Shown here: piece after piece, positions 1 to 64,000 of the stretch | Layout of the letters: each line of letters opens with the position of its first letter | How positions within the stretch are numbered: position 1 is the stretch's first letter | Assembly (NCBI GenBank): GCA_963809325.1 | Contig: CAWEIZ010000002.1 | Span: forward strand, 807,130 to 871,129 | DNA from: an uncultured Actinomycetes bacterium | Lineage (GTDB): Bacteria; Actinomycetota; Thermoleophilia; Gaiellales; JAICJC01 | Direction of reading: 5' to 3' | DNA: 64,000 bases | Translations under genes and position numbers: made by a program | Notes under the pieces: generated by a model | Seen by the model: the letters and a program-made list of their open reading frames with translations, nothing else | Database searches by the model: none | What the model was told of the DNA's origin: nothing

Positions 1-286
1 CGAAGAAGAGCTCGGGCTCGTACGACACACCGACGTCCGCACGGCCCGCGCCGACCAGTGTGAGCGCGTCCGAGACGCCCGACGGCGGCCGCGGCGTCAC
101 CGTGACCCCGTACCGGGCGAAGAACCCCTTGTCCATCGCCGAGTAGATGCCGACGTGGTCGGGGTTCGGCACCCAGTCGAGGACGAGCGTCATGTGCTTC
201 GCGGACGTCGCCGTGTCGCCGGTGCCGCCGCCGCACGAGGCGGCGAGGAGGACGAGCACGAGCCCGGCTGCCCGGGCCGCCCTCAC
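1..286 (-). CDS. ABC transporter substrate-binding lipoprotein, NMT1/THI5 (ThiY-like); truncated by window edge
   Basis: Read manually: GTG at 286 overlaps the permease stop; MRAARAAGLVLVLLAASC lipobox, then LVLDWVPNPDHVGIYSAMDKGFF, typical of the NMT1/THI5 N-terminus. Confidence 0.85.
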   Translation of the reverse strand, partial: MRAARAAGLVLVLLAASCGGGTGDTATSAKHMTLVLDWVPNPDHVGIYSAMDKGFFARYGVTVTPRPPSGVSDALTLVGAGRADVGVSYEPELFF

Positions 287-1032
287 ATGCCCCTCTGTGC
301 CCAGGGGATCGCGATCCGCTCGGCGACCGAGACCGCGGCGAAGAGCGCGAGCGCCAGTCCCGCCAGCACGACGACGGCGGCGCCGACCAGCGGCGCGTCG
401 AGCTGCGCCGTGGCCGTCTGCATCGTCTCGCCGAGGCCCGCCGAGCCGCCGGCGTACTCGGCGAAGAGCGCGGCGACGGCGGCGTAGGAGGCTGCCACCC
501 TCGCGCCCGAGAAGGCCGACGGCAGCGCCCACGGCACCTCGACGCGGCGGAAGATCGCGGCCCGCGAGGCTCTGAGCGTCCGCATCACGCGCAGGTACTC
601 CGGATCGACCGAGCGCAGGCCGTCGAGCGCGTTCACGGTGACGGGGAAGAAGCAGACGAGCGCCACGATCACGACCTTGGGGGCGAGCCCGAACCCCAGG
701 TAGATGACGAGCACCGGCGCGACGGCGACCACGGGCACGCTCTGCGACGCGACGAGAAGCGGGTAGACGGCCCGGCGGAGCGTCGCCGAGAAGTGCAGGG
801 CGGCGGCCGAGACGAGCCCGAACCCGACCGCCGCGGCGAAGCCGGCGAGCATCTCGCCGGCTGTGTGCACGGCGTCCGCCGCGAGCCGGCCGCGGTCGTC
901 GCGCAGCGCGGCGAGGATGTCGGTGGGAGCCGGGAGCAGGTAGTCGGGCACGCCCCGCAGGCGCACCCAGGCCTGCCACGCGGTCAGGATGGCGAGGAGC
1001 GCGACGATCCAGCCGATCCGGGGCCGGGTCAT
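283..1032 (-). CDS. ABC transporter permease (SsuC/TauC/ThiX-like)
   Basis: C-terminal part of ORF 283..1620 from MTRPRIGW; hydrophobic, with YLLPAP and an EAA-like loop (RTLRASRAAIFRRVEVP); ATGA overlap with the ATPase stop. Confidence 0.9.
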   Translation of the reverse strand: MTRPRIGWIVALLAILTAWQAWVRLRGVPDYLLPAPTDILAALRDDRGRLAADAVHTAGEMLAGFAAAVGFGLVSAAALHFSATLRRAVYPLLVASQSVPVVAVAPVLVIYLGFGLAPKVVIVALVCFFPVTVNALDGLRSVDPEYLRVMRTLRASRAAIFRRVEVPWALPSAFSGARVAASYAAVAALFAEYAGGSAGLGETMQTATAQLDAPLVGAAVVVLAGLALALFAAVSVAERIAIPWAQRGM

Positions 1033-1745
1033 CGCAGCGCCCCCAGAGCCTGCTCGCGGGCGGGGTGGCCGCCCCCGCCGCTTCCGTCGAGCTCGCACGC
1101 GACCCGGCCCGGCCGTGCCGTCAGGACAACCACGCGGTCGCACAGGCGCAGCGCCTCGTCGAGGTCGTGCGTGACCAGGAGGGCCGTTCTCGGCCGGGCC
1201 CCCATGGCGGCCGCGAGCCACTCCTGCATCTCGGTGCGGGTGATCGCGTCGAGGGCGCCGAACGGCTCGTCGAGGAGCAGCACGGGCTTCTCGGCGAGCA
1301 GGGTGCGCGCGAACGCGACCCGCTGGCGCATGCCGCCCGAGAGCTCCCAGGAGCGGGCCCGCTCGAACCCCTCGAGGCCGAGTTCGGCGAAGAGCTCCGC
1401 AGCCCGCCCGCGCGCCTCGCGCCGCTCGACGCCGGCGTTCTCGAGCGGGAGGGAGGCGTTTCCGAGGGCGTCGCGCCAGGGCATCAGGAGGTCGGACTGC
1501 GGCATCAGCGCGCAGCGCTCGAGCCGCCCGCGCTCGTCGCCGGCGCCGCCGACCGAGATCGCCCCGCGGTCGGGGCTCTCGAGGCCGGCGACCATGCGAA
1601 GCAGCGTCGACTTCCCGCACCCGCTCCGCCCCACGAGCCCGACCGTCTCGTCCGAGCCGGCGCGGAAGGCCACCCCGTCCAGCGCCACGACGGGCCCGTA
1701 GCTCTTCGTCACGTCGGTGACGACGATCTCGCTCACTGCGTGCAT
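1029..1745 (-). CDS. ABC transporter ATP-binding protein (SsuB/TauB/ThiZ-like)
   Basis: Walker A GRSGCGKST, signature LSGGMRQR, Walker B LLLDEPF, H-loop LVTHD; alternative GTG start at 1736. Confidence 0.92.
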   Translation of the reverse strand: MHAVSEIVVTDVTKSYGPVVALDGVAFRAGSDETVGLVGRSGCGKSTLLRMVAGLESPDRGAISVGGAGDERGRLERCALMPQSDLLMPWRDALGNASLPLENAGVERREARGRAAELFAELGLEGFERARSWELSGGMRQRVAFARTLLAEKPVLLLDEPFGALDAITRTEMQEWLAAAMGARPRTALLVTHDLDEALRLCDRVVVLTARPGRVACELDGSGGGGHPAREQALGALR

Positions 1746-1832
1746 CCCTTCGCTGGCATTACCCAGATCAGGTTCGCGGGTCGGCGCCTCTGCGGCACCC
1801 TCTCAGCCCTGCGGGCTCCCCGGCAAACGCTC
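1741..1832 (-). ncRNA. TPP riboswitch (THI element)
   Basis: The minus strand reads GGGGAGCCCGCAGGGCTGAGAGGGTG...GACCCGCGAACCTGATCTGGGTAATGCCAGCGAAGGGA, matching the conserved GCTGAGA and CCTGAT...AATGCCAGCG.AGG cores. It lies directly upstream of a THI5-type ABC operon. Confidence 0.93.
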
Positions 1833-1869
1833 CTCCGCAGCTTAGCGTGGAACGACGGGGTCAGACCTC

Positions 1870-2814
1870 CTAGGAGTCGAGCTGCTCCATCGCGCATTCG
1901 GCGGGCGGCTTGTCGTCGCGGAAGCGAAGCAGGCGGGCGCCGTGGCGGATGCGCCGCCCGCTCACGTGGTCGAACGAGACCTCGGCGACCAGCGCGGGCC
2001 GAAGGCCGCGCCACTCCCGGTCCTCCTTGCCGGCGCTCCAGCGATTGGGCTCGTTGGCGCCGTGCTCGCCCGTCTCGTACGGCGTCACGACGCCGACCAG
2101 CTCGCGGGCCCTGGCCGCCGTGAAGCCCGACGTGTGGCCGACGGGCCAGAGGCTCTCGCCGTCGTAGAGGGCCAGGATCAGCGACCCGACCGTGCCCTCG
2201 GCCTTGCCCGGCCGCCAGCCGATGACGACGCAGTCGATCGTCCGCACCCGCTTCACCTTGACCATGCCCTTGCGCTCGCCCGGCAGGTAGGGCGCGTCGG
2301 CGCGCTTCGCGATGACGCCCTCGGCGCCGTGCAGCCACGGCTCGGCCTCGGCGGGCGATCCGGTGGCCGGCGTCAGCTCGATCGGGTCGGCCACCGTCTC
2401 CTCGAGGATCCGCCGCCGCTCCGCGAACGGCCGCTCGAGCAGCGACTCGTCGTCTAGGGCGAGGATGTCGAAGGCGACGAAGGTTGCGGGCGTCTTCTCG
2501 GCCAGCATCGCGACGCGCGACGCCGCCGGGTGGATGCGCTCCTGGAGCGCCTCGAAGTCCTCGCCGCCCTCGGGGGTGCGGATGACGAGCTCACCGTCGA
2601 GCACGTAGCGGCCCTCCGGGAAGCGGAGCTCGGGGAAGTAGCGCCCGAGTGCCTTGCCGTTTCGCGACTGCACGTGGACGTCGTCGCCGTCCACGAACGC
2701 GATGGCCCGGAAGCCGTCCCATTTCGGCTCGTAGAGCCAGCCGTCGCCGTCGGGTAGCTCCGCCCCCGATCGTGCGAGCTGCGGCAGGACCGGGGGCGAG
2801 AGCGGAAGCGGCAT
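1870..2814 (-). CDS. ligC: ATP-dependent DNA ligase, LigC type
   Basis: Motif I YEPKWDGFR, LDGELV, FVAFDIL, EGVIAK, MVKVK and a C-terminal OB domain (EVSFDHVSGRRIRHG). Confidence 0.9.
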   Translation of the reverse strand: MPLPLSPPVLPQLARSGAELPDGDGWLYEPKWDGFRAIAFVDGDDVHVQSRNGKALGRYFPELRFPEGRYVLDGELVIRTPEGGEDFEALQERIHPAASRVAMLAEKTPATFVAFDILALDDESLLERPFAERRRILEETVADPIELTPATGSPAEAEPWLHGAEGVIAKRADAPYLPGERKGMVKVKRVRTIDCVVIGWRPGKAEGTVGSLILALYDGESLWPVGHTSGFTAARARELVGVVTPYETGEHGANEPNRWSAGKEDREWRGLRPALVAEVSFDHVSGRRIRHGARLLRFRDDKPPAECAMEQLDS

Positions 2815-2826
2815 CGGCCGCGAGTG

Positions 2827-3031
2827 TAGATGAACGATTCCACGCCGCCGCGCGCCTGGACATCCGGACTGTTATCGGTACGCGGCAGTGGCGGGGCTGC
2901 GGCTGCGAACCGTCGCATCGCTGCGTCCTCGGGAGCGTCGATATTTCAACCAATATCGACGCTCCCTGCGTCCTTGCGCTACTCGGTTCTCGCCGCCCAG
3001 GACATCACGGCGGCGTAGAACCGATCATCTA
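2827..3031 (+). mobile_element. TIR-bounded structured repeat, copy A (minimal form, about 205 bp; MITE-like)
   Basis: TA-GATGAACGATTCCACGCCGCC ... GGCGGCGTAGAACCGATCATC-TA; perfect 15-bp central hairpin at 2931-2966; shares blocks GCGCGCCTGGAC, GGGGCTGCGGCTGCGAACCGTCGCATC, TGCGTCCTTGCGCTACTCGGTTCTCGCC and GGACATCACG with four other loci. Confidence 0.75.
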
Positions 3032-3697
3032 TCGACGCGACTGCATGAACAGGAGCGCGAGCTGCCAGATCGCGACCAGGGCACCGACCACGTAGGTGAG
3101 GGCGGCGGCGGTCAGGACCTTGCGGGCGACCGGGACCTGCGACTGGCTGATGACGCCCTGCGTGCTCAGCATCGCCATCGCCTTCTTGCTGGCACCGAAC
3201 TCGACCGGCAGCGTCACGAGCTGGAACAGCACGATCGCCGAGAAGAGCGCGACGCCGACCAGCGCGAGGCCCGACGCCTGCGTGATGATCCCGAACAGGA
3301 AGATCGGGAACCAGGCCTGCGAGGCGAACCCGGCCGCGGGGACGAGCGAGCCGCGCAGCTTGAAGCCGGCCTCGCCGCGCGCGTGCTGGAACGCGTGCCC
3401 TGTCTCGTGGGCGGCCACGGCCACAGCCGCGACCGAGTTGGAGTTGCCGACCGGGGCCGACAGCCGCATCGTGTTCGAGCGGGGGTCGTAGTGGTCGGAG
3501 AGCTGGCCGGCGATCCCCTCGACCGTGACGTTCTGGAGGCCGCCGGAGTCGAGCATCTGGCGGCTCACCTGCGCGCCTGTGAGGCCCGATGCAGCCTGGA
3601 CCTTCGAGCCGTCGGCGAACGCGCGCTTCACCCACGCCTGGGCTGCCAGACCGAGGATCAGCGGCGGAACTGCGAACAGGATGTACCAGTAGTACAT
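3029..3697 (-). CDS. Membrane zinc metallopeptidase (YugP / Zn_peptidase_2 family)
   Basis: Start MYYWYILF after a GGAGGGG RBS; LSDHYDPR, VAAHETGHAFQ (HExxH), TLPVEFGAS, AAALTYV. Confidence 0.9.
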   Translation of the reverse strand: MYYWYILFAVPPLILGLAAQAWVKRAFADGSKVQAASGLTGAQVSRQMLDSGGLQNVTVEGIAGQLSDHYDPRSNTMRLSAPVGNSNSVAAVAVAAHETGHAFQHARGEAGFKLRGSLVPAAGFASQAWFPIFLFGIITQASGLALVGVALFSAIVLFQLVTLPVEFGASKKAMAMLSTQGVISQSQVPVARKVLTAAALTYVVGALVAIWQLALLFMQSRR

Positions 3698-3794
3698 GGG
3701 TGCCCCTCCTTCGGGGCTGGATTGGGTCTCATGAAGACTACGTGAACGTGTGGGCACCGGTTGGCCCGCGCACACGCGGCGCTAATCTTTGAGC

Positions 3795-4022
3795 GTGCAA
3801 GTGACCGACCAGGTGCGCGGCCTCCTCGAGGAGGCGTTCCCCGGGGGCGAGGTGGAGGTCTGGCCGTTCTCGGGAGACGATCACCTCTCGACCCGGATCC
3901 GCTCCGACCGGTTCGCCGGGCTGTCGCTGATCGACCAGCACAGGCTGGTCTACGCCCCGGTCCAGCACCTGCTCGACGACGGCACGATCCACGCATTGCA
4001 GATCAAGACGGAGGCGGCATGA
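3795..4022 (+). CDS. bolA: BolA/IbaG family protein
   Basis: DHLSTRIRSDRFAGLSLIDQHRLVY...IHALQIKT; GTG start 6 nt after a TAATCT -10 box. Confidence 0.88.
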   Translation: MQVTDQVRGLLEEAFPGGEVEVWPFSGDDHLSTRIRSDRFAGLSLIDQHRLVYAPVQHLLDDGTIHALQIKTEAA

Positions 4023-4345
4023 TCATCACAGACGACCAGATTCGCGAGGAGATCCAGAAGGCGATCTCGCAGAACCGGGTGATGCTCTTCATGAAGGGCA
4101 CGCCCGACTTCCCCCGCTGCGGCTTCTCGGCCCGGACGGTCGAGGCGCTGCACCAGGCCGGAGCCGATTTCGCGGCGATCGACATCCTGCCCGACCCCCG
4201 GATCCGTGAGCAGCTCTCGGCCCACTCGGGCTGGCCGACCATCCCGCAGCTCTTCGTCGACGGCGAGCTCGTCGGCGGCTGCGACATCGTGACCGAGCTC
4301 TCCCAGACGGGCGAGCTGGGCCGAATGGTGGCGCCGGCTGCCTGA
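4019..4345 (+). CDS. grxD: Monothiol glutaredoxin, Grx4 family
   Basis: LFMKGTPDFPRCGFS active site, WPTIPQLFVDGELVGGCD; ATGA-coupled to bolA. Confidence 0.93.
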   Translation: MIITDDQIREEIQKAISQNRVMLFMKGTPDFPRCGFSARTVEALHQAGADFAAIDILPDPRIREQLSAHSGWPTIPQLFVDGELVGGCDIVTELSQTGELGRMVAPAA

Positions 4346-5348
4346 CCGGGCCGCCGTCGTCGGGGCGGGGGTCATCGGCCTGAGCGCCGCGCGGGCGCTT
4401 GCCCGCGACGGGTTCTCGGTCACGGTGTACGAGCGCGACCGGATCGGCTCGCCGCTCGGGTCGTCGACCGGCCGCTCGCGCATCTTCCGGCGGAGCTACC
4501 GCGAGGTGGACTACCTCCGCCTCTCGCTGCGCGCGATCGAGGAGTGGCGCCGGCTCGACCCGTGTCCGCTGCGCCCGACGGGGCTCCTGGAGTACGGCCA
4601 GGGCGTGGAGCTCCACGCTGCCGCGCTCGAGGAGGTCGGTGAGGCGTACGAGTGGCTCGAGCCGGCCGAGGCCGAGCGGCGCTTCCCCGAGGCCCGGTTC
4701 CCCGAGCCGGTGCTCTGGGATGGAGGCGCCGGCGCGGTCATGGCCGACGACGCGCTCGTGGCGCTCGGCCGCGGCCTCGACGTCCGCGAGGGAGTCCACG
4801 TCGCCGATCCGCGCGAGCTCGAGGCCGACGTCATCGTGGCCTGCCCGGGCTCGTGGCTCGGCCCGATGTTCGACCTGCCGCTCCAGCCGCGGATCGAGCA
4901 GGTGACCTACTTCGCCGGGGCGCCGGACGACCGCCCGTGCGTCATCGACCACGGCGCGCCCGACAGGCGCCTGCACTACGGCCTGATCGCGCCCGGCACC
5001 GGCTACAAGATCGGCGAGGACGCCGCCCGCCCCGACCCGTGGGACCCCGACCGCCCCGACCGCCCGGTCGACGAGCCGCTGCGCGACCGGCTCGTCGAGC
5101 ACGTCCGGCGCTTGTTCCCGGGGCTCGACCCGCGGCCGCTGCACTCGGAGGCGTGCCTCTACACCATGTCGCCCGACGGCGACTTCGTGCTCGATAGGAT
5201 CGACGGTGTGATCGTCTGCGGCGGCTGCAGTGGCCATGCGTTCAAGTTCGGCCCGCTCCTCGGGAGGCTGATCGCCGACCTGGCGCAGGGCCGGCCGCTG
5301 CCGCCCGAGGCCGACCGGTTTCGCGCGTCCCGGCTGGCCGCGGCGTGA
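4338..5348 (+). CDS. FAD-dependent oxidoreductase, monomeric sarcosine oxidase / SolA-like
   Basis: The frame extends upstream of the listed ORF to AVVGAGVIGLSA (GxGxxG); GSSTGRSRIFR, EACLYT, GCSGHAFKFGP. The only upstream in-frame start candidate is CTG at 4338. Confidence 0.8.
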   Translation: MPDRAAVVGAGVIGLSAARALARDGFSVTVYERDRIGSPLGSSTGRSRIFRRSYREVDYLRLSLRAIEEWRRLDPCPLRPTGLLEYGQGVELHAAALEEVGEAYEWLEPAEAERRFPEARFPEPVLWDGGAGAVMADDALVALGRGLDVREGVHVADPRELEADVIVACPGSWLGPMFDLPLQPRIEQVTYFAGAPDDRPCVIDHGAPDRRLHYGLIAPGTGYKIGEDAARPDPWDPDRPDRPVDEPLRDRLVEHVRRLFPGLDPRPLHSEACLYTMSPDGDFVLDRIDGVIVCGGCSGHAFKFGPLLGRLIADLAQGRPLPPEADRFRASRLAAA

Positions 5349-6703
5349 GCCTCGCCATCGCCGAGCAGGTCCGCGCGCGCGAGCGGACGGCGACCGAGGT
5401 GCTCGACGAGCACCTCGAGAGGCTCGCCGCCGACGAGCTCGGCGCCGTCTGGCGCATCACCGAGGAGCGCGCCCGGCGCGAGGCCGCCGCCGTCGACCGC
5501 GCGCTCTCAGAGGGGCGTGACCCGGGGCCGCTGGCCGGCGTGCCCGTCGGGTGGAAGGACCTGATCGACACGGGCGGCACCACGACGACCTACGGCAGCG
5601 CCCTCTTCCGCGACCACGTTCCCGAACGCGACGCCGACGTCGTCGCCCGGTTCGCGGCGGCCGGGGCGGTGACGGTGGCGAAGCTCGCCACCCACGAGCT
5701 GGCGTGGGGGACGACCAACCAGAACCCGCACTTCGGCTCGTGCAGGAACCCGCACGACCCGACCCGCGTGCCGGGCGGCTCGAGCGGCGGCTCCGCGGCA
5801 GCGCTCGCCGCGGGGATGGTCGCGGCGGCGCCCGGCACCGATACCGGCGGGTCGATCCGCTGTCCGGCGTCGTGCTGCGGCATCGTCGGCCTGAAGCCGA
5901 CGTTCGGCCGCGTGAGCCTGGCGGGGATCCGCATGCTCTGCCCGACGCTCGACCACTGCGGCCCGATGGCCCGCACGGTGGCCGAGTGCGCGCTCCAGCT
6001 CGAGGTCATGGCGGGCGAGTCTCCGCGCGACCCGCGCACGCCGCCGGTGCCCGTCGAGCGGTGGACGGAGGCCGTCTCACGCGGCGTCGAGGGGCTGACG
6101 GTCGGAGTGGCCGAGCGCTACTTCTTCGAGCACACCGCCCCCGACATCGCGGCGTCGGCGCGGCGCGGCGTCGCGGCGCTGCGCGCCGCCGGGGCGCGGA
6201 TCGTCGAGGTCGACATGCAGTGGCCGACGAAGCTCGGCGTCGCCGATCCCTTCACGCCCGAGGAGGCGGCGACCGTGTGGGAGTTCTGGCCCGAGCGGCG
6301 GGCCGACTTCGGGCCCGACGTCGTCCGCGACCTCGAGGCCGCCGAGCCCATGCTGGCGGTCGACTCCGCGATCACGTCGCAGAACCGGCTCGAGTACCGG
6401 GCCCGCATGCACGAGTCGCTCGTCGCGGACGGGATCGACCTGGTCGCGTCGCCGGCCCAGGCGTTCACGCCGCCGCACATCGGGGTGACCGAGGTGCCGT
6501 TCGCAGGCAAGGACGCCTTCGACGTGACCTTCGCGATGTGCGGGCTCACGCAGATCTTCAACATCCTCGGCTGGCCGGCGATCAGCGTTCCCTGCGGCCG
6601 CGACGACGCGGGCATGCCCGTCGGCCTCCAGCTGGCCGCGCTCCCCTGGCGGGAGAGCTACTGCCTCGCGGCCGCGGCGATCGTCGAGGCCGCCGCGATC
6701 TGA
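5345..6703 (+). CDS. Amidase-signature family enzyme (GatA-like)
   Basis: WKDL (catalytic Lys), GGSSGGS, TDTGGSIRCP and GLKPT.GRV. Confidence 0.9.
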   Translation: MSLAIAEQVRARERTATEVLDEHLERLAADELGAVWRITEERARREAAAVDRALSEGRDPGPLAGVPVGWKDLIDTGGTTTTYGSALFRDHVPERDADVVARFAAAGAVTVAKLATHELAWGTTNQNPHFGSCRNPHDPTRVPGGSSGGSAAALAAGMVAAAPGTDTGGSIRCPASCCGIVGLKPTFGRVSLAGIRMLCPTLDHCGPMARTVAECALQLEVMAGESPRDPRTPPVPVERWTEAVSRGVEGLTVGVAERYFFEHTAPDIAASARRGVAALRAAGARIVEVDMQWPTKLGVADPFTPEEAATVWEFWPERRADFGPDVVRDLEAAEPMLAVDSAITSQNRLEYRARMHESLVADGIDLVASPAQAFTPPHIGVTEVPFAGKDAFDVTFAMCGLTQIFNILGWPAISVPCGRDDAGMPVGLQLAALPWRESYCLAAAAIVEAAAI

Positions 6704-7746
6704 CAGGGGCCGCCGCGGTGGACCCGCAGCCTGCGGAGGGCGGGCTCGGCGACCACGGTGGCGAGGGTCGTCCACCGGTCTCCGAGCGCCGCGCCGGGCT
6801 CGGGGTGACAGCACATGGCGCTCGCGCCGCCGCGATGCGACGCCATGGCCGCGAGAACGGCGTCGGCGGTGACGGCTCCGGCGGGCATCGCCGCCATCCG
6901 TCGCCGGGCGAGGTCGAGGCGCAGGATCGTCCCGGGCGCGTCGCGGACGGCCGATTCGCCGTCGCGGCCGGGGTGCTCGAGGAAGTGGTTCGTGTGGACG
7001 AGGACGCCGCGGTCGTCCGGCGTGACGAAGCCCGGGCCGGCGGGTGAGACCTCGACGCTGCACGCCGTCCCGCCCTCCTCGTCGGTGACGATCGTGACCG
7101 CGCTCGACGCCGAGACATCGGCGGCCGCGACCATCTCGAGGGCTGTCACGGCGCCGTCGGCCTGATCCAGCACGCTGCGGCAGAGCACGTGGATGGGGAC
7201 GCCGACGGGCGGGCCGTCGTCGCGGTGGCCGAGGATGTTGAGCAGCACGGCGACTCCGCGGTCGTTCATGCCGATCTTGCCGACGATCCCGGCCTCGGTC
7301 AGGGTCTCGACGCGGCGGCCGTCGGGATGCTCGATCGTCCACACGATCCAGCCCTCGGCCAGCTCGTTGTGCCAGTCCCACGTCTGGATCCCGAGCGCCG
7401 ACCCGGACGCCGTCATCGAGCCGAGACAGGCGATGGTCGAGCACTCGCCCGCCGACGCGGCGAGGAGCTCGGTGCGGGCGTTCAGCGCTCCGATGGTCTC
7501 GGCGGGGAGCCCCGAGCCGGCCGCGACGCCCTCGATCTCGGTTCCGAGCTCCGGCGCGTAGGCGGAGATGCGCTCGAGGGCCTGGAGCCCGAAGCGGGCC
7601 ACGTCCGTCGCCCCGAGCCCGTTCAGGGCGTAGAGGCGTGCGTACACGTCGGTCACGAGCCCGATCCGGTCGCGCTGGGCGAGGCCCAGCCCGCGGCCGC
7701 GGTCGCCCGCCGAGGCCTCGTTCGAGAGATGCCGGTGGAGCGTCAC
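6658..7746 (-). CDS. C45 family Ntn-hydrolase (acyl-CoA:6-APA acyltransferase-like peptidase)
   Basis: LNARTEL...GECSTIA autoproteolysis site, QTWDW, AGIVGKIGMNDRGV, VHTNHF; GTG start at 7746. Confidence 0.82.
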   Translation of the reverse strand: MTLHRHLSNEASAGDRGRGLGLAQRDRIGLVTDVYARLYALNGLGATDVARFGLQALERISAYAPELGTEIEGVAAGSGLPAETIGALNARTELLAASAGECSTIACLGSMTASGSALGIQTWDWHNELAEGWIVWTIEHPDGRRVETLTEAGIVGKIGMNDRGVAVLLNILGHRDDGPPVGVPIHVLCRSVLDQADGAVTALEMVAAADVSASSAVTIVTDEEGGTACSVEVSPAGPGFVTPDDRGVLVHTNHFLEHPGRDGESAVRDAPGTILRLDLARRRMAAMPAGAVTADAVLAAMASHRGGASAMCCHPEPGAALGDRWTTLATVVAEPALRRLRVHRGGPCQIAAASTIAAAARQ

Positions 7747-7768
7747 GGGAGGAGCATATTCTTGCCCG
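7747..7768. promoter_or_regulatory. Overlapping divergent -10 boxes for two leaderless genes
   Basis: Plus-strand TATTCT 7757-7762 + 6 nt + ATG 7769; minus-strand TATGCT 7758-7753 + 6 nt + GTG 7746. Confidence 0.6.
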
Positions 7769-9577
7769 ATGCGCGCGATCGTCGGAGTCGACGTGGGCGG
7801 CACCTTCACCGACGTCGCCCTGATCGCCGGTGGCCGCCTCACGACCGCCAAGGTGCCGACGACCCGCGACCAGTCGCGCGGGGTTGTCGAGGGCGTCGCG
7901 CTTGCGCTTGCCGGAGCGGGCCTCGGCCCCAGCGACGTCGCCCGGCTCGGGCATGGGACGACGGTCGCCACGAATGCGCTGCTCGAGCGGCGCGGCGCGC
8001 GCTCCGCGCTGGTGGCCACGGCCGGGTTCGCAGACCTGCTGACGCTCGCCCGCCAGACCCGTCCGCACCTCTACCGGCTCGACGTCGCCCCGCCGGCGCC
8101 GCTCGCGGAGGTCACCGCGGAGGTCGACGAGCGGTGCGGGCCCGACGGCGTGCTGCGCCGGCTCGACCCGGCGTCGGTCGAGCGGGCGGCGCGCCGGCTC
8201 CGGCACGCGGGCGTCGAGGCGGTCGCGGTGTGCCTGCTTCACTCCTACGCCCACCCCGACCACGAGCGCGACGTGGCCCGCCGCCTGCGTGGTGCGCTGC
8301 CCGGCGTCCACGTCGTCGCGTCGGTCGACGTCGCGCCCGAGTTCCGGGAGTACGAGCGGGCGTCGACGGCGGTCGCCGACGCGTACCTGGGCCCCGTGGC
8401 CGGCCGCTACCTGCGCCATCTGGGGCGATCGGCCGCCGAGCGCGGCCTGCCCGAGCCCGACGTGATGCAGTCGAGCGGCGGCGTGTGCGGCCTGGAGGAC
8501 GCGGCGGCGCACCCGGTGCGGCTGCTCCTGTCCGGCCCTGCCGGCGGGGTCGCCGCCGTGTCGGCGCTGGGGACGCGGGAGGCGGTCAGCTTCGACATGG
8601 GCGGGACGTCGACGGACGTCTGCCTGATCCGCGACGGTGAGGCGGGCATCTCCTCGCAGCGGGCGATCGCCGGCCTCCCGGTCCGCGTGCCGCACGTCGA
8701 CATCCACACCGTCGGCGCGGGCGGCGGCTCGATCGCGTGGCTCGACGAGGGCGGGGCGTTGCGCGTCGGGCCGCAGAGCGCGGGCGCCGATCCGGGGCCG
8801 GCGGCCTACGGCCGCGGTGGGCGCCTGCCGACCGTGACCGACGCCAACGTCGTGCTCGGGCGGCTCGACCCGGCGGTTCCCATCGCCGGCGACCTGCGCC
8901 TCGACGCCCGGGCCGCGCGGGAGGCGCTGCGGGAGGTCGCGGGCCCGTTCCGGTCGGTGCGGGCGGCCGCGGCGGGCGTGATCGCCGTCGCGAACGAGGA
9001 GATGGTGCGGGCGATCAGGGTCGTGAGCGTCGAGCAGGGGCACGATCCGCGCGGGTTGGACCTCGTCGCGTTCGGCGGAGCGGGGCCGCTCCACGCCTGC
9101 GACGTGGCCGACCTGCTGGGGATGCGGGCGGTCGTCGTGCCGGCGGCGGGCGGCGTACTCTCGGCGCTCGGGATCGCGGTGGGCGACCGGCGCACCGACG
9201 CGGTCGAGAGCGTGATGCAGCCGCTCAGCGACTGGCGGCCGGGGAGGATCCGCGGTGCGGCCGACTGCGAGCTTCGCTACCGGGGCCAGGCCCACGAGCT
9301 GACCGTGCCGGTCGCCCCGCGCGCGAGCCTCGCCAAGCGCTTCCACGCCCGCCATCGCGAGCGGTACGGGTTCGATGAGCCCGACGGTGAGATCGAGGTC
9401 GTGAGCGTGCGCGTGTCGCGGGTGACGGCGGGCCCGGCGCTCGAGCTGCCGCGGGCCCCGCGGACGGCGCCGGTGCGCGGCCCGGCGTCGGTCGCACTCG
9501 ACGGGGCGACGATGTGGGTCGGCGAGGGGTGGACGGCGCGGCGACGGCCGGACGGCTCGTGGAGGATGGCGCGGTGA
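7769..9577 (+). CDS. hyuA: Hydantoinase/oxoprolinase subunit A (ATP-dependent N-methylhydantoinase A-like)
   Basis: VGVDVGGTFTD, HGTTVATNALLE, SGPAGGV, FDMGGTSTD, GAGGGSIA, PTVTDAN. Confidence 0.9.
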   Translation: MRAIVGVDVGGTFTDVALIAGGRLTTAKVPTTRDQSRGVVEGVALALAGAGLGPSDVARLGHGTTVATNALLERRGARSALVATAGFADLLTLARQTRPHLYRLDVAPPAPLAEVTAEVDERCGPDGVLRRLDPASVERAARRLRHAGVEAVAVCLLHSYAHPDHERDVARRLRGALPGVHVVASVDVAPEFREYERASTAVADAYLGPVAGRYLRHLGRSAAERGLPEPDVMQSSGGVCGLEDAAAHPVRLLLSGPAGGVAAVSALGTREAVSFDMGGTSTDVCLIRDGEAGISSQRAIAGLPVRVPHVDIHTVGAGGGSIAWLDEGGALRVGPQSAGADPGPAAYGRGGRLPTVTDANVVLGRLDPAVPIAGDLRLDARAAREALREVAGPFRSVRAAAAGVIAVANEEMVRAIRVVSVEQGHDPRGLDLVAFGGAGPLHACDVADLLGMRAVVVPAAGGVLSALGIAVGDRRTDAVESVMQPLSDWRPGRIRGAADCELRYRGQAHELTVPVAPRASLAKRFHARHRERYGFDEPDGEIEVVSVRVSRVTAGPALELPRAPRTAPVRGPASVALDGATMWVGEGWTARRRPDGSWRMAR

Positions 9578-11067
9578 TCGACCCGGCCGGCCTCCAGGTG
9601 CTCGCGGCTGCGCTTCGCGGCGTCGCCGAGGAGATGGGCGCGGCGCTCGTTCGCTCCGCGCACTCCGCCAACATCAAGGAGCGGCGCGACTGCTCCACCG
9701 CCGTGTTCGATCCCGGCGGGCGGATGATCGCCCAGGCCGAGCACCTTCCCGTCCATCTGGGAGCGATGCCCGACGCGGTCGCAGCGGTGCTGGGGCGTGG
9801 GGCCGTGCGCGGCGAGGTATGGGTCATCAACGACCCCTACACGGGCGGCACGCACCTGCCCGACATCACGCTCGTTTCGGTCGTGGACGACCTCGGCATC
9901 GTCTGCTCGCGCGCGCACCACGCCGACGTCGGCGGGATGCAGCCCGCGTCGATGCCGGCCGGGGCGACGGAGCTGCTCCAGGAGGGGGTGGTGATCCCGC
10001 CGCTGCGGCTGACCGGCGACGTGCGCGCGCTCCTCGTCGCCAACATGCGAAAGCCGGCCGAGCGGCTGGCAGACCTGCGCGCGCAGGAGGCGTGCATGTC
10101 AGTTGGCGCCGACCGCCTGCGCCAATTGGCGTCCCGGTTCGGGCGAACGACGCTCCTGCGCGGGATGGACGAGCTGCACGCCTACAGCGAGCGGCGGATC
10201 CGGGCGGGCATCGACCGCATCCCCGACGGTGCCTACGAGGCCGAGGACGTCGTCGAGGGCGACGGCATCCACGTGCGCGACATCCCGATCCGGGTGCGGG
10301 TGACCGTCGCGGGCGACCGGGTGCGGGCCGACTTCGCCGGGACCGCCCCGCAGCAGCGGGGCAACGTCAACTGCCCGATCGCGGTCACGCGCTCGGCGGT
10401 CTACTTCTGCGTCCGGTCGGTCTGCGATCCCGACATCCCCGCGTCGGGCGGCGCGTTCGTCCCGGTCGAGGTGGTCGCGCCCGAGGGGTGCCTCGTGAAC
10501 GCGCGGCCGCCGGCGGCCGTGGTGGGCGGGAACACCGAGACGTCGAGCCGGATCGTCGACGTCGTCATGTCGGCGCTCGGACGGGCCGTCCCGGTGCCGG
10601 CCCACGGCCAGGGGACGATGAACAACGTCACGTTCGGGACGCCGGGCTTCACGTACTACGAGACGCTCGGCGGCGGCCAGGGCGGCGGGCCGGCGGGGCC
10701 GGGGCCGAGTGCCGTCCACGTGGCGATGTCGAACACGCTGAACACGCCGATCGAGGCGCTCGAGCGCGAGTATCCGCTGCGGATCGAGCGCTACGCGGTG
10801 CGGCCGCGGACGGGCGGCGCCGGCCGTCACCCCGGCGGCGACGGCGTGGTGCGCGTCTACCGCGTGCTGGCCGACTGCCGCCTGGGCCTCATGACCGAGC
10901 GCCGCCGCCACGGCCCGCGCGGCGCCGCCGGCGGCGAAGACGGCTCGCCGGGAGCCAACCGCCTGAACGGCCGCCGCCTTCCGGCCAAGTGCAGCCTTGA
11001 TCTGAAGAAGGGCGACGTGCTCGAGATCCGCACCCCGGGCGGCGGCGGCTGGGGCCCGCCGTCCTGA
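9574..11067 (+). CDS. hyuB: Hydantoinase B / oxoprolinase subunit B
   Basis: SANIKERRDCS, HLPVHLG, NDPYTGGTHLPD, HHADVGG, NTPIEALE, TPGGGGWG; GTGA overlap with hyuA. Confidence 0.92.
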   Translation: MIDPAGLQVLAAALRGVAEEMGAALVRSAHSANIKERRDCSTAVFDPGGRMIAQAEHLPVHLGAMPDAVAAVLGRGAVRGEVWVINDPYTGGTHLPDITLVSVVDDLGIVCSRAHHADVGGMQPASMPAGATELLQEGVVIPPLRLTGDVRALLVANMRKPAERLADLRAQEACMSVGADRLRQLASRFGRTTLLRGMDELHAYSERRIRAGIDRIPDGAYEAEDVVEGDGIHVRDIPIRVRVTVAGDRVRADFAGTAPQQRGNVNCPIAVTRSAVYFCVRSVCDPDIPASGGAFVPVEVVAPEGCLVNARPPAAVVGGNTETSSRIVDVVMSALGRAVPVPAHGQGTMNNVTFGTPGFTYYETLGGGQGGGPAGPGPSAVHVAMSNTLNTPIEALEREYPLRIERYAVRPRTGGAGRHPGGDGVVRVYRVLADCRLGLMTERRRHGPRGAAGGEDGSPGANRLNGRRLPAKCSLDLKKGDVLEIRTPGGGGWGPPS

Positions 11068-11100
11068 CTGCAAGACCGGGGTCAGACCCCAATTTTGCAG
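11068..11100. repeat. 33-bp REP-like palindrome (core GGGGTCAGACCCC)
   Basis: CTGCAAGACC-GGGGTCAGACCCC-AATTTTGCAG immediately after the hyuB stop. Confidence 0.75.
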
Positions 11101-11117
11101 CCGGTACACTCGGATCC

Positions 11118-11423
11118 GTGTCGACCGTCGCCCCGCCCGTCCGGAAGCAGAAGCCGCGCAGGTCGGGGCCGGGGTCGGGAGCGGGCCGGCCGTGGCTGGT
11201 CATCGTCAAGAACGACGACCACAACACCTTCGACGGGGTGGCGTTCGCGCTCGCGCGCACCATCCCCGGCGTCAGCTTCGAGCGCGGGATGGAGATGGCC
11301 AATCGCATCCACACGAGCGGGAAGGCCGTCGTCTGGACGGGCGAGCGCGAGCGGGCCGAGCTCTACTGGGAGCAGCTCGTCGGGTTCGGCCTCACGATGG
11401 CGCCCCTGTCTCCGGCGGGCTGA
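11118..11423 (+). CDS. clpS: ATP-dependent Clp protease adaptor ClpS
   Basis: WLVIVKNDDHNTFDGV...IHTSGKAVV; TACACT 7 nt upstream of the GTG. Confidence 0.88.
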   Translation: MSTVAPPVRKQKPRRSGPGSGAGRPWLVIVKNDDHNTFDGVAFALARTIPGVSFERGMEMANRIHTSGKAVVWTGERERAELYWEQLVGFGLTMAPLSPAG

Positions 11424-11427
11424 GCCG

Positions 11428-12201
11428 GTGGCCGCCGTCGATCCCTGGCAGCTCCAGGCCGATCCGGAGTGGGCCGTCGCGATCGTCATCGCCGCCGTCG
11501 ACTACGCCGTCGTCGTGCGCACGTTCGGGCGGCGCGGCTCGCCGACGCCGGCGTGGCGGCGCTGCTGCTTCGCCGCCGGCCTCGCGCTGATCGCCATCGG
11601 CCTGCTCTCGCCGCTCGAGCACATCGCGCTCACGTCGCTCCTCGCGGCCCACCTGCTCCAGAACGTGATGCTGGCCGACTGGGCGCCGCCGCTCCTCGTG
11701 CTCGGCCTCACGCCGGCCATGATGGCGGCGGCCGAGAAGCGCGCGTGGGTTCGCGCCGCGACGGCTCCCCCGGTCGCCCTGACCCTCTGGCTCGCCGCGT
11801 GGTACGCGCTGCACGTCCCCGCGGTCTACGGCTACGCGCTCGAGCACCGCTGGGCGCTCGGACTCGAGCACCTGGCGTTCCTCGCCTCCGGCCTCGCGTT
11901 CTGGTGGGCGGTCATCTCGCCCGGCCGGATGCGCCCGCACTCGCGCCTGCTCTTCCTCTTCGGCGCGTTCATCGCCGCCGCGCCGGTCTCGTTCGCGCTC
12001 GCGTTCACGCAGCCGCTGTATGACTTCTACGAGCGTGCACCGAAGCTGTGGGGGCTCTCGCCGCTCGAGGATCAGCAGATCGGCGCCGTCGGGATGGCGA
12101 TCGAGCAGGCGGTCATCCTCTTCGCCGCGTGCTCGATCGCGTTCATGCAGTGGCTGGACGAGGATGAGGCCCCGCGCCGGCCGGTAGGCTTTCCGACATG
12201 A
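11428..12201 (+). CDS. Cytochrome c oxidase assembly protein, Caa3_CtaG family
   Basis: SPLEHIALTSLLAAHLLQN, WYALHVP, LEHLAF, LSPLEDQQIGA; multi-pass membrane protein. Confidence 0.85.
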   Translation: MAAVDPWQLQADPEWAVAIVIAAVDYAVVVRTFGRRGSPTPAWRRCCFAAGLALIAIGLLSPLEHIALTSLLAAHLLQNVMLADWAPPLLVLGLTPAMMAAAEKRAWVRAATAPPVALTLWLAAWYALHVPAVYGYALEHRWALGLEHLAFLASGLAFWWAVISPGRMRPHSRLLFLFGAFIAAAPVSFALAFTQPLYDFYERAPKLWGLSPLEDQQIGAVGMAIEQAVILFAACSIAFMQWLDEDEAPRRPVGFPT

Positions 12202-13040
12202 GCCGGATCCGCGCCGCCTGCGTCCAGTTCTCGGCCCGAGCAGACAAGTCCGAGAACGTCGCGCTGATGGCGCCGCTCGTGGCCGAGGCCGCCCAGCGTG
12301 GCGCCGACATCGTGCTCCTCCCCGAGAAGTGGAACGCGTGGATGGACGGCCCGCGCCTGCGCCCGCTGGCCGAGCGGATCGACTCCGGCGAGACCGTCGA
12401 CGCGATGGCCGGCTGGGCGCGCGAGCACGGCATCAACCTCATCGGCGGCTCGATCGCGATCGCCGCCGACGACGAGACCGTGCAGAACGTCTCGATCGCC
12501 TTCGATCGCCGTGGGAACCAGGTCGCCGCCTACACCAAGATCCACCTCTTCGACGTGGACGTGGGCGGCTTCAGCTACCGCGAGTCCGACGGCACGGCGC
12601 CGGGGTCGGAGCTCGTCACCGCGGAGCTCGACGGCATCACCGTCGGCCTCACCGTCTGCTACGACCTGCGCTTCCCGGAGCTCTACCGGGCGCTCGCCCT
12701 CGACCGGGGAGCGCGGATCCTCACGATCCCCTCCAACTTCACGCTCCACACGGGCATGGCCCACTGGGAGGTGCTCCTCCGGGCGCGGGCGATCGAGAAC
12801 CAGGCGTTCGTGCTCGCGACCGGCCAGCACGGGACGCCGGGCGGGCTCGACAAGCCGAGCTACGGCCACTCGATGATCATCGACCCGTGGGGGACGGTGC
12901 TGGCCCAGGCGCCCGACGGCGACGGCGTGATCGTCGCCGACCTCGATCTCGCCGCCCAGGCCGCGATCCGCGAGCGGCTCCCGGCGCTTCTCCACATTCG
13001 CCCCGATCTCTACCAAACCACGCACCCCGCTCACACATAA
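12198..13040 (+). CDS. Carbon-nitrogen hydrolase (Nit1/YafV-like amidase)
   Basis: Glu-Lys-Cys triad: LLPE, YTKIHLFD, VCYDLRFPE; RARAIENQ, GHSMIIDPWG. Confidence 0.92.
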   Translation: MSRIRAACVQFSARADKSENVALMAPLVAEAAQRGADIVLLPEKWNAWMDGPRLRPLAERIDSGETVDAMAGWAREHGINLIGGSIAIAADDETVQNVSIAFDRRGNQVAAYTKIHLFDVDVGGFSYRESDGTAPGSELVTAELDGITVGLTVCYDLRFPELYRALALDRGARILTIPSNFTLHTGMAHWEVLLRARAIENQAFVLATGQHGTPGGLDKPSYGHSMIIDPWGTVLAQAPDGDGVIVADLDLAAQAAIRERLPALLHIRPDLYQTTHPAHT

Positions 13041-13070
13041 CGCTAACGAGCGTTGTGGATACTCGCGGCC

Positions 13071-13286
13071 GTGGACACGATGTCGACATACGCGCCCGGA
13101 AGCGGGCTCCTGCTCATCACGATGATGCAGCTCGCCGGCTGGCAGGTGCGAATCCAGCGAGGCGGAACCCGCGCCGTGGCGATCCGCGGCGTGCAGCAGG
13201 TCACGGCGACCGGATCGAGCCTGCCCGAGGTCATACTGGGCGTCTTCCAGAAGACCGTGCGCGCCGGCCGTTCCCGGCGCCGCTGA
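13071..13286 (+). CDS. Small hypothetical protein
   Basis: Clean short ORF filling the intergenic gap, with high-GC codon usage; no recognised motif. Confidence 0.5.
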   Translation: MDTMSTYAPGSGLLLITMMQLAGWQVRIQRGGTRAVAIRGVQQVTATGSSLPEVILGVFQKTVRAGRSRRR

Positions 13287-13289
13287 GAG

Positions 13290-14195
13290 CTACTCCGCCG
13301 GCGGGGCGTTCGGGTCGGGGATCGCGCCCTGGCGGATGAACCAGCGGCGCACCGCGTCGAGGTAGACCTTCGGCTGCTCGACGAACGTCATGTGGGCCGC
13401 CTTCTCGACGACCACGAGCTCCGACCCCTCGACCTCGCGGTGGATCTCCTCGGAGCGCTCGACGGTGCACACCCGGTCGCCCCGGCCCGCGATGACGAGC
13501 ATCGGCTTCGAGATCCAGCGCAGGTGGTCGAGCCACTCGAAGTTGCCGTAGCCGTTCGCGGCGAAGTGCGCCAGCACCTCGGGCGCGTAGACGGTCTCGT
13601 CGGACTGCGTGTAGCGGCTGTAGGCGTCGCCCATCTCCCAGAAGTGAAACGGCATCTGGGCGGCCGAGACCTCGCGGGCCTGCTCGACGGTCTTGAGCTT
13701 GGGCTCCTCGGCCCACGACTTGCGGATCTGATCGCGCAGATACGCCGGCTCGAACGCGTCGATCTCGCGATCCACGTCGGCCATGAGGCCGGCGGTCGTC
13801 GCGACACCCGAGGAGATCACGTACTGGTCGGCGCTCCCGCGCTCGAGCGCGTGCGAGAGGGCGATGAACGCCCCGAACGAGTGCCCGAGGACGCCGTAGG
13901 GGCCGAGATCGAGCGCCCGGGCGAGCCGGTCGATGTCGTGCGCGAAGACCTGCATCGTGAGCGATGCCGGATCGACGCGCGGCGAGGCGCCCTGGCCGCG
14001 CTCGTCGACGTAGAGGAGCCGGAAGCCCATGTCGGCGAGCGGGTCGAGCCACGGCCGGAACTCGTGATGGTCGAGGCCCGGGCCGCCGTGGAGCAGCATC
14101 AGCGGATAGGCGCTCTTCGAGCCCACCTCAACGACGTTCAGGACGCCGCCGTCCTCGAGCTCCACGAGCTTCGCGTCGCCCGCGTGCTCAGCCAT
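13290..14195 (-). CDS. Alpha/beta hydrolase (proline iminopeptidase-like)
   Basis: LLHGGPG, GHSFG nucleophile elbow, GRGD and AAH. Confidence 0.88.
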   Translation of the reverse strand: MAEHAGDAKLVELEDGGVLNVVEVGSKSAYPLMLLHGGPGLDHHEFRPWLDPLADMGFRLLYVDERGQGASPRVDPASLTMQVFAHDIDRLARALDLGPYGVLGHSFGAFIALSHALERGSADQYVISSGVATTAGLMADVDREIDAFEPAYLRDQIRKSWAEEPKLKTVEQAREVSAAQMPFHFWEMGDAYSRYTQSDETVYAPEVLAHFAANGYGNFEWLDHLRWISKPMLVIAGRGDRVCTVERSEEIHREVEGSELVVVEKAAHMTFVEQPKVYLDAVRRWFIRQGAIPDPNAPPAE

Positions 14196-15348
14196 TCAGC
14201 TTCCGGTAGCCGAGTGCGTGCTCGGCCTGCATCATCTTGTGGATCTGCGTCGTCCCCTCGTAGATGATCGGGGCGCGGGAGTTGCGGAAGTAGCGCTCGA
14301 CCGGGTACTCGGCGGAGTAGCCGTACGCGCCGTGCACCTGGATCGCGAGGTGGGCCGCCTTGAACGCGCTCTCGGTCGCGTGCCACTTGGCGAGCGACGT
14401 CTCGCGCGTGTTTCGCACGCCCTTGTCCTTGGCGGCTGCGGCCTGCATCACGAGCAGCCGCGACGTCTCGTAGCCCAGCACCATGTCGGCGATCATGTCC
14501 TGCACGAACTGGTGCTTCCCGATCTGCTGCCCGAACGTCTGGCGCTCGTTCGCGTACTTGACCGACGCCTCCAGGCAGGCCCGGATGACGCCCACCGCGC
14601 CGGCGGCGACCGTGAAGCGCCCCTGGTCGAGCGAGTGCATTGCGATCTTGAAGCCGTCGCCTTCACCACCGACCAGGTTCTCGGCGGGCACCTGCACGTT
14701 CGAGAAGAAGAGCTCGCCCGTCGAGCCGGCCCAGATCCCGAGCTTGTTCGGGATTCGGCGTGCCTCGACGCCGTCCCACGCGCGCTCGACGACGAACGCC
14801 GAGATCCCCTTGTGCCCGGCCGAGGGATCGGTCTTGGCGAAGACGAGCGCGTAGTCGGCCTCGGTCGCGTACGAGATCCAGTTCTTCTGGCCGTTCAGGA
14901 GGTACGTGCCGTCGGCCTGGCGGATGGCCGTCGTCAGCATCGCCGCGACGTCGGAGCCGGCGGCGGGCTCGGTCAGGCCGAAGCAGCCGAGCTTCTCGCC
15001 CGTCGCCATCGGCGCCAGGTAGCGGCGGTGCTGGTCGTCGCTTCCGAACTTGAGCAGCGACAGCGAGTTCAGGCCGACGTGCACCGAGATCAGCGTGCGG
15101 AACGCCGACTCGCCGCGCTCGATCTCCTCGCAGATCAGCGCCTCGCAGACGTAGTCGAGCCCTGCGCCGCCGTGCTCGGGCGGGATCGGCGCGCCCAGCA
15201 GCCCCAGCTCGGCCATGCCCTCGATGATGCCCATGTCGAGGTGGTGGTTGACGTCGTTCTCCTGCGCCACCGGCAGGATGCGTCGGTCGACGAACTCACG
15301 CACGGTCTCCTGGATCGAGCGTTGCTCGTCGTTCAGGTCGAGATCCAC
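14188..15348 (-). CDS. Acyl-CoA dehydrogenase
   Basis: Starts VDLDLNDEQ; FGLTEPAAGSD, LNGQKNWIS, RQTFG, QVHGAYGYS, IYEGTTQI. Confidence 0.93.
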   Translation of the reverse strand: MDLDLNDEQRSIQETVREFVDRRILPVAQENDVNHHLDMGIIEGMAELGLLGAPIPPEHGGAGLDYVCEALICEEIERGESAFRTLISVHVGLNSLSLLKFGSDDQHRRYLAPMATGEKLGCFGLTEPAAGSDVAAMLTTAIRQADGTYLLNGQKNWISYATEADYALVFAKTDPSAGHKGISAFVVERAWDGVEARRIPNKLGIWAGSTGELFFSNVQVPAENLVGGEGDGFKIAMHSLDQGRFTVAAGAVGVIRACLEASVKYANERQTFGQQIGKHQFVQDMIADMVLGYETSRLLVMQAAAAKDKGVRNTRETSLAKWHATESAFKAAHLAIQVHGAYGYSAEYPVERYFRNSRAPIIYEGTTQIHKMMQAEHALGYRKLNG

Positions 15349-15393
15349 GGTCCTCCCCTCGCCCCCTCTCGGCGGGCATCCTAACGGGACCGT

Positions 15394-15713
15394 TAGATGA
15401 GTGATTCCACGTCCCCGCGCGCCTGGACGCACGTCGGTGGTTAGTAGCCGCGTTCTGGCGGGGCTGCGGCTGCGAACCGTCGCATCGCGGCGTCCTCGGT
15501 CGCGCCGATATTTCAACCAATATCGCCCGGCGGCGCCTGCGTAATCGCAGGCGCCTTCCGAACCCTGTCAAGCCGTTCCGGCTTGACAGATCCTGCGTCC
15601 TTGCGCTACTCGGTTCTCGCCCGTTCGCGACCTGCTGGTAGCAGATCGCTCACGACCGCCGCAAGCCAAGGCTTGCGGCTAGGACATCACGGCGACGTGG
15701 AATCACTCATCTA
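15394..15713 (+). mobile_element. TIR-bounded structured repeat, copy B (320 bp; MITE-like)
   Basis: Perfect 20-bp inverted repeat TAGATGAGTGATTCCACGTC / GACGTGGAATCACTCATCTA; internal hairpin cassettes Y (15532-15589) and X (15622-15679). Confidence 0.82.
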
Positions 15714-17300
15714 CGCCTCGCGGGGCACGCGCGGCTTCGCCGCGTACATCGCGCGGTCTGCGGTGCGGAAGAGCGGGCGCGGATCGTCGCCGTCGCGCGG
15801 GCAGACCGCGACCCCGAAGCCGGCCGCGAGCGCCTCGTCCCGCGCGGCGAACGCCGCGGTCATCGCCTCGCCGACGCGGTCGACCGCCGCCCTCGCCTCG
15901 TCATCGCCGGTTTCCGGCAGGATGAGGGCGAACTCGTCGCCGCCGATGCGAAACGCGGCGTCGGCGGTGCGGAGCGCGCTCGTGAGCACCGCGCCCACGA
16001 CCTCGAGCGCCTCGTCGCCGGCCGCATGGCCGTTCCTGTCGTTCAGGGCCTTGAACCCGTTCAGATCGCAGAGCACGAGGGCCATGGGGTGGCCGTAGCG
16101 CATCGACCGCGACACCTCCTGCTCGAGCCGCTCGTTGAAGGCGCGCCTGTTGAGCAGGCGGGTCAGCGGATCGTGCTCGGCGAGAAACTGCATCTCCTCG
16201 TACTGCGCGGCGGTGTCCAGCGCGGTCGTTGCCTGGTTGGCGAAGACGCGCAACGCCTGGAGCTTGCGCTCGGACGGGACGAGGCGGTCGGTCGGGTCGT
16301 CGGCCCAGATCGTGCCCATGACCTCTCCGGCGCGGCTCCAGAGCGGGACGACGAGCCAGTGGTTTCGCCACGCGAGCGGCCCGCGCCCGCTTCGCGCCGA
16401 CTCGTAGGTGTGGTGCTCGGGAGCGACCCGCTCGAGACCCTGCTGGTGGTCGAGCAGGTAGCAGCCCTCCACCTCGAACTGCGGGTCGAGGAGGCGCTCG
16501 ATCTGGGCGAACGGCATACCCGTGTTCACGGCCGGATCGTCCAGGTCCCACCCGTGAGTGGCGCGCGTCCGGAAGGCGCCCGTCTCGGGGTCCGGCAGGT
16601 CGATGCAGACGTTCTCGAAGCCGAGCGCCGTGTGGATGCCGTCGCACACCGACCGGAGGATCTCGTCGATCGCGAAGGTCTCCGTGAGGCGCGAGGACAC
16701 CTGAAGCAGCTGCTCGAGCGCGGCTCGGTGACGGGCGGCCTGCTCCGCCTCCTGGGTGCTCTGGACGGCGATTCCGGCGTGGTCGGCCATCGCGACGAGC
16801 ACGTCGAGCTCCTCGTCGGTCGGGATGCGGCCGCTGGAGGGCTCGTCGACGGACAGGATGCCGATGAGATGCCCGTCCGGGTGTCGCAGCGGGACGAACA
16901 GGGCGTCGAGCGGATGCCAGCCGTCCGGTCCGGGCCGGGCCGCGACGGGAGGGACGTACGAGCCCGGCGCGTGGGTCTCCCAGTCGAACTCGCCGTGCGG
17001 CACGTGGTAGGCGCCGCGGCGTGAGAAGCGCGAGTCGAGCAGCGGCTCCCACACCTCGCGTCCGCGCGCGTCGCCCAGGAGCCGCTCGGCGTCCGGGCTC
17101 CCGTGCACGGTGGTCACCTCGAAGTCGTCCCACGCCGGGCGGTGCAGGTGCACGGTCACGGTGGCGAAGCCGAGCGACTCGGAGATCGACTTCGCGATCG
17201 ACGCGAGGAGGCCGCCGAGCTCCTCCTCAGACCGCACGACGCGGGTGACCTCGAGGAATCCGCGGAGCCGCGAGAGCGCTTCAGGATCGTGAGGGGTCAC
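15711..17300 (-). CDS. Diguanylate cyclase, GAF-GAF-GGDEF (paralog 1)
   Basis: HDPLTRLLNRR, DLNGFKALND, RTAD I-site and GGDEF; two GAF-like domains; GTG start at 17300. Confidence 0.9.
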   Translation of the reverse strand: MTPHDPEALSRLRGFLEVTRVVRSEEELGGLLASIAKSISESLGFATVTVHLHRPAWDDFEVTTVHGSPDAERLLGDARGREVWEPLLDSRFSRRGAYHVPHGEFDWETHAPGSYVPPVAARPGPDGWHPLDALFVPLRHPDGHLIGILSVDEPSSGRIPTDEELDVLVAMADHAGIAVQSTQEAEQAARHRAALEQLLQVSSRLTETFAIDEILRSVCDGIHTALGFENVCIDLPDPETGAFRTRATHGWDLDDPAVNTGMPFAQIERLLDPQFEVEGCYLLDHQQGLERVAPEHHTYESARSGRGPLAWRNHWLVVPLWSRAGEVMGTIWADDPTDRLVPSERKLQALRVFANQATTALDTAAQYEEMQFLAEHDPLTRLLNRRAFNERLEQEVSRSMRYGHPMALVLCDLNGFKALNDRNGHAAGDEALEVVGAVLTSALRTADAAFRIGGDEFALILPETGDDEARAAVDRVGEAMTAAFAARDEALAAGFGVAVCPRDGDDPRPLFRTADRAMYAAKPRVPREA

Positions 17301-17316
17301 TGCCGTCGTCCTCGGA

Positions 17317-18915
17317 TCATGCGACGAAATGGATGTGGGCGCCGGTGCGCTTGGCCTCGTACATGGCGGCGTCCGCATCCCGCAGGAGCCGCTCGGCGTC
17401 GGTCAGGCCGCCCTCGCCGACGATCACGCCGAAGCTCGCCCGAAGCGGCGTTCCGGCCCGCTCGCCGGCTCCCTCGAGGTTCTCGGCGATGCGCTCGATC
17501 ACGGCTCGCGCCTCGGGGGCGGAGGTCTCGGGGAGGAGCAGCGCGAACTCGTCGCCGCCGATCCGGTACGCGGTGTCGGCGGCGCGCAGCCCGGCGCGCA
17601 GGATGAGCCCGAGCTGCTCGAGGGCGGCGTCGCCCGCCAGGTGCCCGTGGCGGTCGTTCACCGACTTGAACCCGTCGACGTCGAGCACGACCAGCGTGAA
17701 CGGGCGCCCGTAGCGGGTCGACCGCGTCATCTCGGCCTCCAGCCTGACCGCGAACGCGTGGCGGTTCAGGAGGCGGGTGAGCGGGTCGTGCTCGGCGAGG
17801 AACCGGACCTCCTCGAGGCGCCCCGCCGAGTCGAGCGCCGCGGTGGCCTGGTTCGCGAAGACCCGCAGCGCCTGCATGAGCTGCCGCGACGGGACGAGCC
17901 GGTCCTCGGGATCGTCGGCCCAGATGACGGCGATCACCTTGCCCTCGCGGTCGAGGAGCGGGACGACGAGCCAGTGCCTGTCCCAGGCCCAGGGGCCACG
18001 GCCGTTCATCACCGACCGGTACATGCGGTGGCCGGCCGGGAGCCGCAACATCGCCTGCTCGTGCGTGAGCAGGTAGCAGCCCTCGACCTCGAACGGCGGG
18101 TCGAGAAGGGGCGCGAGCTCCCACATCGAGAGCGGAGCGTTCTGGGCCAGCTCGTCGAGCGTCCAGCCGGCCGTCGCACGCGTGATGAACACCCCCGTCC
18201 CGGCGTCGGGGAGCTGAATCGAGACCTTCCGGAACCCCAGCGAGTGCCCGATCCCCTCGCAGGTCGCCTGGAGGATCGCCTCGACCGACGGCGTCTCGGC
18301 GAGCCGCGACGACACCTGCAGGAGCTCGCGAAGCGCGAGCCGGTGATGGGCGGCCGCGGCCTTCTCCTGGAAGCTCTGGAGGGCGAGGGCGACGTGGTCG
18401 GCGACCGCCACGAGCACCTCCAGCTCCTCGTCCGACGGGCGCGTGCCCGTGTAGGGCTCACCGACCGACAGGATCCCCAGCATGTGCCCGTCGGAGTGGA
18501 GCATCGGCACGAACAGCTCGTCGTCGGGGTGCCACGCGTCGGGGTCGGCGCTCGGCTCCCAGGCGGGGACGTACCGCTTGCCGACGTCGCCCTCCCAGTC
18601 GAACGTCCCGTGCGGGATCAGATAGGTGCCGCGGCGCTCGAACCGCTCGTCGAGGAGCGGAGCCCACGCGGCCCAGTCGAGGGTGTCGCCGAGGAGCGCC
18701 CGGCGTGCGTCGTCGGAGCCGTGCACCGTCGTCACCTCGAAGTCGTTCCACGCGGGACGGTAGAGGTTGATGACGACGGTGTGGAACCCGAGCGAGGTCG
18801 CGATCGAATCCGCGATGGCCTCGAGCAGGGCCGATTGCTCGGTCCCTTCCCGGACGAGCCGGGTGACCTCCAGGAGGCCGCGAAGGCGGTCGATGGTCGA
18901 CGGGTTCTCGGGCAT
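17317..18915 (-). CDS. Diguanylate cyclase, GAF-GAF-GGDEF (paralog 2)
   Basis: HDPLTRLLNRH, DVDGFKSVND, RAAD I-site and GGDEF; collinear with paralog 1; ATG at 18915. Confidence 0.9.
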   Translation of the reverse strand: MPENPSTIDRLRGLLEVTRLVREGTEQSALLEAIADSIATSLGFHTVVINLYRPAWNDFEVTTVHGSDDARRALLGDTLDWAAWAPLLDERFERRGTYLIPHGTFDWEGDVGKRYVPAWEPSADPDAWHPDDELFVPMLHSDGHMLGILSVGEPYTGTRPSDEELEVLVAVADHVALALQSFQEKAAAAHHRLALRELLQVSSRLAETPSVEAILQATCEGIGHSLGFRKVSIQLPDAGTGVFITRATAGWTLDELAQNAPLSMWELAPLLDPPFEVEGCYLLTHEQAMLRLPAGHRMYRSVMNGRGPWAWDRHWLVVPLLDREGKVIAVIWADDPEDRLVPSRQLMQALRVFANQATAALDSAGRLEEVRFLAEHDPLTRLLNRHAFAVRLEAEMTRSTRYGRPFTLVVLDVDGFKSVNDRHGHLAGDAALEQLGLILRAGLRAADTAYRIGGDEFALLLPETSAPEARAVIERIAENLEGAGERAGTPLRASFGVIVGEGGLTDAERLLRDADAAMYEAKRTGAHIHFVA

Positions 18916-18991
18916 GGTGCGGCAGAAGGATCGGCCAAGCTGGAGCCGGGGTGAAGGGCCGTCCTCTAGGTTTGTCGGGACTATGCGGGAA

Positions 18992-19810
18992 ATGGTTGAG
19001 CGGAAATCTGTGTTTGTTGCAATTTTTGCAGTTCTTGTCACTGCTTGTGGCCAGGCGAGCGAGCCTTCCGTCGACATTCCTGCGGGCGCCACGGCGCTCG
19101 CAATCGCCCCGGATTACGCCGGAACGATCTGGGAGACGGCGGGTGCACACGTCTACCGCTCGCGGGACGGCGGCCACAGCTGGCACGGGATGGCGCACAC
19201 CGGGGCGATCGGCGTGGCGTTCCTCGAGAAGCGCGTCGTGGTGGTCGACGGCACGAACGTCGGCGTCGGCGGCTTCGGGGCCGCGCGCCTCGCCCAGCAC
19301 CCGGCGGGGAGGCCGATCGTGGCCATCACATCGCCGTACTACCGCACGAACCGGCTCTACGGGCTCGATGCGAGCGGGCGGCTCTGGCTGTCGGTGCGCG
19401 GCGGCCGGCCGTGGGCCCCGCTTCGGGCCACCGGCCTTCCGTCCGGCTGTGGCGCGCTCTCGGCGGTGCGCGGCGACCCGTTGAAGGCGGACGTGGTCTA
19501 CGTGGCGTGCGGGCCGGCGGGGCTCTGGCGCTCGTCCAACTTCGGGGCGTCGTTCACGCGGCTCGCGAACGCCCCGGATGCGACGGCCGTCGCGACGACG
19601 ACCGACGACCACGAGCGCGTACTCGTTGCCGACGGTGCGGGCCTCGTCCTCTCGACGAACGGCGGCCGCACGTTCCGGCGCGTGGCGCGGGTGGCGGGCG
19701 TCTCGGCGGTCGCGTTCGACCTTCGCAACTACCTGATCTGCTACGCCGCGACCGGCCGCACGCTCCTGCGATCGGCCGACGGGGGCGTCACGTGGTCGAT
19801 CCCGCGCTGA
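18992..19810 (+). CDS. Secreted lipoprotein with BNR/Asp-box repeats (beta-propeller)
   Basis: Lipobox VLVTAC; repeats SRDGGHSW, SSNFGASF, STNGGRTF, SADGGVTW. Confidence 0.82.
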   Translation: MVERKSVFVAIFAVLVTACGQASEPSVDIPAGATALAIAPDYAGTIWETAGAHVYRSRDGGHSWHGMAHTGAIGVAFLEKRVVVVDGTNVGVGGFGAARLAQHPAGRPIVAITSPYYRTNRLYGLDASGRLWLSVRGGRPWAPLRATGLPSGCGALSAVRGDPLKADVVYVACGPAGLWRSSNFGASFTRLANAPDATAVATTTDDHERVLVADGAGLVLSTNGGRTFRRVARVAGVSAVAFDLRNYLICYAATGRTLLRSADGGVTWSIPR

Positions 19811-20210
19811 CCGCCTCTCCGAGCCAGGCCGGCACGCGGACCGGGCGCATCGACGCGCGGTTGACACAGGCATGGCGTGTGAAGCCGCGACAGGCGACCT
19901 CGCCGTCGCGGACGAGCTCGTAGCCGAAGGTGAAGCTCGCGCCGCGCACCGCCGTGCAGGCGCACTCGACGGTGAACTCGTCGTCGAACCGCAGCGCCCG
20001 CAGGTACTCGGCGTGCGCCTCGACGACGACCATGTCCATCCCGCCGGCGTGCACGTCGGCGTAGCTGTGGCCCAGCTCGCGGAGGTACTCGACGCGGCCG
20101 ACCTCGAACCACGCCAGGTACGCGGCGTTGTTGGCGACGCCCATTGCGTCGGTCTCGCCGAAGCGGACTCGCAGGCGGACGGCGGTGCGGCGGGCCCCGG
20201 CGGAGATCAC
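19788..20210 (-). CDS. Acyl-CoA thioesterase (YbgC/4HBT hot-dog fold)
   Basis: RVRFGETDAMGVANNAAYLAWFEVGR. Confidence 0.9.
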   Translation of the reverse strand: MISAGARRTAVRLRVRFGETDAMGVANNAAYLAWFEVGRVEYLRELGHSYADVHAGGMDMVVVEAHAEYLRALRFDDEFTVECACTAVRGASFTFGYELVRDGEVACRGFTRHACVNRASMRPVRVPAWLGEAVSAGSTT

Positions 20211-20260
20211 CCCCGCGAGGGTACTGGAAAACCGTCCGGGGCCGCTGGTACATTGGGGTT

Positions 20261-20569
20261 ATGGACGATCGAAAAAGCATCATCGACCGGATCACCGGCG
20301 CCACCGAGGACACCGTCGCCCGCATGCAGCAGGAGATGTCGCAGAGCACCGTCGTGAACGCGACGAAGGAGCGCGCCACGGCAATGCGCCAGCGCGCCCA
20401 GCAGGCGGCCATGTCGCAGCTTCAGGTGGCCACGCGCGAGGACGTCGCCCGTCTCCAGGCGTCGCTCGATCGCGTCGAGGCCGCGCTGAACGACCTCGCC
20501 AAGCGCCTGCCCGAGAGCAAGCCGCGGCCGCGGCCGCGGGCTCCGAAGCCGGCGACGCCGAGCGACTGA
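20261..20569 (+). CDS. Phasin / PHA-granule-associated-like coiled-coil protein
   Basis: Helical protein with LQVATREDVARLQASLDRVE and a Pro/Lys/Arg-rich tail; TACATT 6 nt before the ATG. Confidence 0.6.
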   Translation: MDDRKSIIDRITGATEDTVARMQQEMSQSTVVNATKERATAMRQRAQQAAMSQLQVATREDVARLQASLDRVEAALNDLAKRLPESKPRPRPRAPKPATPSD

Positions 20570-20576
20570 CCCGCCG

Positions 20577-21485
20577 CTACCCGGGCACGCGCAGCCGAAG
20601 CGCGGCCGGCACGATCTCGAACGTCATGGGTGTGAGGCCCGGCGTCTCGCCGTCCGCTTCGATCGGAAGCGGGCGCGATGGCTCGACCGTCACGCGACGC
20701 GCACGGCTGATGTCGGCCTTGGGATGGCCGATATGCGTGCCGCGGTAGAGCTTGTGCAGGTTCCGGGCCAGATCGGCCTTGCCGACGTCGCCCCACACGA
20801 GCACGTCGAGCAGCCCGTCGCTCGGGTCGGCCATCGGCATGATCCGCATGCCGCTCGCGTAGAACCGGCAGTTCGCGACGATGACGTTGTTGCAGACCTG
20901 GTCGAGCTCGCGCTCGTCGATCTGCACGCGAAACCGGCTGTTGCGGTACCCCGCGAACGTCACGATCGTCCCCCATGCGAAGGCGATCGTGGCCCCGAGC
21001 GGCTTTCCCGACCGGTTGACCCGGTCGGCGGCCACGCCCGTCAGGCCGGCGCTGGCCACGTTGCAGAAGATGCGGGAAGCGGGCCGGCCGTCCCAGTCGG
21101 TGAACCGGACCCGGCCGAGATCGATCGTCCGGACGGCCGAGCCGGACGCCGTGGCGACGGCGCGGTCGACATGCTTTGAGATCTCGAAGGTCTTCACGAA
21201 GTCGCATCCGGAGCCGCGCGGGATCACCGCCAGCTCCGCCGCGGGGTTGACGGCGGAGTCGCCGTCGAAGAACCCGTTTGCGACCTCGGACACCGTGCCG
21301 TCGCCGCCCACCGCCACGATCAGCCCGGCACCCTCGCGCAGCGCGGCGCGCGTCAGCTCGGACGCGTGCCCGGCAGCCTCGGTCGCGCGCACGTCGAGGT
21401 CGAGGCCGCGCGCCGCGGCGGCCCGGGCGATCTCGGGCCAGCGCCGCGCCGTGCGCCCGTGGTCGGACGCGGGGTTCACGACCAT
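20577..21485 (-). CDS. Diacylglycerol/lipid kinase family (YegS/BmrU/Rv2252)
   Basis: VVNPAS, AVGGDGTVSEV, IPRGSGCDF, EADGE. Confidence 0.9.
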   Translation of the reverse strand: MVVNPASDHGRTARRWPEIARAAAARGLDLDVRATEAAGHASELTRAALREGAGLIVAVGGDGTVSEVANGFFDGDSAVNPAAELAVIPRGSGCDFVKTFEISKHVDRAVATASGSAVRTIDLGRVRFTDWDGRPASRIFCNVASAGLTGVAADRVNRSGKPLGATIAFAWGTIVTFAGYRNSRFRVQIDERELDQVCNNVIVANCRFYASGMRIMPMADPSDGLLDVLVWGDVGKADLARNLHKLYRGTHIGHPKADISRARRVTVEPSRPLPIEADGETPGLTPMTFEIVPAALRLRVPG

Positions 21486-21504
21486 GACCCCGGTCGCCGT
21501 GGGG

Positions 21505-22218
21505 CTAATGGTCGTCCACCGCGGCCGCCAGCGCCAGCCGGGTCATCCGCTCGACGGCCGCGGCGAGGTCGTCGTCGCTGATCCGCACGAACTCCTCGCC
21601 GCCGACGAGGTCCGAGACGACCAGCACGCACGCGGCCGCGACGCCGCGAAGCGCGGCGATCGTGAAGAGCACGGCCGCCTCCATCTCGACCGCGAGGACT
21701 CCGCGGGCCGCCCAGCGGCGATGCCGCTCGGGGTCGGGGTCGTAGAACGTGTCGGAGCTGACGATGGGGCCGACGTGCGGCCGGATGTCCATGCCCTTGG
21801 CCGCGTGCACGATCCCGTGGGTCACGCCGAAGTCCGCCGTGGGGGCGTGCGGCTCGCCGCCCGTGTAGTGAAGGGCCGTGCGGTCGGCGGGGACGGCCGA
21901 GATGCCGACCACGACGTCGCCCATCGCGAGCGTGCTCGAGAGCCCGCCGCAGGTGCCGACCCGGATCAGCCGCGTCACGCCGAGCTGGATCAGCTCCTCG
22001 ATCACGATGGCGGCGCTCGGGCACCCCATGCCCGTCGCCTGCACCGACACGGGGCGGCCCTGGTGGGTGCCCGTGTAGCCGAGCAGGCCGCGCTCGCCGT
22101 TCACCTGGCGCGCGTCGTCCATGAACTCGCGCGCGATCCGCTCGGCCCGGAGCGGATCGCCCGGGAGGAGGACGGCGGGCGCGTAGTCGCCCGGCTCTGC
22201 GCGCAGGTGGATCGGCAC
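21505..22218 (-). CDS. deoD: Purine nucleoside phosphorylase, DeoD type
   Basis: LLPGDPLRA, RGLLGYTG, TGMGCPSAAI, IRVGTCG, AVEMEAA. Confidence 0.9.
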   Translation of the reverse strand: MPIHLRAEPGDYAPAVLLPGDPLRAERIAREFMDDARQVNGERGLLGYTGTHQGRPVSVQATGMGCPSAAIVIEELIQLGVTRLIRVGTCGGLSSTLAMGDVVVGISAVPADRTALHYTGGEPHAPTADFGVTHGIVHAAKGMDIRPHVGPIVSSDTFYDPDPERHRRWAARGVLAVEMEAAVLFTIAALRGVAAACVLVVSDLVGGEEFVRISDDDLAAAVERMTRLALAAAVDDH

Positions 22219-22238
22219 GGCGGCGGGACTCTACCCCC

Positions 22239-23108
22239 TCACGCCGTGGCGACGACGCCCAGCGCCGAGCCGGGGGCGCTGTAGCCGCTCCCGGTCCGGA
22301 ACGGCTCGACGGCCTCGCGCACGGCGCCGGCCAGCCGCGTGCGCTCGGCGTCCGTCAGCGTCGGGAGAAGCCGCGTGATCGCTCCGTTCAGGGAGGACTG
22401 CGTCCGCCAGTACGTCTCGAAGTCAGGGTATCTCCAGGCGACGGGGATCGACTCGAGGTGGATCTCGCCGAACCCGGCCGCCGAGAGGAGCGAGCCCAGC
22501 CGGCCCCGGTCGGCCAGCGTGAACATGCCCGGGCCGCCCGGACGGGCCTGAGGGATGTCGGTCATCCGCTCGATCACGTCCCACAACACCGGCGCCCACG
22601 GGTTCCGTTCGACCGTGTCCCACACCGCCGCGGCGAGCCGGGCGCCGGGGCGAAGGACGCGGTGGATCTCGCCGAGCGCGGCGGCGATGTCCGGGACGAG
22701 CATGAGCACCATCCGGGAGATCACCCCGTCGACGGCGGCGTCGGGGAGGTCGATCGCCTCGATGTCGAGCACGCGGAGCTCGACGTTCGTGAGGTCGAGC
22801 TCGGCTGCCCGGCGCTCCGCGGCGGCGAGCATCGCAGTCGAGCGGTCGCTCACGATGACCCGCCCGCCGGGCGACACGAGCCGCGCGGCGATGAGCCCGG
22901 TCTCGGCGGTGCCGGCTCCGAGCTCGAGGATGGTCTGGCCGGGCTCCGGGGCCAGGCGCTCGATCATCCAGTCGGTCAGCGGCCCCATGGCCGCCTGCAG
23001 GGCCTCTCGCTCGCGCTCCCACCCGGCGGCGGCGTGCTGCCAATTCCTGTAGCTGCGCCGACGGTACTCGTCGGCATCGCCGGGGCTGGTAGTTTCCGTG
23101 GGATGCAT
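22239..23108 (-). CDS. Class I SAM-dependent methyltransferase
   Basis: ILELGAGTAETG motif I, VLDIEAIDLPD, EIHRVLRPG; GAGGG RBS 7 nt upstream of the ATG. Confidence 0.85.
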   Translation of the reverse strand: MHPTETTSPGDADEYRRRSYRNWQHAAAGWEREREALQAAMGPLTDWMIERLAPEPGQTILELGAGTAETGLIAARLVSPGGRVIVSDRSTAMLAAAERRAAELDLTNVELRVLDIEAIDLPDAAVDGVISRMVLMLVPDIAAALGEIHRVLRPGARLAAAVWDTVERNPWAPVLWDVIERMTDIPQARPGGPGMFTLADRGRLGSLLSAAGFGEIHLESIPVAWRYPDFETYWRTQSSLNGAITRLLPTLTDAERTRLAGAVREAVEPFRTGSGYSAPGSALGVVATA

Positions 23109-23921
23109 GCGCAAACCCTCGCTGTGGACGGCCTCCGTGTCAATGTGGCCGAGTGGGGTGCGGGCGACCCGGTCGTGCTGCTGCACGGGCTCACGGGCTC
23201 GCTCGACTACTGGGCGCCGTTCGCCGAGCGGCTCGGGCGCTCGCACCGCGTCATCGCCGTCGACGTCCCCGGCCACGGCGACTCGGATGTGCTCGACCCG
23301 TTCTCGTTCACGGAGGCCGTACGGCTCATGGGCGAGGCGATCGACCAGATCGGCGTCGATCGGCCCGCGGTCGTCGGCCACTCCTTCGGGGCGCCGCTGG
23401 CGATCACCTGGGCGGCGGAGCGGCCGGTGTCGGCGATGGTGCTCGCCTCCCCGGTCGGCATGGCGCCGTTCAGCCTTCGCCGGGCCCGGTTCATCATGCC
23501 GTTCCACCGCGCGATCGCGGCCACCGAGCGGCTGTGGGAGAGGCCGGCGGCCAGCCGTCGCCTGCCCCGCAAGCTGGTCTTCGGCTGGTTCGTCGGCATG
23601 TCCCGGACCGAGGGCCTCGACGTGCCGGCCGCGCGCCGGCTCCTGCGCGGGGCGGCCAGGGCCGCGCCGATCGTCCCCGGCGTCCTGCCGGCCCTCGCGT
23701 CGCTCGATCTGCCGGCGCTGATCGAGCGCGTCCACACCCGCTCGCTCATCATCTGGGGCGAGCACGACCGCAGCGGCTGGGAGAACGGCCCGGCGCTGGC
23801 CGAGGCGCTCGCCGGCGAGGAGCTCGTGCTGCCGGGCGTCGGGCACATGCCGATGATCGAGGCGCCGTACTCGTTCGGCGTCGCGGTGGCGGAGTTCGTG
23901 GGCGCGTCGGTGCCGGCGTGA
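23103..23921 (+). CDS. Alpha/beta hydrolase
   Basis: VVLLHG, VGHSFG, IWGEHD, GHMP; TAGTTT 7 nt upstream of the ATG. Confidence 0.88.
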   Translation: MHAQTLAVDGLRVNVAEWGAGDPVVLLHGLTGSLDYWAPFAERLGRSHRVIAVDVPGHGDSDVLDPFSFTEAVRLMGEAIDQIGVDRPAVVGHSFGAPLAITWAAERPVSAMVLASPVGMAPFSLRRARFIMPFHRAIAATERLWERPAASRRLPRKLVFGWFVGMSRTEGLDVPAARRLLRGAARAAPIVPGVLPALASLDLPALIERVHTRSLIIWGEHDRSGWENGPALAEALAGEELVLPGVGHMPMIEAPYSFGVAVAEFVGASVPA

Positions 23922-24445
23922 CCGCCGACCCGTGGCACTGCGAGGCGTGCGGCGCCGCCTACGACATGGCCTCCCGCACGCTCGAGGTCGGCCTCGTCCG
24001 GCTGGCGCTCCATGGGACGGACGGGTTCAAGCTGGGGAGCGAGGGCATCGAGGCCGACGTCGCGGAGCTGCTCGAGCCGTGCAGCTGCGGCGGGCGGATT
24101 GCGCCGGGCGGCGAGGCTGCGGTACTGGGGTCTGACCCCGTCTTTGCAGCCGAGGCGGTGCGGCCGCCGGCGAGCAGGGGGTGGGAGGTGCTCGAGGGCG
24201 CCGACGATCCGGGCCTTCGCCGGCTGCGCGAGGTCTGGCGGCCGCGGGCGCTTCGGCTGCTCGGCCGGGAGGCGGAGCTCACCCCCGAGGATGTCCTCGG
24301 GCTGCGCCTCGAGCAGCGGCTGGCCGGCCTCCAGGCCGAGATCGATCGGGCCCGGGCGGCCGGTGACGACGACGCCGCGCAGATGGCGCACGCACGCTAC
24401 ATCGAGCTCGGGACGAGCTATGCCCGGCGGTTCGCTGCTCGTTGA
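23918..24445 (+). CDS. Hypothetical protein with Zn-ribbon-like Cys pairs and a C-terminal coiled coil
   Basis: GTGA overlap with the hydrolase; WHCEACG and PCSCGG; contains an in-frame REP palindrome. Confidence 0.65.
   Translation: MTADPWHCEACGAAYDMASRTLEVGLVRLALHGTDGFKLGSEGIEADVAELLEPCSCGGRIAPGGEAAVLGSDPVFAAEAVRPPASRGWEVLEGADDPGLRRLREVWRPRALRLLGREAELTPEDVLGLRLEQRLAGLQAEIDRARAAGDDDAAQMAHARYIELGTSYARRFAAR
24117..24149. repeat. 33-bp REP-like palindrome inside a CDS
   Basis: CTGCGGTACT-GGGGTCTGACCCC-GTCTTTGCAG; the unit and one flanking base on each side read AAVLGSDPVFAA. Confidence 0.7.
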
Positions 24446-25358
24446 GCGCGTAGCCGGATTCGTCGCCGAGCACGGTGTGCTCGAACCGGGCGAGCCGGTG
24501 GTCGCCCTGGTGTCGGGCGGCGCCGACTCGTTGTGCCTCTGGGGCGTCCTGCGCGAGCTCGGGCATCCCGTCGAGGCGCTGCACGTCGAGCACGGCCTGC
24601 GCGGCGAGGCCGGGCTCGCCGACGCGGCGTTCTGCGCCGGCCTCGGCGCCACGGTCGTGCCGCTCGACCTCGAGGGAGGGGCGAACGTGGAGGCGCGCGC
24701 CCGCGAGGCCCGCTACGCGGCCGCCCACGAGCACGCCGCGGGCCGGGTCGTCGCGACCGGCCACACCCTGACCGACCAGGCCGAGACGGTCGTCTACCGC
24801 CTCGCGAGCTCGTCCGGCGTCCGCGCCCTGTCGGCGATGCGCCCGCGCGCAGGGGCGCTCGCCCGGCCGCTTCTGTGCGTGACGGCCGCCGAGACGCGGG
24901 AGTGGTGCAGGGCGGCGCGGCTCGTTCCGCGGGTCGACCACACGAACGCCGACACGACCCTGCGCCGCAACCTGATCCGCCACGACGTCATGCCGGCGCT
25001 CCGGCGCGTCCACCCCGGCGCCGACATCAACATCGCGCGCACGGCGGAGCTGCTCGGCGAGCTCGACGAGCTCCTGACCGAGCTGGCCGGAGAGCACGTC
25101 GCGGACGAGCTCGATCTCGACCGGCTCGCCGATCTTCCCCGCCCGTTGCAGGCGATCGTGCTCCGGGCCACGGCCGAGCGCGCCGCGGGCCGGCCGCTGC
25201 GGCTTCCGCGCGCGCTCACCGACCGGCTCGTCGATCTCGCCGGCCGCAGCTCGGGCGTGGAGCGGCTGTCGCTCGGGCGCGACCTCGAGGCGTGCCGCGA
25301 TCGGCGCACGCTCGTCTTCGGGCCGCCGTCTCGAAGCCGGTATCCTGCTCAGCCATGA
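24420..25358 (+). CDS. tilS: tRNA(Ile)-lysidine synthetase
   Basis: VSGGADSL PP-loop, HGLRG, AREARY, GHTLTDQAET, RPLL, RRNLIRH. Confidence 0.92.
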   Translation: MPGGSLLVERVAGFVAEHGVLEPGEPVVALVSGGADSLCLWGVLRELGHPVEALHVEHGLRGEAGLADAAFCAGLGATVVPLDLEGGANVEARAREARYAAAHEHAAGRVVATGHTLTDQAETVVYRLASSSGVRALSAMRPRAGALARPLLCVTAAETREWCRAARLVPRVDHTNADTTLRRNLIRHDVMPALRRVHPGADINIARTAELLGELDELLTELAGEHVADELDLDRLADLPRPLQAIVLRATAERAAGRPLRLPRALTDRLVDLAGRSSGVERLSLGRDLEACRDRRTLVFGPPSRSRYPAQP

Positions 25359-25928
25359 ACTTCCCGACCGCGGCCGAGCACGACGCGCTGATCGCGGAGG
25401 TGCTCGTCGGGGAGGACGAGCTGCGCGGCCGGGTCGTTGAGCTCGGCGCCGAGATCTCGCGCGACTACGCCGGCCTCGACCCCGTGCTGGTCGGCGTGCT
25501 GAAGGGCGCGGTGTTCTTCATCGCCGACCTGGTGCGCACCATCACCGTCACCTGCGAGATCGACTTCATGGCCGTCTCGAGCTACGGCAACACGACCGAC
25601 TCGTCGGGCGTCGTGCGGATCCTGAAGGACCTCGACACCGTGATCGAGGGCCGGCACGTGCTGATCGTCGAGGACATCGTCGACTCCGGGTCTCACGCTC
25701 TCGTATCTCGTCCGCAACCTCGAGGCCCGGAAGCCGGCGTCGCTCGAGGTCTGCGCGCTCCTGACGAAGCCGGCCAGGCGCAAGTCCAACGTCCGCTGCC
25801 GCTACGTCGGGTTCGAGATCGCCAACCGGTTTGCCATCGGCTACGGGCTGGACTACGCCGAGCGCTACCGGAGCCTGCCGTACGTCGCCGCGCTCGACGA
25901 GTCGAAGCTCCCCGAGCCGCTCGACTGA
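25355..25928 (+). CDS. hpt: Hypoxanthine phosphoribosyltransferase (1-nt insertion at about 25688-25690, probably an assembly error)
   Basis: [21 protein letters not shown] in one frame; continues in the shifted frame as [10 protein letters not shown]...[18 protein letters not shown] to TGA 25926-25928. Confidence 0.88.
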
Positions 25929-26081
25929 CGCCGTCCCGGCGGCCGCGCTACAGAACCCGCGCGCGCGTGCCGATACCCGGGCAGGCGAAACCCCCGTGGT
26001 AAGGTTCAAGCCCGGGTCACCGGGCATTATCGCGGGCGAGATGCCTACGCACCATCCCCTGGGGAAGCAGGCGAACGCGCA

Positions 26082-28043
<1,962 letters not shown>

Positions 28044-28098
28044 GCCCTTTCCCGGACGCCGGGGCCACGGGCAGCCGGCGAGATTGGTTCCTGACCGT

Positions 28099-28242
28099 CG
28101 GGGTCAGACCCCGCATCGGTCGCCGTCGCAGATTCGTGACGCCGGTGGCGCATACCGCGGCCGATAGCGGGCCGAAGCGCCGTCGACCTGTGCCGCCGCC
28201 GTCGCGAAAGCGCAAACCGCCGCGATGCGGGGTCTGACCCCG
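28099..28242. repeat. Inverted REP doublet (REPIN-like)
   Basis: CGGGGTCAGACCCCGCATCG (28099-28118) and its exact reverse complement CGATGCGGGGTCTGACCCCG (28223-28242), 104 bp apart, downstream of ftsH. Confidence 0.8.
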
Positions 28243-28354
28243 GCCGCCCGGTTCACCGGTTCGGGTAGGTGACCCTCCCCCCGAAGGGGGCAGATCCGGT
28301 CCCCCGCGCGCCGATAACCCTCCTACGCATCGGCTTCAGCAGGGGGTTCCTGGC

Positions 28355-29692
28355 GTGTCATCCAAATTCTTCTCCCGCGTGCTCGGGATCGGCCTCGTGG
28401 GCCTCGTCGGCCTCTCGAGCGGCACCGCCGCGTGGGCGGGCCCGGTCACCTCGAAGGTGGTCATCTCGCGGAAGACGGTGAAGCCCGGTGTGACGCTCGT
28501 GCACTCGCGCATCACGGTGCGCGGCGTCTTCGGCGCCCAGGAGGTCTACAAGCTGACCTGGAAGCTGGGGAACAAGCACGTCAGCCTGCACTCGTCGCTG
28601 CTCGGCGCCTACGACAGCTCGAGCAGCTGGATCACCGACCACCAGATCTCGCACCTTGCGTCGGCCGGCGGGCCTCCCGGCCTGATCGCCGCGATGACGG
28701 GCGACTACTCGATCTACAAGAACTGGAGCCCCGCCCAGAGCATCACCAGCGGCCTGCTCGTCTCGGACGGGACGGTCTACCGGGCCGGCAGGGGCGCGCT
28801 CGCCGTGGGCTACAAGCCGGACGGCCGGTTCATCATGGGTCACCCGCTGGCCCGGCCGATGAAGCTCGCGCTGCCCGGCGGCGTCGTCGCCACGGTCGGC
28901 GCGTTCAACCCGGCGCCGTCCACCGTGACCAGCGCGATCCGCAGCGACCAGGTCGCGGCCTACACCCACGCCGGAGCGCAGGTGAAGGTCCCGGTTGGCG
29001 CCGTCGGCGTCGTCGTCGATTCCGACGTGCTCGCGACAGCGCTCGAGGGCACGTTGCCCTACACCAACCCGCAGGGGTCGAACCGCCGGGAGACCGTCGT
29101 GGCGTACAGGCTGACCGAGCCGACGGCGGACCGCCAGCCCGTCTCGATGCCGCTCTCGGCGACTGCGTGTGCCGCCGTCGTCTGCCAGCCCAACGAGGTC
29201 GTGACCGTCCCGACCGGCGGCGTGCTGCTTCTCACGAGGAACGACACCCAGAGCCCGGTGGTGAAACCGGCCCTCGATCAGCTTGCCCTGGCGGCCTCGC
29301 CGGCCATCGAGACCGCGGTCGACGACGCCGGATGGAGCAACGTCACCGACGTGACCGGCGGCAAGCCGATGCTCGTCAACGCCGGCCGGGCGGTCTCTTC
29401 CCGGCCCGACTCCGTCGACCCCTGGCAGTGGGACTGCGGCGGGGGCTGCTGGCGCCCGGCGCTCGTCCAGGCCGGGAACTCCGGATGGATGATCGTGATC
29501 GGCGGGAAGGGCGGCTCGGGCCTCACCATGCCGAGGTTCGCGAGCGTGCTGGCCGACATGGGCGCCACCAACGCCATGGGCTTCGACAACAACAACTCCG
29601 CCGAGCTGTGGCGGCCCGGCCACCGGCCGATCACCGGCTACGGCTACGAGCGGCTGCTGCCGACGGCGACGTCGCTCTCGTACCGCGGGTAG
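28355..29692 (+). CDS. Secreted phosphodiester glycosidase (NAGPA-like) family protein
   Basis: Signal peptide; IAAMTGDY, GLLVSDG, GGKPMLVNAG, LADMGATNAMGFDNNNS at the position of the family LDGGGS motif. Confidence 0.65.
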   Translation: MSSKFFSRVLGIGLVGLVGLSSGTAAWAGPVTSKVVISRKTVKPGVTLVHSRITVRGVFGAQEVYKLTWKLGNKHVSLHSSLLGAYDSSSSWITDHQISHLASAGGPPGLIAAMTGDYSIYKNWSPAQSITSGLLVSDGTVYRAGRGALAVGYKPDGRFIMGHPLARPMKLALPGGVVATVGAFNPAPSTVTSAIRSDQVAAYTHAGAQVKVPVGAVGVVVDSDVLATALEGTLPYTNPQGSNRRETVVAYRLTEPTADRQPVSMPLSATACAAVVCQPNEVVTVPTGGVLLLTRNDTQSPVVKPALDQLALAASPAIETAVDDAGWSNVTDVTGGKPMLVNAGRAVSSRPDSVDPWQWDCGGGCWRPALVQAGNSGWMIVIGGKGGSGLTMPRFASVLADMGATNAMGFDNNNSAELWRPGHRPITGYGYERLLPTATSLSYRG

Positions 29693-29701
29693 TCGTCCAA
29701 G

Positions 29702-30391
29702 TTAGTCGCGCCGGTACCAGGCGACGATCGTCGAGCGAAGCCGCGGCGGCAGCATGCGCTCGAGGTTGCGGAGGGTCGCCGCGGGCAACCGCCGATCGCC
29801 CGCGTAGCGATGGAGCGTGGCGACGGGGACGACCTGGACGGGCTCGAACCCCGCCCGCTCCAGCTGCGCGGTGAGCGCTCCCGGCGTGTTGGCCCGGTAG
29901 CGGGCCGGGAAGACGTCCCGAGCGACGGCACCGGGCCCGCGGCCCTTGATCGCCGTCCGGACGGCCTGCGGCAGGATGCGGGCCGCTGCCATGAGCGGGT
30001 TTGAGCGGTTGCTGGTGACGACCACGACCGATCCTCCCGGGCGCAGCACCCGGTGCCACTCCGCGAACGCGGCCGGCGGCCGCTCGAGGTGCTCGACGAC
30101 GAAGTTCGAGTAGACGAGGTCGAAGGTGCCGTCCTCGAAGGGCAGCGGGCCACACAGGTCGGCGACGGCGAACTCGTCGAGCGACTCGTTCGTCCGCCCG
30201 CCCGACTCGTCGAGGTCGACGCCCACGAGCCGGTCGATCCGGTCGCGAAACCGCGCCAGGCGGGTCGTTCGCCCGCACCCGGCCTCGAGCACGGTCGAGC
30301 CCGGGCCGAGCGCCCGGCGGAGCAGGTCGGCCTCAACCTCGGTGTGCGACGTGTGAAACGGCAGGGCCCCTCCGGCGGGTCGTCGGGCCAT
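29702..30391 (-). CDS. Class I SAM-dependent methyltransferase
   Basis: VLEAGCGR, VGVDLD, LPFEDGTFDLV, EWHRVLRPGG; start uncertain. Confidence 0.85.
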   Translation of the reverse strand: MARRPAGGALPFHTSHTEVEADLLRRALGPGSTVLEAGCGRTTRLARFRDRIDRLVGVDLDESGGRTNESLDEFAVADLCGPLPFEDGTFDLVYSNFVVEHLERPPAAFAEWHRVLRPGGSVVVVTSNRSNPLMAAARILPQAVRTAIKGRGPGAVARDVFPARYRANTPGALTAQLERAGFEPVQVVPVATLHRYAGDRRLPAATLRNLERMLPPRLRSTIVAWYRRD

Positions 30392-30406
30392 TCTAGAATC
30401 GCGCCC

Positions 30407-31228
30407 GTGGCCCCGCTGCCTGACCGGTTTCCGCCCCCGGCGGTGATGGGCGTGATCAACGTGACGCCCGACTCCTTCTCGGACGGCGGCGAGTACCTCG
30501 ATCCCGGGACCGCGGTGGCCCGCGGCATCGCGCTCGTCGCCGACGGCGCCGATGTGCTCGACGTCGGAGGCGAGTCGACCCGCCCGGGGTCGGATCCGGT
30601 ATCGGCCGACGTCGAGCTGGCGCGCGTGCTCGCGGTGATCCGCGGCCTGCGCGAGGCGACCGACGTGCCGATCTCGATCGACACCACGAAGGCCGTCGTG
30701 GCCGAGGCGGCGATCGCGGCCGGGGCGTCGTTCGTGAACGACGTGTCGGCGATGCGGGTCGACCCGCGCATGGCGGAGGTCGTCGCCGGCGCCGGGGTGC
30801 CCGTGTGCCTCATGCACATGCTGGGCACCCCCAAGACGATGCAGGACGACCCGCGCTACGACGATGTCGTCGAAGAGGTGGCGTCGTTCCTGGCCGAGCG
30901 CGTCCGGGCGGCGCAGGACGCGGGCATCTCGCAAGACGCGATCTGCATCGACCCCGGCATCGGCTTCGGGAAGACCGGCGAGCACAACCTCTCGCTCCTG
31001 CGGCACCTCGATGCGATCGCCGCGGTCGGCCCACCGGTGGTGATCGGGGTGTCGCGCAAGCGGTTCCTGGGCGCGATCATCGGGGACGCCGAGCGCGCCC
31101 GGGCCGTCGCGACGGCGGCCGCGAACGTCGAGGCGGTGCGGCGCGGGGCCTGGATGGTGCGGGTCCACGACGTGCGCGAGACGCGCGAGGCGCTCGCCGT
31201 CGCAGCTGCGATCGAGCACGCCTCATGA
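30407..31228 (+). CDS. folP: Dihydropteroate synthase
   Basis: MGVINVTPDSFSDGG, DVGGESTRPG, SIDTTK, DPGIGFGKT, GVSRK, RVHDV. Confidence 0.95.
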   Translation: MAPLPDRFPPPAVMGVINVTPDSFSDGGEYLDPGTAVARGIALVADGADVLDVGGESTRPGSDPVSADVELARVLAVIRGLREATDVPISIDTTKAVVAEAAIAAGASFVNDVSAMRVDPRMAEVVAGAGVPVCLMHMLGTPKTMQDDPRYDDVVEEVASFLAERVRAAQDAGISQDAICIDPGIGFGKTGEHNLSLLRHLDAIAAVGPPVVIGVSRKRFLGAIIGDAERARAVATAAANVEAVRRGAWMVRVHDVRETREALAVAAAIEHAS

Positions 31229-31605
31229 GGAGCGCGCGGATCGAGATCCGAGGCCTGCGGGTGTTCGCCTACCACGGCGTGCTCGACGAGGAGCGCGAGC
31301 AGGGGCAGACGTTCGTGCTCGACGTCTGGCTCGACCCGCCGCCGTCCCGGGCCGACGAGACGGATGACCTGGGCGACGCGGTCAACTACGCCGCGGTCAC
31401 AGACCGGGTGGTGGAGCTGGCCCAGGGCGGCCCGTACCGGCTGCTCGAGCGGCTCGCCGCCGTGATCGCCGACGACCTGGTCGCCCGGTTCGGCGTGACC
31501 CGCGCGCGGGTGCGCGTCGCCAAGCCCGATGTCCCGATTCCGCACCCGCTGGACGAGGTCGCCGTGGTCGCCGAGGCTTCCGCCGGCCCCAATTCCGCCG
31601 TATAA
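31225..31605 (+). CDS. folB: Dihydroneopterin aldolase
   Basis: FAYHGVLDEEREQGQ, DDLGDAVNYA, LLERLA, RVAKP. Confidence 0.93.
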   Translation: MRSARIEIRGLRVFAYHGVLDEEREQGQTFVLDVWLDPPPSRADETDDLGDAVNYAAVTDRVVELAQGGPYRLLERLAAVIADDLVARFGVTRARVRVAKPDVPIPHPLDEVAVVAEASAGPNSAV

Positions 31606-31612
31606 CGGAGGC

Positions 31613-32266
31613 ATGTCGCAGGTGCGCATCGTGGTCGTCGACGACCAGCCGCTGTTCCGCCGTGGGCTCGTCGCGGTGCTCGAGGCCGGCGGCCTCACGG
31701 TCGTCGGCGCCGCGTCCAGCGTGCGCGAGGCGGCGGATGTCGCCACCCGGACGCAGCCCGACCTGGTCGTCGCCGACCTCCGCCTGGCCGACGGCAGCGG
31801 AATCGACCTCGTGCGCCGGCTCGCCGAGATGGACGGCGTCGCGCCCCGAGTGGTGATCCTGACCGAGTCGCGCGATCCCGCCGACATGCTCGCCGCGGTG
31901 CGCGCCGGCGCCGCCGGGTACCTCACCAAGGATCAGCCGCCGGAGCGGCTCGCGGTCGCGCTGAACGGCGTCCTCTCGGGTGAGGCGGCCCTGTCACGGG
32001 CGATGGCCGCGCACCTCATCGACGACGTCCGCGAGTCGCAGCGGCGCATGCTCCTCGCGTCGAAGCTGCCCCACCGCGAGCGCCTGACGCCCCGGCAGCT
32101 CGAGATCCTTCAGCACATCGCCGCGGGCGAGACGACCGGCGAGATCGCCGACCGGCTCTTCCTGTCGCCCGAGACCGTGCGCTGGCACGTGAAGGCGATC
32201 CTGCGCAAGCTGAAGGCCCGCACCCGCGCGGAGGCGGCCGCCGTCCTGCGCGAGGTCATGGTCTAG
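31613..32266 (+). CDS. NarL/LuxR-family response regulator
   Basis: VVDDQ, VADLRL and YLTK receiver motifs; LTPRQLEIL...LFLSPETVRWHVKAILRKL HTH. Confidence 0.92.
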   Translation: MSQVRIVVVDDQPLFRRGLVAVLEAGGLTVVGAASSVREAADVATRTQPDLVVADLRLADGSGIDLVRRLAEMDGVAPRVVILTESRDPADMLAAVRAGAAGYLTKDQPPERLAVALNGVLSGEAALSRAMAAHLIDDVRESQRRMLLASKLPHRERLTPRQLEILQHIAAGETTGEIADRLFLSPETVRWHVKAILRKLKARTRAEAAAVLREVMV

Positions 32267-32270
32267 TGCT

Positions 32271-32579
32271 CTAGCGGCCTTCGCGGACGGTCTCGGACGC
32301 CAGCCGGAAGATCCAGACCGACACCGTCAGGCAGTACGTGATGACGGCGCAGGCGGCGATGAGCGCCGTCGCCTTGCCGGTGGGGCCGGACAGCTCGGCC
32401 GCGATCGCGGCCAGGATCGGCCGCATGCCGAGGAACGCGAGCAGGCCGCCGATGCCGAGGTGGATCGTCGTCCGCCGGATCTCGCGCGGGCGCAGCTGGG
32501 GGTAGCGCGCGTCCGCCCAGATCGCCAGCGCGGCGGGGCAGAGGACGAGCACAACGGTCAGTTCCATGAGGGTCGACAT
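32271..32579 (-). CDS. Small membrane protein, hypothetical
   Basis: 102 aa with three hydrophobic segments; fills the gap between the regulator and folK. Confidence 0.6.
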   Translation of the reverse strand: MSTLMELTVVLVLCPAALAIWADARYPQLRPREIRRTTIHLGIGGLLAFLGMRPILAAIAAELSGPTGKATALIAACAVITYCLTVSVWIFRLASETVREGR

Positions 32580-32681
32580 GGCACCATCCTTGGTCAGAAC
32601 AGGAGCTGGGTGCGGCCAACGCGAATCGCCCGTACCCTGACCAGGACATCGGCAAATGTGAGCGGTTCGTTAAGGGGATAT

Positions 32682-33189
32682 ATGGAAAATGCACCCAAGC
32701 GGGTGAGTCGGGCGTACGTCGGATTCGGGGGAAACCTGGGAGATCCTGCGATGACGCTGCGCGCGGCGGCCGCCGAGCTCGGGCGCCGGGCCGGCCCGCT
32801 GACGGCGGCCTCGCCGGTGTACCGCTCGGATCCCGTCGGGCTCACCGACCAGCCGCCGTTTCTGAACGCCGTCGCCGCGATCGACACCCAGCTCGATCCC
32901 GATCGCGCTGCTCGATGTCCTCCTCGCGATCGAGGCCGCGCACGGCCGCGTCCGCGACGTTCGCTGGGGGCCGCGCACGCTCGACCTCGACCTGATCTCG
33001 TTCGAGGACGTGGTCCGGGACGACGCCCGCCTGACACTGCCGCACCCCCGCGCCCACGAGCGCGAGTTCGTGCTGCGCCCGCTGTGCGACATCGCACCTG
33101 ATCTGCCGCTCGCCGGCCGGCCCGCCCGCGAGTGGCTCGCCGCGCTCGACCCGCAGGGCGTCGAGCGGACCGGCCTTTCGCTCATGTAG
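32682..33189 (+). CDS. folK: 2-amino-4-hydroxy-6-hydroxymethyldihydropteridine pyrophosphokinase (1-nt insertion at about 32898-32900)
   Basis: [26 protein letters not shown]; shifted frame gives [11 protein letters not shown] and [18 protein letters not shown] to TAG 33189. Confidence 0.88.
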
Positions 33190-33216
33190 CGCGCCGCGCC
33201 CGCCGATGATCGATGT

Positions 33217-33876
33217 GTGACCGACTACGTCTCTCGCGCCGGCCCGATCCCCGACGTGCTCACACTCCTGGGCTCGCGCGCCATCCCGACGCTCCTCTTC
33301 ACGATCATGGTGGTCGTGCAGGTGGAGGCCACGATGCAGGCGTCGTCGGTCTCCGGCGGGGCCTTCCACGTCCTCTCCGGCGTGCTGTGGGTCATGTTCA
33401 CGGTCCTGATCAACATCCGGCCCGCACCGATCCGTCGCGACCGGGCGCCCGTCGGCGTCGCCGTCGCGCTGCTGTCACAGCTCACGATGATCTCGGTCGG
33501 CCTCTTCGGCGCCGACGCCGGAGCCGGCATCCGCGTGATGGTCTCGGATTCGCTGCTCTTCGCCGGGCTCGCGTTCTCGCTCGCCTCGGTGGCCTTCCTC
33601 GGCCGCTGCTTCGGCATCCTGCCGGACGTGCGCGGCCTGGTCGTTCGCGGCCCCTACCGGCTGGTGCGCCATCCGCTCTACCTCGGCGAGCTCACGGCCG
33701 CCCTCGGCATCGTCGTCGGATCGCGGCATCCGGCCGCCGCAGCCGGCGCCTGGCTGGTCTGCCTGGGCCTCCAGGTGGCACGGACGCACTACGAGGAGTC
33801 GAACCTGCGCGCCGAGTTCCCGGCGTACGAGGCGTACGCCGCCCGCACGAAGCGACTGCTCCCCGGCATCGTGTAG
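33217..33876 (+). CDS. Isoprenylcysteine carboxyl methyltransferase / PEMT family membrane protein
   Basis: LVVRGPYRLVRHPLYLGE, RTHYEESNL, YAARTKRLLP. Confidence 0.85.
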   Translation: MTDYVSRAGPIPDVLTLLGSRAIPTLLFTIMVVVQVEATMQASSVSGGAFHVLSGVLWVMFTVLINIRPAPIRRDRAPVGVAVALLSQLTMISVGLFGADAGAGIRVMVSDSLLFAGLAFSLASVAFLGRCFGILPDVRGLVVRGPYRLVRHPLYLGELTAALGIVVGSRHPAAAAGAWLVCLGLQVARTHYEESNLRAEFPAYEAYAARTKRLLPGIV

Positions 33877-33877
33877 C

Positions 33878-35029
33878 TCAGCCGCCGCCGGCGGCCGTTG
33901 CGAGCCGTCCGGACGCGATCGCGATGAGGCCGACGAGGCAGACCGGAATCACGAGCGCGGCGCGCAGGCCGATCTGACCCGCGGTGAACCCGATCGTCGC
34001 GGGGCCGATGATCTCGCCCACGTAGCCGACCGCGAAGACCCGGGAGACGACGGCTTCCGGGGTCCCGAGCCGCGCCCCGCCGGCGGCGCTGATGACCGTC
34101 GGCACGATCGGTGCGATCCCCGCCCCGAGGAGCGCGAAGCCGACCAGGCCCGCGGCGGAGGTCGGGATGAGGAGGGCGAGAGCGAGGCCGAGCCCCGCCG
34201 TGACGCTTGCCACACGGGTGAGCCTGACCGGGCCGAACCTGGCCGCCAGCCGATCGCCCGCGAGCCGCGAGGCGGCCATCGCCAGCGAGAAGCTCGCGAA
34301 CGCCGCCGCGGCGATCGCAGCGCCCGCGTCCGCCCGATCGCGCAGATAGACGGCGCTCCAGTCGGCTGCCGCCCCCTCGGCGAAGAACGAGCAGAAGGCG
34401 ATGAGGCCGAGCACGACCAGCTTCGCCGACCATCCGCCCGCGGCCTCGGCCGGACGGATCGGAATCGAGCGGTGCGGGAGCCGGGCAAGGAACGGCGCCG
34501 ATCCGGCGGCGACGATGGCTCCGGCCAGCGCGAAGTGCACGACCGGGCGGAGGTCGAGCGCCGCCGCTCCGATCCCTCCCACCGCTCCCACCATGAGCCC
34601 CACGCTCCAGAACCCATGGAACCCGGACATGAGGGGCCGGCCTCGTGCTCGCTCCACGACGACAGCCTCGGCGTTCATCGCGACGTCCACGACGGCCGCC
34701 GTGATGCCCAGGGCAACGAGCGCGGCGGTGAGCGTCGCCAGATCGCCGGCTGCGGCGGCGACGACCAGCGCCACAGCGAGCACCGGCAAGCCCGTCTGCA
34801 CGACGCGCCAGGCGCCCAGGCGCGACGCGAGCGCACCGCCCAGCCGGCTCCCGATGAGCGTCCCGGCCGCCATCCCGAAGAAGGCCAGTCCCAGCTGTGC
34901 GTCGCTCAGCCCGAGCGCATGCTTGACGGCCGGAACGCGTGACGCCCAGGTTCCGAAGACGACGGCATGCCCGAAAAACGCCACGGCCACGCCGACACGC
35001 CCACGATCACCCGAGAGACCCGCCGCCAT
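33878..35029 (-). CDS. MFS transporter
   Basis: About 12 TM segments; GTWASRVPAVK, DVAMNAEA, MSGFHGFWSVG, EGAAADWS, GDRLAARFG. Confidence 0.9.
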   Translation of the reverse strand: MAAGLSGDRGRVGVAVAFFGHAVVFGTWASRVPAVKHALGLSDAQLGLAFFGMAAGTLIGSRLGGALASRLGAWRVVQTGLPVLAVALVVAAAAGDLATLTAALVALGITAAVVDVAMNAEAVVVERARGRPLMSGFHGFWSVGLMVGAVGGIGAAALDLRPVVHFALAGAIVAAGSAPFLARLPHRSIPIRPAEAAGGWSAKLVVLGLIAFCSFFAEGAAADWSAVYLRDRADAGAAIAAAAFASFSLAMAASRLAGDRLAARFGPVRLTRVASVTAGLGLALALLIPTSAAGLVGFALLGAGIAPIVPTVISAAGGARLGTPEAVVSRVFAVGYVGEIIGPATIGFTAGQIGLRAALVIPVCLVGLIAIASGRLATAAGGG

Positions 35030-35070
35030 CGGGCGAGGCTAGTGGATGCCCGCCGTGTACTCTCGCACCG

Positions 35071-35859
35071 ATGCCCGCGGATGTCTGGGACGATGCCGAG
35101 CGCCTCGAGCGCTACGTCGGCCGGTGGAGCCGGCTCGTGGCGCGCGAGTTCGTCGCCTGGCTCGACGTGCCGCCGGGCGGCCGCTGGCTCGACGTGGGCT
35201 GCGGGTCGGGCGCGCTGACCGAGACGGTGCTCGCGGTCGCCGAGCCTGCGTCGGTGGCGGGCGTCGACACGTCGGCCGCGTACGTCGCCTATGCCGGCTC
35301 CCGGGTGACCGACCCGCGCGCGACCTTCGCGGTCGGCGACGCCCAGGCCCTGGATCACCCGGACGCCGCGTTCGACGCCGTCGCGAGCAGCCTCGTCCTC
35401 AACTTCCTTCCCGATCCCGAGCGTGGCGTCGCCGAGATGGCGCGCGTGGTCCGGCCGGGCGGCGTCGTCGCCGGCTATGTGTGGGACTACGCCGGCGAGA
35501 TGCAGCTCATGCGCCGCTTCTGGGACGCGGCCGTCGAGCTCGACCCGGCTGCGGCCGACCTCGACGAGGGCCGGCGGATGGCCGGGTGCAACCCCCCGGC
35601 GCTCGAGGCGCTCTTCGCCGGAGCCGGCCTCACGGGCGTCGAGACCCGGGCCATCGACGTGCCCACCGTGTTCGCCGGGTTCGACGACTACTGGATGCCG
35701 TTCGAGGGCGGCCAGGGCCCCGCGCCCGGCTACTGCGTCTCGCTGCCGGCGGATCGGCGCGAGGCGCTGCGCGAGCGGCTCCGCGAGACGCTGCCGGCCG
35801 AGGCCGACGGGTCGATCCGGCTGATCGCGCGGGCCTGGGCCGTGCGCGGCACCATCTAG
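35071..35859 (+). CDS. Class I SAM-dependent methyltransferase
   Basis: ERYVGRWS, WLDVGCGSG, GDAQAL, EMARVVRPGG, VWDY. Confidence 0.9.
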   Translation: MPADVWDDAERLERYVGRWSRLVAREFVAWLDVPPGGRWLDVGCGSGALTETVLAVAEPASVAGVDTSAAYVAYAGSRVTDPRATFAVGDAQALDHPDAAFDAVASSLVLNFLPDPERGVAEMARVVRPGGVVAGYVWDYAGEMQLMRRFWDAAVELDPAAADLDEGRRMAGCNPPALEALFAGAGLTGVETRAIDVPTVFAGFDDYWMPFEGGQGPAPGYCVSLPADRREALRERLRETLPAEADGSIRLIARAWAVRGTI

Positions 35860-35868
35860 ACTGTCGCC

Positions 35869-36207
35869 ATGGCCTACATCGAAGACCTCGAGGAGTTCGA
35901 CGCCGAGCTGGAGCTGCGTCTGAAGAAGGAGTACGCCACCGTCTTCGGCCTCTTCAAGTACTGCGTGCTCACGGCCGAGGCGACATACCTGTGCAACCGG
36001 CTCGAGATGGACACCGCGAACCAGCCCGCCTATCCGCTGGTTCACCTGACGATGGAGGACGTGTGGGTCTGGGACAAGAACCGGCCCAGCCGGATCATCC
36101 CGCGGGCGGAGGTGCACACCACGCAGGACGTCACCATCGAGGAGCTGAAGCCCGAGAGCGAGATCGCGACCACGTTCCCGCCCGGCTTCGAGCTCTCCGA
36201 CGAGTGA
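35869..36207 (+). CDS. DUF2469 family protein
   Basis: EDLEEFDAELELRLKKEY...YLCN...DVWVWD..RPSR resembles the actinobacterial DUF2469 pattern. Confidence 0.75.
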   Translation: MAYIEDLEEFDAELELRLKKEYATVFGLFKYCVLTAEATYLCNRLEMDTANQPAYPLVHLTMEDVWVWDKNRPSRIIPRAEVHTTQDVTIEELKPESEIATTFPPGFELSDE

Positions 36208-36210
36208 CCG

Positions 36211-36984
36211 ATGCTGCTCGCGCTCGACGCCGGTAACACCCAGACCGTCGCGGGTCTCTACGACGGCCAGAACGTGGTCGAGCACTGGCGCACGACCACC
36301 GTCCGCACGCACACGGCCGACGAGCTGGCGCTCGAGCTGCGCGGCCTGCTCGAGCTGCGCGGCCGGGCGCTCGGCGACGTCACCGGGCTCTGCCTGGCCT
36401 GCGGCGTGCCGGCGCTCACGTCCGAGTACGAGGCCGTGGCGCGGGAGCGGCTCGGATGCAGGGCGCTCGTCGTCGGCCCGGGCGTGGAGACGGGTGTCGG
36501 CATGCGCGTCGACAGCCCCGACGAGGTCGGCCCCGACCGGATCGCCAACACCGCCGCGGCGTTCGAGCGCTACGGAGGGCCGTGCGTGGTCGTCGACTTC
36601 GGCACCGCGATCAACTTCGACGCGGTCTCCGCGGCCGGCGAGTTCGTCGGCGGCGCCATCGCGCCCGGCGTGCAGGTCGCGACCGACGCCCTGCGAGACC
36701 GGGCCGCAAGGCTCGCGAAGGTCGAGCTCCGCGCGCCGGAGCGGGCGATCGGCCTGAACACCGACACGAACATGCAGTCGGGGGCGATCTTCGGGTTCGC
36801 CGGGCTCGTCGACGGCCTCGTGCGGCGGTTCAGGGCGGAGTTGGGCGGCGAGGCGGTCGCGGTCGCCACCGGCGGCATGGCGGCCCTCGTCGCGCCCCAC
36901 TGCCAGACCGTCGACCACGTGGAGCCGCTGCTCACGCTCGAGGGGCTGCGGCTCATCTGGGAGCGAAACCCGCCCGCCTCCTGA
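36211..36984 (+). CDS. coaX: Type III pantothenate kinase
   Basis: LALDAGNTQT, EVGPDRIAN, VVDFGTAINFD, GGAIAPG, VATGG, LTLEGL. Confidence 0.95.
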   Translation: MLLALDAGNTQTVAGLYDGQNVVEHWRTTTVRTHTADELALELRGLLELRGRALGDVTGLCLACGVPALTSEYEAVARERLGCRALVVGPGVETGVGMRVDSPDEVGPDRIANTAAAFERYGGPCVVVDFGTAINFDAVSAAGEFVGGAIAPGVQVATDALRDRAARLAKVELRAPERAIGLNTDTNMQSGAIFGFAGLVDGLVRRFRAELGGEAVAVATGGMAALVAPHCQTVDHVEPLLTLEGLRLIWERNPPAS

Positions 36985-37043
36985 CCCGTTCAGGTGATGC
37001 GGCACCCCCCGGGTTGCTGACACCCTTGGGGTGATGGCGCACG

Positions 37044-37631
37044 GTGACCGGGACGCTTGTGAGCGAGGGCGGGCCGCGGCCGTCGATCGCATTCGTCCAC
37101 GACGACCCGACGCTGTGCAGCGCGGCGGAGTGGTGGAGCGGGCTCGCGCGGTCGGCGGCGGCGCTCGTCGTCGTGTTCGCGCTCGCCGGCGCCGCGGCAT
37201 CCCTCGCGGCGGGCGTCCCCGTCGCGAGCCTCGCGCTGTGGGTGCTCGCGGGAGGCGCCGGCGGCGCGTGTGCGCGCCTCGCCGCGACCGTCCGGCGCGA
37301 ACGCCGGATCGCCGTCTCGGAGACAGGGCACGGGCCCACCGGGCCGGCACCGCAGCCAACGCTTCTCCGTCTCGCCGGAGCGCTGCTCGCACGGGCCTGG
37401 GTCGCGTGGCCGGTGATCGTGATCGCCGGAGGCGAGCGCACGCCGGGCCACGCGCTCGCCGCCGCGGCGTGGGCGCCGGCGGTGACCGCGGCGTGGACGG
37501 CCTGCGGGGCGGCGGCGGCCGCCTGGCGGATCCGGCGGCTGGAGCGCCGCCGCGGGGTCGAGGTGCTGTTCGCGGCGGGCATGCGGCAACGCGCGCTCGC
37601 TCCGCCGGTGATCCGCGCGGCGCCGAGATGA
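37044..37631 (+). CDS. Hypothetical membrane protein
   Basis: Four hydrophobic segments; ATGA-coupled to the next ORF. Confidence 0.55.
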   Translation: MTGTLVSEGGPRPSIAFVHDDPTLCSAAEWWSGLARSAAALVVVFALAGAAASLAAGVPVASLALWVLAGGAGGACARLAATVRRERRIAVSETGHGPTGPAPQPTLLRLAGALLARAWVAWPVIVIAGGERTPGHALAAAAWAPAVTAAWTACGAAAAAWRIRRLERRRGVEVLFAAGMRQRALAPPVIRAAPR

Positions 37632-38785
37632 CCCACGTCGCCACGACGGCGGACCTCGCGGCCCGCTGGCGGCTCGCTCTTCCAGCGGTCGCCGTCGCCC
37701 TCGGCCTGAGCGTCGGGAGCCTGCGCCTGTGGCCCTTCCTGGGCGCGCTTCTCGTGTTCGACCTCTGGGTCGGGTTCGTCGCCGGGCGGCGCCAGGTGCG
37801 CACGTGGCGGCGCACGATCGACGCCGCCCGCCCTCCGTCGCAGGTCGAGGTCGAGACGGCGCCTGCACGAAGGCTTCCGCGCTTCTCGGTCGTCACATCT
37901 GCCGTGCTCGTCGGCCTGGCGGCCACCGGGGAGGGCGGCGGCACCGCGATCGCCGTCTGGGGATCGGGCGTCGCCGCGTTCGGCGGATGGTCGTTCGGCC
38001 GCGGCACCGGCGTGGCCGCGCTCGAGAGCGCCCGTGGCTGGAGCCTGCACTGGCCGGAGGGATCGTGTCACCGCCCCGGCATCCCGCGCCTCGTGGCCGT
38101 GCCCGCGCCTGAGACGCGCCCGCGCCGGCGGCGGTTCCGATGGGCGCTCGTGCTCGCGGGCGCCCTCTCTGCGGCTGCGGCCGTGCTCGGGATCGAGACG
38201 CTCGCCGCTGTCCGCGCCTACGCCACCCAGCCGCTTCCGGCGATCGCCGCTCCCTCGGACCAGAGCCGGATCGAGCCCACGCTCGGACGGGTTGCGTCGG
38301 CGCTTGCCGGACGACCGGTCGAGGTGCGGTGCTGGTCAGCGGCCGACTGGCCCAAGGTGACGGTGCTCGACCCCGTCGAGACCGGCGGGTTCGCCGACCT
38401 CGCAACCGGGACGGTGAACCTGCCTCCGAACGTCTGCGCCCCGCTCGACACGCTGGCGTACGGCTCGTCGCACCGGTTCGTCGATGCGACGTGGCAGGAC
38501 GTGGCCGCCGCCCACGTTCTGGCCCACGAGGCCGCACACCTCGGAGACGCCGGGCCGAGCGAGGCGCGGGCCGAGTGCGACGCGGTCCAGACCACGACGC
38601 GCGCCGCCGAGCTGCTCGGGGTGGATGCTCCCTACGCCAGGTGGATGGCGTCGCTCGACTGGACGCACCTCTACCCCGACCTGCCTGCGTCGTACCGCTC
38701 GCCGGACTGCACGCCGGGCGGCGGGCTCGACCTGCGCCTCGCCGACGGTTGGCCGGCGGCCGCCGTCAGGCCAGCCGCGCCGTGA
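37628..38785 (+). CDS. Membrane protein with a C-terminal HExxH (zincin-like) domain
   Basis: N-terminal TMs; C-terminal VRCWSAADW, AHVLAHEAAHL, AECDAVQ and four Cys. Confidence 0.65.
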   Translation: MTHVATTADLAARWRLALPAVAVALGLSVGSLRLWPFLGALLVFDLWVGFVAGRRQVRTWRRTIDAARPPSQVEVETAPARRLPRFSVVTSAVLVGLAATGEGGGTAIAVWGSGVAAFGGWSFGRGTGVAALESARGWSLHWPEGSCHRPGIPRLVAVPAPETRPRRRRFRWALVLAGALSAAAAVLGIETLAAVRAYATQPLPAIAAPSDQSRIEPTLGRVASALAGRPVEVRCWSAADWPKVTVLDPVETGGFADLATGTVNLPPNVCAPLDTLAYGSSHRFVDATWQDVAAAHVLAHEAAHLGDAGPSEARAECDAVQTTTRAAELLGVDAPYARWMASLDWTHLYPDLPASYRSPDCTPGGGLDLRLADGWPAAAVRPAAP

Positions 38786-39455
38786 TCGCGCCGTCGGCCG
38801 CGACGGCCACCGCGGTCGGAACGATGCCGATGCCGTACTTGCGCGCGAGATCGGGCCGGCGGCGGACATCGACGGTGACGAGCGTGCGCCCCTCGGCCCG
38901 GAGCCGCCGCTCCACGGCCAGGCAGTCGGAGCACAGCGGGTGGGTGAAGTGGACGACCAGCTCGCCGCCGCCACCGCCGACGTCGGCCCGGTCGATCCGG
39001 CGCAGCTCGCCGTGGCCGACGCCGCGCACGCGCGCGCCGAGCCGGTAGATCTCACAGCCGGTGCAGAACCCGGTGGCCGCGGCCAGGAGCGCGAGCGCCG
39101 CGACGAGCAGCCCCAGGGCCCAGCCGATCGTGGAGAGCCCCGCGGCGAGCGCGACGGTCGCCAGGGTGAGGACGACCGCGCCCATGATGTTCGCGAAGCG
39201 GGGCGAGCGCGAGTCCTCGAGCGGGCCCTCGCCGATCCGGGGCTGGACGAGCTCGAAGTAGGCGACGCAGGCGATGCACCAGCGCCGGCCGAGCGTGATG
39301 CCGACGGCGAGCTGGAGCGCGAGGAGGCCGAGGATCGGCCACCAGCCGGTCAGGAACGCCACGAGCGCGAGCACGCCGATCACGAGCTGGTTGGCCCGTG
39401 GCGCGCGCCGGTCGATGACGTCCAGGTCACGGTAGGGGTCGGCGAGCCTCGTCAT
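38766..39455 (-). CDS. DUF4395 membrane domain fused to a thioredoxin-like domain
   Basis: IDRRAPRANQ, EDSRSPRFA and GFCTGCEIY fit DUF4395; HFTHPLCSDC and ARKYGIGIVPT fit Trx. Confidence 0.72.
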   Translation of the reverse strand: MTRLADPYRDLDVIDRRAPRANQLVIGVLALVAFLTGWWPILGLLALQLAVGITLGRRWCIACVAYFELVQPRIGEGPLEDSRSPRFANIMGAVVLTLATVALAAGLSTIGWALGLLVAALALLAAATGFCTGCEIYRLGARVRGVGHGELRRIDRADVGGGGGELVVHFTHPLCSDCLAVERRLRAEGRTLVTVDVRRRPDLARKYGIGIVPTAVAVAADGAITARLA

Positions 39456-39491
39456 TGTTTGGATCCAAACTGTAGCGGTAGCGTGTGCAGC

Positions 39492-40157
39492 GTGCGCGGA
39501 CGAGTTCGCATTCGAGACCCCCCGCGGGCCCACCGCCGGCGTGATCGACCGGCCCGACGGGGCGGCCGCCGTCGTCGTCCTCGGCCACGGTGCGGGCTCC
39601 GGCATGGAGTCGCCGTTCATGGCCGGGATCGCGGGCGCGCTCGCCGAGCTGGGCCTCGCCGTCGCCCGGTTCGACTTCCCGTATATGCACGCCGGGCGCA
39701 AGGCGCCCGACCCGGCGCCCGCCCTGATCGAGACGTGGCGGCTCGCGCGGGCCGCGGTGGCCGAGCGCGTTCCCCTCCCGCTCGTCGCCGGTGGCAAGTC
39801 GCTCGGCGGGAGGATCGCCTCGATGGCCGTGGCCGAGGGGATGCCCGCCGAGGCGCTCGTCTTCCTCGGCTACCCGCTGCACCCGCCCGGGCGCCCCGAC
39901 AAGTTGCGCCGGGAGCACCTCGAGCAGGTCGCCGTCCCGATGCTCTTCCTTCAGGGATCGCGTGACCCGTTCGCACAGCCCGACCTCCTGGCCGAGACCG
40001 TCGGGCGGCTCGGCCCGCGCGCCCGGCTCGTCGAGGTCGACGGCGGCGACCACTCGTTCCGCGTTCCGGGGGACCGCGGGACGGTGCGGCGATCGGTGCC
40101 GGGCTCGCTCCCGCGGTCGCCGGGTTCGTGGCCGAGATGGTCGGCACGGCGTCGTGA
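39492..40157 (+). CDS. Alpha/beta hydrolase (KANL3/Tex30-like), with apparent indels at about 39495 and 40068-40072
   Basis: LGHGAGSGM, GGKSLGGR, LGYPLHPPG, LQGSRDPF, GGDHS; the C-terminus continues in a shifted frame to TGA 40157. Confidence 0.75.
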
Positions 40158-40949
40158 CGAGCGGCCCGGACTTCCACCGCGGCCTGGCCGCGCTGCTCTT
40201 CCAGGTCGTGAACCGCGACGACGCGCCCGAGGTCGGCTACTACCGCGACATCATCGAGCGAAGCGGCCAGCCCGCCCTCGACGCCGGCTGCGGGCCGGGC
40301 CGGCTGCTGTGCCAGTACCTGCGGGCCGGGCTCGACGTCGACGGCTGCGACATCTCGCCGGACATGCTCGAGCTCTGCCGAGCGCGGGCGGAGGCGGACG
40401 GCGTCACGCCGTCGCTCCACCTCCAGGGCACCGCCGAGCTCGACCTGCCGCGCCGCTACCGGACGATCGTCTCGTGCGGGACGTTCGGCCTGAACGGCAC
40501 ACGCGCCGACGATCTCGAGTCGCTCAGGCGCTTCCACCGCCATCTCGAGCCGGGCGGCACGCTGGCCGTCGACATCGAGGCGGGCTGGGCGATGACGGAG
40601 GTGTGGAAGCGATGCGCCGACCCCGACCGGTCGCGACCCGGCGAGTGGACGACCCGCGACACGACCCCCCTTCCGGGCGGTGGCGAGATCGCCATCCGGC
40701 GGCGGCTCGTTGCGGCCGATCCGCTGGGGCAGGCGTTCACGCTCGACCTGCGCTACGACCTCGTGCGCGACGGATCGGTCGTCCGCAGCGAGGATCACCG
40801 CCTCGTCGAGCGCTGGTACGGGGTCCACGAGATGGTCGGAATGCTCCAGGCGGCCGGATTCGACGACGTCCACGTCGAGGGCGACTACATCCCGGTCGAG
40901 GTCAGGGCCGACCACCGCATGCACGTCTCTCATCGCGCGGCGGCCGTAG
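40154..40949 (+). CDS. Class I SAM-dependent methyltransferase (indel near 40927)
   Basis: ALDAGCGPGR, DGCDISPDML; the C-terminus IARRP* is in a shifted frame. Confidence 0.78.
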
Positions 40950-40993
40950 CGGCGCCGGGGCAGGACTCCCACGACGACCGAGAATCCGGCACG

Positions 40994-42927
40994 GTGGCCC
41001 GGCGTTCGCTCGTTCTCGCGGTGGTCGGGGCAACCCTCGCGGCGTTCGCGCCCGCGGTCGCGCTCGGCGACGTCTCTTCGGAGGCGACGCTCGCCGACCG
41101 CTACGCGCCGGTGGTGCGGCTCGTCGCTCAGGAGGAGCCGTGCGGCGCCGGCGAGCCGTACGTCGCCGATCGACGTCGACGCGGTGCTCGGGAACGATCA
41201 GGTCACGCTGCGCGGCCCGTGGCAGGGGAGCAACCTCGTGAAGGTCGCGCCGACCGCCGCGGACCTCGCGGCGGGCCTTCCGAACTACCACCTCGACTTT
41301 CCCGGCGACGCGCTCCAGCCCGGCTGCACCTACGAGGACTGGCAGCGGGGGTTCGGGCGTCGGCGACGCCGACGACGTACGCCCGGATCCGGTCCGAGGC
41401 GGGCGGACCGCGCTTCAGTACTGGTTCTTCTACATCTACAACGACTTCAACAACAAGCACGAGGGCGACTGGGAGATGATCCAGCTCGACTTCGACGCGC
41501 CCGACGCGACGGCCGCGCTGGCCGATGTCGCCGGCGGACGTCGGCTACAGCCAGCACGACGGCGCGGAGCGGCGGACATGGGATGCGTCGAAGCTCGAGA
41601 AGGTCGGCGGCACGCACCCCGTCGTCTATCCGGCCGAGGGGTCGCACGCCGACTACTACGGGCCGGCGCTCTATCTCGGGGAGCAGCGCCGACCGAGGGC
41701 GTCGGCTGCGACAACACCCGCGGCCCGTCGCGGGAGCTGCGACCGGCCGTGAAGCTCGTGCCGGAGCGATCGGGCCGCCATGGTGGCGGAGTACCCCTGG
41801 CTGGGGTTCACGGGCAACTGGGGCGAGAAGCACGCCGCGTTCTACAACGGGCCGACGGGGCCGAACGTCCATTCGCAGTGGGACCACCCGATCACGTGGG
41901 CGGCCACCCGGTGGCATCCGGCTGCGTTCGCCGTACCGGAAGGCCTCACGGGCGTGCCGCGCACGCACGGACCTCTTCTGCGCCGGGCGTGGCCGCGGGC
42001 TTCAATCTCCTGACGTTCGCGGTGCGCGGCGGGCCGCCGGTGTTTCTGGCGGCGCTCGGGGCGCTGCGCTCGTGGTGAGGGCGGTGGTGCGGATGCGGTG
42101 GCGCCCTTCGCAGCCGTTCGCGCTGGCCCGCCGCCGGGCGCTCGGCCAGATCCTGTTCGCGTCGCGTCGGGTCTACCGCGAAAACCCGCGCCTCTACCTG
42201 ACGATCGGCGTGCTCTTCGTCCCGGTCTCGCTCGTCATCGCCGGCATCCAGAAGCTCCTGTTCGACGCGACCCGGCTCGAGGCGCTCCCTGGCGTCGCCG
42301 GGGAGACGAACGCCGCCGTGGTCGGGGTCGCGCTGGCCATCGGCCTCATCATTGATGCCGCTCGCGCTCACGATCGTGCAGGCGATGGTGGCGTCGTCGC
42401 TGGCGGCTGCCGAGAGCGAGCGCGAGCTCCTGCCGTGGCACCGCCTACGCGACGATCAAGCGCAGCGCATCGGCCCGATCATCTCCGGCCTGGTGGTCGT
42501 CGCCGTCGTCGTCGTGGCGCTCCAGCTCACGGTCGTCGGCATTCCCGTCGGCGTGTGGCTGCTCGTCCTGCTGGTCGCTCTTCACCGCAGCTGCATCGTC
42601 CTCGAGAACCTGTCCTGGCGTGCCGCGCTACGCCGCAGCCACGAGTCTGCGCGAGGTCACTGGCTCCGACGTCGCCTGGGTCACGCTCGCGGTTGTGGGG
42701 TTCGCGCTCCTGCTCGGCCCGCTCATCGGCATCGTGCTCCTGCTCGCGACGCCGATCAGCCTCGCAGCCGTGAACCTCGTCTCCGGCGTGGTCTACGTCC
42801 TCACGATCCCGTACGCGGCGCTCGCGACGACATACGTCTACTACGACCTCCGCGTCAGGGAGCGCGCCGAGCGCGAGCCGCTCGCGCTCCGGCCGAGGCC
42901 GTCCTCGACTCAGCCTGCCGCTCTTAG
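40994..42927 (+). pseudogene. Multiply frameshifted secreted/membrane protein: Vps62/NPP1-like HEGDWE domain plus C-terminal multi-TM domain (pseudogene or low-quality assembly)
   Basis: Fragments in alternating frames: signal peptide, YAPVVRL, QYWFFYIYNDFNNKHEGDWEMIQLDF, YSQHDG, HPVVYPAEGSHADY, YPWLGFTGNWG, GPTGP, then TM helices ending YYDLRVR. Confidence 0.6.
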
Positions 42928-43024
42928 CCCGGATCGCCGGGCCGATCTGCGGACCGGCCGTCCCGCCCGCGAGGCGCGAGGTCAGGACGACCAGGCGCCT
43001 CGCCGGCGGGCCGCTCGCCGGGCA

Positions 43025-43406
43025 TCAGCCCGCGAGCGCCTTGGCCTTCAGGCGGTCGAACTCGCTCTGGTCGATGGCGCCGCTGTCGAGCAGCCGCTTG
43101 GCCGACTCGATCTCGGCCGCCGAGCCTCCCGAGACGGACCGGGACGTAGTCGTCGAACTGGGCCTTCGACTCCTGCGCAGCCCACGTCCCTGGCTCCATC
43201 CCCTGTCCGTTCACGATCAGGTAGGCGAGCAGTCCGAACAGCGGGATGATCAGCAGGAACAGGAGCCAGATCGCCTTGGTGAAGCCGGAGGTGTCCTTGC
43301 GGCGGAAGATGTCGACGATCACGTGGAACAGCATCATGAAGTAGGTCACCATGAAGAAGATGATCAGGAGCGACCACAGGAAATCCGACAGGCTGAGTAC
43401 CGGCAC
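43025..43406 (-). CDS. PLDc_N / SHOCT-domain membrane protein (indel at about 43141)
   Basis: DIFRRKDTSGFTKAIWLLFLLIIPLFGLLAYL; shifted frame gives AEIESAKRLLDSGAIDQSEFDRLKAKAL (SHOCT). Confidence 0.78.
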
Positions 43407-43501
43407 GCCCTTCCTCCTCGAGTGTCGTGAGTCGCGCTCGTCGCAGCGCGGTAGGCGCCGATGCTACCGAATCGGCGGGACGGCGGCCGGATAGGCCACG
43501 T

Positions 43502-44565
43502 CTACCCGCCGCCGTAGATCGAGATGGGGAGGTCGAGCAGCCGGTCCGACTCCGTGTCGGGGAGGAGGGCGAGCTCGGCCTCGTGCCCGGCCAGGCGGTC
43601 GCGCGCGGCGGGGCAGAACCCGAGGAGCGTCGCCTCGGCCTCAGCGACGGTCGGGGCCGACGTCAGCTCGGGCTTCACGGACTTCGCGTCGGGCATGCCG
43701 CGCAGGTACCAGCCGTAGAACTTGCGCAGGAAGCTCGCCGCCCGGTCGCCCATCTCGCGCTCGACCTCGCGCATGAAGCGGATCAGCTCGGCCACGACCT
43801 CGCCGGGCTCGGGTGCCTCGGCGTCGCGCTCGGCCATCTCCCGGAGCGTCCACGGCTGGCCCTGCGCGCCGCGCCCCACCATCACCGCCGCGGCGCCGGT
43901 CGAGTCGAGCACGCGCTCGGCGCTCCGGCGGTCGACGATGTCGCCCGACGCGACCACCGGGACGCTCACGCGCTCCACGAGCTCGGCCGTCAGCGTGTGG
44001 TCGGCGGTTCCGGTGTACATCTGCTTGGCCGAGCGAGGGTGGAGCGTGAGCGACGCCACCCCGACCGCCTCGAGCCTCGGCCCGAGCTCGAGCGCGTCGC
44101 GAGACCCGTTCTCGACCCCGCGGCGCATCTTGGCCGTCACCGGCACGCCGACCGCTCCGGCCACCGTCCCCGCGATCCCGCAGGCCAGGTCGTGGTCGGA
44201 GAGGGCGCTGGCCCCCGCCCCGGTCTTGGTCACCTTGCGCACGGGCAGCCGAAGTTGATGTCGACGATGTCGGCCCCGGCATCGACGACCATCCGGGCGG
44301 CCTCCGCCATCCGCTCGGGGTCCGACCCGAAGATCTGCACGGCGAGCGGGTGCTCGTCGCGCGCGATCCGCAGATAGCCGAGCGTCCGCTCGTTCGCGTG
44401 CGCCAGCCCGGCGGCCGAGACCATCTCCGAGCAGACGAGGCCGGCGCCGAATCGGCGTCCCTGGCGCCGGAACGCCTGCACCGACACGCCCGCCATCGGT
44501 GCGAGTACGATCCGCGACGGGATGACGACATCCCCGATCGCCCAGGGCTGTGTGAGATCGGTCAC
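43502..44565 (-). CDS. dusB: tRNA-dihydrouridine synthase DusB (1-nt deletion at about 44243-44245)
   Basis: LAPMAGVS, CSEMVS, VQIFGSDP, DINFGCP; shifted frame gives RKVTKTGAGASAL, TAKMR, LHPRS, ASGDI, MVGRGA. Confidence 0.88.
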
Positions 44566-44610
44566 CGCTGGGCATGGTAGAGCCTCACGCCTCGGGGCCG
44601 GGCGAACCGG

Positions 44611-44639
44611 TTGACCCCGCCTCGCAGGTTGCATATAAT
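44611..44639 (+). promoter_or_regulatory. Near-consensus sigma70/SigA promoter for greA
   Basis: TTGACC-N17-TATAAT. Confidence 0.8.
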
Positions 44640-44736
44640 CCCGCCTCCCTCGGTGCCAGCCGGAACGGAAACCGCTGCAAAACGGCGAAATCCGGCGACA
44701 CCGTTTTCGTGCAGATAGGGGGCAGAAGGGCAGGCC

Positions 44737-45214
44737 GTGGACAAGGACGTCATCCTCACTCCCGAGGGCTACGAGAAGCTGAAGCAGCAGATCGAGGAGC
44801 TCGAGACGACGCAAACGTCGCGAGGTCGCCGACCGCATCCGCGAGGCGCGCGAATTCGGCGACATCACCGAGAACTCCGAGTACGACGACGCCAAGAACG
44901 AGCAGGCGCTGCTCGAGCATCGCATCGCTCGGCTCAAGGAGCAGCTCCGCGCCGCCAGGGTCATCGATCCGAAGGACATCGGCACCGACGTGGTTTCGGT
45001 CGGCACGCGCGTCCGCGTGAAGGATGTCGACCACGGCGACGTCGACACCTACGAGATCGTCGGCTCGGCCGAGGCCGATCCGGCCAACTCCCGCCTCTCG
45101 AACGAGTCGCCGGTCGGACGCGCCCTGATCGGCCACAAGAAGGGCGAGACGGTCGAGGTGTCGGTGCCTGCCGGGGCGATCCGCCTCAAGATCATGGACA
45201 TCAAGGCCGCCTGA
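44737..45214 (+). CDS. greA: Transcription elongation factor GreA (1-nt insertion at about 44812)
   Basis: LTPEGYEKLKQQIEELE; shifted frame gives RREVADRIREAREFGDITENSEYDDAKNEQ and ISNESPVG-like LSNESPVGRALIG. Confidence 0.9.
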
Positions 45215-45220
45215 CGCCTG

Positions 45221-45419
45221 GACGATTGATTCGATGCTGCCGTGATGTCCTGGGCGGCGAGAACCGAGTCCGCGAGGACGCAGGGAGCGTCGATATTGGT
45301 TGAAATATCGGCGCGACCGAGGACGCCGCGAGACGACGGTTCGCAACCGCAGCCCACCACAAACGCGCCACCGACCACCGTTGGACGTCCAGGCGCGCGG
45401 GGGCGTGGAATCACTCGAC
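45221..45419 (-). mobile_element. TIR-bounded structured repeat, copy C (about 199 bp, inverted, degenerate or mosaic)
   Basis: The minus strand has GAGTGATTCCACGCCCCCGCGCGCCTGGAC...GCGAACCGTCG...CGATATTTCAACCAATATCGACGCTCCCTGCGTCCT...CTCGGTTCTCGCCGCCCAGGACATCACGG; no TA flanks. Confidence 0.7.
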
Positions 45420-45471
45420 CGGGGCGTTCGCGCCCGGCAAAAAGCGGGCCACCTGATCACCGGTTTGCGGT

Positions 45472-46428
45472 ATGCCGCGGATGACCGCCCGCGCGTACGC
45501 TGCTTCGGCGATGCGGGGGACGACGGACCAGTCCAGACAACCGGGCCGGCGGGCGCAGAACGCCCTCGGCGCTCTCGTTGCGCTGCTCGCGGCGATCGTC
45601 GCGGTCGGGGCCGCTGCGGTGTTCGACGCCGGCACGACCGCCGTGACGCTCGCGCTCCTCGCCGTGCTCGGCGGCGGAGCGCTGGTCACGAGCGCCTGGC
45701 TGCTGGCTCGTGTGCCGGCGCAGATGCGCGGCCTGGCGGGTGAGCGCCGGCGCGCGCTCGACGATCTCCTGCGGGCCGAGGAGGTCGAGCGCGAGCGCAT
45801 CGCGACGGAGCTTCACGACGACACGATCCAGGTCATCACCGCGGCGCTCGTGACGATCGACCGCGTGACGCCGGCGATCCGTGCGGGCGACGTGGGGCGG
45901 ATCGCGGAGGTGCTCCCGCCGACGCGGACGATGCTCGCGGACGCGGTCGAGCGGGTGCGGCGGCTGACGTTCGAGCTGCATCCGCCGTTGCTCGGGGCGC
46001 ACGGATTGCCCGTCGCCCTGACTGACCTCATCGATCGAGCAGCCCGCGAAGCGGGCCTCGAGACGGACGTGGTGGTCGAGGTCGGCCGCTACACGTTCGT
46101 CGTCGAGGACCTCGCGTACCGGATCGTGCGCGAGGCGATTCCAGGCGCGCGCGGCCACGAGGGCACGTCACGCCTCGAGGTCGACATCCGCGAGCATCGC
46201 GGAGCCGTGCACGGGCGGGTGTGGGACAACGGCGACAGCCAGGCGGGGCGGCGGCGCGACGACGGGCCGCGCGTCGTGCTTCACCTCAGCCTCGAGCGTC
46301 TGGCCGAGCGGGTGCGGCTGGCTGACGGCGATGTCCAGGTCCGGTCAGTCCCCGGCCGTGGGACGCTGGTCGCCTTCCGGCTGCCGCTCGCACCTGGCGG
46401 CGCGGTCGCGCTCGCGGCGGCGCGGTAG
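45472..46428 (+). CDS. Membrane sensor histidine kinase, HisKA_3 (NarX/UhpB-like), with an atypical ATPase domain
   Basis: Two TMs, ERERIATELHDD H-box, LTFELHPPLL, VWDNG, GTLVAFRLP. Confidence 0.8.
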   Translation: MPRMTARAYAASAMRGTTDQSRQPGRRAQNALGALVALLAAIVAVGAAAVFDAGTTAVTLALLAVLGGGALVTSAWLLARVPAQMRGLAGERRRALDDLLRAEEVERERIATELHDDTIQVITAALVTIDRVTPAIRAGDVGRIAEVLPPTRTMLADAVERVRRLTFELHPPLLGAHGLPVALTDLIDRAAREAGLETDVVVEVGRYTFVVEDLAYRIVREAIPGARGHEGTSRLEVDIREHRGAVHGRVWDNGDSQAGRRRDDGPRVVLHLSLERLAERVRLADGDVQVRSVPGRGTLVAFRLPLAPGGAVALAAAR

Positions 46429-46430
46429 CG

Positions 46431-47087
46431 CTAGCGCCAGGGCATCGCGGCCCGGGCGCGCGTCTCCTCGTCGACGCTCGGCGGCCGGCTGCGACGCCAG
46501 GCGACGAGCAGGGCGAGCGGTGCGGCGACCAGGGGCAGCACGATCACTCCGATGAGCGCCACCATCCAGCCGCTCCCCAGGATCTGGCGATCGTGGATGC
46601 CCTGGGCGTGCGGGCTCAGGTCGGGCTCCGCCGTGATCGACCGCTGCTCCCCGGGGCCCGCGAACTGCGCGGTCGGGTACATCGACGCGACAAGCCATCG
46701 GTCGCCGACGCGCTGGACCTCCGTCGTGTAGACCGCCACTCCGGCGTCGCTGCCCTTCCGGGGCTGGAGCATCAGGTCGAAGATGACGTCGTCCGGCGTC
46801 ACCGTGATCGGGCGAATGCCGTAGCGGGTGCCGCCGACCGGGTACGGCGTCACCGGAAGCTCGCCGCGGCGCCACTGGGCACGGCTCGTCGTCGATCGGA
46901 GGGCCGGGGTCGCGAGCGCATACGCGCCGATCGGGTCGTGGCGCCCGACGACCGCCGGCACCCACGCATGGAGCAGCGTCTGGATGGCCTTGAGGTCGTC
47001 CGCCGGGATCGTCGGCCGGGCCGCGGCGGCGGGGTCCGCCATGACGAGCGCCGCCACCGTCGCGACGAGGAGTCCGAACCGCCTCAT
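46431..47087 (-). CDS. Hypothetical exported protein with a C-terminal TM anchor
   Basis: Signal peptide MRRFGLLVATVAALVMADPAAAA; C-terminal hydrophobic helix followed by WRRSR. Confidence 0.7.
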   Translation of the reverse strand: MRRFGLLVATVAALVMADPAAAARPTIPADDLKAIQTLLHAWVPAVVGRHDPIGAYALATPALRSTTSRAQWRRGELPVTPYPVGGTRYGIRPITVTPDDVIFDLMLQPRKGSDAGVAVYTTEVQRVGDRWLVASMYPTAQFAGPGEQRSITAEPDLSPHAQGIHDRQILGSGWMVALIGVIVLPLVAAPLALLVAWRRSRPPSVDEETRARAAMPWR

Positions 47088-47133
47088 ATCCGTAGCCTGC
47101 CATGTCCGTGCGGCGAGCGCATATTCTGTCGCG

Positions 47134-48558
47134 GTGAGCGGCGACGCCGAGGACCGGATCCGGGCCGACCGCATCGCCAAGGTGGACGCGATGCGGGCCG
47201 CCGGCGTCGATCCGTATCCCGCCCGGACGCCCGCCCGCGTGTCCGTTGCGGAGGTTCGGGAGCGGTTCGGCGACCTCGAGGCGGGCGCCGAGACGGACAC
47301 GCGGCTGGCCGTGGCCGGGCGGATCGCGGCCCGCCGGGGCCACGGCAAGGCCATGTTCCTCGACCTCGCCGACCGGACCGGGCGCCTCCAGCTCCACGCC
47401 ACGCTCGACGGGCTGGGCGAGGAGCCGTACGCCGCCCTCGCCGACGCCGATCTGGGCGACGTGATCGCGGCCGACGGCGCCGTCTTCGTGAGCCGCCGCG
47501 GGGAGCTGAGCCTGCGCGTGGGCGAGTGGCAGATGCTGGCGAAGTGCCTGCGGCCGCTCCCCGAGAAGTGGCACGGGCTGACCGACGTCGAGCTCCGCCA
47601 CCGGCGCAGGTACGTCGACCTGATCGTGAACGAGGACTCGCGCCTGCTCGCCATGGCCCGGTCGCGGATGGTGACCGCGATGCGGGCCGTGCTCGACGGC
47701 GACGGCTTCGTCGAGGTCGAGACCCCGATCCTGCAGCCGATCTACGGCGGCGCGTCCGCAGAGCCGTTCACGACGTACTACAACGAGTTCGAGCGCGACT
47801 TCTACCTGCGCATCGCCGACGAGCTCTACCTGAAGCGGCTGATCGTCGGCGGCCTCGAGCGGGTGTACGAGATCGCGAAGGACTTCCGGAACGAGGGCGT
47901 GTCGTTCAAGCACAACCCGGAGTTCACGATGCTCGAGTGGTACGAGGCCTACGGCGACTACGACGTCGGGATGAAGCGGGTCGAGCGCGTGATCGCCGCG
48001 GCAGGAGCGGCGGCCGGCAGCGAGATCGACCTCACGCCGCCGTGGCCGCGGGTTCCGCTCCGCGAGGCGATTCACGAGTACGCGGGCATCGATCCGATGG
48101 CGGACCGCGATCGCGACCGGCTCGTCGCCCACCTGCGGGCGGCCGACATCGACACGACGGCCGACGAGACCTGGGCCGATGCGGTCGACCATCTGCTGTC
48201 CCACTTCGTCGAGCCGGCGATCGAGCGCCCGACGTTCCTCGTCGACTACCCGGTCGAGCTCTCGCCGCTGGCCAAGCGCACACCCGGCGATCCGGGGCTC
48301 GTCGAGCGGTTCGAGGCGTTCTGCGTCGGCATGGAGCTCGGAAACGGCTACACGGAGCTGAACGATCCCGAGGACCAGCGGGCCCGGTTCGCGGCGCTCG
48401 GCCAGGCCGACGACGACTACGTGCTGGCGCTCGAGTACGGGATGCCGCCGACGGTCGGCGTCGGGATCGGCATCGACCGGCTGCTGATGGCGCTCAGGGG
48501 CGTGCGCTCGATCCGCGAGGTCATCCTGTTTCCAACGCTTCGGGACAGGGGCGAGTGA
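47134..48558 (+). CDS. lysS: Lysine--tRNA ligase (class II)
   Basis: RRGHGKAMF, RYVDL, LRIADELYLKRLIVGG, FRNEG, HNPEFTMLEWY, GIGIDRL. Confidence 0.96.
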   Translation: MSGDAEDRIRADRIAKVDAMRAAGVDPYPARTPARVSVAEVRERFGDLEAGAETDTRLAVAGRIAARRGHGKAMFLDLADRTGRLQLHATLDGLGEEPYAALADADLGDVIAADGAVFVSRRGELSLRVGEWQMLAKCLRPLPEKWHGLTDVELRHRRRYVDLIVNEDSRLLAMARSRMVTAMRAVLDGDGFVEVETPILQPIYGGASAEPFTTYYNEFERDFYLRIADELYLKRLIVGGLERVYEIAKDFRNEGVSFKHNPEFTMLEWYEAYGDYDVGMKRVERVIAAAGAAAGSEIDLTPPWPRVPLREAIHEYAGIDPMADRDRDRLVAHLRAADIDTTADETWADAVDHLLSHFVEPAIERPTFLVDYPVELSPLAKRTPGDPGLVERFEAFCVGMELGNGYTELNDPEDQRARFAALGQADDDYVLALEYGMPPTVGVGIGIDRLLMALRGVRSIREVILFPTLRDRGE

Positions 48559-48559
48559 C

Positions 48560-49138
48560 GTGGGCAAGGTCTTCGACGAGATCGACGACAGGCTGACCGG
48601 CTGGATCGCGGCCCAGCAGCTCTTCTTCGTCGCCACGGCGCCGTCGGGCGACGGCGGCCACGTGAACTGCTCGCCGAAGGGGCCGATCGAGAGCCTGCGG
48701 GTGCTCGGCCCACGCCGGGTCGCCTACCTCGACCTGGTCGGATCGGGCGCCGAGACGATCGCGCACCTGCGCCAGAACGGCCGGATCGTGATCATGCTGT
48801 GCGCCTTCGTCGGGCCTCCGCGCATCCTGCGGCTGTACGGCCGGGGGCGGATCGTGACGGCCGCCGATGCGGAGTTCGACGAGCTCGCCGGCTGGTTCCA
48901 GATCCGCGACGCCTATGCGACCGAGCCGGTGAAGCGCTCAGTCGTCGTCGTGGACGTCGATCGCGTCGCCGACTCGTGCGGCTACGGCGTGCCGCTCATG
49001 GAGCCCGTGGGCGACCGCCCGCAGCAGGCGCTCTGGGTCGAGCGCAAGCTCGCGCAGGGCGGTCCGGACGCGATCGCGGCCTACCGGGCCGAGCACAACG
49101 TCCGCTCGATCGACGGCCTGCCCGCGCTGGACGGCTAG
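48560..49138 (+). CDS. Pyridoxamine 5'-phosphate oxidase family protein
   Basis: FFVATAP, VNCSPKG, YLDLVGSGAETIAHL, MLCAF.GPPRILRLYG, SCGYGVP. Confidence 0.87.
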   Translation: MGKVFDEIDDRLTGWIAAQQLFFVATAPSGDGGHVNCSPKGPIESLRVLGPRRVAYLDLVGSGAETIAHLRQNGRIVIMLCAFVGPPRILRLYGRGRIVTAADAEFDELAGWFQIRDAYATEPVKRSVVVVDVDRVADSCGYGVPLMEPVGDRPQQALWVERKLAQGGPDAIAAYRAEHNVRSIDGLPALDG

Positions 49139-49513
49139 ATCGGTGATTCCCAATTCCCGCGCGCCTGGACGTACCGCTGCTCGTGCAGGCCCGTCGCGGT
49201 GGGGCTGCGGCTGCGAACCGTCGCATCCACGGGGGACCTGCTGGATAGCAGGTCTTCCCGTGACCGCTGCAAGGCGTTCGCCTTGCAGCTTGTCCTCGGT
49301 CGCGCCGATATTCACCAATGTCGGCCGGCGGCGCCTGCGTAATCGCAGGCGCCTTCCGAACCCTGTCAAGCCGTTCCGGCTTGACAGGTCCTGCGTCCTT
49401 GCGCTGCTTGGTTCGCAGCCCGCTCGCGACCTGCTGAGTAGCAGGTCGCTCACGACCGCCGCAAGCCCAGGGCTTGCGGCTGGGACATCACGGAATTGGG
49501 AATCAACGATCTA
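49136..49513 (+). mobile_element. TIR-bounded structured repeat, copy D (378 bp, longest; two X cassettes)
   Basis: CTAGATCGGTGATTCCCAATTCC / GGAATTGGGAATCAACGATCTAG (22/23 match); the left TA belongs to the upstream TAG stop and the right TA abuts the downstream GTG start. Confidence 0.82.
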
Positions 49514-50491
49514 GTGCCCGAGACGACGCTCTACGGGCCCGGGCAGTCGCGGTTCGCCCGCCTCCTCGAGCGGCGCGAGGAGCGGCGGCCGGACGAGACC
49601 TCACGGGCGCTCCGCGGCAAGCTCCTGACCGGGATCAGGGGGCGGGTGATCGAGATCGGCTGCGGAGGCGGCCCCGCCTTCGAGCACTACCCGCCGGAGG
49701 TGGAGCGAGTGCTCGCCGTGGAGCCCGACCCTGTCGCCCGCGCGGCGGCCGCAGAGAGCGCGGCCGCGGCGGCGGCTCCGATCGACGTGGTCGAGGGGTT
49801 CGCCGAGCGCCTGCCGGCGGGAGACGGCATGTTCGACGCCGTCGTCTGCATCTGGGTGCTGTGCAGCGTGCCCGACGTGGCGGCGGCGCTGCGCGAGTTC
49901 CGCCGGGTGCTCGTGCCGGGCGGCGAGCTGCGCGTATACGAGCACGTCCGCTCGCCCCACGCCCCGTTCCGCGCCGTCCAGCACGCGGTCGACTCGCTCT
50001 TCTGGACGCGGTCGCTCGGCGGCTGCGAGACGACGCGCGACACCGAGGCCGCGATCCGCGCCGCGGGCTTCGAGTTCGACCGGATCGAGCGCGGCTTCCA
50101 GTCCTCCTCGCTGCTCACGATCACCGCCGCGCCGTACATCCTCGGCACGGCGCGAAAATTGGGGTCTGACCCCGTTCCTGCATGCCCAAATGCGGTTGGT
50201 GCGGCGAACCACTGGGGCCAGGCCCCGGACGGGGTTTGGCCCCATGGGGTCTGCGGCCGGCACGGCTGCGCAACACCGGGGTCTGACCCCGATGTTGCGC
50301 CGGTTCGGGCGCCTGAGGCCCGGAGCCGAGCTCCGGGCCTCGCACAGACGATGGCGTGCACACGTGGGGGGCTCGTGGGGGGAGCCTGCTCCCCCCACGG
50401 ATCTATTCGTGGGCGGCGAGGAACTCGCGGAGCATCGGCATGTAGACCTCCGGATGCTCGGCGAAGCACAGGTGCGAGCCGTCAGGGATGA
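49514..50491 (+). CDS. Class I SAM-dependent methyltransferase; recognisable fold ends near 50150 and the ORF runs on through a repeat cluster
   Basis: VIEIGCGGG, VEPDP, LPAGDGMFDAVV, VLCSVPD, RRVLVPGGEL..YEHVR, PYILGTAR. Confidence 0.8.
   Translation: MPETTLYGPGQSRFARLLERREERRPDETSRALRGKLLTGIRGRVIEIGCGGGPAFEHYPPEVERVLAVEPDPVARAAAAESAAAAAAPIDVVEGFAERLPAGDGMFDAVVCIWVLCSVPDVAAALREFRRVLVPGGELRVYEHVRSPHAPFRAVQHAVDSLFWTRSLGGCETTRDTEAAIRAAGFEFDRIERGFQSSSLLTITAAPYILGTARKLGSDPVPACPNAVGAANHWGQAPDGVWPHGVCGRHGCATPGSDPDVAPVRAPEARSRAPGLAQTMACTRGGLVGGACSPHGSIRGRRGTRGASACRPPDARRSTGASRQG
50151..50399. repeat. Cluster of REP-like palindromes and hairpins
   Basis: GGGGTCTGACCCC at 50161 and 50278; variants GGGGCCAGGCCCC 50214 and GGGGTTTGGCCCC 50231; perfect 12-bp stems at 50315-50341 and 50374-50399. 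Confidence 0.75.
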
Positions 50492-51269
50492 TCTCGAGCC
50501 GGCTCCCGGGGATGCGCTCGTGGATCTCGCGCAGGTGCGACGGGCGGCACTCGTCGTACTCGCCGCCGCTCACGAGCGTCGGCACCGAGATCTCGCCGAG
50601 CCGGTCCATGATGTCCCACTCGCGCAGCGTGCCGATGATGCGGAACTCGCTCGGCCCGGCCATGTAGTGGTAGATCGGGGTCGCCATCCGGTCGAACGAG
50701 CGGACGACGAAGTCGGGCCAGGGGTCGAGGCGGCAGACGTGCCGGCGGTAGAACGGCATCATCGCCTCCTCGTACTCCGGCGACTCCATCTTGCCCTCGT
50801 TCTCGAGCCGCTCGATCTCCTCGCGCTCGTCGGCCGGCATCTCGTCGAGGAGCTCCTGGCAGATCTCGTTCCAGCGCGGCGAGGAGGCCGGGCTGCCCGC
50901 CATCGTGAGCGTGAGCGGCGGCCGGCCGCGGTCGAGGACGTACTGCATGGCGAGCATGCCGCCCCACGAGCTTCCGAACAGGTGCACGCGCTCGAGGCCG
51001 AGCGCGTCGCGCACCGTGCTCAGCTCGTCCATGAACCGCTCGACCGTCCACAGCGAGCGGTCGTCGGGCTTGTCGGACTCGCCGCAGCCGAGCTGGTCGT
51101 AGAAGACCACGCGGCGCTCGTCGGCCAGCTCCGCGAACGGGGTCAGGTAGTCGTGCGGGGCTCCGGGGCCGCCGTGCAGGCAGAGGAGCGGCGCGCCCGG
51201 GCCGTCGCCGTACGACCAGTACCGGACGCGACCGCCGGGGACATCGACCCAGCCCTCGGCGGGCGTCAA
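50403..51269 (-). CDS. Proline iminopeptidase / L-amino acid amidase family
   Basis: LHGGPGAPHDY, YDQLGCGESD, GSSWGGML, GEYDE, GSH; TTG start at 51269. Confidence 0.88.
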   Translation of the reverse strand: MTPAEGWVDVPGGRVRYWSYGDGPGAPLLCLHGGPGAPHDYLTPFAELADERRVVFYDQLGCGESDKPDDRSLWTVERFMDELSTVRDALGLERVHLFGSSWGGMLAMQYVLDRGRPPLTLTMAGSPASSPRWNEICQELLDEMPADEREEIERLENEGKMESPEYEEAMMPFYRRHVCRLDPWPDFVVRSFDRMATPIYHYMAGPSEFRIIGTLREWDIMDRLGEISVPTLVSGGEYDECRPSHLREIHERIPGSRLEIIPDGSHLCFAEHPEVYMPMLREFLAAHE

Positions 51270-51505
51270 GACGCCTTCACCCGCACCGCCTCGTCGTCGC
51301 CTGCGACGCCGTAGAGGTCGTCGCCGGGGTCGTAGCTCACGAGGTCGACGTCCATCAGGTCGTCGGCCTCCGAGAGGGCGATCGCCGCTGCGGCCGGGGG
51401 ATCGTGCGCCTCGACCTGGTCGACCCGGCCGGTTGGGACGTACGCGACGCCGAGGGGGAGCTCGTCGGCCTCGACCGCACGGAAGTGCTCGACCGTGTAG
51501 CGCAC
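51266..51505 (-). CDS. Small acidic hypothetical protein
   Basis: 79-aa segment from GTG 51505 (VRYTVEHF); its TGA overlaps the TTG of the next gene. Confidence 0.55.
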   Translation of the reverse strand: MRYTVEHFRAVEADELPLGVAYVPTGRVDQVEAHDPPAAAAIALSEADDLMDVDLVSYDPGDDLYGVAGDDEAVRVKAS

Positions 51506-51592
51506 GCCGCGGATAGTTGCGCATTTCCGCGCCGATGTCCACCCGTTCGGACAGCCGGTGTAGCCTGCCGCCACCCAACCCGAAGGAGCCCC

Positions 51593-52273
51593 ATGGACGT
51601 TCAGGTCAGGCACACGCCGTCGTTCGCGGTCGTCCGCTGCACCATGGCCGGGGGAGAGGCCGTCCGCGCCGAGTCCGGAGCGATGATGGCGACGTCGGAC
51701 GGCGTCGCGGTCGAGGCCAAGATGCAGGGCGGGTTCATGAAGTCGATCAAGCGAAGCGTGCTCGGCGGCGAGTCCCTCTTCATCACGACGTACACGGCGC
51801 CGCCGCAGGGCGGGTGGGTCGATTGCGCTGCCAACCTCCCGGGCGACGCCGTCGTCCGTACCGTGGGCGGCGGGAAGACGCTCAACATGTCCCGCGGCTC
51901 GTTCCTGGTCTGCGAGGCCGGCGTCGAGATCGACACCCAGTGGGGCGGATTCCAGAACCTGGTGGGCGGCGAGGGCGGCTTCCTCGTACACGCGTCAGGC
52001 CAGGGCGAGGTCGTCGCCGCATGCTACGGCGCGCTCGACGCCATCACTCTGGGCCCCGGCGAGAAGGTGGTCGTCGACTCGGGCCACATGGTCGCCTACG
52101 ACGACACCGTGCAGATGTCGACCCGCCGCGTGGCGGGCACGATGGCGTCAATGAAGAGCGGTGAGGGGCTCGTGTTCGAGTTCACCGGGCCCGGGGAGGT
52201 CCTGACCCAGACGAGAAACCCGTCAGCGCTCATCGACTGGCTCACGACCGTGCTCCCGTTCACCCGGCAGTAG
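51593..52273 (+). CDS. AIM24 family protein (TIGR00266)
   Basis: VRAESGAM, LGGESLF, GGEGGF, VVDSGHMVA, GEGLVFEFTGPGEVLTQTRN; AAGGAG RBS. Confidence 0.88.
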   Translation: MDVQVRHTPSFAVVRCTMAGGEAVRAESGAMMATSDGVAVEAKMQGGFMKSIKRSVLGGESLFITTYTAPPQGGWVDCAANLPGDAVVRTVGGGKTLNMSRGSFLVCEAGVEIDTQWGGFQNLVGGEGGFLVHASGQGEVVAACYGALDAITLGPGEKVVVDSGHMVAYDDTVQMSTRRVAGTMASMKSGEGLVFEFTGPGEVLTQTRNPSALIDWLTTVLPFTRQ

Positions 52274-52342
52274 AGGCTCAAGAACGGTCCACCTGCGGCC
52301 GATGAGTGGGCATCACGCCACATTTGGGGTGATCGGGCCCGG

Positions 52343-52351
52343 TGCTATAGT
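52343..52351 (+). promoter_or_regulatory. Candidate extended -10 for clpC
   Basis: TGcTATAGT about 120 nt upstream of the clpC start. Confidence 0.45.
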
Positions 52352-52472
52352 CCAGCCGGCTTCACTCCCCAACCGGGACCGAAGGCGACCGAAGACGGCC
52401 GCTTGACGTTCCGGGTCGAGCCATTTTCGGAAATCATGAATTCATCGACTTGCACGGAAAGGGGGCACGGAG

Positions 52473-55034
<2,562 letters not shown>

Positions 55035-55058
55035 GGCCGAGCCGGCAACCGATTCCGC

Positions 55059-55090
55059 CATGAGGGCCGCTCGCGAGAGCGGCCCTCATG
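55059..55090 (+). terminator. Perfect 14-bp hairpin after clpC (probable terminator, no U-tract)
   Basis: CATGAGGGCCGCTC-GCGA-GAGCGGCCCTCATG with a GNRA loop. Confidence 0.6.
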
Positions 55091-55141
55091 TGCACGGTCC
55101 AGGTAGGTGGTCCGCGCTCGTCGTCGAAGCCACATCCTGGT

Positions 55142-56401
55142 ATGCGACGCAGCCTCGTCCTCGCCGTGCTCGCGGCCGCCATCGCGGCCTCGAGTGTGCT
55201 CGCGCCCCCCGCGCTCGCCGCGAGGCGGTACGTCAGCTCGGCACGCGCGTTTCAGCGCGCGGTTCTCGACTTCCAGCGAAGCGGCGGCAAGATCGTGCTC
55301 CTGCCCGGCGATTACCGCCAGCCGCTCGAGATCGGGCCGCGGTCGGCGCGGCCGCTCAGCATCGTGGGAGCGCCGGGGGCCCGCGTGCAGTCGCTCAGCA
55401 TCGTCCGCTCGCACGCGGTCACCATCGAGAGCCTCGTCGTCCGCCCGCTCGGCGGCAACGCCCAGGTGCTCGCCAAGCGCTCGAGCGAGATCGTCTTTCG
55501 CGGGGACACGTTCACGGCCAAGCGCACGAGGTACAAGGTCGGGCTCCGCCTCGACTACTCACGCAACGTGGTCGTCCGAAACAGCCAGTTCTCGCACTGC
55601 GGCGATCACACGCCGAAGTGGTCGACGTGCCTGCTGCCGCGCTGGGCGTCGCATCTCACCGTCATGACGAGCTGGTTCCACGACTGCCGCGGCTGCGACT
55701 TCATCGGCGGCAGGGCCGGCCCGGATCTCGTGATCCAGGACAACCGCTTCGACCGCGCGCTCGCGTGTAAGACGGGCTGGGTGAAGTGCAGCCATCAGGA
55801 TCTGATCGAGCTGTTCAATGCCGACGGCATGCTCGTCACCCGCAATATCTTCGGCGTCAGCCAGGGGGGCGGGGCGCAGCTCAACCTGGCGACGGCCGAC
55901 GACAACGTCCGCGTCGTCGACAACCTCTTCCTGCGGGACGACCCTCGCACTCCGGGCATCGTCCCGCGGGTGGCGATCCTGGTCGGGACGAAGACGACCC
56001 CCCGGATCCCTCGCGACGTCACGATCGTGAACAACACGATCCTCTCGGGGGCCCCCAAGGGAGGGCACGCCGAGTCCTCGATCGTGCTCAGCCCCCACTA
56101 CTCGACCATGCTGTCGAGCAACCGCCCGGTGATCGCGAACAACGTGCTCGCGTGGCTCATGGCCCCCGCGCTCGTGTGCGGCCTCGCCCGCGACTCGCTG
56201 CACAACGTCGTCGGGGCCGGCACCGCCTGCGGGGTCACCGACGTGGTCGGCGACCCGGTGCTCGATCCCGGCGGGAGGCCGACGGCCGGCTCGACGCTCG
56301 TGATCGACCTGGCCGACCCGGCGCTCGCGCCGCCGCTTGACATCGACGGCGCGGCGCGGACGGGTCCGCCCGACATCGGCGCGTACGAGTTCTCCGGCTA
56401 G
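55142..56401 (+). CDS. Secreted right-handed beta-helix protein with a choice-of-anchor-Q-like C-terminus
   Basis: Signal peptide; repeated VVVRNSQF, IQDNRF, VVDNLF, IVNNTI; ends IDLAD...DIDGAAR..PDIGAYEF. Confidence 0.75.
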   Translation: MRRSLVLAVLAAAIAASSVLAPPALAARRYVSSARAFQRAVLDFQRSGGKIVLLPGDYRQPLEIGPRSARPLSIVGAPGARVQSLSIVRSHAVTIESLVVRPLGGNAQVLAKRSSEIVFRGDTFTAKRTRYKVGLRLDYSRNVVVRNSQFSHCGDHTPKWSTCLLPRWASHLTVMTSWFHDCRGCDFIGGRAGPDLVIQDNRFDRALACKTGWVKCSHQDLIELFNADGMLVTRNIFGVSQGGGAQLNLATADDNVRVVDNLFLRDDPRTPGIVPRVAILVGTKTTPRIPRDVTIVNNTILSGAPKGGHAESSIVLSPHYSTMLSSNRPVIANNVLAWLMAPALVCGLARDSLHNVVGAGTACGVTDVVGDPVLDPGGRPTAGSTLVIDLADPALAPPLDIDGAARTGPPDIGAYEFSG

Positions 56402-56820
56402 CTGACGGTCAGCGTGCCCTTCATGCCGGCGGCCTCGTGCCCCGGCACCGAGCAGTAGAACGTGTACGTCCCGGCCTTGAGGTCGGCGATGTCGATCGTC
56501 GAGACGCCGCCGTCCTGGACGATGTCACCCTTCTCGTCGACGCCGTTCCCCTTGAGGGAGATGTCGTGGCCGGTCGACTGCGGGTTCATCGACTTGATCA
56601 CGACGTGGCCGGCCGTTGCCGTCGCTGTGGTCTCCGCGTAGGCGAAGCCGCTCGCGGCGACGTCGATCTCGACGACCTGGCCGCCGGAGGCCGAGCCGCC
56701 ACCGCCGCCCGAGGAGCCGCCGCCGCTCGAGCCGCCACCGCCGCAGGCACCGGCGAGGAGCGCGATGACCGCGGCCCCGGCGATCCAGCGGCCTCTGATG
56801 ATGCTGCTCTGATGGGTCAT
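56398..56820 (-). CDS. Cupredoxin (plastocyanin/azurin-like) lipoprotein
   Basis: LLAGAC lipobox, Gly/Ser linker, GHDI and YTFYCSVPGHEAAGM type-1 copper ligands. Confidence 0.88.
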   Translation of the reverse strand: MTHQSSIIRGRWIAGAAVIALLAGACGGGGSSGGGSSGGGGGSASGGQVVEIDVAASGFAYAETTATATAGHVVIKSMNPQSTGHDISLKGNGVDEKGDIVQDGGVSTIDIADLKAGTYTFYCSVPGHEAAGMKGTLTVS

Positions 56821-56854
56821 AAGGCTTTGGACGTTAGCAACGTGGGCGCCCTGA

Positions 56855-57172
56855 GATGGGTGATTCCCAATTCCCGCGCGCCTGGACGTCCGGATGTGGA
56901 CTGGGATTTGGCTCTGGTGGGGCTGCGGCTGCGAACCGTCGCATCGCTGCGTCCTCGGTCGGGCCGATATTTCAACCAATATCGCCCGGCGGCGCCTGCG
57001 TCATCGCAGGCGCCTTCCGAACCCTGTCAAGCCGTTCCGACTTGACAGGTCCTGCGTCCTTGCGCTGCTCGGTTCTCGCCCATGAGCGACCTGCTGGATA
57101 GCAGGTCGCTCATGACCGCGGCAAGCCGTCGGCTTGCCGCTGGAACATCACGCGAATTGGGAATCAACCATC
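56855..57172 (+). mobile_element. TIR-bounded structured repeat, copy E (318 bp)
   Basis: GATGGGTGATTCCCAATTC / GAATTGGGAATCAACCATC (18/19 match); cassettes Y and X present; no TA flanks. Confidence 0.8.
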
Positions 57173-57210
57173 GCGGCGCCATCCGCGGTCACTGCCAGAA
57201 TGGAACGTCC

Positions 57211-58545
57211 GTGACCCGGACCCTCGTCGCATACGTCTGCACCGCCTGCGGGCACCATGCCCCCAAGTGGCTCGGCCGCTGCCCCGGCTGCGGCGAGTGG
57301 AACACGCTCCAGGAGGGTGCCGCCCGGCCCGCAGCCCGAAACGGCCGTACGCGGCCGGCGGCCGTGGTGCGGCTCGCCGATGTCGACACCGCCGAGGGGC
57401 GGCGCATGCCGACGGGGATCGACGAGCTCGACCGCGTGCTCGGCGGGGGCCTCGTTCCCGGATCGCTCGTCCTGATCGGTGGCGAGCCGGGCGTCGGCAA
57501 GAGCTCGCTCCTGCTCCAGGCGCTCGCCGCGGCCTCCGCCCGCGGCCTGCGCACGCTGCTCGTCTCGGGCGAGGAGTCGCCCGCACAGGTGCGGATGCGT
57601 GCGGGGCGGCTGGGCGATGCCGACGGCGTCCGCATCCTCGCCGAGACCGACCTCGAGGTGGTCGTCGAGACGATCGCCGCGGAGCTCCCCGACGTCTGCG
57701 TGATCGACTCGGTGCAGACGCTCCACACGGCCGATGTCGGGTCGGGGGCGGGATCGGTCGCGCAGGTGCGCGAGGCCGCCGACCGGCTGCTTCGGCTCGC
57801 AAAGTCGCGCGGCGTCGCCATCGTCCTCGTCGGCCACGTCACCAAGGACGGCACCGTCGCCGGCCCGCGCGTGCTCGAGCACCTGGTCGACGCCGTGCTC
57901 CAGTTCGAGGGCGACCGCTACCGGCACCTGCGCGTGCTGCGGGCCGTGAAGAACCGCTTCGGCTCCACCGACGAGATCGGGATCTTCGAGATGACGGGGG
58001 CGGGCCTCGTCCCGGTCGTCGATCCGTCGTCGGCGCTGGCCGAGGACGGCGTTGCCGGGCCCGGTTCCGTGCTCCTGCCGGCGATCGAGGGCAGCCGGCC
58101 GATCCTGCTCGAGGTGCAGGCGCTCGTGGCCCCCTCCGACCTGGCGATGCCCCGCCGCCAGGCGACGGGGTTCGACCGCAACCGCCTCAGCATGATCGCC
58201 GCGGTGCTCGGGCGACACGCCGGCATCGCGCTCGGCTCGTCGGACGTGTTCGTGAACGTGGCCGGAGGCGTGCGCGTCGACGAGCCGGCTGCCGACCTCG
58301 CCGTCGCCCTGGCGATCGTCTCGTCGCACCGCGGCCGGCCAGCCGGCGAGCGACTGGCGTGCTTCGGCGAGATCGGGCTCACCGGCCGCCTGCGCCCCGT
58401 GGGCCACACCGCTCCGCGGCTCGCCGAGGCGGCCAAGCTGGGCGTCACCGAGGTCGTCGCACCCGCCGGCACCTCGGGCCCGGGTTCTCTCACGGTTCGC
58501 TGCGCTGATACCCTGGATGCGGCGATCGGGCTCGCACTGGCCTGA
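57211..58545 (+). CDS. radA: DNA repair protein RadA/Sms
   Basis: CTACG...WLGRCPGCGEW Zn finger, GGEPGVGKS, KNRFG, Lon-like C-terminus. Confidence 0.96.
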   Translation: MTRTLVAYVCTACGHHAPKWLGRCPGCGEWNTLQEGAARPAARNGRTRPAAVVRLADVDTAEGRRMPTGIDELDRVLGGGLVPGSLVLIGGEPGVGKSSLLLQALAAASARGLRTLLVSGEESPAQVRMRAGRLGDADGVRILAETDLEVVVETIAAELPDVCVIDSVQTLHTADVGSGAGSVAQVREAADRLLRLAKSRGVAIVLVGHVTKDGTVAGPRVLEHLVDAVLQFEGDRYRHLRVLRAVKNRFGSTDEIGIFEMTGAGLVPVVDPSSALAEDGVAGPGSVLLPAIEGSRPILLEVQALVAPSDLAMPRRQATGFDRNRLSMIAAVLGRHAGIALGSSDVFVNVAGGVRVDEPAADLAVALAIVSSHRGRPAGERLACFGEIGLTGRLRPVGHTAPRLAEAAKLGVTEVVAPAGTSGPGSLTVRCADTLDAAIGLALA

Positions 58546-58549
58546 TCGC

Positions 58550-59653
58550 ATGACCGCCATGAGCGAGCCCCTAGTCGACGTCCGCACGGACCCAAAGATG
58601 CTGGAGGCGCTGCGTCGCATCGCGCCCGGCACGAACATGCGCCAGGGGATCAACGACATCCTCCGCGGCGACCTGGGGGCGCTCATCGTGATCGGCGAGC
58701 CGGCCGAGCTGTCGTTCCTGTTCTCGGGCGGGATCCGGCTCGACCAGTCGTTCTCGCCGTACCTGCTCTACGAGCTGGCGAAGATGGACGGCGCGATCAT
58801 CCTGAACGCGCTGGCGACACGGATCGTCTACGCCAACGTGCAGCTCATGCCCGACCCGACGATCCCGTCGGCCGAGACGGGCACGCGCCACCGCACCGCC
58901 GAGCGCGTCGCCAAGCAGACGGGCGCGCTCGTCGTCTCGATCTCGCAGCAGCGCGACGTCGTGACGCTGTACGTGAGCGACGCCCGCTACCAGCTCGAGG
59001 AGATCTCCGACGTGCTCGCCAAGACGAACCAGGCGGTCACGACCCTCGAGACCTACCGCGTCCGGTTCGATCAGGTGTCGACCCGGCTCACGGCGCTCGA
59101 GTTCCAGGGCGCGGCGATGCTCGACGACGTCCTCGTGGCGCTCCAGCGGGCCGAGATGACGTCGCGCATGCGCTCCGAGATCGAGCGCAACGTGGTCGAG
59201 CTCGGAGTCGAGGGCCGGCTGATCAAGATCCAGCTCGACGAGATGTCGGAGTGGGTACCCGGCGACGAGGTCGCGATGGTGCGCGACTACTGCCTCGACG
59301 AGGTCACGGGCGGCTTTCAGCGCGCTCTCCAGGACCTGCACTCGCTCCCCGACTCGCAGCTGCTCGAGATCGAGTCGCTGGCCGAGCTTCTGGGCTATCC
59401 CCGCACGATTTCGCCCGTCGACCACGCCGTCACGCCGCGCGGGTACCGCGTGCTGTCGAAGGTCCCGCGCCTGCCCGAGAGCGTCGTCGCCCACGTCGTG
59501 GCCCACTTCGGCACCCTGGAGTCGTTCGTCAGGGCGTCACAGGGCGAGCTCGAGGAGGTCGAGGGCGTGGGGGCGGTGCGGGCCCGCGAGATCCGCGAGG
59601 GGCTGCGGCGCCTGCAGGAGCAGAATCTGGTCGATCGTTACCTAAATTTGTAA
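58550..59653 (+). CDS. disA: DNA integrity scanning diadenylate cyclase DisA
   Basis: APGT..RQG, ELAKMDGAI, ETGTRHRTAER, TPRGYRVL, HhH EVEGVG. Confidence 0.95.
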   Translation: MTAMSEPLVDVRTDPKMLEALRRIAPGTNMRQGINDILRGDLGALIVIGEPAELSFLFSGGIRLDQSFSPYLLYELAKMDGAIILNALATRIVYANVQLMPDPTIPSAETGTRHRTAERVAKQTGALVVSISQQRDVVTLYVSDARYQLEEISDVLAKTNQAVTTLETYRVRFDQVSTRLTALEFQGAAMLDDVLVALQRAEMTSRMRSEIERNVVELGVEGRLIKIQLDEMSEWVPGDEVAMVRDYCLDEVTGGFQRALQDLHSLPDSQLLEIESLAELLGYPRTISPVDHAVTPRGYRVLSKVPRLPESVVAHVVAHFGTLESFVRASQGELEEVEGVGAVRAREIREGLRRLQEQNLVDRYLNL

Positions 59654-59678
59654 GATATTCTTCGGCCGACCGGCCGTT

Positions 59679-59752
59679 TTGAAGTAGTTTGTTTGCACGT
59701 GCTACAATATAGATTGATGCTTTCGGCCTCAGACGTCCCCGTCTGATAGAAT
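59679..59752 (+). promoter_or_regulatory. Two candidate SigA-type promoters for carD
   Basis: TTGAAG-N18-TACAAT (extended TGc) at 59679-59708 and TGaTAGAAT at 59744-59752, in an AT-rich patch. Confidence 0.55.
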
Positions 59753-59820
59753 TTTCGCCTCCCGGGGAGTGTGTTTGCAGGCGGTCTCCGGGCATTCCGG
59801 CGAGGAGGTCGAGCAACACC

Positions 59821-60327
59821 TTGTACAAAGTTGGCGAGAAGGTCGTCTACCCGCACCACGGTGCCGGGACGATCGTGAGCAGAGACAGCCGGCAGGTGGG
59901 TGACCAGGAACGCGAGTACCTGACCATCAAGATCCTGCACAACGACATGACCGTCACGATCCCGCTGGACAGCGCCGACCGTGTCGGTCTGCGCAAGGTG
60001 ATCCAGGAGGAGACCGTCGATCAGGTGATCGAGGTGCTCCAGGGTGACGGCACGAAGATGCCCAAGAACTGGAATCGGCGGTTCAAGCACAACCGGGACA
60101 AGATGAAGACCGGCGACATCTTCGAGATGGCCGAGGTGGTGCGGAACCTCGCCCAGCGCGACCAGGAGAAGGGGTTGTCGACCGGCGAGAAGCAGATGTT
60201 CTCGAAGGCCAAGCGCATCCTCGCGTCCGAGCTCATGTACGCCAAGAACATGGACGAGGACGAGGCGCGCGAGTTCCTGGAGGAGGTGCTCGAGGAGATC
60301 GGCGAGGCGCGCCGGGCCCGCGCGTAG
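59821..60327 (+). CDS. carD: CarD family RNA polymerase-binding regulator
   Basis: YKVGEKVVYPHHGAG, KNWNRRFK, LSTGEKQMF, LASEL; GAGGAGG RBS. Confidence 0.93.
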   Translation: MYKVGEKVVYPHHGAGTIVSRDSRQVGDQEREYLTIKILHNDMTVTIPLDSADRVGLRKVIQEETVDQVIEVLQGDGTKMPKNWNRRFKHNRDKMKTGDIFEMAEVVRNLAQRDQEKGLSTGEKQMFSKAKRILASELMYAKNMDEDEAREFLEEVLEEIGEARRARA

Positions 60328-60415
60328 CCAAGACTTTTCACACCCCGGCGCCGGAGGCCGCGAGGCCCAACCGGAGGGCCGGGCAAAGACGAACGTTCCG
60401 AGGAAGGAGCGGACG

Positions 60416-61477
60416 ATGGTGGTGTCAACCCGAATCGTCTTGTCCCTCTTGGGAGTTCTCGGTGCCATCCAGGCGGGGTTGTCTTCCGACTTCCTTGACC
60501 GATATTCGGCCTCATACGCCTACCCCGCCTTTGGAGTCATCGTCTTCCTGGCCTTCGCCGTCGGCTGGATGATCGGCGGGCTGGTCGGACAGGGACTGGT
60601 ACGGGGATTCAAGAGGGTCGAGCGTGCTGCGCAGACCCGGAGTGCCGGAGAGCTCACCGTGGCCGCGATCGGCCTGCTCGTGGGCCTCCTGGTCTCGGCG
60701 CTTCTGTGGTTTCCGGTGCACACCCTGCCGTACATCGGAAACTGGGTCATCCTGCCGCTGTTCCTCGTGGTGGGGTACCTCTTCGCCTACGTGGCCGCCA
60801 AGAAGCACCGCGGCATCCTGCGGCTCGTGGGCGTTCACCAGATCGTCGACCCGAGCATGCCGGGGTCGTCGAACGCCAGTGTCGAGACGCTCGTCGACAC
60901 GAGCGCGATCATCGACGGCCGGATCGCCGACATCGTCCGCACCGGGTTCCTGCGTGGCGAGCTGGTGGTGCCGGAGTTCGTGCTCCGCGAGCTCCAGCAG
61001 GTCGCCGACTCAGGCGACCCGCTCAAGCGGGCCCGCGGCCGGCGCGGGCTCGAGGTCGTGCAGGGCCTGCGCTCGGAGGTCACGGTGGCGACGCCGGAGA
61101 TCGACTTCCCGGAGCTCGCCGACGTCGACGCGAAGCTCCTGAAGCTCGCGAAGCAGCGCGGCCTTCGCATCCTCACGACCGACTACAACCTGAACCGCCT
61201 GGCCCGGATCCAGGACGTCGTCGTCCTGAACGTGAACGAGCTCGCGAACGCGCTCAAGCCGGCGGTGCTCCCGGGCGAGCGGCTCGAGATCCGCCTCATC
61301 CGCGAGGGCAAGGAGGCGGACCAGGGCGTCGGCTATCTCGACGACGGGACGATGGTCGTCGTCGAGGGCGGGCGGCGGCGGGTCGGCGACACCGTCGACG
61401 TGCAGGTGACGTCCGTGCTCCAGTCGCCCTCGGGGAAGATGATCTTCACCCGCATCGGCGACGCCGCGGCCGAATGA
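60416..61477 (+). CDS. PIN/TRAM domain membrane protein (YacL-like)
   Basis: Four TMs; LVDTSAIIDGRI, RARGRRGLE, DVDAKL, TTDYNLNR, GYLDDGTMVVVE. Confidence 0.92.
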   Translation: MVVSTRIVLSLLGVLGAIQAGLSSDFLDRYSASYAYPAFGVIVFLAFAVGWMIGGLVGQGLVRGFKRVERAAQTRSAGELTVAAIGLLVGLLVSALLWFPVHTLPYIGNWVILPLFLVVGYLFAYVAAKKHRGILRLVGVHQIVDPSMPGSSNASVETLVDTSAIIDGRIADIVRTGFLRGELVVPEFVLRELQQVADSGDPLKRARGRRGLEVVQGLRSEVTVATPEIDFPELADVDAKLLKLAKQRGLRILTTDYNLNRLARIQDVVVLNVNELANALKPAVLPGERLEIRLIREGKEADQGVGYLDDGTMVVVEGGRRRVGDTVDVQVTSVLQSPSGKMIFTRIGDAAAE

Positions 61478-62166
61478 CGGCCGAGCTGGTGTGGGCGGTC
61501 GTGGCCGCGGCCGGCGACGGCCGTCGCCTCGGCCATGAGCGCCCGAAGGCGTTCGTCAAGCTGGGCGACCGGCCGCTCCTCGCGCACGCGATCGAGCTGC
61601 TCGAGGGGCACCCGCGCGTCGAGCGGATCGTCATCGTCGTGCCGGAGGGGTGGGAGGAGCCGACGGCCCTTCTCGCCGACGAGCTCGCCGCGGGCAAGGT
61701 GGCGGCGTCCGTCGCCGGCGGGCCGACGCGGGCGCTGTCGGTGGCGGCCGGCCTTCGCGAGGTCGCCGACGCCGCGACCGCAGTTCTGGTGCACGACGCG
61801 GCCCGGCCGTTCGCCTCGGAGGAGCTCGTCGACCGGGTGCTCGCGGGACTGGAAGGGGCCGACGGGGCCGTCCCGGGGATCCCCGTCTCCGACACGGTGA
61901 AGCGGGTGCACGACGGCTCGGTCGCCGAGACGCTCGACCGGTCGGAGCTCCGCGCCGTCCAGACGCCGCAGGCGTTCCGGGCGCAGGCGCTGCGGCGGGC
62001 CTACGCCGGCTCGCCTGACGGCATCTCAGGCGCGACCGACTGCGCGCAGCTCGTCGAGCGGACGGGCGGTCGCGTGGTGGTCGTCGAGGGCGAGGCGGCC
62101 AACGTGAAGATCACCGATGCCGACGACCTGGCCCGCGCCGAGGCCGCCGTCCGGGGAGCGGTATGA
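61474..62166 (+). CDS. ispD: 2-C-methyl-D-erythritol 4-phosphate cytidylyltransferase
   Basis: AAAGDGRRLG..PKAF, GGPTRALSV, VHDAARP, QTPQAF, TDC, NVKIT..DDL. Confidence 0.94.
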   Translation: MTAELVWAVVAAAGDGRRLGHERPKAFVKLGDRPLLAHAIELLEGHPRVERIVIVVPEGWEEPTALLADELAAGKVAASVAGGPTRALSVAAGLREVADAATAVLVHDAARPFASEELVDRVLAGLEGADGAVPGIPVSDTVKRVHDGSVAETLDRSELRAVQTPQAFRAQALRRAYAGSPDGISGATDCAQLVERTGGRVVVVEGEAANVKITDADDLARAEAAVRGAV

Positions 62167-62651
62167 GCGACGAGACACGGGTCGGGATCGGCGTCGACGC
62201 CCACGCCTTCGCCGAGGGCCGGAAGCTGGTGCTGGGCGGCGTCGAGATCGAGCACGATCGCGGCCTGGCCGGCCACTCCGACGCCGACGTCGTCTGCCAC
62301 GCCGCGTGCGACGCGATCCTCGGGGCGGCCGGTCTCGAGGACATCGGCCACCTCTTCCCGCCCGGCGACCCGGCCTACAAGGGGGCGTCGAGCCTCGCGC
62401 TTCTGGGCGAGGCCTGGGAGCGTGTGCGCGCGCTGGGGTGGGAGCTCGTGAACCTCGATGCGGTCGTGATCCTGGAGGAGCCGCGGATCGCTCCGCACAG
62501 GGAGCGGATGCGGACGGCGGTCGCAGGGGCGCTCGGGGCCGAGCCCGGCCGGGTCACCGTTCGCGCCACGACCACCGACGGGCTCGGGTTCACGGGCCGC
62601 GGCGAGGGCGCCGCATGCCATGCCGTTGCGCTTCTTCGGAGGCGAGATTGA
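62163..62651 (+). CDS. ispF: 2-C-methyl-D-erythritol 2,4-cyclodiphosphate synthase
   Basis: GIGVDAHAF, LVLGGV, GHSDADV, DIGHLFP, ATTTDGLGFTGRGEG. Confidence 0.95.
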   Translation: MSDETRVGIGVDAHAFAEGRKLVLGGVEIEHDRGLAGHSDADVVCHAACDAILGAAGLEDIGHLFPPGDPAYKGASSLALLGEAWERVRALGWELVNLDAVVILEEPRIAPHRERMRTAVAGALGAEPGRVTVRATTTDGLGFTGRGEGAACHAVALLRRRD

Positions 62652-63334
62652 GCCCGCCGGCGGTCGTCTCGTTCGATCTCGACGAGACGCTGTGGGAGTT
62701 CATGCCCATGATGGACGGGGCGCTGCAGCGCACCATCGAGCGGCTCGAGGAGCGCATCCCGGCGCTCGCCGGAACGCTGACCGTGGAGGTGCTGCACTCG
62801 TACCGGGCCGCCCTCGCCGGCGTCGCCGGGACGTATGAGGAGCTGCGGATGGAATCGTTTCGCCGCGCCCTCGTTGATCGCGGCGTCGTGGAGGAGGGGC
62901 TGCCGCGCTGGATGGTCGACGTCTGGATGGCCGAGCGGGTCTTCACGGTCGAGCTCCACCCCGATGTCGAGCCGGAGATGGAGCGGCTGGAGAGCGCCGG
63001 ACACGTGCTCGGGGCGATCACGAACGGCAACTTCCCCGTCGAGAAGCTCGAGGTGGCCCGCCGGTTCGCGTTCGTCGTGCACGCCGAGCGCGTGGGCGAG
63101 CTGAAGCCCGCGGCGGCGCCGTTCCTTCACGCCGCGGAGCTGTCGGGCGGCCGGCCGGACCGGTGGGTGCACGTGGGCGACGATCTCGACACCGACGTCG
63201 CCGGGGCCCAGGCGTGCGGGATGAAGGCGGTCTGGATCAACCGCACCGGGCGCGAGCTTCCCGAGGGCTATGCGCCCGACGCGGAGCTGCCCTCGCTCGA
63301 GGGGCTCGCGGCGCTCGTCGCCAGGCTCGTCTGA
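62648..63334 (+). CDS. HAD-family hydrolase (YigB-like)
   Basis: FDLDETL, AITNGN, KP, HVGDDLDTDVAGA..CGM. Confidence 0.9.
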   Translation: MSPPAVVSFDLDETLWEFMPMMDGALQRTIERLEERIPALAGTLTVEVLHSYRAALAGVAGTYEELRMESFRRALVDRGVVEEGLPRWMVDVWMAERVFTVELHPDVEPEMERLESAGHVLGAITNGNFPVEKLEVARRFAFVVHAERVGELKPAAAPFLHAAELSGGRPDRWVHVGDDLDTDVAGAQACGMKAVWINRTGRELPEGYAPDAELPSLEGLAALVARLV

Positions 63335-64000
63335 CCGGGCAGCCGCGCCTCGCCGCCGGATACCTCGGCCAGCCCGTCGCGGACGAGTGAGACGAGCGCC
63401 TCGGCGTCGGCCTCGCTCTCGGGCAGCCGCCCGGCGGCCGCGATCGCGCGCAGCAGCCGCGCGCGCCGCTGCCGGAACGAGCCCTCGAAGCGCGACTGGC
63501 GCCTGAGCGGGGCGTACGTGCGGCCGCGGGACGGGCACCCCGCCGCGAGCGGGCAGACCCCGCAGCGCGGCGTGCGCGCGATGCACACCTCGCGGCCGAG
63601 GTCGAAGAGCGCCTGGTTCCACTCGTAGGCGCGGCCCGCCGGGACGGGCACGTCGATTCCGGGGAATGCCCGCTCGAGGACGCGCAGCGCGTTCGTGTCG
63701 GGCGCCGCGATCTGGGCGCCGAAGGCGAAGCAGGCGACGGCGGCGGCCGTGTACGGCCCGATCCCCGGCAGCTTCCCGAGCGCGGCCGGCTCGGGCGGGA
63801 AGCCGCCGCGAGCGACGACGGCCTGCGCGCACCGGTGCAGGTTGACCGCCCGGCGGTTGTACCCGAGCCCGCTCCACGCCTGGATCACGTCCGCCGGCGT
63901 CGCCGCGGCCAGCGCCTCGACCGTCGGCCAGCGCTCGAGCCACTCGAGGTACCGCGGGACGACGCGGGCGACCTGCGTCTGCTGGAGCATCACCTCGCTG
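63268..64000 (-). CDS. mutY: A/G-specific adenine DNA glycosylase (MutY-like); start lies beyond the window
   Basis: SEVMLQQTQV, WSGLGYNRRA, HhH LPGIGPYTA, PDTN, and Fe-S cluster CIARTPRCGVCPLAAGC. Confidence 0.88.
   Translation of the reverse strand, partial: SEVMLQQTQVARVVPRYLEWLERWPTVEALAAATPADVIQAWSGLGYNRRAVNLHRCAQAVVARGGFPPEPAALGKLPGIGPYTAAAVACFAFGAQIAAPDTNALRVLERAFPGIDVPVPAGRAYEWNQALFDLGREVCIARTPRCGVCPLAAGCPSRGRTYAPLRRQSRFEGSFRQRRARLLRAIAAAGRLPESEADAEALVSLVRDGLAEVSGGEARLPGQTSLATSAASPSSEGSSASGA

What the first reader, a model, noticed from the sequence alone, without database searches (positions are those of the whole stretch)
15394..15713. Candidate new family: dispersed TIR-bounded, multi-hairpin non-coding element (5 copies in 64 kb)
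Seen: five intergenic loci (A 2827-3031, B 15394-15713, C 45221-45419 inverted, D 49136-49513, E 56855-57172) share the same ordered blocks. The order is TIR, GCGCGCCTGGAC, about 31 nt variable, GGGGCTGCGGCTGCGAACCGTCGCATC, a CGATATT-tcaacc-AATATCG hairpin, TGCGTCCTTGCGCT, CGGTTCTCGCC, GGACATCACG, TIR. The arms nest (TIR/TIR, CCTGG/CCAGG, GAACCG/CGGTTC, CGCA/TGCG), so each copy can fold into one long multibranch hairpin. Copy B has a perfect 20-bp TIR including TA. No transposase is present in the window. Established: TA-flanked, TIR-bounded, highly structured repeats such as ERIC, pneumococcal RUP and Neisseria Correia elements are non-autonomous MITEs linked to IS630/Tc1-mariner transposases. 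Inference: this is an analogous MITE or structured-RNA family that I do not recognise from any described set. At this density it could number in the hundreds per genome.
Basis: partly seen in the sequence, partly recalled or inferred. Interest (0 to 1): 0.85.

Follow-up and report, generated by a model that had tools for sequence, protein, structure and literature searches.

The report
IS982-type MITE family in Gaiellales
The five repeats are real copies of a small, gene-less "jumping" DNA element that is abundant in uncultured soil Gaiellales; it borrows the ends of an IS982-family insertion sequence, often lands exactly on TAG stop codons, and carries an unusually conserved folded core. It is a new family of a well-known kind of element.

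Summary
Five copies (205-380 nt) share ordered blocks and inverted ends, and nothing in Rfam matches them. The family is large: 96 of 98 genome hits to its 22-nt core are full elements, from about 25 Gaiellales/Thermoleophilia soil MAGs.

It is mobile. Relatives at 90-97% nucleotide identity lack copies C, D and E precisely. Copy D sits in a TAG stop codon with a TA duplication.

The proposed IS630 link is not supported. The same 19-23-nt termini and C-TA-G flanks bound a ~1.0-kb insertion sequence in sister Thermoleophilia. Its 288-aa transposase scores as IS982 family, above NCBIfam's cut-off. No such transposase lies in the window or in any MITE-bearing locus sampled.

The interior is not junk. 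Four nested helices show compensatory changes (34 of 57 pairs; 0 of 500 shuffles reach this). The size classes run as 205 + n×57 nt, from an optional double-hairpin module found only inside elements. 34 of 75 copies abut a gene's TAG stop and restore it. Mismatches in the terminal stem favour folding of the complementary strand.

Verdict: a new IS982-derived MITE family with a selected fold of unknown purpose.

The parts
2827..3031 (+). Copy A, 205-nt basic form (no 57-nt module). TA at both ends, inner TIR of the CCACGCC type. Lies between the stop of a Zn-peptidase gene (3029-3775, -) and the start of a LigD-like ligase gene (1870-2814, -).
   Evidence: nhmmer E 1e-54. RNA fold: + strand -108.3 kcal/mol (z -6.5), - strand -118.7 kcal/mol (z -8.5).
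15394..15713 (+). Copy B (the finding), 320 nt: basic form plus two 57-nt double-hairpin modules. Its right-hand TA plus terminal C supplies the TAG stop of the GGDEF gene 15711-17378 (-).
   Evidence: Fold z -11.8 (+) and -10.8 (-). Absent from the syntenic site of L002.
15394..15416 (+). Left terminus of B: TA duplication (15394-15395) plus terminal inverted repeat. The outer ~19 nt match the ends of the IS982-family IS. Forms the 5' arm of helix P1.
15417..15428 (+). Conserved block GCGCGCCTGGAC. CCTGG is the 5' arm of helix P2; GCGCG sits in the conserved internal loop opposite ACATCAC.
15429..15459 (+). Variable, G/T-rich linker of ~31 nt. It is specific to each genome or subfamily.
15460..15489 (+). 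Core GGGGCTGCGGCTGCGAACCGTCGCATCGC: 5' arms of helices P3 (GCGGCTGCGAACCG) and P3b (CGCATCGC).
   Evidence: Compensatory changes in divergent copies.
15500..15528 (+). Helix P4 hairpin (CGATATT-TCAACC-AATATCG and extension). It is flanked by the two direct repeats GCGTCCT, which form the internal loop.
   Evidence: 6 of 11 pairs with changes on both sides
15529..15590 (+). Optional double-hairpin module, insertion site 2: GGCGCCTGCG-TAAT-CGCAGGCGCC, linker TTCCGAACC, then CTGTCAAGCC-loop-GGCTTGACAG.
15592..15621 (+). CCTGCGTCCTTGCGCTACTCGGTTCTCGCC: 3' side of the internal loop and 3' arms of P3b and P3.
   Evidence: (family D16)
15624..15680 (+). Optional double-hairpin module, insertion site 3: GCGACCTGCT-GGT-AGCAGATCGC, linker TCACGACC, then GCCGCAAGCC-loop-GGCTTGCGGC.
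15681..15713 (+). AGGACATCACGG (3' arm of P2 plus the conserved loop), then the right terminal inverted repeat and TA (15712-15713).
45219..45421 (-). Copy C, 203-nt basic form on the minus strand. Its ends are degenerate (TGGACG... / ...CTCGACC) with no clean TA. It is precisely absent in relatives.
   Evidence: E 2e-51
49136..49513 (+). Copy D, 378 nt with three modules and a CCCAATTCC-type inner TIR. It is inserted in the TAG stop (49136-49138) of the PNPOx-like gene 48560-49138, with TA duplicated (49136-49137 and 49512-49513).
   Evidence: Empty site in L099/L101/L105/L106...GG(C/G)-TAG-TG(C/T)CC...
56854..57172 (+). Copy E, 319 nt with two modules. Its interior is 95% identical to B but its inner TIR is the CCCAATTCC type. 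It has no clean TA flanks and is precisely absent in relatives. Lies upstream of radA (57202-58545).
   Evidence: (family D1)

Best explanation

Shown:
- The element is non-coding, 123-380 bp, and dispersed in many copies with genome-specific subfamilies.
- It is present or absent at orthologous sites, flanked by a duplicated TA, and prefers C-TA-G targets.
- Its outer 19-23 nt are the terminal inverted repeats of a ~1.0-kb IS982-family insertion sequence found in sister Thermoleophilia.

Inferred mechanism:
- An IS982-family DDE transposase supplied in trans binds the two termini.
- It cuts the element out and pastes it into a TA, duplicating TA.
- In a 72% G+C genome, TA and CTAG occur largely at TAG stop codons. 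Because the element begins with G and ends with C, each flanking gene keeps a TAG stop. This would make such insertions nearly harmless and would explain their pile-up at gene 3' ends.

Shown for the interior:
- It is one long nested hairpin: P1 (termini, ~22 bp), P2, P3/P3b, an internal loop with two GCGTCCT repeats, and P4.
- It carries 0-3 optional 57-nt double-hairpin modules.
- All helices are kept by compensatory changes, including the inner part of P1, whose variants match no known IS end.

Inferred for the interior:
There the many A·C mismatches become G·U pairs.
- It would act as a stable stem-loop at mRNA 3' ends (stabiliser, insulator or processing site) rather than as a classical terminator.
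For: Family and abundance:
- 5 core matches in the window against 0.02 expected.
- 96 of 98 genome-contig hits are full elements in about 25 Gaiellales/Thermoleophilia MAGs. Variable regions within a MAG are near-identical.

Mobility:
- L099, L100 and L101 (90-97% nt identity) and five further relatives lack C, D and E with exact boundaries.
- For D, the filled site reads GGC-TA[GATCGG...CGATC]TA-GTGCCC and the empty site reads GGG-TAG-TGCCC.
- B is absent in L002.

Ends (75 copies):
- Flank -1 is T in 56 of 75; flank +1 is A in 51 of 75.
- Flank -2 is C in 45 of 75; flank +2 is G in 48 of 75.
- The element's G after the left TA is present in 73 of 75; the C before the right TA in 75 of 75.

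Partner:
- A TIR pattern built to exclude MITE interiors gave 15 hits (random expectation about 0.03). 10 of them are ends of an IS about 1.0 kb long (999-1004 nt measured): 7 complete copies, including four identical copies in one MAG, plus 3 cut by contig ends. They share the C-TA-G flank.
- The ORF is 288 aa. NCBIfam NF033520 (IS982 family) scores 154.7 bits against a cut-off of 130; Pfam gives DDE_Tnp_1.
- Most of 59 relatives examined across Thermoleophilia, including three Gaiellaceae MAGs, end C-TA-GATGA(T/G)T(G/A)(A/G)TTCCACG.
- A 776-bp internally deleted IS (L191) and a 44-nt TIR-loop-TIR element (L179) show that the IS sheds short derivatives.

Stop codons:
- 34 of 75 copies abut the TAG stop of a flanking ORF, and 6 do so on both sides.
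- Convergent gene pairs flank 30 copies and divergent pairs 8.

Structure:
- 92.1% of cells paired against 83.6% in shuffles and 33-41% with slid partners.
- 34 of 57 pairs have changes on both sides against 19.3 in shuffles; 0 of 500 shuffles reach this.
- Fold z-scores range from -6.5 to -11.8.
- The stems of the 57-nt modules also covary. All 28 module matches in 2.08 Mb lie inside elements.

Strand:
- In P1, 51 A·C-type against 9 G·U-type mismatches over 53 haplotypes. A·C exceeds G·U in 15 columns and the reverse holds in 3.
Against: - No IS982-family gene lies in the window, in the 98 MITE-bearing loci (757 kb), or in the relatives' syntenic loci.
- None of the MITE-rich MAGs appears among the 80 IS loci returned. 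The exact-TIR partner is in another order (Solirubrobacterales), and the Gaiellaceae ISs carry a slightly different TIR (GAGTAGTTCCACG). The transposase that moves the window's copies is therefore not identified.
- Inner-TIR variants of the MITE (CCCAATTG, CGATAACT, CGGTAAGT and others) match no IS among the 59 examined, nor in a metagenome scan.
- From memory, IS982 members are described with longer target duplications than TA.
- Copies C and E lack a clean TA.
- Homology of the interior to IS ends is only suggestive (z 3.8).
- Orientation relative to flanking genes is not significantly biased (20 sense, 11 antisense). No promoter-like or terminator-like site was found. There are no transcription data, so an RNA-level role is an inference.
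- The copies are related by descent, so the shuffle controls overstate significance.
Confidence: 0.8

Rival explanations
1. An IS630/Tc1-mariner-dependent MITE. The TA duplication in a CTAG target is the hallmark of IS630, and an IS630-type transposase elsewhere in the genome moves the elements.
For: TA duplication and C-TA-G preference. No partner transposase of any family was found in the MITE-bearing genomes themselves.
Against: The only autonomous elements recovered with these termini encode an IS982-family transposase and show the same C-TA-G flank, so the target preference belongs to that IS lineage. No IS630-type gene with matching ends was seen. IS630 genes were not searched for directly.
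Confidence: 0.05
2. A mobile carrier of a functional RNA. The conserved central module (P3/P3b, GCGTCCT internal loop, P4) and the double-hairpin modules form an RNA with its own cellular function, such as a cis-regulator, protein sponge or processing signal. It has been captured between IS982 ends and spread. Some copies have lost their ends and been kept by the host.
For: - Helices that have nothing to do with transposase binding covary (P3b, P4 and the module stems).
- Conserved unpaired motifs are present.
- The G·U/A·C asymmetry points to one strand.
- The central module occurs without IS-type termini between atpH and atpA (L179), 3' of a serA-like gene (L228), and between two co-directional genes (L048). 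These copies carry compensatory changes in P3.
Against: - No Rfam match.
- No orientation bias relative to genes, and the end-less copies sit in both orientations relative to their host mRNAs.
- Mini forms that lack the whole central module still exist with good ends.
- End-less copies may simply be decayed MITEs whose AT-rich ends erode fastest in a GC-rich genome.
- No expression data.
Confidence: 0.2
3. A hairpin-dependent DNA element moved as single-stranded DNA (REP/RAYT-like, IS200/IS605-like or attC-like). The conserved fold would be the recombination substrate, and the resemblance of the ends to an IS982 IS would be secondary.
For: Structure rather than sequence is conserved in the inner terminal stem and internal hairpins. 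The strand asymmetry of mismatches is compatible with G·T pairs in one DNA strand.
Against: - A TA duplication and 19-23-nt terminal inverted repeats identical to a DDE IS argue for double-strand cut-and-paste.
- No significant association of orientation with GC skew or gene strand (56 vs 40 and 53 vs 43).
- No HUH/Y1 gene was seen near any copy, though this was not searched systematically.
Confidence: 0.04
4. A non-mobile, vertically inherited intergenic regulatory RNA or repeat.
For: Intergenic location and a strong conserved fold.
Against: Precise presence/absence at three orthologous sites among genomes 90-97% identical. Unrelated flanking genes. Genome-specific bursts.
Confidence: 0.01

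Closest known systems
IS982-derived MITE of the Cardinium endosymbiont cOegib (about 240 bp, derived from ISCca4; PMC9769881)
   Same: A short element with no transposase gene, bounded by the inverted repeats of an IS982-family IS, amplified in one lineage, and presumed to be moved in trans by the parental IS.
   Different: Different phylum and sequence. In Cardinium the parental IS is in the same genome, whereas here it has so far been found only in sister lineages. The present family has a long covarying terminal stem, a conserved multi-helix core, optional modules, and TA/TAG-stop targeting.
ERIC/IRU elements of enterobacteria (from memory)
   Same: Imperfect palindromes in transcribed intergenic regions that fold into long RNA hairpins. 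Larger variants arise from internal insertions at fixed sites.
   Different: ERIC has no identified autonomous partner and is unrelated in sequence. Here the partner family is identified and the inserted module is a repeated 57-nt double hairpin.
Pneumococcal BOX elements (boxA-(boxB)n-boxC) and RUP (from memory)
   Same: Modular, highly structured MITE-like repeats with a variable number of an internal module (BOX). RUP shares its ends with an IS and duplicates TA.
   Different: BOX modules are tandem, whereas here the module sits at three separate sites. RUP is linked to an IS630-family element, whereas this family is linked to IS982.
Neisseria Correia elements (from memory)
   Same: About 100-150-bp TIR elements with a TA duplication, internal-deletion size classes, and transcribed hairpins.
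   Different: Correia elements have no known transposase. Their functional motifs (IHF site, promoters) are not seen here, and the sequences are unrelated.
IS982-family insertion sequences of Thermoleophilia (e.g. L182:3982-4985)
   Same: Identical outer termini (TAGATGATTGATTCCACGCC...) and the same C-TA-G flanks.
   Different: About 1.0 kb long and encoding a 288-aa DDE transposase. The TIR is only ~19 nt, and the interior is unrelated to the MITE apart from a suggestive 35-nt stretch next to the right end.

Membership tests
MITE (non-autonomous TIR transposon) | Small size and no coding capacity | tested here: met
   123-380 nt. Frequent 1-2-nt indels and no conserved ORF in the 56-copy alignment.
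MITE (non-autonomous TIR transposon) | Terminal inverted repeats | tested here: met
   A perfect 20-nt repeat in B. Present in about 90 copies.
MITE (non-autonomous TIR transposon) | Target-site duplication shown against an empty site | tested here: met
   Copy D has a TA duplicated at a TAG stop, shown against L099/L101/L105/L106. Flank statistics over 75 copies agree. Copies C and E have no clean TA.
MITE (non-autonomous TIR transposon) | Insertion polymorphism among related genomes and multiple dispersed copies | tested here: met
   C, D and E are absent in 6-9 relatives. At least 96 copies in about 25 MAGs.
MITE (non-autonomous TIR transposon) | Ends shared with an autonomous element | tested here: met
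   19-23-nt identity and the same flank as a ~1.0-kb IS with an intact transposase gene.
MITE (non-autonomous TIR transposon) | Autonomous partner present in the same genome | tested here: not met
   tblastn finds no homologue in the window or in 757 kb of MITE loci. MITE-rich MAGs are not among the 80 IS loci. Whole genomes could not be read, so this is a sampling result, not proof of absence.
IS982 family (for the partner IS) | Transposase matches the family model above the curated cut-off | tested here: met
   NF033520 scores 154.7 bits against a cut-off of 130. The IS5 and IS4 models score far below their cut-offs. Pfam gives DDE_Tnp_1 and DDE_Tnp_1_3.
IS982 family (for the partner IS) | Size of about 1 kb, a single ORF, and terminal IRs of 18-35 bp (ISfinder description, from memory) | tested here: met
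   977-1053 bp, one ORF of about 278-296 aa, TIR of 19-28 nt.
IS982 family (for the partner IS) | Typical target duplication of the family (longer than 2 bp, from memory) | tested here: inconclusive
   The ISs are flanked by C-TA-G with no longer direct repeat. No empty site for an IS copy was available.
IS630/Tc1-mariner-associated MITE | TA target duplication | tested here: met
IS630/Tc1-mariner-associated MITE | Ends shared with an IS630-family element | tested here: not met
   Elements with these ends encode an IS982-family transposase. No IS630-type element with these ends was recovered.
Any Rfam RNA family | Covariance-model match | tested here: not met
   At gathering threshold only a TPP riboswitch elsewhere in the window. 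Permissive scan of copy B: best 18 bits against an 80-bit threshold. No tRNA or tmRNA.
REP/BIME-REPIN (RAYT-dependent) | Short palindromes with a conserved 5' tetranucleotide, associated with a RAYT (Y1/HUH) gene | not tested
   The architecture differs (long TIRs, TA duplication). No RAYT search was done.
Structured non-coding RNA gene or cis-regulatory RNA | Conserved secondary structure supported by covariation | tested here: met
   module stems
Structured non-coding RNA gene or cis-regulatory RNA | Discrete transcript, consistent strand or position relative to genes | tested here: inconclusive
   No expression data. 20 sense against 11 antisense in tandem contexts. Mismatch asymmetry favours the complementary strand.

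The most novel reading that the evidence does not exclude
The element is more than a selfish MITE. This RNA rides on IS982 ends, is seeded at gene 3' ends and stop codons across Gaiellales genomes, and is retained by the host after the transposon ends decay (for example between atpH and atpA). That would make it a mobile, modular cis-acting RNA device of a class not in Rfam.
Probability: 0.15. Interest if true: 0.7.

Novelty: new member of a known kind. Interest (0 to 1): 0.4.

Why it matters
Gaiellales are among the most abundant uncultured soil Actinomycetota, and their mobile DNA is essentially undescribed.

This family gives a concrete marker for recent genome change: three of five copies are absent in genomes 90-97% identical. 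It explains many odd intergenic repeats in their MAGs. It also shows a neat way for a transposon to live in a high-GC genome, by targeting TAG stop codons and rebuilding them.

Compensatory evolution runs through the whole element, including parts of the terminal stem that no transposase end matches. This makes it a good natural system for asking why some MITEs are selected to fold. It also matters for annotation, because the repeats can be mistaken for novel riboswitch-like RNAs.

Tried and rejected
- **Rfam:** at gathering threshold and permissive E-value, nothing relevant.
- **tRNA/tmRNA:** none.
- **Sigma-70 promoter and intrinsic terminator scans of copy B:** none.
- **Phage carriage:** core absent from viral contigs.
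- **Literature:** no paper on Gaiellales or Thermoleophilia MITEs.
- **Extra TIR sites in the 98 loci, to find an autonomous copy:** only further MITEs.
- **IS982 homologue in the window or MITE loci:** none.
- **IS with the CCCAATT-type inner TIR in JGI metagenomes:** 3 hits, of which two were chance and one a MITE with a 1-nt deletion.
- **Replication or gene-strand orientation bias:** not significant (56 vs 40, p 0.13; 53 vs 43).
- **The 57-nt module as an independent mobile element:** rejected; 28 of 28 matches lie inside host elements.
- **4-bp CTAG duplication:** rejected in favour of TA. The element's own terminal bases (G after the left TA, C before the right TA) are almost invariant, while the outer C and G are present in only about 60% of copies (copy A is flanked gTA...TAt).
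- **Homology of the MITE core to the IS 3' end:** only suggestive (score 31 against a null maximum of 33, z 3.8, though positionally collinear).
- **RNAalifold's local hairpin in the invariant core:** replaced by the long-range P3/P3b pairing, which has covariation.
- **One call failed on coordinates**, **one script failed on an id parse**, and **one script used a structure string one column too long**. All three were repeated.

Full report
**1. Observation**

The 22-nt core GGGCTGCGGYTGCGAACCGTCG occurs five times in the window against 0.02 expected. A profile built from 56 family members finds these five copies and nothing else in the 64 kb. Copy B (15394-15713) has a perfect 20-nt inverted repeat including TA. 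The window is 72% G+C. Its closest relatives are Microflora Danica soil MAGs, and other assemblies of the same group are labelled Gaiellales or Thermoleophilia.

**2. A large lineage-specific family**

Of these, 96 are complete elements in about 25 Gaiellales/Thermoleophilia MAGs, and two are chance matches (Pilimelia, Vicinamibacteria).

- One MAG (CAVWSF) alone contributes at least 19 loci.
- Copies within a MAG share near-identical 'variable' linkers, which points to recent bursts.
- There were no hits in 1.08 Mb of non-Gaiellales loci and none in viral contigs.
- Sizes fall into classes: about 123-125, 200-208 (55 of 75 copies), 255-267, 317-320 and 376 nt.

**3. Mobility and target**

Loci around the orthologue of the PNPOx-like gene were fetched from relatives. 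L099, L100 and L101 are 90-97% identical to the window over about 20 kb, yet they lack copies C, D and E with exact boundaries. So do five more distant relatives. A syntenic locus of OY969804.1 lacks B.

For D, the filled site reads GGC-TA[GATCGG...CGATC]TA-GTGCCC and the empty sites read GG(G/C)-TAG-TGCCC. TA is therefore duplicated inside the gene's TAG stop.

Over 75 copies:
- The flank is T at -1 in 56 and A at +1 in 51.
- It is C at -2 in 45 and G at +2 in 48.
- The element's G after the left TA is present in 73 and the C before the right TA in all 75. This fits a TA duplication in a preferred CTAG target rather than a 4-bp duplication.

34 of 75 copies abut the TAG stop of a flanking ORF, and six do so on both sides. 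Convergent gene pairs are the commonest context, 30 against 8 divergent. In the window:
- D rebuilds the stop of 48560-49138.
- B rebuilds the stop of the GGDEF gene 15711-17378.

Copies C and E have eroded ends without a clean TA.

**4. The autonomous partner is IS982-type, not IS630**

I scanned the genome collection with the commonest TIR plus a purine at the position where MITE interiors always carry T or C. Random expectation was about 0.03. The scan gave 15 loci:

- Ten are ends of an IS about 1.0 kb long (999-1004 nt measured) in Solirubrobacterales MAGs. Seven of these are complete copies, four of them identical copies in one MAG, and three are cut off by contig ends. They read C-TA-GATGATTGATTCCACGCCGCC...GCGTGGAATCAATCATC-TA-G.
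- One is a 776-bp internally deleted copy.
- One is a 44-nt TIR-GCCA-TIR hairpin.
- Two are mini MITEs, and one is a TIR followed by unrelated sequence.

The single ORF (288 aa) matches NCBIfam NF033520 'IS982 family transposase' at 154.7 bits (cut-off 130) and Pfam DDE_Tnp_1.

A protein-guided scan returned 80 related loci across Thermoleophilia, including three Gaiellaceae MAGs. I searched 59 of them for inverted ends, and most end C-TA-GATGA(T/G)T(G/A)(A/G)TTCCACG. One MITE copy (L038) carries the GAGTAGTTCCA variant typical of the Gaiellaceae ISs. IS982-derived MITEs have a precedent in Cardinium (PMC9769881).

Caveats:
- No IS982 homologue lies in the window, the 98 MITE loci or the syntenic loci.
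- The MITE-rich MAGs are not among the 80 IS loci.
- Whole genomes could not be inspected.

**5. Anatomy and structure**

On an alignment of 56 basic-form copies (A2), the element is one nested hairpin:

- P1: the termini, about 22 bp.
- A conserved internal loop: GCGCG opposite ACATCAC.
- P2: CCTGG/CCAGG.
- A G/T-rich variable linker.
- P3: GCGGCTGCGAACCG/CGGTTC(GCAGCC).
- P3b: for example CCTCGC/GCGAGG, CCTGGC/GCCAGG, GCGGGGC/GCCCCGC.
- An internal loop made of two GCGTCCT repeats.
- The P4 hairpin.

Counting this structure gives the following:

| Measure | Observed | 500 shuffles | Slid partners |
|---|---|---|---|
| Cells paired | 92.1% | 83.6% | 33-41% |
| Pairs changed on both sides (of 57) | 34 | 19.3 | 4-14 |
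| Cells changed on both sides | 262 | 76.5 | 4-38 |

None of the 500 shuffles reaches the observed values for these three measures. The shuffle control ignores relatedness between copies, so these figures overstate significance.

P3 is invariant in this set, partly because the set was ascertained with the exact core. It nevertheless shows compensatory changes in divergent copies: AAACCG/CGGTTT and AACCCG/CGGGTT. Both strands fold far better than shuffles, with z from -6.5 to -11.8.

**6. The inner terminal stem**

The inner half of P1 exists in many matched variants: CCACGCC, CCCAATTG, CGATAACT, CGGTAAGT, CCGAATTC, CCCACATC and others. No IS examined, and no metagenome contig, carries these variants. 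Co-evolution with different transposases therefore does not explain them, and pairing itself seems to be maintained.

Chimeric copies with unmatched ends exist (L045, L087). B and E have 95% identical interiors but different inner TIRs. Copies therefore also recombine.

**7. Modules**

The longer forms carry one to three copies of a ~57-nt double hairpin: NNNCCTGC-(G/T)NNN-GCAGGNNN, linker (A/C/T)GACCG, then NNNCAAG(C/G)C-loop-G(C/G)CTTGNNN. It sits at three fixed sites. The stems covary strongly. All 28 matches in 2.08 Mb lie inside elements. This explains the 205 + n×57 size series.

Mini forms (~123 nt) join GAACCGTCGC directly to CCAGGACATCACGG. They look like deletions between short repeats.

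**8. Which strand folds**

In P1, non-Watson-Crick cells are A·C-type 51 times and G·U-type 9 times over 53 distinct haplotypes. A·C exceeds G·U in 15 columns and the reverse holds in 3. On the complementary strand these A·C cells are G·U pairs.

The other helices show no clear asymmetry. Orientation relative to flanking genes (20 against 11), gene-strand majority and GC skew are not significantly biased.

**9. End-less central modules**

The central module occurs without IS-type termini at these sites:

- Between atpH and atpA in a Solirubrobacterales chromosome (L179 5938-6051).
- 3' of a serA-like gene (L228 2399-2475).
- In two Gaiellales loci (L048 2855-2948 and L019 7468-7558), where faint end remnants are visible.

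They are most simply old MITEs whose AT-rich ends have decayed. Retention by the host is possible but unproven.

**10. Conclusion**

The finding is a genuine, previously undescribed MITE family. The IS630 attribution is replaced by an IS982-family partner.

What remains open is which transposase acts in the MITE-rich genomes, and why the whole element is selected to fold. My working view is a stable stem-loop at mRNA 3' ends that makes stop-codon insertions tolerable. A cargo RNA with its own function is the more novel reading that the evidence does not exclude.

Noticed in passing
window 1727-1832 (-): TPP riboswitch (RF00059, 61 bits against a 54.3-bit threshold) upstream of the ORF 1029-1745 (-).
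   Followed up: no
window 15711-17378 and 17317-19092 (-): Two tandem paralogous GAF-GGDEF diguanylate cyclase genes, about 72% identical at a 1615-nt spacing (repeat families D2-D5, D11, D13). MITE copy B sits on the stop codon of the first.
   Followed up: partly
L179 about 838-881 (OY968772.1, Solirubrobacterales): A 44-nt element made only of the two IS termini joined by GCCA (TAGATGATTGATTCCACGCC-GCCA-GGCGTGGAATCAATCATCTA). This is the smallest possible derivative of the IS.
   Followed up: partly
L182 3982-4020 and other IS left ends: The left end of the IS982-type IS carries a local hairpin, TTCCACGCC-GCCA-GGCGTGGAA(TCA). It looks as if a partial right terminus were nested just inside the left one, upstream of the transposase start.
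   Followed up: no
L045 and L087 (CAVWSF MAG): MITE copies whose two ends belong to different inner-TIR subfamilies (CCACGCC with CCAATT; CCCAATTG with CGATAACT). This indicates recombination between copies.
   Followed up: partly
L275 (metagenome contig WNFV01206116.1) about 1040-1270: A MITE inserted at the central CTAG of a perfect 32-nt palindrome (GTAACAAAGTCCTAC-TA...TA-GTAGGACTTTGTTAC).
   Followed up: no
L179 5938-6051: A homologue of the MITE's central module, without transposon ends, fills the atpH-atpA intergenic region of a Solirubrobacterales chromosome. It ends about 25 nt upstream of the atpA start.
   Followed up: partly
L191 3824-4600 (OY969812.1): A 776-bp internally deleted copy of the IS982-type IS with intact ends. 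It is an intermediate between the IS and a MITE.
   Followed up: no
L002 3414-5443 compared with window 13006-13290: The relative carries about 2 kb that is absent from the window, starting with a MITE copy followed by a membrane-protein-like ORF.
   Followed up: no
L228 2483-2620: The serA-like gene appears split by a frame change near its 3' end. This may be a frameshift or an assembly error in the MAG.
   Followed up: no

Follow-up and report, generated by a model that had tools for sequence, protein, structure and literature searches.

The insertion sequence IS630 itself prefers the target 5'-CTAG-3'. MITEs mobilised by IS630 elements, such as RUP, are short non-autonomous derivatives which have only their ends in common with the IS (PMC2229807). 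Elements of the IS982 family are about 1 kb long and carry one transposase gene, which is sometimes frameshifted, inverted repeats (IRs) with conserved 5'-AC ends, and direct repeats that vary in length (Fayad et al. 2020, PMC7335449), and a MITE derived from ISCca4 of this family is known in Cardinium (PMC9769881). IS5 and MITEPsy1 use CTAG/YTAA targets with a 4-bp duplication (PMC3189936), and IS870 and ISMt1 gain the stop codon of their own ORF from a target TAG, as described in papers that cite Fournier et al. (1993). The TA-flanked MITEs ERIC/RU-1, Correia/NEMIS and QMITE2 of Coxiella are often located at gene 3' ends or overlap them, sometimes with changed C-termini as a result (PMC2759123, PMC2229807, PMC5896051).

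The window, that is the whole 64-kb stretch of DNA that was analysed, has 72% G+C and contains one repeat family in five copies, A to E (Table 1). Its nearest relatives are uncultured Gaiellales/Thermoleophilia MAGs. The window has a syntenic counterpart in contig CAWGEC010000011, with protein identities of 92-93%, and the gene labels were all confirmed with Pfam, including those of the methyltransferase, the ligC-like ligase and an acyl-CoA dehydrogenase. The terminal inverted repeats (TIRs) of the window copies are about 22 nt long and start with GAT(G/C)..TGATTCC. Copy D, with the TIRs GATCGGTGATTCCCAATTCC / GGAATTGGGAATCAACGATC, is a long variant with additional hairpin modules, which matches the other copies by BLAST and has a strong predicted fold (-238 kcal/mol). 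Copy C lies 5 nt past the TGA stop of greA, and copy E between the divergent genes for a cupredoxin-like protein and radA. The earlier note, made from the sequence alone, had described the stops adjoining A, B and D as a junction TA completed to TAG by the terminal G or C of the element, copy D as lying in CTAG on either side, and copies C and E as lacking TA flanks; direct reading gives the same coordinates in every case. The Zn-metallopeptidase stop is composed in this way of the terminal C of copy A and the flanking TA, and the G that completes CTAG at the right junction of copy D is at the same time the first base of the methyltransferase start codon.

Table 1. Repeat copies and adjoining genes in the window.
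Feature	Positions	Strand	Length (nt)	Flanks and junctions
Copy A	2829-3029	+	201	Basic form; TA flanks 2827-28 and 3030-31
Copy B	15396-15711	+	316	TA flanks 15394-95 and 15712-13
Copy C	~45220-45417	-	~198	Degenerate ends GAC.../...GTC; flanks TG/CG
Copy D	49138-49511	+	374	TA flanks 49136-37 and 49512-13; CTAG rebuilt at 49135-49138 (left) and 49511-49514 (right)
Copy E	56855-57172	+	318	Flanks GA/GC
ligC-like ATP-dependent DNA ligase gene	1870-2814	-		Downstream of copy A
Zn-metallopeptidase gene (PF04298)	3029-3697	-		Stop TAG, complement of 3029-3031
GAF-GGDEF gene	15711-17300	-		Stop TAG, complement of 15711-15713
PNPOx-like gene (PF01243)	48560-49138	+		Stop TAG 49136-49138, left junction TA plus G 49138 of copy D
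SAM-dependent methyltransferase gene (Methyltransf_11)	49514-50150	+		GTG start at 49514

Further loci were collected via a conserved internal 20-mer, so that the flanks are an unbiased sample while the diversity of the element is not. There were more than 101 genomic matches to the 20-mer, nearly all of them in Gaiellales/Thermoleophilia MAGs, and the delimited set comprises 76 well-bounded copies at 75 distinct insertion sites with 150 ends. Carriers of the family include the complete MAG chromosomes OY969804.1, OY969568.1 and OY969812.1. The length ranges from 123 to 374 nt around a basic form of about 200 nt; locus L088, tried as a candidate for a long element, was rejected, being a deletion variant of 123 nt. 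The TIR arms are on average complementary at 19-20 of 22 positions and co-vary, with an inner-TIR identity of 0.80 between the arms of a copy as opposed to 0.50 when partners are shuffled. Folding is very strong in all copies, and the interior blocks show high conservation between species, for which seed bias accounts in part. The element is a MITE, being short, non-coding, multi-copy and TIR-bearing. Rfam searches with the window at the gathering threshold and with copy D at the E-value threshold returned no family for it (best score 21 bits, against a gathering score of 100 bits), BLAST of copy A against the PLSDB plasmids gave no match, and no TIR pairs 0.6-3 kb apart were present among the first 261 loci.

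The terminal G and C are invariant in 76/76 copies, and TA flanks on both sides are present in 35 of them. A C precedes the left TA in 37 of 51 copies and a G follows the right TA in 34 of 44, in both cases far above the expectation from composition, and the third flanking position is C/G in 56% of the ends. The target is therefore CTAG and not TA alone, in line with the CTAG preference that had been proposed for the element from the window.

Empty sites in relatives give the same picture. The earlier note predicted that related genomes would have an uninterrupted TAGTG stop/start overlap at the position of copy D, and this overlap, with a single TA, is found at the orthologous PNPOx-to-methyltransferase junction in four of them (GGG-TAGTG-CCC in L102, GTG-TAGTG-CCG in L104, GCC-TAGTG-AGC in L108 and GCG-TAGTG-TCC in L109), while a fifth element-free junction (L103) reads TGATG. 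Judged from these orthologs, the methyltransferase gene had earlier been coupled to the PNPOx-like gene through the TAGTG overlap. Copy D leaves the PNPOx-like protein unchanged and places 376 nt between the two genes; the methyltransferase is intact over its first 213 or so residues, and a late frameshift within a run of A, perhaps a sequencing error, then lengthens it in comparison with its orthologs.

At the site of copy A, four empty orthologs (L182, L184, L186 and L188) read cgN-TAG-ACTCGCGGCCG-ATG, where the TAG is the same peptidase codon and is followed by ACTCGC. Since these orthologs read TAG, the ancestral A site was a TAG stop. The caveat that removal of copy A leaves TAC is correct as a reading of the window and is explained by the empty sites, as the TAC beside copy A is a later G>C change in the site copy that is no longer used as a stop. 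Three further relatives have 5-8 nt separating two TAs at this site (TAG-CTTCATC-TAG, TAG-TTTGATC-TAG and TAG-CGGG-TAG), and these short inserts look like remnants or footprints of the element. The sequence TACACT lies 8 nt before the ATG of the ligC-like gene, where the orthologs conserve TAGACT. That the left TA of copy A preserves a putative -10 box of ligC is compatible with the sequence but is not supported by the promoter consensus scan of copies A and D, which gave no promoter-like match; in the terminator scan of the same two copies the central hairpin of A gave the only terminator-like match, and an unconvincing one.

For the B site, where according to the earlier note removal of the copy would restore TAA, the metagenome scan returned no clean empty ortholog, only one locus with the same insertion (L262) and one with a deleted remnant, a solo TIR behind a TAA stop (L268); in more distant orthologs the C-termini differ. 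A further empty site lies outside the window, where L356 reads gtC-TAG-g at a position that is occupied in L007 and L355, and L007 is itself a canonical CTAG target with a later gain of 2 nt at the left junction. Precise presence/absence polymorphism with a defined target signature is found at the D, A and L007 sites. Flanks and empty sites together bear out the earlier view of the repeat as a transposon that cuts in with a TA at each junction and rebuilds TAG with its terminal G or C.

The two flanking bases are not equally well conserved. The inner base, A at the left end and T at the right end, is retained in 133 of the 150 ends (89%), and the outer base, T and A respectively, in 104 (69%; p=6e-5). 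In the best-preserved copies the values are 100% and 80%, and in decayed copies the loss of the inner base goes along with that of the TIR, whereas the outer base remains at about 68%. The non-canonical outer bases (C 22, G 17, A 7) follow the background composition and not a transition-biased decay spectrum. This hints that the true ends could be AG...CT, inserted at CT^AG without duplication, a model whose fit is no worse than that of a 2-bp TA duplication; either way, CTAG and hence TAG is rebuilt at both junctions. An IS5-like 4-bp duplication of CTAG was excluded, as the terminal G and C are invariant even where the outer flanks are not C/G. The comparison of occupied with empty sites has the same expectation under the TA duplication and CT^AG models, and the relatives of the cysW-cysA locus L084 read TGA-CGCC-ATG and give no clean alignment.

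The pattern used to search for an autonomous partner was the common 22-nt TIR, in which negation at two positions kept out the subterminal sequence of the MITE. It led to a 773-bp deletion derivative (L342) with the same TIRs and CTA/TAG flanks, the truncated transposase gene of which matches NCBIfam NF033520 (IS982 family) and has homologs of 226-256 aa with PF01609 and PF13612. ISs of 993-999 bp (L344, L345/346 and L359) likewise have CTA/TAG flanks, with GATGATTGATTCCACG(C/G) at both ends. The IRs of the partner IS are 16-17 nt long, and the 17-nt termini GATGATTGATTCCACGC are common to the MITE and the IS of about 1 kb, the interiors of which are otherwise unrelated. An autonomous element with matching termini and a transposase is thus at hand. 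Where a single ORF encodes it, the transposase has 256 aa, whereas L344/L345 have two ORFs of 227 and 63 aa instead; in L345 the right end plus TA likewise makes the stop of a host gene. Against NF033520 the scores are 117-123 bits (E 1e-34 to 1e-35), with a curated cut-off of 130. The full-length transposase P0078 scores 123 bits (E 1e-35) over profile positions 1-228 of 243, compared with at most 32 bits against the IS5 and IS4 models. By the profile matches of its transposase the element appears IS982-like, yet atypical in its GA/AG ends and fixed TA/CTAG junction.

The association with stop codons was counted with a purpose-made codon-usage gene caller, trained on these loci and not a standard tool, which gave sensible calls for the window genes; genes scoring below 20 or shorter than 80 aa were disregarded. 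The junction TAG is the stop of a called gene at 35 of the 75 sites, 6 of which have stops at both ends, between convergent genes. Counted by ends, the stop of an inward gene lies exactly at the junction in 41 of 150; in 3 more ends the gene stops at a TGA at element positions 3-5 and in 6 more at a TGA at positions 7-9. When the element is removed together with one TA, the codon becomes TAG in 28, TAA in 4 and TAC in 2 cases, so that 32 of 34 reconstructable sites regain TAG or TAA. The cases are insertions into stops that were already there, not truncations.

Whether this is more than expected depends on the choice of null model, for which unoccupied sites within the same 850 kb were classed. 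For any TA, 5666 sites are genic, 1790 intergenic and 238 in stops, which gives a stop fraction of 0.117 among non-genic sites. The corresponding numbers for CTAG are 16, 70 and 72, so that stops account for 46% of all and 51% (0.507) of the non-genic sites, or 0.46 under a stricter gene filter with 66 CTAG in stops. The palindrome is about 8-fold under-represented (267 occurrences, against 2226 expected from base composition or 757 from a Markov model). Compared with the TA expectation of 0.117, the 35 of 75 sites at stops are a strong excess (p=6e-14), and in the window alone the probability of at least 3 of 5 copies at stops is about 0.013 under the same fraction. Compared with the CTAG expectation of 0.46-0.51, the observed 0.47 is no excess at all (p=0.5-1.0). 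Double stops behave in the same manner, with 6/35 among occupied against 10/66 among unoccupied sites, these 10 being unoccupied CTAGs common to two convergent genes. The enrichment of genomic flanks for stop codons which the earlier note expected is present when measured against TA and absent when measured against CTAG. The observed 47% equals the availability of CTAG, and stop-specific targeting is therefore unnecessary. Overall, the stop association is real, and it is what is expected of an element that seeks CTAG and is removed from genes by purifying selection.

We put the probability at roughly 0.78 that the element is a MITE mobilised by an IS982-like transposase at CTAG, with the stop association as a by-product of site availability. 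This reading draws on the observed anatomy, empty sites, target logo and partner IS, and on the match in frequency to CTAG availability. The MITE would be mobilised in trans by the IS982-like DDE transposase of the ISs of about 1 kb, which would integrate it at the palindrome CTAG and so turn an empty CTAG into an occupied C-TA-[G...C]-TA-G. The end bases of the element regenerate CTAG at both junctions, and with it a TAG on the strand that reads inwards. About half of the CTAGs outside gene bodies in these 72%-GC genomes are NNC-TAG stops, some of them common to two convergent genes. With insertions within genes presumably purged by purifying selection, about half of the surviving copies adjoin a stop codon, which stays TAG with the protein unchanged; such insertions are probably neutral.

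One set of numbers points beyond availability. Both CTA...TAG flanks are intact in 24 copies, of which 20 lie at stops (p=0.0016 against 0.507), and the far-side TA is intact in 22 of 29 at-stop copies compared with 31 of 80 ends of other copies. Age was rejected as the cause of degenerate flanks, as at-stop and other copies are equally diverged from the family profile. The excess arises in part because at-stop status requires an intact TA, and selection keeps the TA of a stop, which biases this subset; the rest could reflect an additional preference or selection. It is, however, rather unlikely that the element occupies a stop-codon niche beyond what availability provides, by a transposase preference for gene ends or by selection for silent termini, possibly with a benefit to the host. 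The features that could be adduced are the AG which regenerates TAG and the sequence TA-GATGATTGA with stops in three inward frames, together with the 72 of 150 ends that have an inward stop within 20 nt, the 9 further genes that end at TGA codons of the TIR, the 6 copies that part convergent genes otherwise sharing a CTAG, and the conserved, very strongly folded interior; a conceivable host benefit would be a bidirectional terminator or a spacer between overlapping convergent genes. Against this, the 35 of 75 sites equal the CTAG null and the double stops match it too, the three-frame stop of TA-GATGATTGA is present in only 36 of 150 ends and is inherited from the IS termini, and the scans of A and D detected no U-tract terminator or promoter. 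The stronger form, in which the element evolved for this niche, with (A)G...C(T) termini and TIR TGA codons making insertions silent and the folded interior acting as a portable bidirectional terminator or spacer, has for us a similarly small chance, perhaps a shade better. If true, such a spacer would uncouple overlapping pairs, both TAGTG stop/start pairs and convergent genes with a common CTAG. A related possibility is an IS982-like DDE transposase that integrates at the CT^AG centre without target duplication.

The original interpretation, namely an IS630-family MITE that targets TA and strikes stops since TA in a GC-rich genome would be concentrated in stop codons and -10 boxes, has become quite improbable. 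TA is indeed present at both junctions, copy D does sit in CTAG, and there is precedent in the IS630-type elements known to use CTAG/TA as well as in IS870 and ISMt1. However, no autonomous elements with these termini were found other than those encoding an IS982-like DDE_Tnp_1 transposase, for which the NCBIfam/Pfam profile comparison gave no IS630-type or DDE_3 match, and the family attribution has to be given up. The TA/CTAG habit in common with IS630 is a resemblance of behaviour and not of family. Nor is TA concentrated in stop codons, as only 238 of 7694 TA (3%, or 12% of those outside genes) are located there, and it is CTAG that is concentrated in stops; the C before the left TA and the G after the right TA exceed composition, which a target of TA alone does not explain. 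That the repeat is a structured RNA gene or 3'-UTR module spread by recombination, with its position behind stops reflecting function, can practically be set aside, as the interior blocks conserved in many species, the strong folding and the frequent position directly after genes are outweighed by precise empty sites in relatives, termini identical to those of a transposase-bearing IS, copies in divergent promoter regions (copy E), the lack of an Rfam match at the scores given above, and an orientation towards the adjoining gene that is unbiased (23 left and 18 right ends) and so argues against a strand-specific 3'-UTR RNA function.

With the MITE mobilised at CTAG by an IS982-like transposase as the preferred reading, the stop-codon pattern is an explicable by-product of ordinary target choice and involves no new mechanism. 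It provides a quantitative example of how a rare palindrome, CTAG, channels insertions onto stop codons and leaves the proteins unharmed. The MITE/IS pair has apparently not been described before, and abounds in the soil Gaiellales/Thermoleophilia, which are poorly studied. For annotation, the copies mark gene ends, explain spurious ORF extensions into repeats and split gene pairs that were once coupled or overlapping, and CTAG specificity and non-AC ends are added to what is known of the little-studied IS982-like transposases.

Among the known systems, the IS982 family is closest in its transposase (nearest NF033520, with PF01609/PF13612) and in an IS of about 1 kb with a single or split ORF and terminal IRs, and the score of 123 is just under the curated cut-off of 130. 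It differs in that the present ends read 5'-GATG, or AGATG with the inner base counted in, and not the 5'-AC of the family, and in that the TA/CTAG junction is constant, whereas the direct repeats of IS982 vary in length; the interior of the present MITE is not derived from the IS interior. With IS630 and RUP the present element has in common the TA at both junctions in a CTAG/NTAN target, the CTAG preference and short derivatives with only the IS ends, but IS630 has a Tc1/mariner-type transposase (DDE_3 plus HTH), unlike the IS982/IS5-like DDE_Tnp_1 found here. IS5 and MITEPsy1 are similar in the palindromic CTAG-type target and the DDE transposase of the IS4/IS5 superfamily, in line with weak secondary NCBIfam matches to IS5; in contrast to their 4-bp duplication, the invariant terminal G/C here belongs to the element. 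A CTAG target linked to a TAG stop made at the junction is shared with IS870 and ISMt1, where the target completes the transposase ORF, whereas here the element end completes the stop of a host gene. ERIC/RU-1, Correia/NEMIS and QMITE2 resemble the present MITE in being small, hairpin-forming, TA-flanked and often located at gene ends. Their effect is mostly a C-terminal fusion or extension, while in the present case the stop is rebuilt exactly and the rate of insertion at gene ends is explained quantitatively by the availability of CTAG.

In all copies of the MITE (termini positions -2 to +1), the flank base next to the element (A/T) shows a conservation like that of the terminal inverted repeat (TIR), being kept in 89% of the ends and in 100% of those of the best copies, and the outer flank base (T/A) is kept in only 69% of the ends, with a variation that tracks the background composition. 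As judged from the sequences, AG...CT may be the true ends of the MITE, with integration into CT^AG without duplication. Throughout the collection, one arm of a copy co-varies with the other at TIR positions 4-5 and 14-22; the GATG and GATC types are always matched between both arms of a copy, and complementarity between the arms is maintained for the inner TIR subtypes CCACGCC, CCCAATT, CGATATC and CCGAATTC. The identity of arm versus arm is 0.80, compared with 0.50 for shuffled partners. The inner TIR is variable also among copies of the partner IS.

At the peptidase-ligC junction (about locus positions 2160-2180), precisely where copy A sits in the window, two TAs are separated by 5-8 nt in three relatives (L183, L185 and L187), and the sequences found there are TAG-CTTCATC-TAG, TAG-TTTGATC-TAG and TAG-CGGG-TAG. 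These short stretches are similar to what excision would leave as a footprint, or to remnants of different TIR subtypes after deletion, which suggests that one stop-codon site has been used repeatedly. Decay of the MITE by internal deletion is seen at two other loci: in L268 (~657-690) just a 23-nt solo TIR is left behind a TAA stop, and L088 has a 123-nt copy on the minus strand with the centre missing.

The long variants B, D and E carry inserted hairpin modules that the 200-nt form lacks. One of these is a two-hairpin unit of ~64 nt (GACCTGCTGG.TAGCAGGTC plus GCAAGSC...GSCTTGC), which occurs twice in direct orientation in copy D, and another is a central hairpin pair (GGCGCCTGCGTAATCGCAGGCGCC and CCTGTCAAGCC..GGCTTGACAGG). 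The modules give the impression of small hairpins, mobile or duplicating, that are nested inside the MITE as a second layer.

Features of the window and of the IS copies.
Feature	Position	Strand	Remarks
Hairpin modules, copy D	49227-49290, 49413-49481
Hairpin module, copy E	57080-57141
Hairpin module, copy B	~15622-15685
Further hairpin module, copy D	49326-49392		equivalents in B and E
Convergent gene pair	55142-56401; 56398-56820	+; -	common CTAG stop
TPP riboswitch	1727-1832	-	RF00059, 61 bits, above gathering score
Tandem GAF-GGDEF paralogs (2)	15711-17300; 17317-18915	-
Split transposase, L344	1201-2072		overlapping 227- and 63-aa ORFs
Split transposase, L345	1201-2069		overlapping 227- and 63-aa ORFs

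An unoccupied CTAG at 56398-56401 is the simultaneous stop codon of two convergent genes, and double-stop targets of this kind have been split by six MITE copies elsewhere. The tandem GAF-GGDEF paralogs have a DNA identity of ~72% and a repeat spacing of 1615 nt, and copy B adjoins the stop of the downstream one. The TPP riboswitch is found a short way downstream of the ligC-like gene. In the methyltransferase ORF (~50140-50170), the frame changes by 1 nt within an A-run, so that the end of the orthologs (...ARKIGV*) is lost and ~110 extra codons follow, reaching into the convergent gene; either the sequence is in error here or the late frameshift is real.

The transposase is a single 256-aa ORF in other IS copies, and its splitting in L344 and L345 may reflect programmed frameshifting or decay. 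Programmed frameshifting has been described for some IS982 members.

Follow-up and report, generated by a model that had tools for sequence, protein, structure and literature searches.

The interval 49228-49480, flagged in a preliminary description of the window (the whole 64-kb stretch of DNA analysed here), is the interior of copy D of a palindromic, MITE-like repeat of about 205 bp, which is abundant in uncultured soil Gaiellales and Thermoleophilia. The account that we prefer, with a probability of roughly 0.55, is that of a MITE-like scaffold whose fold is under selection on the complement of the strand read here and which carries optional hairpin arms that are exchanged between scaffold copies.

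Repeat copies in the window and anatomy of copy D

Five copies (A to E) of one repeat were located within the window, and a five-way alignment showed them to be collinear apart from three blocks. Copies A and C are about 200 bp in length, B and E about 320 bp and D 376 bp, and the only length difference among the five lies in two-hairpin blocks of 57-64 nt. The first block comprises 64 nt after GAACCGTCGCATC and is present in D only, the second block (Y) comprises 62 nt located 3' of the central hairpin, and the third block (X) comprises 57-62 nt ahead of GGACATCACGG; the latter two are shared by B, D and E. In shuffled sequences 0.04 matches to the X hairpin pattern and 0.00 matches to the Y pattern were expected for the window, while three matches were found for each, and therefore the blocks are not due to chance. 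In the preliminary description cassette X had been assigned to B, D and E and reported as absent from A and C, an X-like block had been placed at a second, different site in D (49228-49289), Y had been confined to B, D and E, and the outer stem had been considered undisturbed by the cassettes. The alignment reproduced all of these assignments, the cassette coordinates were accurate to 1-3 nt, and the outer stem was intact in every long form. The central hairpin of copy A is a perfect 15-bp palindrome, and the termini of copy C are eroded (GGTCGAG... / ...CGTCC). The coordinates are compiled in Table 1.

Copy D is flanked by CT (49135-49136) and AG (49513-49514), resulting in CTAG at both ends, and the TAG stop codon of the left neighbouring gene (49136-49138) overlaps the first bases of the left arm. 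The segments GAACCG and GCATCGC of core 1 pair with core 2 in helices P3 and P4, respectively. Module X' takes the place of the 5-nt linker GCKGC of the short forms (joint from 49227 to 49292). Open reading frames running across copy D are only mechanical.

Table 1. Positions in the window of the five repeat copies, their modules and the structural parts of copy D.
Feature	Position	Orientation	Remarks
Copy A	2828-3030	read on +, likely functional strand -	short form, no modules
Copy B	15395-15712	read on +, likely functional strand -	
Copy B, module Y, site 2	15528-15589		
Copy B, module X, site 3	15623-15679		
Copy C	~45220-45420	opposite orientation, likely functional strand +	short form, no modules
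Copy D	49137-49512	read on +, likely functional strand -	376 bp, AGATC...GATCT
Copy D, left arm of outer stem / terminal inverted repeat	49137-49162		
Copy D, core 1	49201-49227		GGGGCTGCGGCTGCGAACCGTCGCATC; nearly invariant across the family
Copy D, module X', site 1	49228-49291		hairpin 1 cacggggGACCTGCTggatAGCAGGTCttcccgtg, ACC linker, hairpin 2 GCTGCAAGGCGttcGCCTTGCAGC
Copy D, central hairpin (P5)	49296-49325		loop of the B/E type, unlike the L041 type
Copy D, module Y, site 2	49326-49387		GGCGCCTGCGtaatCGCAGGCGCC ... CTGTCAAGCCGttcCGGCTTGACAG; two-hairpin plan as in X
Copy D, core 2	49389-49420		TCCTGCGTCCTTGCGCTGCTTGGTTCGCAGCC; 3' partner of core 1 in P3 and P4
Copy D, module X, site 3	49421-49482		replaces short-form linker GCCCA (joint from 49420 to 49483)
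Copy D, right arm of outer stem / terminal inverted repeat	49487-49512		
Copy E	56854-57173	read on +, likely functional strand -	
Copy E, module Y, site 2	56987-57048		
Copy E, module X, site 3	57081-57140		

Distribution and length classes of the family

Contigs of a one-genome-per-species collection were searched for exact matches to a 21-mer taken from the conserved core. The 21-mer was present at 97 places or more, nearly all of them in MAGs (MFD series) assigned to Gaiellales, Thermoleophilia or "uncultured Actinomycetes". The matches in Pilimelia (L056), Spirosoma (L063), Vicinamibacteria (L066) and Propionicimonas (L097) were discarded as chance matches to the 21-mer with no element there, and the repeat was recorded in more than 20 Gaiellales/Thermoleophilia MAGs. 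Profile and landmark searches covering the window plus the matched loci, 818 kb in total, gave about 100 copies. Measured from landmark to landmark, 65 copies have a length of 157-166 nt, 12 copies of 188-224 nt, four copies of 276-279 nt and one copy, D, of 335 nt. Since these length classes recur across about 100 copies, the modular size ladder noted in the preliminary description is a property of the family and extends beyond this window. The short form with identical canonical junctions accounts for 64 of the 80 classifiable copies.

Rfam 15, applied with gathering and E-value thresholds, contains no family for the element, and the sole hit in the window was a TPP riboswitch; the best scores for D were 21 bits for Atu_C3 (gathering threshold 100) and 13 bits for P17 (gathering threshold 45). 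Literature searches on repeats of Gaiellales yielded no description of such a family. As far as could be found, a family that is very abundant in Gaiellales/Thermoleophilia is thus apparently undescribed.

Fold of the scaffold and strand signature

For the analysis of the fold 71 short copies were aligned. The outer stem and the central hairpin emerged from RNAalifold, which by itself did not detect the long-range helices P3 and P4 and folded core 1 into a local hairpin. P2 (CCTGG/CCAGG), P3 (GAACCG/CGGTTC, with an extension) and P4 (GCNNNGC/GCNNNGC) were added by eye, and the manual model was then tested by pair counting against shuffles and against controls with slid partners. In the model 89.2% of the cells were paired, compared to 80.7% in the shuffles (a value as high as in the model was reached in 0 of 500) and 34-42% with partners slid. 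Pairs changed on both sides, i.e. compensatory changes, amounted to 37 of 58 with 23.4 expected. Covariation was seen in four helices and is illustrated by P4, for which GCCTCGC/GCGAGGC, GCGGGGC/GCCCCGC, GCCTGGC/GCCAGGC and GTCTCGC/GCGAGAC were observed. A single-stranded form of the scaffold with an outer stem of 23-26 bp, two long-range helices between core 1 and core 2 and a central hairpin is supported by this covariation. Minimum-free-energy folds of A and D reproduced the model, with every module forming two independent hairpins; the z-scores of single-sequence folds lie between -7.4 and -13. Conservation is higher in the internal cores than at the element ends or in the neighbouring genes.

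The helix mismatches are distributed asymmetrically between the two strands. On the strand as read, 240 A·C mismatches were counted versus 32 G·T mismatches, many of these counts being inherited within subfamilies and the independent events being fewer than the totals; in five helices the bias points in the same direction. An A·C mismatch on one strand corresponds to a G·U pair on the opposite strand. A G>A mutational bias was considered as the source of the A·C excess and rejected, since unpaired conserved columns show 21 C>T and 9 G>A changes; in paired columns 70 G>A and 52 T>C changes were counted versus 42 C>T and 38 A>G changes. As there is no G>A excess in unpaired columns, the asymmetry is attributed to selection for pairing and not to mutation bias, which implies that the fold is selected on the reverse complement, i.e. 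on the - strand of the window for A, B, D and E. Copy A folds with -117.6 kcal/mol on the selected strand and with -107.7 kcal/mol on the other one. On the selected strand a variable region of about 35 nt is unpaired and C/A-rich (C 44%, A 25%, U 7%). The module hairpins showed no strand asymmetry (10 G·T, 8 A·C). The strand bias suggests RNA or strand-specific single-stranded DNA as the functional form, and for the scaffold we infer RNA.

Module architecture and slots

In order to compare the plan of the modules, 35 of them were extracted. Hairpin 1 has 10-15 bp and the apex CTGC[G/T]-NNRT-[C/A]GCAG, and it is followed by a short linker ending in (G)ACC and by hairpin 2 of 9-11 bp with GCAAGSC or GTCAAGSC in the stem and a free loop. 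The hairpins are 93-94% Watson-Crick paired, and the outer parts of their stems vary between modules by compensatory changes. The main differences between X and Y are in the apex-closing pair and the stem sequence; together with X' they represent a single two-hairpin module of 57-64 nt in paralogous versions. X and Y, introduced as separate cassettes in the preliminary description, are thus both present, yet as variants of one module type with a shared plan. Similarly, D does contain the two X copies ascribed to it, yet with a mutual identity of only 66%, and the cassettes, described as insertions inside the outer stem, take the place of short linkers of 5 nt, GCKGC at site 1 and GCCCA at site 3. 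No duplication was seen at these joints, where the short forms carry the linker and the long forms the module.

Modules occupy three fixed junctions, plus a fourth one in a divergent subfamily, and both apex types were found at more than one site. Y-like modules are present at site 1 in L023, L050, L071 and L080 and at site 3 in L051, and X-like modules at site 1 in D, L016, L085 and L098 and at site 3 in many copies, L016 carrying X at site 3 besides its site-1 module. The copies were classified by cassette content and insertion point, and the patterns observed (none, 1, 3, 1+3, 2+3, 1+2+3 and a tandem pair ahead of the central hairpin in L081) confirm the combinatorial nature of the repeat that had been proposed. 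In the divergent subfamily, which has different ends (CTAGTGATGTGACCGG...), a module is located upstream of core 1 (L093, 2830-3115); L098 combines a divergent core 1 as in L093 with a site-1 module. The multiloop closed by P4 harbours sites 1 and 2, and the bulge that separates the P3 extension from P2 harbours site 3. Since the modules fold as independent hairpins at a multiloop or bulge, the outer stem is left undisturbed. The module is an optional accessory arm, which adds hairpins and leaves the core fold and the ends untouched.

Module content and scaffold ancestry

The scaffold of D shares 95.2% identity with that of the module-less L041, located at another locus, and 80-84% identity with that of any module-bearing copy. 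In contrast, X' of D is 97.1% identical to X' of L085, which belongs to the same MAG as L041, while the corresponding scaffolds are 81-82% identical, and Y of D is 95.5% identical to Y of B, while these scaffolds are 79.7% identical. The identity of X' of D to the site-1 module of L016 is 88.4%. For each of B, D and E, the copies closest in scaffold carry no modules. At the level of sequence comparison, module content is shown to be decoupled from scaffold ancestry, and it changes independently and at a faster pace than the scaffold.

In D the loop of the central hairpin beside Y reads CACCAAT, as in the B/E type (CAACCAAT), versus CCCGAT in the L041 type, and 3' of Y the sequence of D reverts to the L041 type (GCTGCTTGGTTCGCA). 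Judged from the alignment, this B/E-type patch beside Y looks like a conversion tract. Modules would be passed between scaffold copies, or lost, by homology-guided exchange (ectopic gene conversion or template switching), and such exchange plus occasional deletion could yield the combinatorial size ladder. We favour exchange by gene conversion over self-mobile cassettes because of the incongruence of modules and scaffolds and of the one polymorphism that hitch-hiked at site 2. As the scaffold flanks are invariant at sites 1 and 3, the ends of conversion tracts are not visible there, and since conservation is higher in the modules than in the scaffolds, the incongruence could partly be due to modules being under stronger selection and being lost repeatedly.

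Loss alone was considered as a full explanation, namely that the ancestor was long with every slot filled and that the short forms arose by repeated precise deletion of modules without any plugging in. Deletion in place does occur: mini forms of about 130 nt are real (L059, L064), and L059 with 132 nt is orthologous to the full-length L013, while L052 holds a remnant at a site orthologous to L068. Moreover, half a module was found in L003, modules abut deleted cores in L025 and L086, and L101 and L103 are truncated. Hairpins are deletion-prone through palindrome instability, which also speaks for this history. However, it would have to produce identical canonical junctions in the 64 short copies and module-less closest scaffold relatives for each of B, D and E, it would require three independent exact deletions in L041 within 5% scaffold divergence, and the apex types common to different sites require past duplication or inter-site transfer. 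Deletion as the only process is therefore considered unlikely, and exchange of modules between copies is preferred.

Scaffold mobility and neighbouring genes

The element ends read CT/AGATGRTTGA...TCAAYCATCT/AG, with the slashes at the element boundaries. AGATG is conserved to 85-97%, the flanking T to 67-75% and the flanking C to about 61%, and CTAG is present at both ends of 35 of 98 copies. In 92 distinct copies the arms of the terminal inverted repeat have a length of 23-26 bp, in which the terminal AGATGRTTGA is conserved and the inner part covaries. Comparison of MAG flanks revealed at least six filled/empty orthologous pairs (L029/L055, L041/L043, L044/L060, L085/L018, L087/L008 and L081/L046), the clearest being L055 with ...gagtCTAGAgg..., i.e. 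a single CTAG, versus L029 with ...gagtCTAG-element-CTAGgg.... For the D locus an empty allele was found in metagenome contigs (...GACG-AG-TAG-TGCCC, a single TAG, joint from 49133 to 49512), the flanks of which have 0-5 differences from the window. Since contigs this similar have an empty D locus, D is a recent strain-level insertion that already has three modules, and module-bearing elements evidently transpose. A target duplication of 0, 2 or 4 bp (none, TA or CTAG) is compatible with the CTAG targets.

The repeat has the characters of a MITE: it is small, non-coding and dispersed (203-376 bp; five copies in 64 kb), it possesses terminal inverted repeats, and empty sites exist. Within the 818 kb no long element, transposase-bearing relative or extra pair of terminal repeats was found, only solo fragments (L084:7575, L020:4678). 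The scaffold moves as DNA into TA, preferably CTAG, and very often the target is a gene's own TAG stop; the transposase is presumably supplied in trans.

According to a crude GC3-based gene caller, which makes the counts indicative, the orientation of the element towards neighbouring genes is unbiased, with 18 convergent, 16 divergent and 16 and 13 tandem arrangements; the bias in gene orientation expected of a cis-regulatory RNA was not seen in these counts. The termini cTAGaTGAtTGA contain stop codons in three frames if R = A. For the 82 gene ends facing element ends, counts that are likewise indicative, 38 genes stop at the terminal TAG, 13 at the two TGAs and three slightly inward, so about two-thirds of the facing genes get their stop codon from the element termini. 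On the simplest interpretation, TAG stops would be among the few TA/CTAG targets in a genome with 72% G+C, and insertion would regenerate the stop. Transcribed together with the gene, the element may then form a stable structure at its end, an idea also put forward for ERIC, BOX and Correia elements (PMC2229807, PMC3049150).

Transcripts and possible functions

Element words were found in at least 18 soil metatranscriptome assemblies. The core had a depth of about 430x versus 4-12x for flanking genes in RNA runs and of 161x versus 12x in a DNA run, figures that derive from unstranded contigs with many repeat copies collapsed and possible DNA contamination. A scan of D for sigma-70 promoters and intrinsic terminators detected none, and no promoter or terminator consensus was obtained. 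The modules could serve as protein-binding sites, as added stability or as termination signals.

These transcripts, together with the covariation in four helices, the strand-specific wobble signature and the cores that are more conserved than ends and neighbouring genes, would also be expected of a multi-copy family of structured non-coding RNA genes with variable peripheral arms comparable to the RNase P or tmRNA expansions, a family that would not be a transposon in the first place and in which the inverted ends are just the closing helix. We regard such a family as rather improbable in view of the presence and absence at orthologous sites with TA/CTAG at both ends, the density of about five copies per 64 kb, the random orientation to genes, the missing promoter and terminator consensus and the missing Rfam family. 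Moreover, it is compatible with a MITE, since the MITEs ERIC, BOX and Correia are transcribed alike (PMC2229807, PMC3049150).

A combined proposal was also considered, in which the element is a mobile gene whose structured RNA is functional on the reverse strand. This RNA would combine a conserved core with a variable, C/A-rich loop that is single-stranded, and its exchangeable two-hairpin arms would bind protein or ligand and be shuffled between copies by a dedicated single-strand (RNA or single-stranded DNA) mechanism. Taken as a whole, this proposal is speculative and has a low probability. If true, an uncultured order of actinobacteria would possess a combinatorial system of RNA scaffolds that spread by themselves, which is more than decaying selfish DNA.

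Search for free-standing modules

The structural pattern identified 27 modules in 818 kb, all of them in scaffolds and all co-oriented with them. With the X-only pattern eight loci were obtained from metagenome contigs, 8/8 within a scaffold or truncated scaffold, and a module HMM at maximum sensitivity added one further place, inside the divergent L093 scaffold. Altogether, 0 of 37 modules (27 + 8 + 2) were outside a scaffold and 37 of 37 had the scaffold orientation, in a sample concentrated around scaffolds except for the 64-kb window and the X-only scan, which are free of that bias. The modules are not free-living, and neither terminal repeats of their own nor target duplications were seen around them.

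The preliminary description had suggested that X is a mobile mini-element, and the corresponding explanation holds that X (and Y) home into scaffold sites as tiny mobile elements by an insertion mechanism of their own, giving nested repeats. It would account well for scaffolds of D and L041 that are 95% identical and differ by three modules, for modules 95-97% identical across scaffolds 80% identical, for the same apex types at sites 1, 2 and 3, for the precise and reproducible junctions and for the fourth site in the divergent subfamily. It is nevertheless highly doubtful and the suggestion was not upheld: no free-standing module was found, including the X-only loci; the orientation is invariably that of the scaffold; there are no ends or duplications proper to the modules, and a 5-nt linker is replaced, which is no clean insertion; site-specific subtypes are kept across MAGs (X' at site 1); and the scaffold polymorphism in the loop flanking site 2 travelled with the module, which fits gene conversion. 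X never occurred outside the scaffold, as immobility had been taken to entail, yet it was found at more than one position. The other alternative of the preliminary description, that the three-module form of D, above all the additional X', stems from misassembly or from a duplication confined to this copy, is hardly credible: repeats do break short-read assemblies and D is spanned by no single public contig, but X' is present at the same site in two independent MAGs (L085 with 97%, L016 with 88%), a contig from an RNA run matches 49242-49313 without differences, a loose end reads into X', and X', with its 66% identity to X of D, was not copy-pasted from X.

Relation to known systems

BOX elements (boxA-boxB(n)-boxC) span 67-637 bp (Croucher et al. 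2011, PMC3049150), and for one pneumococcal genome 17 box modules standing alone have been reported. The comparison with BOX drawn in the preliminary description is apt, and Croucher et al. argue likewise for boxB. Both are small intergenic repeats of wide size range, transcribed with their neighbours, with mutually pairing ends and a self-folding internal module that may be absent or multiple without disturbance. In contrast to BOX, the present repeat has no sequence homology to boxA, boxB or boxC, occurs in actinobacteria of 72% G+C, another phylum, and holds one module type in three or four fixed slots, whereas BOX modules are in tandem at one slot. Moreover, lone modules number 0/37 here, and the scaffold has conserved internal cores and long-range helices. 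The likeness to BOX is therefore to be understood as analogy only.

ERIC elements reportedly occur in length variants with internal deletions and with insertions of about 70 bp at specific sites, as Wilson and Sharp are said to have described in 2006. ERIC/IRU, Correia/NEMIS and RUP elements resemble the present repeat in their size of 100-200+ bp, terminal inverted repeats, TA termini, intergenic location, size variants and transcripts that fold into long stem-loops (PMC2229807), and in RUP every reading frame contains a stop codon (Delihas 2008, PMC2229807). The repeat differs from these bacterial MITEs in an inner terminal repeat that covaries between copies instead of being fixed, in having its most conserved parts internal, in its high G+C content, theirs being A+T-rich, in the lack of a partner insertion sequence in the 818 kb and in modular slots that are filled by paralogous two-hairpin units with no lone modules.

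In the expansion segments known from rRNA, RNase P, tmRNA and the peripheral domains of group I/II introns, all of them structured RNAs, self-contained helices are likewise added at junctions or loops with the core unaltered, and covariation is present in the core as well as in the additions. Those RNAs are single-copy, essential and vertically inherited, whereas the present element is dispersed, mobile and high-copy with exchanged arms; the likeness concerns the way of working, not membership.

Gaiellales and Thermoleophilia are common, mostly uncultured soil actinobacteria, and the repeat offers a natural case, of unusual clarity, of a structured element built in modules: three or four defined junctions of a covariation-supported fold accept a single type of two-hairpin unit. 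The wobble signature on one strand and the stop-supplying termini point to a function beyond selfish spread, and if the RNA reading holds, the family would be a system for studying the gain and exchange of peripheral RNA domains. The element breaks assemblies and creates spurious open reading frames, and masking or modelling it is advisable when these MAGs are annotated.

Insertion polymorphism of the element

The site occupied by copy D of the ~205-bp palindromic element is found without it in contigs from peat and soil metagenomes. In the public sequencing runs X1 (DNA) and X19 the empty allele reads ...GACG AG TAG TGCCC..., corresponding to a 49133/49512 junction, and the flanks of these contigs are nearly identical to the window. 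Therefore, copy D is an insertion polymorphism at the strain level. In two MAGs different elements (loci L086 and L006, Table) have their right flank in common, while their inner terminal repeats differ (gatcggtaagtcc vs gaccccacatcg) and the left side of L006 is longer by about 1 kb. Such an arrangement points to a hot spot for insertion or, alternatively, to the replacement of one copy by another.

Coordinates of the elements and features discussed (L, loci outside the window; A2, alignment of 71 short copies)
Feature	Location	Length	Description
TPP riboswitch (RF00059)	window 1727-1832 (-)		61 bits vs gathering score 54.3, full length
Central hairpin of copy A	window 2935-2976		perfect 15-bp palindrome, GGGAGCGTCGATAT...ATATCGACGCTCCC
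Copy C	window 45220-45420		termini eroded
Termini of copy D	window 49136-49147; 49502-49514		stops in all three frames
Variable region	e.g. window 49172-49200; A2 columns 46-82	~35 nt	between CCTGGACG and core 1
Elements with common right flank	L086:1224-1420; L006:3587-3798
Divergent subfamily element	L093:2830-3115 (-)		other terminal repeats, CTAGTGATGTGACCGGCAACGTT...
Mini forms	L059:3853-3984; L064:24-153	130 nt	core 1 fused directly to right end, ...GAACCGTCGCCCAGGACATC...
Full short copy	L013:4587-4791		orthologous to L059 mini form

Divergent, deleted and eroded copies

The divergent subfamily element in L093 has a diverged core 1 (GGCGGCTGCAAACCG), is devoid of the CCTGG/variable region and carries two two-hairpin modules, one at site 1 and one upstream of core 1, which constitutes a fourth slot. 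A site-1 module together with a diverged core 1 like that of L093 was also found in locus L098. Since the mini form in L059 is orthologous to a full short copy in L013, the deletion from which it resulted happened in place. Copy C, probably old and immobile, lies 6 nt downstream of the stop codon (45214) of its neighbouring gene, which we take to be greA, and reads GGTCGAG... for AGATGAG... at one terminus and ...CGTCC for ...CATCT at the other.

Stop codons provided by the element termini

In all copies, including those of loci L001-L097, the termini have the sequence (c)TAGaTGAtTGA, by which stop codons are presented in all three frames inward from both ends. According to a crude gene caller, whose counts are indicative, the terminal TAG serves as stop codon for 38 of the 82 neighbouring gene ends facing an element, the two TGAs for a further 13 and a position slightly further into the element for 3. 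Within the window the TAG is used by the gene ending at 49138 (copy D) and by the minus-strand gene ending at 3029 (copy A).

Strand asymmetry, variable region and central hairpin

Mismatches within the helices P1, P2, P4 and P5 of alignment A2 are strongly strand-asymmetric (A·C 240 vs G·T 32), and no excess of G>A was found in the unpaired columns of the same 71 short copies. Some A·C mismatches are near-fixed, e.g. C36·A206 in 55/71 copies, as are the C·A pairs of the most frequent type of central hairpin, GCGCCCATA...TATGAACGC. In copy A all three mismatches of the usual central-hairpin type (GGTCGCGCCGATAT...) are corrected by changes in the 5′ arm that make it complementary to the 3′ arm, which looks like hairpin-templated repair or selection.

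The variable region differs in sequence between subfamilies. In the orientation read here it is rich in G and T (G 44%, T 25%, A 7%), and thus C/A-rich and unpaired on the putative functional strand, the reverse complement. On the opposite strand its G-runs could form a quadruplex.

Occurrence in metatranscriptome assemblies

Words of the element core were present in many soil metatranscriptome assemblies (runs X8, X16, X19 and 15 or more others). Contig depth in these unstranded assemblies was ~430x over core 1 and 4-12x over the flanking genes, and because the data are unstranded this is only a hint at transcription of the element; the corresponding values in one DNA run were 161x and 12x. 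The TPP riboswitch was the sole Rfam family found in the window.

Follow-up and report, generated by a model that had tools for sequence, protein, structure and literature searches.

The window, i.e., the whole stretch of DNA that was analysed, comprises 64,000 nt from an uncultured Actinomycetes bacterium of the Gaiellales. Towards its end, a divergent cupredoxin-like open reading frame (ORF; minus strand, start at about 56820) and radA (GTG start at about 57211) are separated by a spacer that consists nearly entirely of one element, E, which on inspection of the sequence is 318 nt long, non-coding and dense in hairpins. E is bounded by inverted repeats (GATGGGTGATTCCCAATTC... on the left, ...GAATTGGGAATCAACCATC on the right) and is a copy of a family that is referred to here as the MITE. 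Its parts are as follows, H1 and H2 being the two hairpins of a repeated cassette:

56855..57172, plus strand: MITE copy E, long form with two cassettes, 318 nt
56855..56876, plus strand: left terminal inverted repeat (TIR); positions 1-13 resemble those of IS982-type ends, positions 14-22 are variable and co-vary with the right arm
56888..56921, plus strand: G/T-rich variable region, present in the left arm only, without a right-arm partner
56925..56947, plus strand: 5' strands of the long-range helices III (GCGGCTGCGAACCG) and IV (GCATCGC), with covariation
56957..56990, plus strand: central stem M2 with an AT-rich apex (GATATTTCAACCAATATC), the 'central stem' of the original prediction
56991..57048, plus strand: cassette copy 1, with H1 GGCGCCTGCG-TCAT-CGCAGGCGCC and H2 CTGTCAAGCC..GACTTGACAG (covariance model R1, 58 bits)
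57062..57080, plus strand: 3' strands of helices IV (GCGCTGC) and III (CGGTTCTCGCC)
57081..57140, plus strand: cassette copy 2 (called 'cassette X' earlier), with H1 CATGAGCGACCTGCT-GGAT-AGCAGGTCGCTCATG and H2 GCGGCAAGCC-GTC-GGCTTGCCGC (R1, 81 bits)
57151..57172, plus strand: right TIR, of which 18 of 20 positions match those of the left arm; one of the mismatches is at position 6

E folds much more stably than shuffled sequence, with z-scores of -10.0 (plus strand) and -10.7 (minus strand). A search of Rfam 15 gave no family match on the element, all hits by E-value scoring 17 bits or less, and the sole Rfam hit in the window, a TPP riboswitch, lies elsewhere. No sigma-70-type promoters or intrinsic terminators were found in or around copies D and E.

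The 20-base exact pattern GATTCC-N6-CCGCGCGCCTGGAC that was used to search for copies has five matches in the window, compared with 0.04 expected. In addition to E, these are:

2829..3029, plus strand: copy A, 201 nt, cassette-free basic form; the TAG stop of the minus-strand ORF 3029-3781 adjoins its right end
15396..15711, plus strand: copy B, 316 nt, with cassettes at 15532-15589 and 15622-15679; its right end adjoins the TAG stop of the minus-strand ORF 15711-17402
45221..45419, minus strand: copy C, 199 nt, basic form with degenerate ends
49138..49511, plus strand: copy D, 374 nt, with cassettes at 49228-49289, 49330-49387 and 49421-49480; the TAG stop of ORF 48488-49138 takes its G from the left end of this copy

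The five copies fall into only two subfamilies (D and E; A, B and C) and therefore cannot prove significance by themselves. The same pattern occurs at no fewer than 108 loci of a species-representative genome collection, a sample in which exact-pattern ascertainment inflates conservation at the pattern columns and may miss divergent subfamilies. One locus (L002, Proluteimonas) was rejected as a chance match, as its right arm is absent. The matches listed come nearly all from Gaiellales, Thermoleophilia or 'uncultured Actinomycetes' soil MAGs; of these, MFD05442.bin.1.39 is nearest to the window, with which it shares a syntenic stretch at 82-85% nucleotide identity. Elements with both arms could be delimited 99 times among these matches. 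Copies are 197-374 nt long: most have about 200 nt (the basic form, as A and C), others about 255-262, 298-320 or 374 nt. The family is abundant, with five copies in the 64-kb window and dozens in single MAGs. It has no coding capacity; stops in all three frames lie within the first 11 nt of each end (TAGATGATTGA) and only spurious ORFs overlap the element. A literature search found no paper on Gaiellales repeats.

It had been claimed that the TIR differs between copies yet stays self-complementary within each, and the sequences quoted for this are all present in their places: GATGAGTGATTCCACGTC in B, GATCGGTGATTCCCAATTCC in D, GATGGGTGATTCCCAATTC in E and GATGAACGATTCCACGCCGCC in A. Over 20 nt, the two arms are complementary at 17 positions in A, 19 in B, 14 in C, 19 in D and 18 in E. 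A mismatch at TIR position 6 does recur in A, C, D and E and is absent from B; in the wider set it is found in 12 of 64 copies, and it is present also in copies of the autonomous IS described below. The inner part of the arm occurs as a graded series of variants (ACGCCCC, ACACCCC, ACATTCC, ATATTCC, CAATTCC and CAATTGC), each mirrored on the opposite arm, and subfamilies have been named by the ends CAATT and ATATT. The outer TIR likewise has subfamily end types, GATCGTTGATTCCCAATT and GATGGTTGATTCCATATT.

A metagenome scan for the TIR followed by sequence unlike that of the MITE revealed the partner of the family. There are at least 34 IS elements of roughly 990 bp (982-1003 bp) that have the same 16-nt ends, GATGATTGATTCCACG, and cTA...TAg flanks. 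They encode a protein of 289 amino acids, which matches NCBIfam NF033520 (IS982-family transposase) with 165.2 bits (cutoff 130) and Pfam DDE_Tnp_1 with 72.6 bits (5e-20). The transposases are mostly 60-90% identical to one another, the 16-nt ends are essentially invariant, and nothing beyond the ends is shared between the internal sequence of the IS and the core of the MITE. No IS982-type transposase was found in the window or in genome loci L001-L108; two TIR-core spacings of about 1.1 kb in the 108 loci were considered as partner IS and contain unrelated genes. An affiliation with IS630/Tc1-mariner, suggested by the TA duplication in CTAG, was discarded, as the ISs with these ends belong to the IS982 family. 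At least five unrelated MITE families carry the same TIR, and all of them are near-perfect fold-back rods. Judged from these sequences, E is very probably a non-autonomous DNA transposon (MITE) that is mobilised in trans by an IS982-family DDE transposase. For an IS982-related MITE there is one published precedent, in Cardinium (PMC9769881).

Comparison of the arms of MITE and IS separates two kinds of constraint. The expectation that transposase-binding TIRs should be conserved in sequence holds for the autonomous IS, in which positions 1-16 are at least 94% invariant (34 copies); complementarity between the IS arms is 91-100% at positions 1-16 and 9-50% at positions 17-22. In the MITE (98 copies), the arms are complementary over 16-22 nt, and complementarity of 67-93% continues to position 22, whereas sequence conservation at positions 14-19 is only 59-76%.

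The target duplication is TA, within CTAG. Of the 99 copies delimited among the matches listed, 56 have TA/TA as flanks and 39 have CTA..TAG. The window also contains an unoccupied counterpart:

35856..35859, plus strand: empty target site CTAG, the TAG of which is the stop of ORF 34939-35859

Its context reads atCTAGact (35854-35862). At the orthologous site in MFD05442.bin.1.39 (L101) there is a 199-nt copy with TA on both sides, and the filled site reads aacTA[ GATGAGTG...CAACCATC ]TAGact. Among other orthologous loci, L011 and L017 have the same site occupied in opposite orientation, and different subfamilies fill the same site in L003 and L009, and again in L033 and L083. The genomes have about 70% G+C, and CTAG is scarce in them and concentrated at TAG stop codons: outside the elements there are 216 sites in 905 kb, 84 of which coincide with TAG stops called by a crude GC3-based gene caller. 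Since the first base of the element is G and the last is C, CTAG, and hence the stop codon, is rebuilt on both sides. There are 42 flanking ORFs that terminate in a TAG made at an element boundary, including those at A, B and D in the window.

By the same crude GC3 gene calls, the copies are enriched between convergent genes (41/93, compared with 118/460 in the background) and depleted between divergent genes (9/93, compared with 97/460). E is one of the few promoter-side copies. Orientation has no bias with respect to the flanking genes in tandem contexts (19 vs 27) or to local GC skew (49 vs 43).

Folding of single sequences yields local hairpins; in contrast, RNAalifold applied to 64 distinct copies of about 200 nt (alignments were made by MAFFT or were model-fitted) gives a rod, which was completed to 62 pairs and comprises six helices:

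Helix I: the TIR, 22 bp
Helix II: CCTGG / CCAGG
Helix III: GCGGCTGCGAACC / GGTTCGCAGCCGC
Helix IV: GCATCGC/GCGCTGC, with the variants GCCTCGC/GCGAGGC, GCGGGGC/GCCCCGC and GCCTGGC/GCCAGGC
Helix V: weak
Helix VI: the apical stem M2, AT-rich

The G/T-rich region of the left arm (50% G, 26% T, 17% C and 7% A in the 64 copies) has a low column identity of 0.66. In E, a fold with helices III and IV enforced is about 10 kcal/mol worse than the minimum free energy fold, and helix III is weaker in the subfamily to which E belongs. Because E pays this price, the rod is to be seen as a feature of the family, of unequal strength among copies.

In the 62-pair fold-back of the 64 copies, 91.2% of cells are paired, 27 of the 62 pairs have double changes, and there are 206 double-change cells; shuffles, which ignore phylogeny, give 85.2±0.2%, 15.9±1.7 and 53±5.5, respectively, and none of 500 reached any observed value. 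Two controls keep the relatedness of the copies. When the partner is slid by 1-3 columns, pairing falls to 33-41% and double-change cells to 15-40; and when all of about 210 columns are ranked, the predicted partner comes first for 38 of 59 variable paired columns, which argues against shared ancestry alone as the cause. Thus, the paired changes proposed in the original prediction are real and specific for their partners. The local M1 hairpins TGCGA/TCGCA and TGCGGC/GTCGCA, preferred by single-sequence folding, were rejected, as compensated changes number 0 in one and 1 in the other; variation in column 96 is instead balanced by column 162, which belongs to the long-range helix IV. TIR pairs 17/201, 18/200 and 19/199 co-vary, as do 6 of the 10 pairs of M2, which have double changes in the 64-copy core alignment and for which the forms earlier described in A and E are as reported. 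The orthologous copies L068 and L093 differ as CATAG/CTATG and CATAC/GTATG. Complementarity is kept over sequence in the inner TIR (positions 14-22), the central stem, the long-range helices and the cassettes, as had been proposed: it is the base pairing of a rod-like fold-back, not the sequence, that the family conserves.

Wobble pairs are scarce on the plus strand, the stems being almost purely Watson-Crick. Of the double-change types, around half exchange C-G for G-C, a transversion swap that cannot pass through a wobble intermediate. Mismatch types present in at least two copies are more often A.C than G.T (19 vs 5), singletons are balanced (13 vs 12), and among private changes G.T exceeds A.C (11 vs 6); the cassettes have no clear wobble bias. 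In a young subfamily of nine copies, private substitutions are 2.4-fold rarer at paired sites (24 in 194) than at unpaired sites (18 in 61). This depletion could reflect selection or hairpin-templated repair.

The cassette is a module of about 60 nt that consists of H1, a GACCGC linker and H2. H1 has a stem of 10-15 bp around CTGCG-TGAT-CGCAG or CTGCT-GGRT-AGCAG, and H2 has the form NNN-CAAGSS-loop-SSCTTG-NNN. E and B have two cassettes each and D has three, and A and C are of the basic form. The variants noted earlier for the last hairpin are all present, i.e., GCCGCAAGCC/GGCTTGCGGC in B and D, GCGGCAAGCC/GGCTTGCCGC in E, and GCTGCAAGGC/GCCTTGCAGC in the extra cassette of D. A covariance model found 43 instances in the first 100 sources, and the following 100 (L100-L199) gave 7. 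In the 43 instances, 83% of cells are paired compared with 66% in shuffled ones, with 174 compared with 73 double-change cells, and at least eight distinct stem sequences for H2 and at least seven for H1 occur, all paired. Every instance in the roughly 1.4 Mb searched lies inside a copy or truncated copy of the MITE, and 26 of 26 instances of the regular-expression set have the orientation of their host element; on both counts, the cassette was rejected as an independent mobile hairpin element. There are four cassette positions: in the 5' strand of helix III, after the 5' strand of helix IV, after M2, and before the right arm. The first three are junctions or loops of the rod, and the fourth overlaps the 3' strand of helix II. 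Two orthologous pairs (L095/L102 and L061/L108) show clean presence and absence of a cassette; therefore, cassettes are acquired or shed in situ, for which conversion between copies is the simplest route.

The explanation that best accounts for the observed anatomy, mobility, partner IS, target site and covariation is that of a MITE mobilised by an IS982-type element, with a fold-back under selection and with the transcript as the best guess for the place where pairing matters; taken as a whole, its prospects are evenly balanced. The 16-nt inverted repeat of the IS forms the outer ends of the MITE, on which the transposase would act in trans. The core is a rod-like fold-back, in which the TIR helix is extended to 22 bp and followed by two long-range helices and an AT-rich apical stem, with one to three two-hairpin cassettes added as side branches. 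The lineages that produce copies would be those that keep a self-contained fold-back, and because of this a change in one strand of a helix would persist in a subfamily only together with its complement. That the selection acts on the fold-back in the transcript is plausible, though somewhat short of probable; the level at which pairing is selected is an inference, and transcription itself is suggested by the position of the copies. Most copies lie directly behind stop codons or between cistrons, in either orientation, so RNA of both polarities would have to fold; therefore, changes would be almost all from Watson-Crick to Watson-Crick, with wobble forbidden. That the unrelated MITE families sharing this TIR fold back almost perfectly as well argues against an RNA role specific to this family and for a link to the origin or movement of the elements.

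Pairing could instead be needed in the DNA, where single-stranded DNA or a cruciform would join the two ends of a very short transposon; this is a somewhat doubtful alternative to a role in the transcript. The high share of transversion swaps and the rod shape of the unrelated families with this TIR both speak for a cause at the level of the DNA.

According to another explanation, which was also raised in the original prediction and is unlikely, the arms are homogenised: in a quasi-palindrome, one arm serves as template for the other, through template switching during replication or through repair on a hairpin, and a mutation is thereby erased or mirrored, which mimics compensatory evolution without structural selection. 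The mechanism is documented and has been proposed to make or keep perfect stems with multi-base compensatory changes (PMC8794818). It fits the transversion swaps at least as well as stepwise selection does, and it is in line with the almost purely Watson-Crick stems; the short loops of the cassette hairpins suit template switching, and the depletion of private substitutions in stems may reflect repair too. However, several mismatches persist, i.e., T.C at columns 97/161 (46 copies), C.T (29 copies), C.C at TIR position 19 (15 copies) and two C.A pairs in M2 (41-44 copies), and because these have been inherited across many diversified copies, fast homogenisation of the arms is disfavoured. Furthermore, compensation also occurs across strands that are 80-200 nt apart (the TIR and helices III and IV), and no loop inversions, the typical footprint of template switching, were seen on inspection of the alignment. 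Conserved asymmetry, including the left-only G/T-rich region of 40 nt, has not been erased, and on the persistence of such asymmetric parts re-palindromisation of the whole element was rejected as the source of the covariation.

In a rather improbable reading, complementarity itself is required in cis if an IS982-type DDE transposase is to move very short elements. The cruciform or single-stranded fold-back would rebuild the TIR duplex from one strand and would place both cleavage sites at the junction.

It is very unlikely that the TIR covariation reflects co-evolution with a subfamily-specific IS982-type transposase without base pairing, the internal stems then being a separate matter. This explanation needs one protein to bind both ends, as is the case for DDE transposons; the subfamilies differ at positions 4-6 and 14-16, which are within the 16-nt IS repeat, and the IS copies are polymorphic at positions 5 and 6, L189 having G6 on both arms. 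Some of the variation in the outer TIR (positions 4-6 and 14-16) may trace tolerant positions or different transposase lineages. Yet pairing in the MITE reaches positions 17-22, where the IS arms are mutually unrelated, positions 17-19 co-vary, and the internal helices and cassettes are left unexplained. No IS end of the GATCGTTGATTCCCAATT type occurs among the 34 IS, although the search pattern is blind to such ends. Tracking of the transposase by the outer-TIR positions, together with other causes, makes up the small remainder of the probability.

HUH-type hairpin recognition, another suggestion of the original prediction, fared poorly. The hairpins would be recognition sites for an HUH/Y1 single-strand transposase, as in IS200/IS605 or REP/RAYT, and their number, conserved shape and variable sequence would suit this; the TIRs of 16-22 bp, the TA duplication, ends that match a DDE transposon of the IS982 family, the lack of an orientation bias with respect to local GC skew, and the confinement of the cassettes to the MITE in the roughly 1.4 Mb covered, always in its orientation, make it extremely improbable. 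That the covariation is an artefact of a few related subfamilies and of alignment choices is scarcely credible: shuffling takes no account of relatedness, many copies arose by recent duplication and the structure was derived partly from the same sequences, but the slid-partner controls, the top ranking of the predicted partners and the number of distinct, fully paired H1 and H2 stem sequences stand against it.

Several known repeats resemble the family in part. The closest in phenomenon is bcr1, which belongs to group A of the bcr repeats in the Bacillus cereus group. This MITE-like element has about 155 bp and is flanked by short direct repeats; it has been reported as transcribed and as retaining a cruciform-like structure through compensatory base-pair changes (PMC3184786). 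It differs in having no sequence relation, in its host phylum and in a duplication of 5 bp rather than TA, and no modular cassettes or link to IS982 have been reported for it. The Cardinium MITE, whose parent is ISCca4, is also non-autonomous, has IS982-family inverted repeats and is thought to be moved by intact parents (PMC9769881); however, it is described as derived from the parent IS, whereas here only the 16-nt ends are common and the core is unrelated, and the paper does not deal with structure or covariation (PMC9769881). RUP of Streptococcus pneumoniae is a short MITE with a TA target, TIRs that match an IS, and stops in all frames (PMC2229807); its partner is an IS630 element (IS630-Spn1), and it is a simple element of 107 bp with no cassettes and no reported compensatory evolution.

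The Correia/NEMIS elements of Neisseria are fold-back MITEs that are co-transcribed and form long RNA hairpins with proposed RNase III cleavage (PMC2229807); they are unrelated in sequence and, unlike the present family, carry an IHF site and promoter elements. They were the functional model behind the original prediction. Together with ERIC, they are functional analogues in which RNase III or RNase E affects co-transcripts (PMC2229807). The pneumococcal BOX element is modular, with boxA, a variable number of boxB and boxC, and has a stable predicted secondary structure (PMC3049150); it supplies the stop codon of the upstream gene in 36 of the 58 coding sequences that overlap a BOX (PMC3049150). 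The modules of BOX are in tandem, whereas here one two-hairpin cassette is found at four places inside an element bounded by TIRs. REP/BIME/REPIN sequences, mobilised by RAYT, are likewise abundant extragenic palindromes at the 3' ends of genes; REPs are without TIRs or target duplications and depend on a Y1 transposase, whereas the MITE family has both TIRs and a TA duplication. The family is undescribed and is abundant in uncultured soil Gaiellales, and compensatory change in MITE-like repeats is already known.

The family is a natural data set for the question why bacterial MITEs fold back, as the constraints on sequence and on pairing can be separated by means of the IS, the arms of which stop at position 16. 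It also provides an example of insertion at TAG stop codons that rebuilds the stop, and of gain or loss of a two-hairpin module among orthologous copies. In the annotation of these MAGs the family should be masked, as it gives rise to spurious ORFs and can lengthen or shorten gene calls. If complementarity were indeed a cis requirement for movement, this would be a transposon selected for its shape, in which cassettes are tolerated only as side branches, and it would explain why every unrelated MITE family with the same TIR is a near-perfect rod.

The IS982-type ends, i.e., the 16-nt TIR common to the MITE and the ~990-bp autonomous IS, are borne by at least five further MITE families, 60-252 nt in size and unrelated in their cores, among the loci found by scanning metagenomes for TIR ends (L109-L228). 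These families likewise have the flanks cTA..TAg, and every one of them is predicted to fold as a near-perfect rod.

Examples of other MITE families with IS982-type ends (locus and coordinates):
L140, 752-811
L153, 389-500
L184, 502-666
L188, 1391-1589
L146, 8807-9010
L151, 198-449

A pair of TIR-like cores, 1079 bp apart, is also present in L059 (4429-5507), one of the genome loci matching the MITE pattern. The fragment between them resembles the C-terminal end of a tyrosine recombinase (…HPHDLRHRYAS…LGHARSSITLDTYSHVL), and no transposase was found between these cores.

In the window, the ~1.2-kb segment at 33878-35029 codes for a 383-amino acid membrane protein on the minus strand, transporter-like in appearance. 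This segment is missing from L101 (the locus of the closest relative, MAG MFD05442.bin.1.39), which is elsewhere syntenic with the window; thus, the two related genomes differ here by an indel, and the segment is not an IS. Beside MITE copy B, two adjacent segments of ~1.4 kb (15867-17270 and 17482-18888; 72-76% identity, spacing 1615-1618 bp) appear to be paralogous genes arranged in tandem.

A second small repeat, the 13-nt palindrome GGGGTC(A/T)GACCCC, has seven sites in the window, giving 13 strand-matches compared with 0.16 expected.

Sites of the palindrome in the window:
1857
11078-11090
24127-24139
28100-28112
28229-28241
50161-50173
50278-50290

An intergenic paired arrangement, with sites ~120-130 nt apart, is seen twice in the window. 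The palindrome is also present in 12 of the fetched loci, in some of which (L047, L055, L072) it directly adjoins a MITE copy. It looks like a REP-like small repeat, unrelated to the MITE. A separate feature of the window bears no relation to the MITE finding:
TPP riboswitch on the minus strand at 1727-1832, scoring 61 bits (gathering score 54.3)

The sole large unpaired stretch of the MITE lies in the left arm, at 56888-56921 in copy E and at the equivalent position in all copies (columns 34-70 of alignment A3, of the ~200-nt copies), where the right arm provides no partner strand. Its sequence varies and its composition is constant (50% G, 26% T, 7% A), so the opposite strand is C-rich and G-poor, which in composition would resemble a Rho-utilisation site.

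The start codons of the divergent cupredoxin-like ORF and radA are ~390 nt apart (window 56820-57211), a spacer in which no sigma-70-type consensus was found. Copy E fills 318 of these nucleotides, i.e., most of the spacer; the promoters of both genes must lie within the MITE or read through it.
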